64,000 nucleotides of DNA from Zootoca vivipara (taxonomy: Eukaryota). The notes under the pieces are model-generated. The model did no database searches and was not told the origin of the DNA. It was given only the letters and a program-made list of their open reading frames with translations. Both the position numbers and the translations under genes were made by a program. How positions within the stretch are numbered: position 1 is the stretch's first letter; each line of letters starts with the position of its first letter. This document shows positions 1 to 64,000 of this stretch, one piece after another. The stretch spans positions 82,584,001 through 82,648,000 of the forward strand of contig NC_083276.1 in the NCBI RefSeq assembly GCF_963506605.1. The letters are read 5' to 3'.

Positions 1-503
1 ACACCTGGACCGACCAATAAGGTCGGCCGGGGGCGGGGCTTGGCAGTTTAAAGCTCCCTGCCGGCGGGAACTCGGCCTCTTTTCTCCCTGTTTGCTGGAG
101 CGAATGATTCAGAGGCACAGAGCGTGGCTCCTGCTTTTCGCTAGTCTGCTTTATTTCTTCTCTGCTTTATTTCTTCTTGCTTTTTTCCCTTGTCTTTTTT
201 TCCCTTTCCCGGGGGCGGGGCTTGGTCCAGAGCCTGGAGACGCCAGGGCCGTAAGGCACGCTCCTACGGTGGCCACAGGGGGCGTTCCGGTAGATGTACA
301 TCACTAGACTCCTTACTGGTGGTTAACTTCTCATGGACTCCAACACACGGGTTGGAGTCGGATATAGTCTGATAGGTTCCAACGCCTAAGCCAATACCAC
401 TCAACATCCGTAATCAATAAAGTCGTGGCCTTAACCACCCAATTATAACTTAATTCTTGTGTCTTGTTTCTTTATTTCACGGGGAAGGAGGGACATTGCC
501 ACA
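1..503 (+). mobile_element. LTR-like element (runs off window start), inserted in an OR coding exon
   Basis: CCAAT and GC boxes near the start, AATAAA at ~416-421 and a ...GCCACA end. Shares GCCTAAGCCAATACCACTC...CAATAAAGT(C/T)GTGGCC with the element at ~43.3-43.96 kb. Abuts OR coding sequence at 504. Confidence 0.6.
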
Positions 504-597
504 CAATTGCCACAAAGAGGGAGATTTTCACTTCCGGGAGATCAGACAGCTCAGTGAGGTAAAAATCTTTTGTTTCTGTGATATATTTTTTCTCCAT
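504..597 (-). pseudogene. 5' end of an olfactory receptor gene (paralogue of 5132-6067) interrupted by the LTR-like element
   Basis: Hand translation from ATG at 597 gives MEKKYITETKDFYLTELSDLPEVKISLFVAI, which aligns to MQKDNTTTAKDFYLTELSDLPEVRITLFVVI. Upstream flanks are also homologous. Confidence 0.85.
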
Positions 598-1274
598 CTT
601 CCTGCCAATCAGGTCAACTGAGATATCTAAAATACAGTGAAAACAGAGTAAATTTGTTTAAAATTTAACTACTTAACAATATATAATTGATTACCTATCT
701 GACTTTTATTTACATAGAGCATGACTCCTTTCGTGTCTCCACACATCCCTCATCCACCCATGGCTACCAGCTTGGCCAGAGGGGACTGGCAACGAACTGA
801 GTGGGAAGGAATTGCCTGACCCTTGTTTGAAACAAGGTAATATGTACTTTTCACTGTGCAATAATTTAGATTTAATACAGCAAAGCTCTACCATGAGCCA
901 CTGAGAAATGGAAATGCCATCTTATCAATAATCTAATCAATAATCAATTTTGAAATTTGAAATACAAAGTTTAGGCCATATTAGGCGTCAAGCAAAAACC
1001 TGAGCTTTGACTGATTAACAGTCTGTGTCCTTCCTCTCTTCTTAAAGCTTTTCCGCCTAAATACGCCATGGGCTCTTGTGTGTGGATAGTACCATTAGGG
1101 CTACATAAAGATTCAGAGAATGAATTTGCTATTGGGATATATTACTAGGAGGAGGAGCAATTCCTCAGTACTTTGAATCATTATTGGATTTAATTTATGT
1201 TTCCAGTGGAATCATTATTAGTAGAATGGAATAAAAAAATGATGGAGGGATGTAACACATATATTATGAATCTG

Positions 1275-1425
1275 CAGGGCTGTCTTAAGCATATCTGGCG
1301 TCCTGGTGGCGTGGTGCGAAGATCCTTCTGGCGCCCGCCCCCCCCCCCGCCCCGTTTCACAGCGTGGCTGTCTGGCGGCCCGGCGCCCTGGCACCCTGTG
1401 CCACCTTGCCGTAGGGCCGGCCCTG
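1275..1425. mobile_element. hAT-type MITE
   Basis: CAGGGC...GCCCTG termini; 8-bp TSD TGAATCTG (1267-1274, 1426-1433). Confidence 0.75.
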
Positions 1426-2835
1426 TGAATCTGATCAATGTCAGTTTGCTGCAAATACACCTTTATAAACCTTCAGATGCAAATTCTTTTTTCAGCTTTT
1501 TAATCCGAAATTTCCATCAGGCATTTGCAAGTTTTATAATGAGATAGTTCAGAATAGTAGTCCAGGATTCATTGCAAGATACATGCTGAAAGAAGGAGGT
1601 GGCTGTTTCTTGCTAAAACCAATAGAAGTCAGAAAATTTGCATAGTGACATATATGAACATTCCTCTCCAAAAGGTTCTATTAATTTTTCAGGTAAGACA
1701 GTTATTTGCCAAAGGTGACATACTTTAATAAAACTAAATAGATTTAAAACATGCATAATGACAACAACATATTGCAAAGATAATTGGTGGGATTCACCTA
1801 AGTTGTTGTGTGCATAGAATGAAGTCCACTCAGGCCACATCTCCTTCCACCTTGTGCCCCCAGTATTCCCTAAATCTGCTGTAGGGGATTGGGAGAAAAC
1901 CCAGAGCAGGGTGCAAGAGGAGTGCATGGCAGAAGAGAGGGGGGAAGGTCCTATTGTGCAGGTGGACGTCGTTCCCCTGCTCATGTGCCCCTTTGCGCTG
2001 CACTGAATTCCACCTACTATGTTTGTTCAACTGCAATCACAAAACCCATGGTATACATCCCTACAATTGGATTTAAAACTTAGGGAGTGGGTTTAAAATC
2101 AACTTAATAGATTTAAAAATTAGATAATTGCAACAATATATTGTGAATATGCTTCTTCTTCTTTTTACTGCAAAACTTAAACCTACAATATGCGTTCCCA
2201 TTTTACAGATAATGGATTTAAGATTGTGCAAAGGAAGCTTGCAAAAGATCACCAGCTGAGATCATGACTTCTGATCTCTGATTGTTAGTTCAAGAGTACA
2301 TGAGTTAGTACATGAGTAAGAAACAGGACTGCAGTTTTATCATATTAGACTACCTACCAACAAACTGAAGCCACTTGCCTTTCTTGCTTTCCAAGTAATC
2401 TGTAGCACCACATTATTAATCAAGACGGAAAAAAAAATGTGGAGTCAAGAGAAATGCTGGCATATGTGTTCTGAAGTAAAGTTTAAAAAACACTGCATCT
2501 GCCATGAGGGGAAATGGCACCAAGAGAAAGTGGCTACATTTGGACAAAGGTCTCAAAGGAATCCTGCAGTTGCTGACTCAGTTGCGCAAAAGCTCTTTTG
2601 GCCAAAAGGAATACAATGGTCTTGATCATGGGCCTAGCCAGGATTTTTGTTTTGAGTGGGGCAGGCCTTTTGTTGGGAGGCACAACCTCAGTGAGCTATG
2701 TATTCCTACTGGTTTTTATTGATGAGGGGCAGCTGCCCCTCCCTGCACCCTCCCTGCCCATGCTCCTGATCCAGAGGAAAAAAATGTTAGTCCTATGTTC
2801 TGGTGAACTCAAGCAAACTTTATATAACCATAAAA

Positions 2836-3780
2836 TAGGGTTTCCAGATGTCCCCATTTCCCGGGGACAGTCCCCGGATTTGCGAATCTGTCTCCGGACA
2901 AATTCAATCCCCAGGATATCCCCGGATTTCATCTAATATCCCCGGGAAATGCGGCAGCAGCAGCCTCAGCAGCCTGGAGCCAGCCTGGTAGCTGCAGTTG
3001 GTTCTGGATGGCTTCAGGAGCTGCCCACTGCCATGCCGCCCACCATTTTGCCTCGCCGGAAGTCCCCATTTGATGGTGGTGCAGGGGCTCTAAGATGCAG
3101 CTTCCAGGCTGCCTCCACCTTCCCTGACCCCAACTAAGCTGTGAAGGGAGGCTTCATGCTGCCCATCAGAGCAGCCCTGATCCTAACTCAGTGTTTCTCA
3201 ACCAGTGTGCCTCCAGATGTTTTGGGACTACAACTCCCATCATCCCTAGCTAGCAAGACCAGTGGTCAGGAATGATGGGAGTTGTAGTCCCAAAACATCT
3301 GGAGGCACACTGGTTGAGATACACTGTCCTAACTCCTACTTGCGTGCAAGCAGGAGCGGGGCGGGGATCTCTCAGTTAGGCAATGGGAAGCCTCCCTTCC
3401 CAACTGAGGGATACCTGCCCCCTCCTGCTTGCAGGCAAGTAGGAATGGGATTGGGGCTGCTCCGATGGGAAGGGAGGCATTGCACTGCCCAAGCTGCGGC
3501 TCTCAGCCCTCCCCCGCCTTCCATGCCTGACCCACCGCGCACTGCCTCCCCACCACCACCATCACCAAAGAACCAACAACTCAGGGGCTGCCCAGCCTCA
3601 TGGAGAAAGGAGATAGAAGCCCCGGAGGAAGGGGAAATGTGGCGGTTGAGGTCAAGGCAGTGGCTGCACCTCTGCCACTGCCATCGCTGCAGCATCAACA
3701 TCCAGAACATTATTTGTTTGTTTGTTTGTTTGTTTGTTTAAAGTGTCCCTGGATTCATTGAAAAAAATCTGGTAACCTTA
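2836..3780. mobile_element. non-autonomous hAT DNA transposon containing a nested MITE
   Basis: Termini TAGGGTTTCCAGA / TCTGGTAACCTTA; 8-bp TSD CCATAAAA (2828-2835, 3781-3788). Confidence 0.8.
3189..3326. mobile_element. palindromic hAT MITE (138 bp)
   Basis: Long terminal inverted repeats; TSD TCCTAACT; almost identical to 21184-21321. Confidence 0.9.
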
Positions 3781-4475
3781 CCATAAAATCTCATTGATTT
3801 CTATGAGGATTAAGGGCAGCAAATTTGCTCAGGACCAAACCAGGTTTAAAAGGCTCTTTTATAAACTGCATCTTGCATTCCTGTTATCTTCCAATTGAGA
3901 GGCCACCCAGAAGAATCTAAAAATTGTGGTGTGCGCTGTTAAACATCCAGCTATTAGAAAGTCACAAATAGGGGGAAAGAAGATTGTATATCAAATAGCT
4001 TTCCAGGATTGATCTTCCTGTTATCAACACACAGACTGAACCAGCATTAGACAGCAAAATCATTATCAACTTCAACGTGCCAATGCCTGTCTGTTGTATC
4101 ACCCTAAAATCTCAATTCCCCCTTTCCTCGCTATCCATACCCTCCCACCTGCCCCAAAGTCTTGCGATTTTTGCCTTAAAACCTTCTCAGAACCCTACTC
4201 CTGAATGCCCCCTAATTCCGCTGACAATCTCTGGTCTGCTTCCAGGCCTCAACATGAAAAGATCCCTAGATTTGAGTGTCAGATTGCATGCCAGATTGCA
4301 TGTGAGATTTGCAGACCTGTGTCCAAACTGCATACGGGATTTACTTGAATCTAATGCGCCATCAAATCTAATGTGCACCTTAATTTTCAAAACATAATTT
4401 GGCCCAAAAGAAATGCGCATTAGATTTCAGTAAATATGGTACTTCATAAATGATAGTCTCCCAGTACAGGCTCAT

Positions 4476-4542
4476 AGGAAGGAAGGAAGGAAGGAAGGAA
4501 GGAAGGAAGGAAGGAAGGAAGGAAGGAAGGAAGGAAGGAAGG
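4476..4542 (+). repeat. (GGAA)n microsatellite
   Basis: Perfect tandem GGAA run. Confidence 0.95.
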
Positions 4543-4559
4543 TTGTAGTGACTTTTAGC

Positions 4560-5061
4560 CATAGGTGCCAAGTTCCAGATTGAAAAATCCGGGATCAGCA
4601 GCACCGCGGCACCGGAAGTCGCTTCTACTCACTTCCGGACATGCGTAGAAGCGACTTCCGATGCCGCTGTGCCCATTTCCAAAATGTCCGCCGCGCCAGA
4701 AGTCACTTCTACGCACTTCCGGACATGCGTAGAAGCGACTTCTGGCACTGCAGACATTTTGGAAATGGGCACAGCGGCATTGGAAATCACTTCTACGCAT
4801 GTCCGGAAGTGCATAGAACCGACTTCTGGCGCTGCAGACATTTTTCAAATGAGCACAGCGGCATCGTAAGTCACTTCCATGCATGTCTGGAAGTGCGTAG
4901 AAGCGACTTCCAGTGCCGGCATGGCACCAGAAGAACATGGCCGCCGGCAGGAGCTCCATAATCCAGGGGAATACGGGGTATTTTGCCATTCGGGACACCT
5001 GCGGGAAACGGTAAGAAACTACGGGGGTTTCCCGGGGAAAACGGGGTACTTGGCAGCTATG
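4560..5061. mobile_element. hAT non-autonomous element with internal hairpin repeats
   Basis: TIR CATAG(G/C)TGCCAAGT; TSD CTTTTAGC (4552-4559, 5062-5069); repeated GAAGTCGCTTCTACGCA...TGCGTAGAAGCGACTTC units. Confidence 0.85.
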
Positions 5062-5131
5062 CTTTTAGCTCAGAAGTACAAGGTATTTGAAGGACAGTAT
5101 TCAAGGACAGGGAGGAATGAAACCAGCAACT

Positions 5132-6067
5132 TCATGAAAATCTTTTCAAACCAAATGCTTTGACCAAGGCCCTCTTAACATCCTTATTCCTCAGACTGTA
5201 GATCATAGGGTTTAGCATAGGAGTAACAATCCCATACAACATGGAAACAATTCTGTCCTGTTTGGGTGAATAGCTGGAGGTGGGGCGAACATAGGTGGCA
5301 ATGGTGGTCCCATAAAACAGGAAAACAACGGTCAGGTGGGAACCGCAGGTAGAAAAAGCTTTGCGCCTTCCCTCAGCAGAGCGCATGCGCAGAATAGCAG
5401 AAATGATACACACATAAGAGATCAGCGTGACCAGGAAAGCACCACCTCCTAAAATGCCAGCCACAAGCAGGAGAACCAGTTCTGGGAGAAAAGTAGAGGA
5501 GCAAGAGGCAGCCATTAGTGGTGGGATATCACAGTAATATTGGTGAATTTTATTGGGCTCACAGAACGATAATGTAAAGGTCATTGAGGTATGAATCATG
5601 GAATTGATGAAGCCGGTTAGCCAGGTCCCAGCAGCCAGCTGAACACACCGCCTTTTCGTCATGATGTTTGTGTAGTGCAAGGGACTGCAGATTGCCACGT
5701 AGCGGTCATACGCCATCACTGAGAGCAAGAAGATTTCGGTGCCCACAGCATCAATCAGAAAGAAGAGCTGTAATACACAACCAACAAATGATATTGTCTT
5801 GTCCTCCGACATAAAGATCTGGAGCATCTTGGGCACTGTAACTGTGGGGCAAAGGACATCCAGGAAAGATAGGCTGCTGATGAAGAAGTACATGGGGGTC
5901 TGGAGGTGACTATCTGTTACTATTGCAATCAGAATTGCCCCATTTCCTGCCAGAGTGATCAAGTAGGTCAGCAGAATCACCACAAAGAGGGTGATTCGCA
6001 CTTCTGGGAGATCAGAGAGTTCAGTCAAGTAAAAGTCTTTTGCTGTTGTGGTGTTGTCTTTCTGCAT
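5132..6067 (-). CDS. olfactory receptor, class II (OR5V1-like), 311 aa
   Basis: Intronless ORF with N-terminal sequon NTT and OR motifs [40 protein letters not shown]. Confidence 0.95.
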   Translation of the reverse strand: MQKDNTTTAKDFYLTELSDLPEVRITLFVVILLTYLITLAGNGAILIAIVTDSHLQTPMYFFISSLSFLDVLCPTVTVPKMLQIFMSEDKTISFVGCVLQLFFLIDAVGTEIFLLSVMAYDRYVAICSPLHYTNIMTKRRCVQLAAGTWLTGFINSMIHTSMTFTLSFCEPNKIHQYYCDIPPLMAASCSSTFLPELVLLLVAGILGGGAFLVTLISYVCIISAILRMRSAEGRRKAFSTCGSHLTVVFLFYGTTIATYVRPTSSYSPKQDRIVSMLYGIVTPMLNPMIYSLRNKDVKRALVKAFGLKRFS

Positions 6068-6609
6068 TGTCCTCCTGGTCAGGTAGAATGTCTAAAATAC
6101 AAAGAAAACAAAGCAGATTTTTTTGTAAGTAGGAATGTTGGTTGAAGGACAATATGCAATTGTTTAAGCACCTGACTTTTAATCATAGATGGCCTGATCC
6201 TGTTTGTTTCTGATGAATATCTCTCCCGCACATGTGGTCAAAACCTGAATATAGATTCCTTTGGACAACAGAAAAAGCTTTGAAACCATTTTGAGATTAT
6301 GAATAAAGAAAACCTCATAAAATATAAAATTGAACACAAAATAGGAGAGCATGAAGGACAGCACTATAATCTCTTTTCAAAACCATTCGGGTCTTAACCA
6401 CAATATTACTGTCAGAAGTTACTGCGGAAAGAGTAATTTTCTTGTACCTACTCAGAGAGGGAGGGAGGCATAGTGGCCAAAGGACTGCTGGAATTCCCCT
6501 GGCAAGGTGGAGGGGAGTGTCTTTCTCCCAATTTCCCTCTCCTTTCACAGTTTTTTTTAAAGGAATTTTTGATTAATTGACTGACGGATTGGATTGGAAT
6601 GGCTTTCTA

Positions 6610-6790
6610 TCCAGCCTTTCCTCCAAGAAGCTCAAGGTGACATACAGTTTTTATTCTCCCCATCTTCTCCTCGCAATCCTGTGAGGTAGGTTAGGTTAAG
6701 AGATGGTGGCTGGCCACCACCCAACGAGCTTCCTGGCTGAGTGGGGGATTAAATCCTGGTCTCCCAGACCCTAGCCCAGCACTCTGATCA
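6610..6790 (-). mobile_element. old tRNA-derived CORE/MIR-like SINE
   Basis: CCTGTGAGGTAGG...GAGCTTCCTGGCTGAGTGGGGATT...CCTGGTCTCCCAG pattern typical of squamate CORE-type SINEs. Confidence 0.55.
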
Positions 6791-8615
6791 GCCCATCATA
6801 TGATGCATGCCAACATCAGGGCTGTGTACCCTCCCCGACCCCTGCTACATTCTAGGGGCCTGTCAAGGGAATGAGAGGGCTCTGGATGCAATGGTTGCAA
6901 AACCTCCCTTACCATTCCCAGCACAACCCTGGAACACTGGAGGCAGGGCAAAAAGGAGCAACAACAGGTCTCCCTCATTAGATCTCCCTCTCCTATGGCA
7001 GACCTCCGTCTCCACCCATGGAGAGGAAGATCTGCAGAATCTGATGGCCTCGGGTCAGGCACCCCAAGGACCACAGGATTGCAGTCATAATCAAAATGCC
7101 CTACCCCTCAAAATTTTACTGCATATACTGCAATGCACACACTTAAATAATCCTGTTCAAAATATTAAGGGGTACCAGAATGATGGGTGGTAGTTAAACA
7201 GTAACGCCTAGGAAACATTATAGATTGTGTAGCATTTTGTTTTTAGTTGCTTGACTTCAATATTTATGATCTCTATTAAAAATCCAAGTAGGACCTTCAA
7301 CAAAATGTTGCAGTGTGGAGTGCTGCAGCCACGGAATATTCAGCCACTTCATTCCATTCTCCTTGCCTACAACAGCGAGTCAGCATTCTGTAGTCACTGA
7401 GCATGCTAAGTTCCCATTGGACTGCTCCCCCCCCCTTTCCCTGCTCTTAGACATGGTGCACTTCAGCAAACATTGGAGTTTCCTGTGGCTGGTGGTATCT
7501 CCCTGTTGTGTGTGAAAAGTACTACTACACACATGGATAGTACAATATCCACACACAACATAAAGACAGGCACCTCAGAGAATGAGTTTGCTATTAGTAT
7601 ATATTACTCAGAGGAGTAGAAAATCCTCAAAAATTATCATTATTGGATTTAAATTGTATTTCAACCACTATCCATAGTAGTAAAATGGAATCAGCAATGA
7701 TGAGGGGTTTTCCTGACAGATATTATTATTCAAATCAATTGCTGCAAATGTTAAATTTTCCAAACCATGAGGTGCAAGTTCTTTATGCTTCATAATCACA
7801 GATATTCAAAAGAAATTATCAAGTGATGTAAAGGAACTGATCAAAATTCTAGTCCATGTTTCATTGCAAGATACATGTTAAAAGAAGGAGATTAAAAACT
7901 TATCAAACCAAGAAAATGTGCTTACCATATAACAACATTACTCTCCAAGTTTATATTATCACTTAATAACAGGCATTTGTATGGCAAGACATTTATCTGC
8001 CAAAGCTGCAAAACAGTTTAATAAGAGTAAATGGATTTTAAACTCACCTAATTACAATATATTGCAAAGAGGCTATGATTTCCCCCCAAAACAATCACTA
8101 AACCTAAGGTATACATTTCCACATAGAAACTCAACTAAGATTATGACTTCCGATCTCTTATATTTAGTTCACTGAATGAATATAATATGCCCATAACTGA
8201 AAAACAGCACTATAGACCTAAAGTGTTTTGACTGCCTAAGATTGGAGACCCAGTAAACTGCATCCACTAGCCTTCCTTGCTTTCCTTGTGAACCGTAGAA
8301 CCACAGCAACAAACAAGACAGTGGGGGATTTATGTGGAGTGAAGGAAAATGTTGTCACACAGCAATCTGAAGTAATACCTAAGAAGCTCTGCCTCTGTCA
8401 TGAGTCAGAAGGACAACATCTCCCCCCCCCTTGCCACAGAGGTGGGGGGGGGAGAGAGATGGCATAAACTCTGTATTGGGACACGGGTCTCGGAGGAATC
8501 CTGCAGTTGCTGACCTGAAATCTCAGTTGTGCGAAAACTCATTGGGCCAGATCCTGTTTGCCAACACACAGGAAAGAAAAACATTACTTTGGGTAAACAG
8601 ATTATATTGATTAAA

Positions 8616-8955
8616 GGTAAAGGTAAAGGGACCCCTGACCATTAGGTCCAGTCGCGGACAACTCTGGGGTTGCGGCACTCATCTCTCTTTACTGGCTAAG
8701 GGAGCCGGTGTACAGCTTCTGGGTCATGTGGCCAGCATGACTAAGCCGCTTCTGGCAGACCAGAGCAGCGCACGGAAACGCCGTTTACCTTCTCGCCAGA
8801 GCGGTACCTAGTTATCTACTTGCATTTTGACGTGCTTTCGAACTCCTAGGCTGGCAGGAGTTGGGGAGCTCACCCCGTTGCGGGGATTCGATCTGCCGAC
8901 CTTCTGACTGGTAATCCCTAGGCTCTGTGGTTTAACCCACAGCGCCACCCACGTC
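8616..8955 (-). mobile_element. Sauria SINE
   Basis: (ACCTTT)n tail seen as AAAGGTAAAGG on +; typical internal GGTCATGTGGCCAGCATGAC; 15-bp TSD ATTATATTGATTAAA (8601-8615, 8956-8970). Confidence 0.9.
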
Positions 8956-9455
8956 ATTATATTGATTAAATATAGCAAATTAGAGGATCTGCAAACCAAC
9001 CTAATTCAATCAGCTTAAGCAAATCAAATGCACCCAGCTGGGCAGGTGAATTGTAATATATGGGGGGGGGATTCTATCACTCTCGGCTCCTGGGCATATT
9101 CAGAGTCACTTGCTGCGGCCATACAGAATTGTTTGGAAAGAATCCTCCCTCCCTGCTGGAAACATCTTGATGCTCAGACTATGACCCCACCCCACCCCAC
9201 CCCGAAGAACACCCCAACCCGTGAAAGATGACTGAAGAGTGCCCTCAACCCAATAATGTCTTAGATATTAAAGCAAGCATGCCTTAATCACTCTCACCTG
9301 CCCATACCAAATGCCACAGGAGGTGATCAGCTCCCGCTTGTTCATTTCCAGGGAAACACACAAGAGCTCAAACAGAGCTCTTTGCAGATCCTCCAAGAAC
9401 ATGTTCTGACCTGAAAGATGAACCCCATCACCCTTCAACAACTTCCATGCTATTA

Positions 9456-10024
9456 TCAGGGACTGGGCAGAGGAGGAGGAGGAATGGTGGAGACCGCCTC
9501 CCCATCCTGACCCTTCCAGGGAGGAAGAAGAAGAAGAAGAAGAAGACATTATATATTTACAACAGGGATTTGCGGGAGGTCACAGCTCAGAGGCAGATGA
9601 GGGGGGAAGTTGGGAAATACAGTAATGGGATAGCCGGAGCAGCAGCTGTCATTAGAAAAACACTCCAGAACCCGGGAAGCCTTAAAAGTAGGGGAGCAAA
9701 GAGCTCAAAGACAAAGGGCACTTAGCAGCACCCGCAGAGAAGGTGGTGATGATGATGATGAATAAGGAATGGGAGAAACGGGGGGGGGTGGAGATTCACT
9801 CGGAACAACGCCTTTATCCAAGAGGCTGGGTTCTATAGCCTCCGTGTGAAAAGTTTGAAATAAAAAAAGGACTGTAAGAAACTTTTCCTTGTTTTTATAC
9901 TTTCCTGGGCAACCAGCCGGGAGCCACTGACAGCATCCTGACAGCTATCTTCATTTGCCTCCTAGCCAGAAGCCGCCTGGGGTGGTGGTCTCCACCACTC
10001 CCCCTCATCTGGCCAGTCCCTGAC
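9456..10024 (+). mobile_element. solo LTR-like element (Gypsy-type ends)
   Basis: Ends T(G>A)TCAGGGACTGG ... CCAGTCCCTGACA with internal AATAAA; a related reversed fragment lies at ~27870-28022. Confidence 0.55.
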
Positions 10025-10187
10025 AATCAACTATGCTCTGGCAGGGGTGCCAACTTGAATTAAATATTGTGGGGGCCCAGGTAAGACCCGCCCCACATAT
10101 TTGATCAAATGACGCAGTGCGCACACACCATTTGAATGGGAACGCCCATCAATTTTGTGGGGGTCTGGCCCCCTAAAAAAAAAATAT

Positions 10188-10882
10188 TTATTTTTTTAAT
10201 ATATGTTTATTGGTTTTACAAAATAAGACATAATATCTTTCTTAGGTAATTCCTCTCTAATTATCCCAAGTAAAAAGGCTTCTGGTTTCTTAACAAACGT
10301 GTTTTTCAACACTTTCTTCAGTTCATTATAAATCTTGTCCCCAAAGCTCTTTACTTGGGGGCATGTCCACCACATATGGTAAAAGGTTCCTTCCATATTC
10401 TTACATTTCCAACATTTATTATCCTGTTTATGACAAATCTTAGCTAATTTTACCGGTGTAAGATACCACCTATACATCATCTTCATGAGATTTTCTTTCA
10501 ATATATTACATGCGGTAAACTTCATATTCTTCTTCCACAACCTTTCCCAATCTTCTATCATTATATTATGCCCTACATCTTTAGCCCAATCAATCATTAC
10601 TGATTTCGTTTGTTCGTCTTTGGTGTGCCATTCCAGCAGTAAATTACACATCTTTGAAAGGTTCTTTGTTTTAGACTCTATCAAATCCGTTTCCAATTTG
10701 GATTTTTCAGTTTGAAAACCTACTATTTAATCTAGTTTATACAATTCATGTATTTGATGATACTGCAACCAATCATTCAAATTATTCTTCAACTGATCAT
10801 AAGTCCTTAACTTAAGTTGATCTTTCTCTTCCACCAATAAATCATTATATGTCAGCCACTTGGTCTCCATATTCAACTTTTT
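10188..10882 (-). mobile_element. L1 LINE 3' fragment (ORF2 C-terminus with CCHC knuckle)
   Basis: ORF 10196-10696 (KCWKCKNMEGTFYHMWWTC) closely matches the C-terminus of 44522-47413; AATAAA and A-tail on the minus strand. Confidence 0.9.
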
Positions 10883-10949
10883 GGCCCCCTCAAATAAGAG
10901 GCCAGGTTGCTCGCCGGGACAATACGGTTTGAGCATATAACACCAATCC

Positions 10950-11400
10950 TGTCCTGATTGCACTGGCTACTAATGGGCTCAAACCAAAGTGCTGGTTTTG
11001 ACCTATAAAGCCTTAAATGGCTCAGGACTGTAATACCTCAAGGACTGCCTCTCCCCATATGAACCAACCCAGACCCTGAGATCATCATCTGAGGCCCTTC
11101 TTTGTGTGCCTCCTCCACAAGATGTCTGGAGGCTGGCAACTGAGAATGGGCCTTTTCTGTGGTGGCTCCCCCTCTGTGGAATACTCTCCCCAAGGAGGCT
11201 CACCTGAGCCTTCATTACATATTGTTAGGTGCCAGGTGAAAACATTCCTCTTCTCCCAAACCTCTCAATTAAGCCTATTATTTAGGTATAGGTATTGTTT
11301 AGTTTGTTATTGTGCTATGTATTTTTGTATTTTTTACCGTAAACCACCATGTGATTCACAGATGAAGGGAAGTATAAAAATTTAATTAATAAATAATAAA
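10950..11400 (+). mobile_element. L2 LINE 3' fragment
   Basis: CACTGGCTAC...AAAGTGCTGGTTTTGACCTATAAAGCC and (TAAA)n tail; similar to the L2 at 16.3-17.2 kb. Confidence 0.7.
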
Positions 11401-11576
11401 TCAATGCATTCAGTTAAGCCTGCCCAGCCCCACTCCCTTTTATTTTTAAGGGGAAAGGGTTATATGAACCACTCCGTTACCTGTGTACACATTCTGTGTA
11501 CCTGTTATTACATTGTATTGCATTGTACTGTATTATATTATATTATATTATATTTATTATATTATATTATACTATA

Positions 11577-12141
11577 CAGTGGTACCTCTACTTACGAATT
11601 TAATGTGTTCCGAACGCACATTCGTAAGTAGAAAAAAATTGTAAGTCGAATCCCATAGGAATGCATTGGGAGAAAAAAATCGTTAAGTCGAAGCAACCCT
11701 ATCTAAAAATTCGTAAGTAGAAAAAATCCTATCTAAACCGCATCTAAGATGGTGGACGGAGCATCATTCGTAAGTACAGTGGTACCTTGGTTTATGAACA
11801 CTAATTGGTTCCGGAAGTCTGTTCATAAACTGAAGCGTTCATAAACTGAAGCGAACTTTCCCATTGAAAGTAATGGAAAGTGGATTAATCCTTTCCAGAC
11901 GGGTCCATGGAGTACTCAACCTGAAGCGTACTTAACCCGAAGCATGGGTGTAATTGGTTCTGGAAGTCTGTTCATAAACTGAAGCGTTCATAAACTGAAG
12001 CGAACTTTCCCATTGAAAGTAATGGAAAGTGAATTAATCCGTTCCCGATGGGTCCGCGGCGTTCATAAACCAAAAATTCATAAACCAAGGTGTTCATAAA
12101 CCGAGGTTCCACTATAGAAACATTTGTAAGTAGAGTTATTT
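11577..12141. mobile_element. Tc1/mariner-superfamily (pogo/Tigger-like) MITE with a second MITE nested at 11777-12114
   Basis: Two TA|CAGTGGTACCT starts; the inner element ends CCGAGGTTCCACTA|TA; the outer element is cut off by the N gap. Confidence 0.75.
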
Positions 12142-12354
12142 NNNNNNNNNNNNNNNNNNNNNNNNNNNNNNNNNNNNNNNNNNNNNNNNNNNNNNNNNNN
12201 NNNNNNNNNNNNNNNNNNNNNNNNNNNNNNNNNNNNNNNNNNNNNNNNNNNNNNNNNNNNNNNNNNNNNNNNNNNNNNNNNNNNNNNNNNNNNNNNNNNN
12301 NNNNNNNNNNNNNNNNNNNNNNNNNNNNNNNNNNNNNNNNNNNNNNNNNNNNNN
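12142..12354. other. assembly gap (N run)
   Basis: 213 consecutive N. Confidence 1.
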
Positions 12355-12730
12355 GCACATTGCAAAGTGCCTTGCAATTGAGCCACTCATCATCTTAATT
12401 TGCCCAGAGGCATAGATACATCTTAATTAGCATTTAAAAAAATATTGTCATGTGATAATCTCTAATGAAAAATGAAACATGCTTTTTTGTGGGGAATCTT
12501 TGAAAACAGTTTTGGCCCAATTTAACAGAGGTGGCCACACACCCCGGTCATCCTGATTGGTCAGCCTGGGGGCGTGACACAGCTGGGAGTCCCAATGATG
12601 CAGACGGCATCCCTCCGCCCACAGCCGGGTCACCAGGAGGCCCAGAGGCCCTCCCGCAATGCCGTCCCCCAAGTAAGAGGAGCGGACTTCTTGAAACTTA
12701 CATAGATGGCATCTTTCCCCCTTGCAAATA

Positions 12731-12894
12731 CAGTGGTACCTCAGGTTACAGACGCTTCAGGTTACAGACGCTTCAGGTTACAGACTCCGCTAACCCAGAA
12801 ATAGTAACTCGGGTTAAGAACTTTGCTTCAGGGTGAGAACAGAAATCGTGCAGCGGCGGCAGCGGGAGGCCCCATTAGTTAAAGTGGTACCTCA
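12731..12894 (+). mobile_element. 5' half of a Tc1/mariner-type MITE (copy A), broken at the duplication junction
   Basis: TA|CAGTGGTACCTCAGGTTAC start; ends abruptly at AAAGTGGTACCTCA where the duplicated OR segment begins. Confidence 0.85.
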
Positions 12895-13092
12895 TTGATT
12901 AGGTTCCATGTTGTTATTTTTCTCAGATGTTTTATTCGTAGATGGAGACATTGATACCATGATCCACTGATATGAAGACACGTTCCATTGCAGAAATACC
13001 AAAAGGTTCTTAGTGTGGCCGTTTTCCCTAGTCATTCCTATTTCCCCTCCACTTTTCTGAGGAATAGAGACTGCACATCATCAAATAACAAA

Positions 13093-14031
13093 ATGGCAGG
13101 AGAAAATCATACTGTGGTGGCAGAATTTTTCCTCTCAGGCCTCACAGAAAATCCTAAGGTGGCCCTTATTTGTTTTCTCTTCTTTCTAGCAATGTACCTG
13201 GTCACTTGTGTGGGGAATCTCGGGATGATTGCCTTGATTAGAATCGATTCCCGACTCCATACCCCTATGTACTATTTCCTCAGCAACTTAGCTTTTGTGG
13301 ATTTCTGCTATTCCTCAACTATAACTCCCAAGACACTGGTGAATTTCTTAGCTGTCAGGAAAGCCATTTCATTTGGTGGCTGCATTGCACAATTGTTCAG
13401 CTTTGTCCTGACTGCAAGCGTTGAGTGCCTTCTGCTGGCTGTCATGGCCTATGACCGATATGTGGCCATTTGTAACCCACTCCTCTATACAGTCATAATG
13501 ACAAAGAAGGTCTGCGCTCAGCTGGTAGGCATTACCTATCTTATCGCCTTGATCCATGCTCTTGCCCAAACTATCTCCACATTCAGGCTCTCCTTCTGTG
13601 CCTCCAATGTCATCAATCATTATTTCTGTGACATTCCTCCTCTCATAAAGCTCTCCTGCAGCGATACCTACAGCAATGAGATTGTGCTTTACACCTTTGG
13701 CACTTTCCATGGCATCTTCACCTCAGCAGAGATTGTTGTCTCCTATGTGTACATCATCTCCACGATCTTGCATATTCGCTCTTCAGAAGGCAGACGCAAA
13801 GCCTTCTCTACCTGTGCCTCTCACCTCACAGCTGTCTTGATATTTTATGGAACCACAGTGTTCATGTATGTCCGGCCAATTTCAAGCTACTCTCTGGGCC
13901 GAGACAAAGTGATCTCTGTGTTCTACACAGTGGTGATCCCCATGCTGAATCCCCTGATCTACAGCCTGAGGAATAAGGAGGTGAAGGATGCGCTGATGAG
14001 ATTCTCAGGAAGGCTGAAGTTTTCTCAATAA
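13093..14031 (+). CDS. olfactory receptor, family 5-like, 312 aa (derived duplicate copy)
   Basis: ATG at 13093 ([14 protein letters not shown], sequon NHT); [41 protein letters not shown]. Confidence 0.93.
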
Positions 14032-15281
14032 GCAAATGTAGTACATGGACAGAAACCCTGGTTAGAATAGATTGTTTCGTGCATCACTGGTACTCCTAAC
14101 TGTGCAAAATTGAAATAAAACAAAAAATGTGCTTGTTTTTAACGTTGGTATACTGTCCAATAACTCTGGGTGGCAAATATTACAGTTTATAAGCCTTGAA
14201 AAAATGTAACATGTGAATCAAGGGGGAAAAGCAACGAATCCATATTTATTTTTAAAAAATAGAAGAGATAAAATAACCAGCTGAAAACTATATAAAACAG
14301 CATTTAAAAGCACTAAAAGATTGTAAGAATTCAAAATACCTGGGAAAATAACAAGGTATCAGCTGGTGCTGAAAGAGCAGGTGAGCCTCTCTGGAGAGGG
14401 GTACATTGCCCAAAAGACCCTCTATTCAGTAACCATGTACTGCAGCTCATTTAGTGGGGACCAACCAGAAAAGGGTCTCTGAAGATGACTTTAGGTCCAG
14501 ATAGGCATATATGGATGGTGGTAATAATCATGTAAGCCAGCCCCAAACCATTTAGGGCTTTAAAGGTTAAAATCAGTAGACCTATTGAAATGAATGGGCA
14601 TGACTAAGTTAGGATAATTGCAGTGGGGCGGCTATGAGTAAAAAAATAGTTGAATGTCACTCATTCAGATTTTATCAAATGTTGCATTGTGTAAGAAAAC
14701 ACTACTAATGGTGACCCACTTCATTGTGGGCCCTTGTGCAAAATATAGTTTGGGCACCCAGTTTAGTTGGATTATACAGAGCAAAGGAAGCAGCGACCTA
14801 GGCAAATAGTTCATTTATGAAGCAGAAAACCCATTAAAAAATAAAAATAAAACTCACAAAACAGCTGTCAAGAAGACCAGGTCTCTAAAACCTAGGATTC
14901 AGCCCCTTGGCAGTTTAGCAGGTGCCAATTGGACAGAGATGAAAAAAGGCAACTCTTGCAAAGTGGTACACTTCCACCACTCCTGTAGTTCAACCAGCCT
15001 AAGCCAAGAGACCCCCAGACTTTACCAAACAACCTCAAGACTCCCAAAAAGCAAGAGCTAAGAACCATGCTCTCTGCCTTGAGGGCCTTGAGTCCACAAG
15101 GTTACCCAGTAGCAGTTTAACCAACAGGCCAATTAACTGGATCCACCACCATGGCTTTCCCCAAGAAACCACACCAAGGATTGAAGATGTAGATTTATTG
15201 TAATAATTAAAACTGACAGCAAAAAAGACAGAACCTGCGTGCCAGTGAGAAATATATTGCTTAAAAAAAAACTGTTTAGAG

Positions 15282-15511
15282 ACAAGGTTCCCAACGTGGG
15301 GCACACACCCCACAGGGGGGCAATTTGTTTTTTAGGGTGGGGGCAATTTGGAAGCTTGTTTAGACCAAATTAATGACCTTTTAGGCTTCCTCCATGTGAA
15401 TAGGAGTTCACTTTTTGAATAATAAGAATTATATGTCACGGGGGGAGGGCGGGCATCAGAATTTTACAGATGCTTAGGTGGGGCATGGCCAAAAAAGGTT
15501 GGGAACTACTG
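15282..15511. mobile_element. hAT MITE (also present in the right arm, ~22097-22326)
   Basis: GTTCCCAAC / GTTGGGAAC termini; TSD GTTTAGAG. Confidence 0.7.
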
Positions 15512-15668
15512 GTTTAGAGCATAAAGTACAATTGGGAATTATAATACAGTACAGAAATAAAACAATAAAGCTAACTTAATCTAGCTCTAATACATACCAA
15601 CAGAGCCCTCCCTCAGGAAGAAAACACAAAGGTGTCAGTTAAGGTATGAGGCACAAGACAAAGAAATA

Positions 15669-15782
15669 CAGTGGTACCTTGGGTTACAAACGCTTCAGGT
15701 TACAGACTCTGCTAACGCAGAAATAGTACCCCGGGTTAAGAACTTTGCTTCAGGATGAGAACAGAAATCGTGCTCTGGCGGC

Positions 15783-15813
<31 letters not shown>

Positions 15814-15909
15814 CCCCCATTAGCTAAAGTGGTACCTCAGGTTAAGAACAGTTTCAGGTTAAGAATGGACCTCCAGAACGAATTAAGTTCTTAACCCGAG
15901 GTACCACTG
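15669..15909 (+). mobile_element. Tc1/mariner-type MITE, apparently chimeric (5' part from copy B, 3' part from copy A)
   Basis: TA-flanked CAGTGGTACCT...AGGTACCACTG. The 5' part is near-identical to the right-arm MITE; the last ~80 bp differ from it at about 8 positions. Confidence 0.85.
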
Positions 15910-16336
15910 TATCCCACATGATACCAGGGGGCAACATCAGCTTGTTGGAGGGAAGTTTACATACATATATGGTGGTTTTGCAAATCTGTTCACCCATTTG
16001 GGGCTTTGGTATTCAAAGAATTGAGTTTAATAGAAAAAGCAGGCCTGCAAACTTCCCCTCAACTTACTTTACTTGCAATAAAGAACATGTCTGCTCCACC
16101 AATTTTTCATAAAGTCCTTTTAACATTCCTCCTCGTGGTGGCATGTATGGAAATAGCCATGTGATGGCGCACTACCTTGGGCTTGAACATTGAAGCAGAG
16201 TACTGCAGAGCATGGACAATAGCCCTGGCTGAGAAGACATAACACATTCATGTGACCAAAGGGAATTCTAACTCCCATCAGTTCTATTAAGTGTGGCAAC
16301 CATTTTTGGATGACATGCATCAAGAAGATTGTGCTT

Positions 16337-17220
16337 AATAATAATAACAATAACAATAACAATAACAATAATAATAATTTATTTATACATTGCCCATCTG
16401 GCTGGGTTTCCCCAGCCACTCTGGGCGGCTTCCAACAGAAAAATAAAATAATTGATTAAACATTAAAAGCCTCCCTAAACAGGGCTGCCTTCAGATGTCT
16501 TCTAAAAATCTGGTAGCTGTTTTTCTCTTTGACATCTGATGGGAGGGCATTCCACAGGACGGGCGCCACCACCGAGAAGGCCCTCTGCCTGGTTCCCTGC
16601 AACCTGGCTACTCGCAATGAGGGAACCACCAGAAGGCCCTCGGTACTGGACCTCAGTGTCCGGGCAGAACGATGGGGGTGGAGATGCTCCTTCAGGTATA
16701 CTGGACCGAGGCTATTTAGGGCTTTAAAGGTCAGCACCAACACTTTGAATTGTGCTCGGAAACAGACTGGGAGCCAATGTAGATCTTCCAAGACCGGTGT
16801 TATGTGGTCTCGGCGGCCGCTCCCAGTCTCCAGCCTAGCTGCCGCATTCTGGATTAGTTGTAGTTTCCAGGTCACCTTCAAAGGTAACCCCACGTAGAGC
16901 GCATTGCAGTAGTCCAAGCGAGAGATAACTAGAGCATGCACCACCCTGGCGAGACAGTCTGCAGGCAGGTAGGGTCTCGGCCTGTGTACCAGATGGAGCT
17001 GGTAGACAGCCACCCTGGACACAGAATTAACCTGTGCCTCCATGGACAGCTGTGAGTCCAAAATGACTCACAGGCTGCGCACCTGGTCCTTCAGGGGCAC
17101 AGTTATCCCATTCAGGACCAGGGAGTCTTCCACACCTGCCCGCTTCCTGTCCCCCACAAACAGAATTTCTGTCTTGTCAGGATTCAACCTCAATCTGTTA
17201 GCCGCCATCCATCCTCCAAG
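16337..17220 (-). mobile_element. L2 LINE, 5'-truncated (RT C-terminal region plus 3' tail)
   Basis: ORF 16456-17061 has SRLDYCNALYVGLP...QNAAARL...HITPVL..LHWLP, typical of the L2 clade; microsatellite tail. Confidence 0.9.
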
Positions 17221-17689
17221 AGAACTCAGGCAATATGTGGGGAAAAAATAATTGGAGTGAACTATAAGAATTTGGTTCAATATTTTTAAGAAAAGTAATT
17301 GATGTGTTGGGAGTTGTGTTGTTTTATGTGTAATGTGAAAAATGAAAAAAAATTAAATAATAATAATAATTTAATGCATACGGTAGAGGAGCCATCCTGG
17401 CGAGAATATGAACTAGCCCATTTTATCTGGTATGATTAGCTTACAGGGACGGAACCATGCTGTGGGAAAATAGGGGGGCAGATCTGGGCAAGATAAGGAG
17501 GAGGAATCGTGGGTCATTTTTGTCATGATGCACAGGCATGCCAAGGTGTCATGTCCAAACCAGCATTCGCTCCAGAGAACCTGCATCTGCCTTTCTCTAA
17601 TTTGAAGCAACGTCTTTGAAACGGAGTTGAATTTTAACAAGGCACTGAGGAGCCAATTTGCCAGAACTTTCAGACTTCTTGCATAAGTT

Positions 17690-17980
17690 ACATAATGGCA
17701 GGCTGGCAAGCAATAACTTTTTAATCATGCCCGCGAGGGCTTATTAGTATAGCTGGGAGTTGACACAGTTGCCGGAGATATGAGTCAATTACCTTAAACT
17801 GATCACCTCAAATCCAGAGGCAGAAGAGCTCAAAGGGGAAAACCCCTGGAGTCTTCATTTTTGTTTTCTTGCCAGAATTGGGACCATTAGGCTGAAGCAG
17901 TGCACACAATCTCTATGGTGCATGTCTTTGTTCCCAAGAAAGGAGCAAGAATTGGCTACAGAAAATTCCCTAGGAGAGAT
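17690..17980. promoter_or_regulatory. candidate OR enhancer: homeodomain and O/E (Lhx2/Ebf-type) motif cluster
   Basis: AACTTTTTAATCA (17715-17727); O/E-like CCCGCGAG (17730-17737) with TAAT sites on both sides; second composite CCCTGGAG-TC-TTCATTT (17844-17860); TCCCTAGGAG (17967-17976). Non-repetitive DNA away from any OR 5' end. Confidence 0.5.
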
Positions 17981-18224
17981 TGGTAAGGGGAAGAAAAACT
18001 ACTTGTATGATCTCCAACTCTGAGACTACACAGAACATTAATCATGCACTTCTATTTTCTATTCTATTACACATGACAGAGTGAATCACCTCCGAGTATG
18101 AGTACCATTCTTGTTAGCCACACGTCCCCATCTTCCCAGTCTGGGCCTGCCATTTGTCCTATCCCCTGCTGACCCCACAGGGGAAAAACACAGAACATAG
18201 AGTTTAAACTGAGAGTTGCCTATA

Positions 18225-18543
18225 AGGGGGCCCCTGACCATCAGGTCCAGTCGTGTCTGACTCTGGGGTTGCGGCACTCATCTCGCTCTATAGGCCGAGG
18301 GAGCCGGTGTTTGTCCGCAGACAGCTTCCGGGTCATGTGGCCAGCATGACAAAGCTGCTTCTGGCAAACCAGAGCAGCGCACGGAAACGCCGTTTACCTT
18401 CCCGCCGGAGCGGTCCCTATTTATCTACTTGCACTTTGATGTGCTTTCGAACTGCTAGGTAGGCAGGAGCTGGGACCGAGCAATGGGAGCTCACCCCATT
18501 GCAGGGATTCGAACAGCCGACCTTCTGATCAGCAAGCCCTAGA
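18225..18543 (-). mobile_element. Sauria SINE
   Basis: Close similarity to 8616-8955. Confidence 0.85.
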
Positions 18544-19038
18544 CACCTGGGTCCCTGAGAGTTGCTTATAGAAAGCAGCTATATGAAAATCCAAGCATGG
18601 TGTATTTGCTAGAACACAGCAGAAGTTATGGGAAAGGGGCATTAATTCATGCTACTCAAAGCTGAAGCTTCAGCCATTCATGCATTCCCATTGCCAGGGT
18701 GGCCCATCCAGTTTCACTGCCTGAAAAAAGATCTCATGACAGCTCTATGAGCTCCCACGAGCAGGGGCGGAGGAAGTGGGGTGCAATGGGTGCAGATCGC
18801 CCTGGGTGTCACCACTGGGGGGGGTGACAAAATGCCAGGCGGCACTCACCGCGGGGCTTGCAGCGCGCCCGAGCCTCGCGTCTCTCCTGGGAGAGATGTG
18901 GCAGCCTGGGGGGGGTGCAGGCTCTGCACTGCCCAAACAGTCCACCCACTGCCTCTCCCCCCCCCCCAGCTGTAGGGCGGCTGAGTGGGAGGAGGCAGGC
19001 AGACTACGGAGGCCTCGCGGTGCGCCCCACCCCTATGG

Positions 19039-19161
19039 TAAGGTTACCAGGGTTTTTTCAATGAATCCCGGGACACTTTTCAACTTCAATGGATTTTGTA
19101 TGGGGACAGATTGGTAAATCCGGGGACTGTCCCCAGGAAACGGGGGCGTCTGGTAACCTTA
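19039..19161. mobile_element. hAT MITE nested in a GC-rich hAT-like element (~18763-19300)
   Basis: TAAGGTTACCAG / CTGGTAACCTTA TIRs; TSD CCCTATGG. Confidence 0.8.
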
Positions 19162-20029
19162 CCCTATGGGCGGCTTGCCCTGCCCCTATGGACTGCTTGT
19201 CGTGTCTCTGGGTGTGCCGCCCCAGGCGCCTGAGTGCTGCCCATGAGATCTTGACGGAAGCTGCACCCACCACAGCCGCAACAGCCGCACAACCCCAGCA
19301 GTGACAGGGGTAGGTCTATGGAGGCACAGCTTCATGGGATTCCAGATCCCCCAAGTGTCCCTATTTTCCAGAGACAATCCCAGATATACAGAATCCATCC
19401 TGGTTTCTGATTTGAATGCCCTACTTCTCTTTAAAGGTAAAGAGAAATTACCTGAAATATTTCTCTTCAACACGGAAGTGTATTTTATACCCGGTTATTT
19501 ATTGATCTGGCTTCTCACGTGAGAATCATCAACCCCTGTCTGTAAGGCCCCTCTCCCTAGTATCACGTCCATAACTTGAGGTTGCACCACTTTCTCACTT
19601 TTTCCAAGGCCTCTGGTTGTTAGGTCAGGACCATTCTACTCTCCATCACCACTTTCTCACCTTTTCCAAGGCCTCTGGTTAATGGGTTAGTTACCCTCTT
19701 ACCCTTGCTCATAGCATAACTGGTTTTCCTGGCGGCTGGTATTTTTTATTTCTCTTTCCCTTCAGACCACATCTCAAGTGCTCCTACTGATCCGATTTCT
19801 AGCCTGGAGTAACAGTGCAATGGACTTCGCGCAAGCTACCTATATGGTATTATAGCACAGCGCTGCACCAGTTTAGCACAGCGCGTTTAGCACAGTTTAG
19901 CACAGCGCTGCACCAGTTTAGCACAGCGCGCGGGAGACTCACTTAGCAGGGAGCTCGGTTCACGAGGGCCGGATAAACGGGGCCCATGGGCCGTATCCGG
20001 CCCATGGGCCAGAGGTTGCCAACCTCTGT

Positions 20030-20263
20030 TCTGGAGGTTCCCTCACTGCGAGAAACGAAGTTACAGGGAACCAGGCAGAGGGCCTTCCCGCCCTGTGGAA
20101 CACCCTCCCTTCAGATGTCAAGGAAATAAACAACTATCTGACTTTTAGAAGACAACTGAAGGCAGCCCTGTTTAGGGAAGCGTTTAATATTTGATGAATT
20201 ATTGTATTTTAATATTTTGCTGGAAGCCGCCCAGGGTGGCTGGGGAAACCCATCCAGATGGGC

Positions 20264-20314
<51 letters not shown>
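20030..20314 (+). mobile_element. L2 3' end with (TTA)n tail
   Basis: Matches the 3' end of the L2 at 16.3-16.6 kb (GAAGGCAGCCCTGTTTAGGGA, GGAAGCCGCCCAG). Confidence 0.8.
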
Positions 20315-20315
<1 letters not shown>

Positions 20316-21183
20316 TCCCTTTTAGCACAATTGGAGGTGTCTTCATGTTTTACAGGCCCATGCTTTAAGCCAAGGTTGGCGGTAGTAGTGGACTGTGGCC
20401 TTCTTGATGTTGTTGGGACTCCCAACTCCCACCAACCTCAGCCAGCATGGCCAATGGTCAGGGATTGGTGGGAGCTTGTAGCTCAGTAACATTTGGTGGG
20501 CCATAAGTACCCCACCCCTGGCTTAGATCATCCGCCTTTGGAGTTGCCTGGCTCAAGTTCCTAAGGCTCTATGTTGTTTCTCAAGTCTCCATCATTATAC
20601 AGGGTGCTTTACACTGCAACATAAGCAACAGAGACATGTCCCTGTCCCAAATTTTGTAAGAAGGGAGCGGAGTGCCTGGCGGAAAGAGGGCCAAAAAAAA
20701 TAGGAGACAAATACGTGTAAATGCAGCTGCACTTATTTAGGCTTAGCTCAAGTAAAGAGTGAAACCGAAAGGGCATCACAGAACAAAAAGGCTTTGAAAA
20801 AGAAGCTTGGAGGAAACAACTATTGTATATCACTAGCTTAGAGTTCAGAAACAATAGCTTGAATCTCCTATATTGTGAATAACATTGCACGGACGGCCTA
20901 TAGATGGATCTTTGGTGACATCTAGTGGCTGGTTTAAAAAAATGTATTCATTCAGTCTTCTCAAACCAAAGGAATGGGAAGTTTTTTTCAATTCTAGGCC
21001 CGTTTAGATTTTAAAGGATCAAATACCAGGTGAAGAAACTATGTGGAGGTTATACTCAGCAGTATTCTGCTTCTCTGTCCATTACTAATAAAGGATGCAA
21101 TACCCCACATTATTGTTGAGGAGTGCTGACAATCGACATGCTGCTGGCTTGCCACTCAACCATACCCTAGTCATGAGTTAGGC

Positions 21184-21321
21184 CAGTGTTTCTCAACCAG
21201 TGTGCCTCCAGATGTTTTGGGACTACAACTCCCATCATCCCTAGCTAGCAAGACCAGTGGTCAGGAATGATGGGAGTTGTAGTCCCAAAACATCTGGAGG
21301 CACACTGGTTGAGAAACACTG
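21184..21321. mobile_element. palindromic hAT MITE
   Basis: TSD AGTTAGGC; near-identical to 3189-3326. Confidence 0.9.
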
Positions 21322-21560
21322 AGTTAGGCTTCCCTCTTGCCTTCAGAAGTTTTGTTAAGTATCTTTCCATAAGAACAACCCCTCAAATTGATAATCCCGT
21401 CACACAAGAGAGGGGAAAGCAATGGGGCAAAAGCAAAGCTGCTTAGACCAATGAACTAGCAGCAAATCACTTAGTCCCATGCTTTCTAGGCATGTGACAG
21501 GCAGAAGTATGGACAAACCCTTCTTGCATTGCTAGGCTATGTAATATAAAGTTACCCATA

Positions 21561-21795
21561 CAGTGGTACCTCTGGTTAAGAACTTAATTCGTTACGGATG
21601 TCCGTTCTTAACCTGAAACTGTTCTTTACCTGAGACACCACTTTAGCTAATGGGGGCTCCTGCTGCTGCTGCTGCTGCTGCGCCGCCAGAGCACGATTTC
21701 TGTTCTCATCCTGAAGCAAAGTTCTTAACCCGGGGTACTATTTCTGCGTTAGCAGAGTCTGTAACCTGAAGCGTTTGTAACCCAAGGTACCACTC
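21561..21795 (-). mobile_element. Tc1/mariner-type MITE (copy B)
   Basis: TA-flanked CAGTGGTACCT TIRs; lies at the inner end of the right duplication arm. Confidence 0.85.
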
Positions 21796-21879
21796 TATTT
21801 CTTTGTCTTGTGCCTCATACCTTAACTGACACCTTTGTGTTTTCTTCCTGAGGGAGGGCTCTGTTGGTATGTATTAGAG

Positions 21880-22015
21880 CAGGCATCCCCAAACTGCGGC
21901 CCTCCAGATGTTTTGGCCTACAACTCCCATGATCCCTAGCTAACAGAACCAGTGGTTGGGGAAGATGGGAATTGTAGTCCAAAACATCTGGAGGGCCGAA
22001 GTTTGGGGATGACTG
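21880..22015. mobile_element. hAT MITE present only in the right arm
   Basis: TSD TATTAGAG (21872-21879, 22016-22023); the left arm has the empty site CTCTAATA at ~15585. Confidence 0.9.
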
Positions 22016-23577
22016 TATTAGAGCTAGATTAAGTTAGCTTTATTGTTTTATTTCTGTACTGTATTATAATTCCCAATTGTACTTTATGCTCTAAACCAGT
22101 AGTTCCCAACCTTTTTTGGCCATGCCCCACCTAAGCATCTGTAAAATTCTGATGCCCGCCCTCCCCCCGTGACATATAATTCTTATTATTCAAAAAGTGA
22201 ACTCCTATTCACATGGAGGAAGCCTAAAAGGTCATTAATTTGGTCTAAACAAGCTTCCAAATTGCCCCCACCCTAAAAAACAAATTGCCCCCCTGTGGGG
22301 TGTGTGCCCCACGTTGGGAACCTTGTCTCTAAACAGTTTTTTTTTAAGCAATATATTTCTCACTGGCACGCAGGTTCTGTCTTTTTTGCTGTCAGTTTTA
22401 ATTATTACAATAAATCTACATCTTCAATCCTTGGTGTGGTTTCTTGGGGAAAGCCATGGTGGTGGATCCAGTTAATTGGCCTGTTGGTTAAACTGCTACT
22501 GGGTAACCTTGTGGACTCAAGGCCCTCAAGGCAGAGAGCATGGTTCTTAGCTCTTGCTTTTTGGGAGTCTTGAGGTTGTTTGGTAAAGTCTGGGGGTCTC
22601 TTGGCTTAGGCTGGTTGAACTACAGGAGTGGTGGAAGTGTACCACTTTGCAAGAGTTGCCTTTTTTCATCTCTGTCCAATTGGCACCTGCTAAACTGCCA
22701 AGGGGCTGAATCCTAGGTTTTAGAGACCTGGTCTTCTTGACAGCTGTTTTGTGAGTTTTATTTTTATTTTTTAATGGGTTTTCTGCTTCATAAATGAACT
22801 ATTTGCCTAGGTCGCTGCTTCCTTTGCTCTGTATAATCCAACTAAACTGGGTGCCCAAACTATATTTTGCACAAGGGCCCACAATGAAGTGGGTCACCAT
22901 TAGTAGTGTTTTCTTACACAATGCAACATTTGATAAAATCTGAATGAGTGACATTCAACTATTTTTTTACTCATAGCCGCCCCACTGCAATTATCCTAAC
23001 TTAGTCATGCCCATTCATTTCAATAGGTCTACTGATTTTAACCTTTAAAGCCCTAAATGGTTTGGGGCCGGCTTACATGATTATTACCACCATCCATATA
23101 TGCCTATCTGGACCTAAAGTCATCTTCAGAGACCCTTTTCTGGTTGGTCCCCACTAAATGAGCTGCAGTACATGGTTACTGAATAGAGGGTCTTTTGGGC
23201 AATGTACCCCTCTCCAGAGAGGCTCACCTGCTCTTTCAGCACCAGCTGATACCTTGTTATTTTCCCAGGTATTTTGAATTCTTACAATCTTTTAGTGCTT
23301 TTAAATGCTGTTTTATATAGTTTTCAGCTGGTTATTTTATCTCTTCTATTTTTAAAAAATAAATATGGATTCGTTGCTTTTCCCCCTTGATTCACATGTT
23401 ACATTTTTTTCAAGGCTTATAAACTGTAATATTTGCCACCCAGAGTTATTGGACAGTATACCAACATTAAAAACAAACACATTTTTTGTTTTATTTCAAT
23501 TTTGCACAGTTAGGAGTACCAGTGATGCACGAAACAATCTATTCTAACCAGGGTTTCTGTCCATGTACTACATTTGC

Positions 23578-24516
23578 TTATTGAGAAAACTTCAGCCTTC
23601 CTGAGAATCTCATCAGCGCATCCTTCACCTCCTTATTCCTCAGGCTGTAGATCAGGGGATTCAGCAGGGGGATCACCACTGTGTAGAACACAGAGATCAC
23701 TTTGTCTCGGCCCAGAGAGTAGCTTGAAATTGGCCGGACATACATGAACACTGTGGTTCCATAAAATATCAAGACAGCTGTGAGGTGAGAGGCACAGGTA
23801 GAGAAGGCTTTGCGTCTGCCTTCTGAAGAGCGAATATGCAAGATCGTGGAGATGATGTACACATAGGAGACAACAATCTCTGCTGAGGTGAAGATGCCAT
23901 GGAAAGTGCCAAAGGTGTAAAGCACAATCTCATTACTGTAGGTATCGCTGCAGGAGAGCTTTATGAGAGGAGGAATGTCACAGAAATAATGATTGATGAC
24001 ATTGGAGGCACAGAAGGAGAGCCTGAATGTGGAGATAGTTTGTGCAAGAGCATGGATCAAGGCGATAAGATAGGTAATGCCTACCAGCTGAGCGCAGACC
24101 TTCTTTGTCATTATGACTGTATAGAGGAGTGGGTTACAAATGGCCACGTATCGGTCATAGGCCATGACAGCCAGCAGAAGGCACTCAACGCTTGCGGTCA
24201 GGACAAAGCTGAACAATTGTGCAATGCAGCCACCAAATGAAATGGCTTTCCTGACAGCTAAGAAATTCACCAGTGTCTTGGGAGTTATAGTTGAGGAATA
24301 GCAGAAATCCACAAAAGCTAAGTTGCTGAGGAAATAGTACATAGGGGTATGGAGTCGGGAATCGATTCTAATCAAGGCAATCATCCCGAGATTCCCCACA
24401 CAAGTGACCAGGTACATTGCTAGAAAGAAGAGAAAACAAATAAGGGCCACCTTACGATTTTCTGTGAGGCCTGAGAGGAAAAATTCTGCCACCACAGTAT
24501 GATTTTCTCCTGCCAT
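23578..24516 (-). CDS. olfactory receptor, family 5-like, 312 aa (presumed original copy)
   Basis: ATG at 24516; differs from 13093-14031 only at ENPK/ENRK and PMLNP/PLLNP. Confidence 0.93.
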
Positions 24517-49449: not shown

Positions 49450-50418
49450 ATGGATCAAGGAAATAATTCTGTCATAACAGAATTCATCCTTCTGGGATTC
49501 ACACGTGATCCAAAAATGCAGCTCCCTCTATTTATGGTCTTCCTACTGATTTATGTCATCACTGTAATCTGGAACGTGGGGATGATTGTCTTAATTTGCG
49601 TTGAACCTCAGCTTCACAACCCCATGTACTTTTTCCTGGCCAACCTCTCTTTTGCTGACCTCTGCTACTCCTCAGCCATTGCTCCCAAAATGCTGGCTGA
49701 CCTCTTAGTTGAGACCAAAAGGATTTCATTCAATGCCTGTGCTATACAGCTATATATACTTTCCTTTTTTGTAGATGTTGATTGCCTTTTGCTGGCTTTG
49801 ATGGCCTATGACAGGTACATGGCCATCTGCAACCCCCTTCACTACTCAGTCCTTATGTCCAAAAGAGTCTGCGGGCGGCTGATGGCTATGGCTTACTTCA
49901 TAGGCATTGTGGATGCAATGATACACACTTGCTGTACATTCCAACTACCATTCTGCAAGTCTAATATCATCAATCACTTCTTCTGTGACGAGCCTCCTCT
50001 TCTGTTGCTCTCTTGCTCTGACACATACAAAAATGAGCTTATGGTATTTATCTTCTTTGGCTGCATTTTAGCCAGCAGCCTTGGCATGGTTCTTGTTTCC
50101 TACATCTACATCTTGGGCACGATCGTGAGAATGCGCTCTGCTGAAGGCAGACGCAAAGCCTTTTCTACCTGCGCCTCCCACCTTACGGCCGTTGGGATAT
50201 TCCATGGGACGATGCTCTTCGTGTATTTTCGGCCCAGTTCCAGCTATTCCTTGGACCAAGACAAATGGGCCTCGGTGTTCTATACGGTAGTGATCCCCAT
50301 GCTCAATCCTCTGATCTACAGTCTGAGGAACAAGGATGTGAAGGATGCCCTGACAAAGGCACTTGCTAGCTTAAGGCTTTTGAAAGGGAGTCTAAAGGCT
50401 AGCAAAGCTGTGTTCTGA
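49450..50418 (+). CDS. olfactory receptor, family 5 (OR5W/OR5AR-like), 322 aa
   Basis: ATG at 49450 ([12 protein letters not shown], sequon NNS); [34 protein letters not shown]; splice acceptor at 49392-49393. Confidence 0.95.
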
Positions 50419-50518
50419 TGATCCCTAGTATTGATAAGTATCTTATCAGGGCTTTATCAGAGAGGATATCAGCACTGGGAGAGATACTTCCTCAGATCTG
50501 GCCGTGGATGCTTTAGTA

Positions 50519-51916
50519 CACGGGTGTCAAACACAAGGCCCGGGGGCCAAATCCGGCCCGCCAGACCTCGTCATGTGGTCCGCCGAGCGCCCCAGCCAGC
50601 GGGACCCAGCAGCGGGACCTTGCTGCTGAAGCGCCGCGCCGAAAAACAGCTGGGGCCTGGGGGGGTAGAAAGGCGGCTGGAGCAGCGCTGCGTGGAGCAC
50701 CCCGAGCCACAGGAGGAGAAGGAGGAGGCAGCTTGCCAGGTCAGCGCCCAGCAGCGCCGCACGGCGAGTCCCGAGCCTCTGCGACGCAGCAGTGCTCTGT
50801 AGCACTTTGAATCCTCCTCCTCCTGCCACGGCTCGGTGCCTGGAAACGGCTGCTGCTGCTGCTGCTGCTGCTGCTGCAGCACAGACAAAGCACCCAGCAG
50901 CGCCGCGTGGAGGAGGAGGAGGATTCAAAGTGCTACAGAGCACTGCTGCGTCCCAGAGGCTCGGGACTCTCCGTACGGCGCTGCCGGGCACCGACCTGGC
51001 AAGCCGCCGCCTTCTCCTCCTCTTGCCTCACCTCCTCCTCCTCCTGCCGCGGCTCAGCCTCATGAACGTGAGCTCAGCAGCGGCTCAGCCTCACGAACGT
51101 GCAACTCTGAGGCTTTACACACGTCTCCTAAAACGGGCACCCGCTGCCTCACGCTGCACGGGAAATGCTTTTTGCCCCTGGGTCCCTTCGCACTCTTTTC
51201 TGGCGCTGAATCAAGGTGGCGACCACCCCTTCCCTTTCTTTCTTCCTCTCTCTCGTTCTTATTCTTTCTTTCCCTCTCCTTCCTTCCTTCTTTATCTCTG
51301 TCTTCTCTCCCTCTTTCTTTTTCTTTCCTTCTTTATTCCCTTCCTTATTTCCTACTCTTCTTTCTCTCCCCTCTTTCCTTCCTTCCTTCCTCTCTCCCTC
51401 CCACTCCCTCTTTTCTTCCTTCCTTCCTCCCTCCCCTCCCCTCCCTCTCCCTCTCCTCAGAAACATAGGATGCTGCTTTATACTTCTGGCCCTTAAACCC
51501 TGGAACCAGGAGAACAGCTCCAGTGAGTCAACCTCAGCCAGTCCCTTTGGTGAAGGGTGGTGGCTCACTGGCAGAACATCTGTCCTGCATGCAGAAGGAC
51601 CCCAGCATCTCCAGGTACCAGTAGCTCTGCAAAGCTCCTGCATGAAACCCTAGCAAGCCTCCACCACCCAGTGCAGTTACCAAAAATCATTTTTCAATAA
51701 ATTGTACAATAATTGTACATTTGAATATCTACTTGCCATTATTCTGACTATGTTAGTTATTACTTACATTATTACAAAAAACAGTAATAATTGAATGCAG
51801 TGACAATAATTTATGATAATAAAGAGTGGACACATAGTCCTACAGATACAACCGGCCCTTTGAGGGTGACCAAACTGCTGATGCGGCCCCCAATGAATTT
51901 GAGTTTGACACCCCTG
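50519..51916. mobile_element. 1.4-kb non-autonomous hAT element with internal inverted repeat, (CTG)n and CT tract
   Basis: CA(C/G)GGGTGTCAAAC / GTTTGACACCCCTG; TSD CTTTAGTA (50511-50518, 51917-51924). Confidence 0.9.
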
Positions 51917-53177
51917 CTTTAGTATTTCAAGCAAAATGCATGGCCACCCAATGCCACTGGCCCCTCCCCACATATGTGAACCTGCGCACCGCCACTGCCG
52001 CTGCCCCCTCATATTGTGCTGCCACCACTGCACCCTTGCCAGCACACTGCCATAGTGCACCTCGGGCACAACAAGGAGGGTAAAGCAGCAGGGGCACAAC
52101 CACAGAGGCCCAGGCGCAAAGGAGGAGGTAAATAGTGTGCTCCTCGGGCCCAGATCCGCTGCCTGAGACAACAGCTTCACCTCACCTCATGAGGAGATCG
52201 GACCTGTGCTTCCTGAAAAGACAAGTTTCCTGCTACTTTAAAAAAATGAGTAATCTTCCGTTCAATTTAAGAATAATGCTTCATCACAGCAGTGGCGGGC
52301 CCGTTTTTTTCGAAATGAATGTGCCGACCACTGCCAATCTTTCTGTGCTATATGTGGCTGCAAGAGGGCAGTGGGCAAGTCCCTAGCACACTCAGTTCAA
52401 CCAGAACAACTTTGAGGCCAAGTAAGCTTGGCCACCACTCACAGTAAATGGTATGTTTGCTAAAACACTCCTCAGAATTTTCTACAGCAAGCAGTGGTTC
52501 CTTGGCAGATAATGTGGAGACGTCTCCCAGAAGGCAGAAAGAAAAAACCACTGGCTGTACAAACCATACGGTTTTTTATTATTTAAAAAAAATGCCTATA
52601 TGTGATGGCTCATACATCAGCAAAATATGTGTGCTGGTTCTATCTTTTTCAAACTTTCTTGGTGGCATGGTGTAATCCAGCTATTTCCCCAGATCCTGTC
52701 TGTCCCTACAGTTGAGTGGATTTGAATCACTTCATTTCAATGGGATAGTCAGGCAAATGCTAAACTGTGCCCTGTTGAAATGAATCACCGAGACTTAAAA
52801 GGTTCTTAACTTTGGCTGAATTGCACTCTATTATTATTATTATTATTTTTAAATATTTTTTATTAATTTTACAAACAAAACTAAACAAACTACACAAACA
52901 TACAATATAACATACAATATAACCCTGTCCCTTCGTCTTCCCTCCACCCACTGGTTCACCTCTGCCACCAGTGAAACCAGTGTGCTTTGAGAATCAAAGG
53001 GGTCCATTGTAAGTTGGGTTTGGCCTCCCCCCTCCCTCCTCCCCCCTCTTCCCCCCCCTGCCACTGAGAGGACAGGAATGGAGGAGCTCTGAGGATTGGT
53101 TTCCCCCAACTCATTCATAAGTATACTTAAACAAATACAAACATAACAACAGTAGGGGAGAATTTTAACTCCCCAAT

Positions 53178-54274
53178 CAGGGGCGTAGCCAGGATGAAAA
53201 TCAGGGGGGGCAAGGGGCGGGGAGCAAGGGGCGGGGCCAAGGGCGGGGCCAAGGGGCGGGGGCGGGGCCACATCGGAGCAGCCCGAAATCGGGCTGCTCC
53301 GACTCCCTCCTCCCCCTCCGCGATAGGAAGGGACGAGGGGGAGCCAGGATCAGCCCGAAATCGGGCTGCTCCGACTCCCTCCTCCCCCTCCACGATCGGA
53401 AGGGACGAGGGGGAGCCAGGATCAGCCCGAAATCGGGCTGCTCCGACTCCCTCCTCCCCCTCCGCGATAGGAAGGGACGAGGGGGAGCCAGGATCAGCCC
53501 GAAATCGGGCTGCTCCGACTCCCTCCTCCCCCTCCACGATCGGAAGGGACGAGGGGGAGCCAGGATCAGCCCGAAATCGGGCTGCTCCGACTCCCTCCTC
53601 CCCCTCCGTGATAGGAAGGGACGAGGGGGAGCCAGGATCAGCCCGAAATCGGGCTGCTCCGACTCCCTCCTCCCCCTCCGCGATAGGAAGGGACGAGGGG
53701 GAGCCAGGATCAGCCCGAAATCGGGCTGCTCCGACTCCCTCCTCCCCCTCCACGATCGGAAGGGACGAGGGGGAGCCAGGATCAGCCCGAAATCGGGCTG
53801 CTCCGACTCCCTCCTCCCCCTCCGCGATAGGAAGGGACGAGGGGGAGCCAGGATCAGCCCGAAATCGGGCTGCTCCGACTCCCTCCTCCCCCTCCACGAT
53901 CGGAAGGGACGAGGGGGAGCCAGGATCAGCCCGAAATCGGGCTGCTCCGATCCCCTCCTCCCCCTCTGCAATCGCTGGGGCAGGTGGAGGGAAAGCCCCA
54001 GAGCCGCGCAAAGCGGTTGCCTGGCTTTCCCTCCGCCCGCCCCACAGCCAGCCGGCTAGAAGGGACGTCTCCCTTCTCCCTTGCTGGCTGTGGGGCGGAG
54101 GGAGGGAAAGCCAGCCAAACGCTTCGCGCGGCTCTGGTGCTTTCCCGCCGCCCGCCCCACAGCCAGCCAGGGAGAAGGGAGACGGCACCGGGCGGGCAGT
54201 GGGGCAGGCTGGCCAGTGGCCCTGCTTCTAGGGGGGGCAATTGCCCCCTCCTGCCCCCCCTGCCTACGCCCATG
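53178..54274. mobile_element. GC-rich hAT element nested in the HAL1-like element
   Basis: CAGGGGCGTAGCCAGG / CCTGCCTACGCCCATG; TSD TCCCCAAT (53170-53177, 54275-54282). Confidence 0.9.
53279..53970 (+). repeat. 72-bp minisatellite, about 9.6 copies
   Basis: GCCCGAAATC recurs at 53281, 53353 and so on; 24-aa periodic chance ORFs. Confidence 0.95.
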
Positions 54275-57077
54275 TCCCCAATTCTTATTGCCTTGACCTT
54301 ATACTTGTGACTTCCTCGGTGGTCTTCCTCCTGGTTTTCCTTAAACAAAATCTAAAGTTTATGGCGGGTTTCTATTTTAGTTTAGAATCCTTTTCTTATA
54401 ATATTAACTCAACCCTCCTCCTTTTCCATGCTGCCCTCCCACAGGCCCCCTCCTGCCACAAGAGGAACCTGTGGGGCACAGCATTTCCAAGGTTCCATTA
54501 TGTCCCCTCCTCACCCCTCTGAGCACTCCCTGCCACTGAGTATCTCAGAGTAAGGAAAGAAGAGTAGGCAGCTTTCTGCCTAGACCTAACTTAACTTACA
54601 AAAATTTACATTAACTTAAATTCTTTCCTAAGCCATTCTTAAAATTCCCTCCAGAAAGCACAACTTTTTCCATTCCTTTTTACACTCCATCTCCTCTCCC
54701 TAAGTCTTTTTCCCCCAATTGGATCAGCATTTCCGTTAACAGGCCAAAATTTCAAAAACCGTCTTTCAGAAACTAAAATAAAATCTTTTAACTAAAATAT
54801 GCACCCCACACCCATTCTTTCCCATATCCGTCTCCAGACCCTTGTCCCCCCCCCTGCCCCTGTCTTTCCCATTCCTCCCTAACATCACCCCACATTTCAA
54901 CCCCTCCAGGATCTTCAAGTCCATTAATCCTCAAATTTCTTTGCTTCTCATTTTCTTGTTCTACTTGATTTTCTTCCTTTTGAAGTCCATACTTTGCTTC
55001 ATCCCCAACATATTTTTTATAGTCCAAGTCCTCTTTAGGGTTTTCAACTAGTTGTTTCTCCTGACATCCAGATTCCATCTCCACAGTGTCCAAAATCAAA
55101 TTTTCTTCTAAATCCTGGACTTGGACTTCATCCTCGACTGCTGGTAAATTGGGATGTTGCCGTTCCTTGTAGATATCCTCCCATAATTGTAGGTAGTTTA
55201 GCACAGCCTCCTGGAAGGCTCGAGAGTACTTTGTTTTCATACTTCTCCTGACCGCAAACAAGCAGGAAGTGGAGAACAAAGAGGTACTGGAAAATTCCTT
55301 CCTCAGACGGTCGACTCCATTTTGGCAGTTCTTTTCCTTTGTCTTTTAACTCAATCACAACTCCATTCTTAGTTCCAATTTTAAATAATTCTACCACATT
55401 TTCAGACAATTTTTACTAATTGCAACAGTACAATAAGTCCACCCGGTCTTTTGACAGCTTGACAGCTTTTGACAGCTGTCAAAGCACTCTCCCCCTTAAT
55501 AATGCTGTACCTCAAGGGGTGCCGGACTCGGGAGTTGAGAGGGTTCAAAAAAGTCTTTCTTTCTCTCGGGTCCACAGTCCCAGATGCCTTTTGTCATTCA
55601 GCTTAAGATTATTTAAAGCGCCTCCCAGTTTTCCATTAGGAAGAGACCGACTTCCGTTTCTTTGAAGCCTCTCCTATTTTTCCAATTAACGAATTTAAAG
55701 TCCGTGATCACGATTCCACTTACTTTTTGGAAGTTTAAATTTGTCGGAACAATCTGCCGCTTGCCGGGTCAGGACTCGGAGCTTCACTTCTCGGAGGTAA
55801 GATATAGCCCAAAATGGCTCCCGCGGTTCCACCCCGCCGGCTCTCGATCGCTCTATTGAGCTCTCGGGCAGCGGGGGATCCGCAAAAAAAACGGAGCAAC
55901 CGCTGGGCGCGTGAGTCACCGGGACTCTCTACCCGGTGTTTTTACGGGGAATCCGCTCGCTCTGCGGACTTCCCCCCCCCCCCTCTGCGAAGCCAGGGAC
56001 ATCGGTGCGCAAGGTCCCTGCGTCCGTCTCTCCGCCGCGACAGACCGGAAGTCTCTATTATTATTTTTAACATGCTTTTGCAGTTTGGTATATTTGATTT
56101 TTTTGCACAATATTTACCGTACATGCCATTTGATTGTAATAGAAGTTCAAAGCATTTTACAAAATATAGATCACTGCTGCTCCTTTGCTCTTTAATGGTG
56201 CCCCTAATCAGCCATCTCAAACTTGGGGTGGATTTTATACTTCAGGAGCCAAATGACTTCGGCTGACCATGTGACTCATTATATTCCAAGGGTTGCAAGA
56301 AGAACCCTGTACATACCGGTATTTGCTTTCTCACACCACCATGTTTCTGTGTACCTAAAACTAATCTATGCGAATGAACTGACAAAATAAAAGATGCCAC
56401 TTTACTGAGTTTGTATTTATGGTGGGTTTGTGTAACTTTATCCTATATTCCAATAGCAAACTCATTCTTCAAGTGTGGGTCCTTATGAAGCCACCACCTA
56501 CCATCAAGATGGAGGTACCAGCGGGCTTAGAGGAAACCCAAGATTTTCAGATGCCAAAAAGAGGAGGGAACAGCACAATGAAGACTGGGCATGGTCAGTA
56601 GTCATGGAATGCTGACTGATTGTTGTGCAGGGAAAATGAAATCTTGGGGGAAATGGAATGGAGTATCCTGGGAAAAGGAATGGCTGGCTGCACTGGCGGA
56701 GGAAAAGGAGTGCAGTGGGAGCGCACCACCTCCAGGACGCGCGCCAGCCCTGCCCCCACCTGCTCTCCGCCCCCTGGTGACGGATCATGAAGCTCCGCCA
56801 CTGGTTGGCTGGCTGGCGGGCTGGTTGACTGGAATACTGAGCACTCCATACTATTCACTCCAGACTGCAACACTTTGTTGCAGCTCACACTTGTTCTTCA
56901 CTATTTGATATCTGAGAGAGGCTAGCTAACTTTTGTATGATGTAGTTTGTCATTGTGTCCATTTGAAATACTTTACAGTGATGATGAATCCCACTGAGCT
57001 TCCTTGGGCACTTTCTTTTCTTTTTATTTCTTTTCCATTTCTTTCTCTTTTTCTTTTTCTTTTTTGTTAACCCTAAG

Positions 57078-57275
57078 ACCCTGATGTAGGGAAAGATTGA
57101 GGGCACTAGGAGAAGCGGACGACAGAGGATGAGATGGTTGGACAGTGTTCTCGAAGCTACGAACATGAGTTTGACCAAACTGCGGGAGGCAGTGGAAGAC
57201 AGGAGTGCCTGGCGTGCTATGGTCCATGGGGTCACAAAGAGTCGGACACGACTAAACGACTAAACAACAACAACA
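57078..57275 (+). mobile_element. RTE-BovB 3' end
   Basis: GGACACGACTAAACGACTAAACAACAAC tail. Confidence 0.85.
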
Positions 57276-58433
57276 GGTCTTAGTTATAATATATTCACAG
57301 CTCATGATAGTTCATCAATGTAGTTATGAAACTATGAAGAGCTGTGAATATATAACCTATACCAGGACCTCAGGCATAAGATGGCAAAGAAATCTAATGG
57401 GAAACAATCCCACTTGCATGCTTTTCTTCCCTCTCAATTATTCTTGATCTTTAAAATATTTTCTGTGAAAAACAGTTCCCCTTTGAAACTGGTGTGGTAC
57501 TATTATCATTATTGCATTTGCCCTATGGTCCTCTGCCCTGTTGTCTCAAACTCTTAGCAGACCTTGCGGCTTAGTGGACTGAATTGGAATCATCACTTAC
57601 ACTTTCTGGAATTTAAAGGCTTTATTCATGCAGGAACTATTTACAGGATGAGTGGAAATGAGAGGGAGAAAAAAGCAAACAAGTTGAGAGAGAATAATAA
57701 ACAAAACAGCTCAGCTTTTAGGGGTGGATTTAACTTTGACAGAGAGCTACAAACAAGTGTTGGCTAGATTGCTGCACAAGCCATGCCCTCTGGTGGTTTA
57801 AAGTAACACATGCACTAAAGATGAACTCAAGAGAAGGAAATGTACTTGCTTTTCTCTAACACAATCTCTGGATTAGAGAAATTTACAAGGGGATACCAAG
57901 GGGAAAGAAACTGTTTTGAGCAGGATGACATGCACACAACACTACATAAATGGGAATGGAAACAGCTTCAAATAAATATTAAAGTCAAGTGTGGATGAAG
58001 CAGAGAAACAATTCAAGAGACTAAGGGATTTATTCAATGACTCCCTCTATCTGCTATGCGGACTTCAGATAGAGCACGGGAGCCTATACACAAGCACCAT
58101 GGGACCTGGATAGATCAAGTTCAGAGCAGCACATCAGAATTCAAGCACAAACAACAAAACATGGCGACTCAAACACTATTATTTTAAGCCAAGACTACAG
58201 CTATGGTAGAGAAGAGCTTCCCTACCCATTCACTTTGGTCGGTAGCTACTATGGTTTATGGGTGCATCAGAAAATTACAGATTCACTTACCCAGGAAATA
58301 CTTTTGCTGCTTTCACATCTACTTAATTATTTTGCTGTTACAGCCCTGCACACTTCAAAATGAAGCTTATGGTATTTATTTAAACTGCCCGAAATGCCTG
58401 TAAGAAGCTTGGTTGTTGTGGGACACCTTAAAC

Positions 58434-58569
58434 CAAGCATCCCCAAACTTCAGCCCTCCAGATGTTTTGGACTACAATTCCCATCTTCCCCAACCACTGG
58501 TCCTGTTAGCTAGGGATCATGGAGGTTGTAGGCCAAAACATCTGGAGGGCCGCAGTTTGGGGATGCCTG
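58434..58569. mobile_element. hAT MITE (family of 21880-22015)
   Basis: TSD CCTTAAAC; GCATCCCCAAACT TIR. Confidence 0.85.
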
Positions 58570-60129
58570 CCTTAAACAGTGATGCTTTCAAACCAAGGAA
58601 GACGAGCCACACTGCCTATGTGAGAACTTCATCTCCTTGCCAAGTCTACATCTCTCATCCTTCTCTTTCTGCTGTCTGTTCCCTTATTTTGGTGGCCATT
58701 CGTCTCCTTGCACCAAGTTGTGGCAGAAATATTTAAAATGAATGATGCATAGATGGTTCCAGCACCCCGGGGACCAAACACTCGATTCAGAAACAATATC
58801 ATCCAGGGAAGCAATGTCCCACAGTTCCTCCAAAGGATATGTGATGATTTTGTGAACCTCTAGCCGAAAATGATGCAAAATCATATTGTTCTCTATATGA
58901 TAACCGGCTTTTAATTACACCCAAAGGGTTTGCATCCTGAGCACTCTTAGGTTATATATTTTTGTTTCATACAGGTAAAAAGTTAAGAAACCTGAACATG
59001 GCTGCACATGGAAAGCCATCTTCCAAAAAAGCAGAAATAGCATTGATCAGCCATTTAAGGGGAAGGGAAGTCCAGCCTTTTTCTCCCCACCAGGCATTCT
59101 CCCAATTAGCTGGTTGTCACAACTACTACTCTTTGAAGAGTAATAGTCTTTGTTTTTATTATATATTCTGTGTTTCTAATATTGTAATTTAATGTTGTGA
59201 ACCACCCTGAGATCTACAGGTATAAGGTGGTATACAAATTTAATAAATAATAATAATAAACTCAGCAGTTGGATAACTGGGGACCTGACTGAACAGGATG
59301 TGTCTGGTATTCAAGTGCAGAGGAGGCACAGGAGCAGATATGATAACTCTGCCCCCAATGTTACCCCCAACCTTCCCTGAGTGCAGGTAGAATATTCCCT
59401 GCAATTGGGAACTATGTGTAATAAGTGCTCTCAATTAAAAGCAGATTTAAGTGAGTCCAGCAGACGCTCCAAGTGTGCCTATTTTCCAGGGACAGTCCTG
59501 GATTTACAAAAACCATCCCAGTTTCTAATTTGATCCCAGAATGTCCTGTTTTTCCTTAGGATATCTCCATTTTCACCAGAGAAATGTTGAAGGTTATGGA
59601 ATAGGACATCCCCATGAATTTCTTTTTGCAGCCAGAACTCAGTGGAACTCAGTTCCAGCACCGCTCAGATGGGTGCCATCGCCATTATAAGAGAAGAAGG
59701 GAGACATTCATGGTGAATTCAGGACCCTCTTTTTCAGGAAAAATAGCACTGGATATCTCTATTTTCATTGGATAAATGTTGGAGGGTATGAGTCCAGCCC
59801 ACAGAAAGTTAGAGGAACACAACCTTAACCTGAATAAACCACTGCAGACACACAAATCAGGAATGACTTGAGACAGTGTATGGGACAGCTGGCCAACAAA
59901 TTCTTAAAGTCATAATAATTCTGCAATGGGGTGGGGGGACCTCTCTTTAAGTTTCAAGTTAACAAACCTTATGTGCAGGCCCCTGAATGTCAAGTGAAAG
60001 CTGGGAGAATCCATCTCCCACTGTTCTACCTCCAATAGGAGACATTAACCTGGCTCCGATAAGCAGGCAAGTCTGCTACTTGTCCATTGTTTTTGCTCTG
60101 TCACTGTCCAATTGGTAGTATTTTTGATT

Positions 60130-60364
60130 TTGCATAGTTGATTCATAATCCTGCAATTTGATGAAAAGTTCCCAAGTGTTCCTTCAGGGATTGAAGAGCA
60201 GCAATTGGGTTTTGCACCATTATCAACATATCATCGGCAAACAAGCTAACTTTATGATCGGCGTTCCTTATTTTCACTCCCTCAACAGAGGCGTCTGCAC
60301 GCAATTATATAGCTACGATCTCTATCGCCAGTGCAAAGAGCAGCAGCGACAGAGGGCATCCTTG
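60130..60364 (-). mobile_element. old L1 RT-core fragment
   Basis: Hand translation QGCPLSLLLFALAIE...KVSLFADDML with an in-frame stop. Confidence 0.8.
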
Positions 60365-60698
60365 GTGGATGACCCTGTTGAGGTTTATTGGATTCTGACA
60401 CCAGCTTTGCATGTCTTTTCAGATGAAACGGCCACTGCGTTCAATTCCACTTACCATCATATAAGCATGTATATGATTGCAGCCCAATTAGTGGTTCAGC
60501 TTTGCCTTGAGAGGTTTCTCTGTACCGATTGTTTAATGAGCAAACGCACAAGTAAAAATTACTAAAATAGAACCAACACAGTGGTAGCAGTGTCCAGATT
60601 TCAATGTAACCATTAGCCACTTCTGTAAATGCAAGCGGAATATCCCTGCCCCCAATGTTCATATGTAAGAGTCATAAACTTGCATCTCTTGTTATTTC

Positions 60699-61622
60699 TC
60701 ACTCCATAAATACTTTTTTGCTCCATAATTTTCTCATAGCATTTTTCACCTCTTCGTTTCTCAGTGTATAAATTAAGGGATTGAGCATAGGGGTGATAAT
60801 GGTGTAGAATAAGGCCACACTCTTGTCCTGCGGAAATGTGGTGGGAGGCCTCAGGTAGATGAAGATGCAGGGTCCAAAATATAAGATCACAACAGCGATG
60901 TGGGAAGCACAGGTGGAAAGGGCTTTGAGGCGCCCTTCGGAAGAATGATTTCTCAGCATAACTAGAATGCTGACGTATGAAACTGCCAAGACAAGAAAGC
61001 TGGTCAGAGATATCATGCCACTATTGGCAATGACCATGAGTCCGACAATGTAAGTATTGGTACAGGCCAATTTCAGTAAAGGATGAACATCACAGAAATA
61101 GTGGTCAATTTCATTGGGCCCACAGAAGGGCAGCTGTATGGTAAGGAGAGTCTGGACTATTGAATGAAGAAACCCTCCCAGGAATGAGCCTGCCACCATT
61201 AAACCACATACATTCTTGCTCATAATAGTTGTGTAGTGGAGGGGTTTGCAGATGGCTATGTACCGGTCATATGCCATTGATGTGAGAAGGAAGATCTCAG
61301 TGCCACCAAAGAAATGAATGAAGAATAGTTGTATTATGCAACCAACAAAGGAGATTGTCTTCTTCTCAACAAGGAAATCTGCAATCAGTTTGGGAGCAGT
61401 AACAGAGGAGTAGGAGATGTCCACAAAGGAGAGGTAGCTAAGGAAGAAATACATAGGAGAGTTCAGACGGGAGCTGCTTTTGATGGTGACAATGATAAGT
61501 AGATTCCCCAACACTATTGCTGTGTAGAAGACCAGGAAGAGCCCAAAACAGGCTTTCTGTATGTTTGGATCCGGGGTCAGTCCCAAGAGGATGAATTCAG
61601 ACACATTGTTTCTGTTCTCCAT
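60699..61622 (-). CDS. olfactory receptor family 4 (OR4S2-like), 307 aa
   Basis: Sequon NVS; family-4 features [54 protein letters not shown]. Confidence 0.95.
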
Positions 61623-62024
61623 GCAGTCGGCAGAGAAGATGATTACAATCCAGAACTAAAATAACCTGCCATCATACAAAATGAAGAATAGCGTTAACTA
61701 AAAGTGGTATTTTTATGTAAACCTGAGGAAACTATAGTTGTTTTCATGACAGTTCAGAAATCTTGTGGGATGAACCTTCTTCCATTAATTCTGAACAACT
61801 CTGAGAATCCATTGTTGACTGCAGCTTTGCCGCATACTGCAAAGAGCCACACTGTACATGACACTGCACACACCACTTTGAAGGACACCAAGGTTTTTTA
61901 AAATGTAAGAGCAGGGGCGGTGGGGCAGTTTTCACTGGGATCACAAAATCCCACTCCATGCAGTGCTATTAGTCTTCGTGAGAAAGTTCCCATTGGCGCC
62001 TATCAGAGCTTTTTTCCTAATACT

Positions 62025-62242
62025 GGTACGGTGGACCCTCTGGATACAAACTTAATTCATTCCGGGGGTCCGTCTGCAACCTGAAAAGTCCGTATCCGGA
62101 GGTGCCGCTTCTGCACACACATGTGGAGTGATAGAACGCTTCTGCGCATACACTTGCACAGTGCGTATACACTTCCGGGTTTGCCACGTTCGCAACCCAA
62201 AGTTTACATATCCGGAGGGATACGTAAGTAGAGGTACAACTG
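62025..62242. mobile_element. Tc1/mariner-type MITE
   Basis: TA|CGGTGGACCCTCTGGATAC ... CGTAAGTAGAGGTACAACTG|TA, degenerate TIRs. Confidence 0.6.
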
Positions 62243-63019
62243 TACCAGGATGGATCACAGCTGGGTAGAGAAGGGTTAAATTTCAGCTCCCTATGCATTG
62301 TGGTCCCAGTGAAAATTTAAATGTCTGATGTGCTTTTAAAAATTTAAATGTCTGATGTGCTTCTGAGTGGTGTTTTTCATCTCACATGCAGTTGGTCCCT
62401 AAAATATCCAGTGTACAATGTGCACTGTACAGTGTACAGTGGAAGGGCTGACTATTTATGGGGAGAATGTGACCAGGGCAACAAACAATCTATCTCAGGT
62501 CAGCTCTTTGAATACATTCCGAGGACTTTGCCTAGAAGTAACTGGCATTGGAATCGTATTCTTATAGATAGAAGCTTTGTGCCTTTAATTAAAAGATCTT
62601 TCGTGACTAGTGTCTGACAAACTTACGCCATCAGAAATGACACTCCGCTTCTCAAGTTATGAAACCTGCATTACAAGATCAAATTAAAAGTTCTTCTTTG
62701 TATCAGGGTCTTGTAGTATATAGGAATTCGGGGACATACTACCTCCTCATGGCACCTCCAACATGAATTGTCACTCCCTTTGTATATTTTCACCAATTTC
62801 GCCGGGGTCGGATGCCACCCAAAATTTATATACTGCTTTTTAACTTGCTTTCTTCAAACCAGTTAATGAATACAGTATTTATCTTACAGGGATTTTGTGA
62901 GAATACATGAGATGCGGAAATGCTGTCACCCTCCCTTGCCCTTATGTATAAAATTAGAATAATAGGGGGAACAAAACATTTTATTTTATTTTTTGCTTTA
63001 ATCAGCAATCTACACACTT

Positions 63020-63310
63020 AAATCAATTATTGCAGCCCTTCATTACCTGGACAGCCTTTCTTGGATGCAATGCAGCAGGAAACCAGCTGAAGTTTGTACA
63101 GGGCCCTATCGTTCTCTGTCTGTCTTTGTCTCTCTGTCTCTCACACATGCACACATTCACACTGTTGTGCTCTAAGAACCTAGAAGCGTGTGGCTTTGAT
63201 CAAGCCCTCTTAGCAAATCACTAAGATGTTTAATAAGCCCCCAGGAGCATTGAGATGCCTTCCAGTGGAAAATGAGTCATTAGAGAAACAACTCAACTTT
63301 TTTTAATGCA
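63020..63310. promoter_or_regulatory. candidate promoter/enhancer of the OR4 gene (HD + O/E composite)
   Basis: TAATAAGCCCCCAGGAG (63231-63247), AATGAGTCATTAG (63271-63283) and AACTTTTTTTAATG (63295-63308), about 1.6 kb upstream of the ATG at 61622. Confidence 0.4.
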
Positions 63311-63430
63311 TAGGTTTTTATTCAACCAAGTTGTACTCAGAGTAGAGTCATTGAAATTAATGGCCCCAAGTTAGTTAGGCCCATTAACTTCAATAGGTCT
63401 ACTCTGAGCTGCACTAGCATGGGGTACCAT

Positions 63431-63770
63431 TGTTGTTGTTTAGTCGTTTAGTCGTGTCCGACTCTTCGTGACCCCATGGACCAGAGCACGCCAGGCACTC
63501 CTGTCTTCCACTGCCTCCCGCAGTTTGGTCAAACTCATGTTCATAGCTTCGAGAACACTGTCCAACCATCTCGTCCTCTGTCGTCCCCTTCTCCTTGTGT
63601 CCTCCATCTTTCCCAACATCAGGGTCTTTTCCAGGGAGTCTTCTCTTCTCATGAGGTGGCCAAAGTATTGGAGCCTTAGCTTCAGGATCTGTCCTTCCAG
63701 TGAGCACTCAGGGCTGATTTCCTTAAGAATGGATAGGTTTGATCTTCTCGCAGTCCATGGGACTCTCAGG
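63431..63770 (-). mobile_element. RTE-BovB 3' fragment
   Basis: ORF EDSLEKTLMLGKMEDTRRRGRQRTRWLD and (CAA)n tail. Confidence 0.9.
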
Positions 63771-64000
63771 AGTCAATTTGTATACCATAGGATACAAATT
63801 TCAAGGAGGCATTTCGAGTTCTATTAGCCACAATGGCCATGTGTCCTTCATTGCAGAGAACAGCCCTCCATTTGAAGGCATCTTGTCTTTCAAGGGATGA
63901 CTGGGTCTTTACCTTCTTTGAACCATAAAGAACCATAAGATGAGAGTGAGGAAGGGGGGTGAAGTTACCTGTCAACAGTTAGTATTGAACATACTGAGCA

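Follow-up and report, generated by a model that had tools for sequence, protein, structure and literature searches.

A candidate Greek-island-like Lhx2/Ebf enhancer in a class II olfactory receptor cluster of the lizard Zootoca vivipara

Introduction

Enhancers of olfactory receptor (OR) genes have been studied almost solely in the mouse, according to the available part of PMC6744719. The mouse H and P elements and the P3 promoter each carry an extended homeodomain motif of 13 bases, the 13-mer, with a neighbouring O/E site, as far as the accessible text of the source papers describes them (PMC5638857, PMC7804114, PMC6744719). A larger set, the Greek Islands, comprises 63 + 27 OR enhancers of about 400 bp that are co-bound by Lhx2 and Ebf (available text of PMC5608512 and PMC11166570), and the accessible part of the later account defines them by ATAC and by Lhx2/Ebf co-binding in ChIP, not by sequence (PMC11166570). 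Further characters of the class are H3K27ac within H3K9me3 domains, a composite motif of fixed spacing with a HOMER score above 5 or 10, a position away from OR transcription start sites, reporter activity in olfactory neurons or reduced choice of nearby ORs on loss, and participation in interchromosomal hubs. Composite motifs are enriched in mouse enhancers over promoters in the sections available from two reports (PMC5608512, PMC12547500). The J element, which belongs to class I ORs, and the TAAR enhancers are likewise built from homeodomain, O/E and composite motifs (accessible portions of PMC5638857, PMC7804114 and PMC8213717); J has been reported in mammals and not in zebrafish or Xenopus, and the TAAR enhancers only in placentals, in the available part of PMC8213717. 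In listings of the openly accessible literature, we found no OR enhancer described for a reptile or a bird. The factors themselves are old, since mouse enhancers work in zebrafish noses; zebrafish OR enhancers are said to have been treated by Nishizumi in 2007.

The site considered here lies in a window of 64,000 nucleotides from Zootoca vivipara (C1:82,584,001-82,648,000), the whole stretch of DNA that was analysed, to which all positions without a contig name refer. It was originally picked by eye from many windows, and an earlier note had proposed positions 17690-17980 as an intergenic enhancer of OR choice.

The Olfactory Receptor Cluster and the Single-Copy Island

For cluster mapping and for motif and repeat counts, 664 kb around the window were read. 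They hold a class II OR cluster, some 70 ORs and fragments in size, which ends at 82,666,400, that is 65 kb past the site and beyond eight further OR genes or pseudogenes, and which on the other side extends at least to 82.17 Mb. The site is intergenic and non-coding inside this cluster, a location that it has in common with the Greek Islands. The OR proteins of the window fall into 90% clusters with Podarcis, Lacerta and Zootoca proteins, which marks them as those of a lacertid lizard, and the neighbouring ORs are 5I1-like and 4S2-like. One 5I1-like OR (39450-40400) is unusually well kept for an OR, its 90% identity cluster including amphisbaenian, anguid and cordylid proteins. Elsewhere in the window are an open frame of 954 amino acids (44549-47413), which we take to be a LINE reverse transcriptase, and a G+C-rich 72-bp tandem repeat (53194-54231) that is open over 345 amino acids. 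Past the cluster end, where the domain scan covered 150 of 547 frames, stand a GPCR-like frame and exons with Ras, CXXC plus F-box, kinase plus PH and ANKRD13 domains, which presumably belong to RHOD, KDM2A, GRK2 and ANKRD13D. On mouse chr2, the interval from 37 to 111 Mb has one listed island, Paros (90.4 Mb); the search for PTPRJ synteny toward it found no tyrosine-phosphatase exon adjoining the lizard cluster among the 150 of 212 candidates scored.

The site occupies a single-copy island of 1 kb (17220-18218) between two repeats. The interspersed repeat on the left (16337-17220, minus strand), at which the contig of organism B, one of the relatives compared below, continues with 309 unaligned letters, is in our estimation a LINE remnant. 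The short interspersed repeat on the right (18223-18542) has up to 36 matches in the 664 kb; there the contigs of organisms B and D continue with 320 unaligned letters, and we assume it to be a Sauria-type SINE. That the site itself is a repeat, a decayed OR or a structured RNA was ruled out, as it is single copy, holds no OR remnant and has no Rfam match.

On both sides, the island and its repeats are enclosed by an inverted duplication. The left copy (12892-15912, plus strand) contains an intact OR at 13093-14031 (plus), and the right copy (21558-24685, minus strand) contains an intact OR at 23578-24516 (minus) with unique upstream DNA. The copies are 98.4% and 95.4% identical, the 98.4% stretch spanning 2.7 kb, and the two ORs differ at six of their 939 coding bases. 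The duplication is recent and has copies of a small repeat at its bounds. Since the upstream DNA that the left OR shares with its duplicate measures only about 200 bp, with a repeat directly abutting, the left copy is likely the newer one. One copy of the duplicated OR is likely without a promoter, and the 5.6-kb spacer with the element could be invertible between the two copies.

Motif Anatomy and Comparison with Described Elements

Direct reading and a scan located every motif of the earlier note at the position it had given. We used the 13-mer, 21-mer, TAATKR (homeodomain) and YYYCARRRR (O/E) definitions found in the accessible text of PMC7804114, bioRxiv 2021.09.28.462154 and PMC5638857, and the 17-position Fuzznuc composite pattern in the available part of PMC11643329. 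The proposed extent of the element is a low-substitution core at 17624-18055, inside the single-copy island. Its central feature is the extended homeodomain stretch ATAACTTTTTAATCA on the plus strand (17713-17727), a predicted Lhx2/Emx2 site that matches the published H/P 13-mer at 12 of 13 positions, the mismatch being C for G in the TAATGA core, and that has no listed difference in organisms B and C. This stretch runs into an O/E-like 10-mer at canonical spacing, which the earlier note had missed: Composite A (17722-17738, plus) consists of TAAT, three bases and the 10-mer (TAAT plus Y4-NN-R4, one mismatch), and agrees with the Fuzznuc pattern at 14 of 17 positions, or at 15 of 17 with the letters of organism B. 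The O/E-like core CCCGCGAG runs from 17730, and Composite B (17730-17746, minus) agrees at 16 of 17 positions and, with organism B letters, at all 17. Two homeodomain sites thus flank a single O/E core head to head, A on the plus and B on the minus strand, and in organisms B and C the core common to both forms a palindrome of 12 bp.

Composite C (17843-17860, minus), which the earlier note had placed at 17844-17860, has AAAT in place of TAAT and a YYYCARRRR O/E site; it agrees with the Fuzznuc pattern at 17 of 17 positions (organism B, 16 of 17) and contains a 14-mer that recurs next to two further extended-homeodomain sites in the genome. Single TAATKR sites stand at 17693-17698 (plus; no listed difference in B or C), at 17786-17791 (minus; overlapping a minus-strand donor-like GT that fits the consensus at 8 of 9 positions) and at 17884-17889 (minus), and a further YYYCARRRR O/E-like site at 17932-17940 (plus). 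The stretch 17967-17988 (plus), inside a 126-bp run without a listed substitution, begins with TCCCTAGGAG (17967-17976) and continues with a donor-like GGTAAG (17982-17987). TCCCTAGGAG matches neither of the two scanned O/E patterns; we take it to be a weak O/E-like word, by eye 8/10 to the Ebf consensus. Altogether three TAATKR sites, two YYYCARRRR sites and the extended site fall within 400 bp, a several-site content of the H/P type, although the plain count is reached by 3% of background windows.

With H, P and P3 the site shares the extended homeodomain followed directly by an O/E-like stretch, the presence of more homeodomain and O/E sites within 300-400 bp, and the location in a class II cluster; it agrees with the H 21-mer at 15 of 21 positions, 13 bases of them contiguous. 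It differs from H and P, in which the 13-mer is exact, by its 12/13 match with C for G in the core, by the two homeodomains set head to head on one O/E core, by a flank that resembles neither the H-specific nor the P-specific one (full matrix rank 548), and in being known from its sequence alone. Like the Greek Islands, it is intergenic in an OR cluster, about 400 bp long and canonical in composite spacing. The closest layout is that of Sfaktiria, in which the composite also grows out of an extended homeodomain, and the Sfaktiria EMSA probe has the same spacing as the composites of the site, as far as the available part of PMC5608512 supplement 7 goes. The likeness to J and to the TAAR enhancers lies in the homeodomain, O/E and composite grammar, J also having an extended-homeodomain-like site, but these serve class I ORs or TAARs, whereas the site stands among class II ORs and is not a J element. 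The class I-like cluster of this genome is on contig C4, and in the 80 kb at one end of it no J-like motif was seen outside a repeat-like context.

Motif Frequency Against Background

How much of this could arise from chance motif matches in A/T-rich intergenic DNA, coupled with a fluctuation of the neutral rate, is to be judged from motif frequency, substitution rate and recurrence in turn. Each motif alone is at background. A 12/13 match to the extended homeodomain turned up in 22 of 100 shuffled versions of the window, and the 664 kb contain 11 such sites; the Fuzznuc composite pattern occurs 3.1 times per kb in the cluster; and at least three homeodomain plus at least two O/E sites within 400 bp were found in 3.3% of 12,530 cluster windows vs 3.0% of 7,867 windows outside. 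The composite pattern and the plain site counts, being at background level, were rejected as evidence. Their combination is rarer: within the 251 kb of cluster DNA that is neither repeat nor coding, the 12/13 match is joined by at least three homeodomain and at least two O/E sites at this locus only, but outside the cluster one locus in 157 kb passes too, which is as a chance origin would have it.

Published matrices gave a similarly divided picture, PSWMs 1 and 4 being scored from the accessible part of PMC6744719. With columns 1-23 of PSWM 1, those shared by H and P, the site ranks first of 1,327,956 positions, at 16.9 vs 14.3 bits for the next best. This lends the element modest support, because the 23-column cut was our own choice and the next site trails by only 2.6 bits. 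The PSWM 4 core gives rank 102. Full PSWM 1 (rank 548) and full PSWM 4 (rank 855) are unremarkable, as expected of chance matches, and were discarded as support. The second-best full H/P matrix match in the cluster is at C1:82355733, immediately beyond the OR at 82354335-82355267; it is a second candidate enhancer or promoter, and to the eye it is similar to the double-homeodomain stretch in mouse P.

Substitution Rate in Close Relatives

Twenty indexed runs from 7 studies hold part of the stretch, and five other organisms share 20-21% of its words; the alignments were drawn from 4 of 24 listed runs. The relatives are about 5% diverged, and organism C shares most of its differences with B, so that the two amount to nearly one comparison. 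Organisms D and F hold 20% of the words; the core itself was compared in B and C. Six of six matches pursued as vertebrate host DNA in metagenomes ended at 19-21 bases, as chance matches do, and were set aside.

The contig of organism B spans 17250-18224 with 47 differences, 37 of which are listed, the other 10 being inferred to lie near the contig ends. Over the 432 bp of 17624-18055, organism B differs by 10 substitutions, with no indel listed, so this core of ~430 bp stands at 2.3-2.5% substitutions vs 6-8% beside it, the flank rate coming from 350-680 bp of the island itself; all five listed indel rows fall in the left flank. Counted over 400 bp centred on the motifs, there are 10/400 substitutions vs 26/346 in the listed flank (Fisher p 0.001), and 7/400 vs 20/346 without CpG transitions; an even spread of the 10 remaining differences would, by a hand calculation, bring p to about 0.07. 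Two substitutions lie inside composites, and no TAAT core has a listed change.

For the coordinates that the earlier note had fixed beforehand, 17690-17980, the counts are 10/291 vs 26/455 with p 0.11, which suits a fluctuation of the neutral rate. A motif-blind scan speaks against such a fluctuation, in that its best low-substitution window, 17624-18053 (permutation p 0.041; for the 400-bp minimum p 0.015, both corrected for the scan), is centred on the motif cluster. In close relatives, the conservation comparison that the earlier note had suggested tends in its favour over the wider core, about 17624-18055, and not over the narrower interval.

The Same Grammar Elsewhere in the Genome

The genome was searched with a pattern tailored to this site and to Sfaktiria, an extended homeodomain plus Y3-N3-R4, which gave 86 rows and 79 distinct sites. 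Among the 78 other sites, 25 were read directly (including all 21 on C13-C19) and 53 were compared by eye with a partial OR map; on this basis 73 of the 78 have no OR nearby, as a chance origin would predict. The remaining five (C16:20378922, C16:20390618, C13:42028200, C13:29604329 and C13:29680810) lie at most 10 kb from an OR, vs none of 81 distinct sites, seven of them read directly, in 100 of the 110 rows of the reversed control. The five include two paralogous pairs and hence represent three independent events, for which the Poisson p of at least three is 0.01-0.06 if OR neighbourhoods cover an estimated 8-16 Mb. Exact 13-mers stand beside ORs at C16:20378922 and C13:42028200.

The two C16 sites, cleaner candidates than the site in the window, belong to an isolated cluster of two ORs with no other OR in 140 kb. 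The two ORs have paralogous blocks, each of which combines an extended homeodomain of 13/13 or 12/13 with a composite and with more homeodomain and O/E sites. At C13:42028200 the exact H-type 13-mer adjoins an O/E-like stretch, and C13:29604329 and C13:29680810 are a duplicated 11/13 site with a canonical YYYCARRRR in a plus-strand OR array.

The 14-mer of Composite C has 30 genome copies vs 10 for its reverse, and lies within 150 bp of 2/78 other pattern sites where 0.0005 would be expected, a coincidence noticed after the fact. Its copies near extended-homeodomain composites, at window positions 17843-17856, at C16:20390740 and at C15:28429779, are arranged differently from one another. The C16 site is OR-linked, and the C15 site (C15:28429724) has no OR within about 65 kb. 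The bare 15-mer occurs at 32 genome sites vs 11 for the reversed word; none of the four sites read, from the 31 others, has an OR within 5 kb, and three of these four share repeat-like flanks, so the bare 15-mer was dropped as an OR-cluster marker. Taken with the motif-blind window, the OR-linked recurrence of the pattern and the 14-mer beside 2/78 sites, even as a post hoc choice, would be hard to obtain randomly, and we consider it unlikely that the site is a product of chance.

Enhancer or Promoter

Both flanking ORs (13093-14031, plus; 23578-24516, minus) point their 3' ends at the site, as the earlier note had observed. Its conclusion that the site is not a promoter, since both neighbours point away, is nevertheless too strong. 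Three look-alike sites are found upstream of ORs, and the left OR is a duplicate of recent origin; until that duplication arose, the OR at 5132-6067 (minus) would have been the neighbour on the left, with its 5' end facing the site from about 8.5 kb away. The site might supply the promoter and the non-coding first exon to an OR whose 5' intron is long, the candidate genes being the OR at 5132-6067 (minus) and that at 32325 (plus), or it might be an orphan promoter whose OR has been lost. It would then be bound by the same factors but serve a single gene.

The likely recent insertion of the left neighbour fits such a promoter. So do the look-alikes C16:20378922, C16:20390618 and C13:42028200, each of which precedes a same-strand OR, by 9.5, 9.2 and 5.5 kb respectively, as is to be expected where a promoter is followed by a long 5' intron. 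The mouse P3 promoter, too, has the same 13-mer (available text of PMC7804114 and PMC6744719). Donor-like GT words stand on both strands of the core, but at 0.4 per kb per strand such words are uninformative. Against a promoter, an opposite-strand OR now lies between the site and either candidate gene, no TATAWAW occurs within -300/+600, no OR remnant was seen in 15913-21557, and composites are depleted in mouse OR promoters. Moreover, upstream of the OR-5132 genes stands a conserved block particular to that family (8134-8549), present in six copies and unlike the site. No adjacent OR faces away from the site, which has no paralogous promoter likeness, and we judge a promoter improbable here.

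The block at 8134-8549 is about 68% identical among the six copies of the OR-5132 family and is likely the promoter or first exon of that family. Its copy in the window is cut on the 5' side by a SINE (8624-8921).

That the site is instead a constrained enhancer for the non-OR genes past the cluster end, or for another tissue that uses homeodomain and Ebf factors, would accord with the nearness of that end (65 kb), with the GPCR-like frame and the domain-bearing exons beyond it and with C15:28429724, where an extended homeodomain and the 14-mer occur away from ORs, but is very unlikely given that the extended 13-mer was defined on OR elements and that eight OR genes or pseudogenes intervene.

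Conclusions

On balance, the site is best read as a Greek-island-like Lhx2/Ebf enhancer of the H/P type, probably active in olfactory neurons. Lhx2 (or Emx2) would occupy the extended homeodomain and the opposite TAAT, and an Ebf dimer would sit on the O/E core between the homeodomains and on the second O/E site 110 bp away. Lhx2 would recruit Ldb1, which may keep the island open within the silenced chromatin of the cluster, and an open island would raise the probability that a nearby OR is chosen. The factors bound, the enhancer action, the target genes, the tissue and any formation of a hub are all predicted from mouse work. As to the intergenic enhancer of OR choice that had been proposed, an OR regulatory element is indeed the best reading, whereas some probability stays with a promoter, and membership of the Greek Islands is a matter of chromatin and binding. 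The site is not classed among the Greek Islands here, since these are defined by ATAC and co-binding; the exact 13-mer is also absent.

We found no description of a head-to-head double composite on one O/E core, nor of a 14-bp extended O/E word. More tentatively, and with some doubt, the OR clusters of lizards might be run by an H/P-like Lhx2/Ebf family comprising this site, C16:20.38-20.39 Mb, C13:42.03 Mb and C13:29.60/29.68 Mb, within which the double composite and the 14-bp word of this member would point to a further binding partner or to a squamate version of the composite.

With the candidate of 430 bp and its five look-alikes, the question whether OR choice driven by enhancers is older than mammals becomes directly testable. 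If the enhancer reading is true, it would extend a known mechanism and not reveal a new one; if such a family exists, reptiles and mammals would share the enhancer grammar of one-receptor-per-neuron choice.
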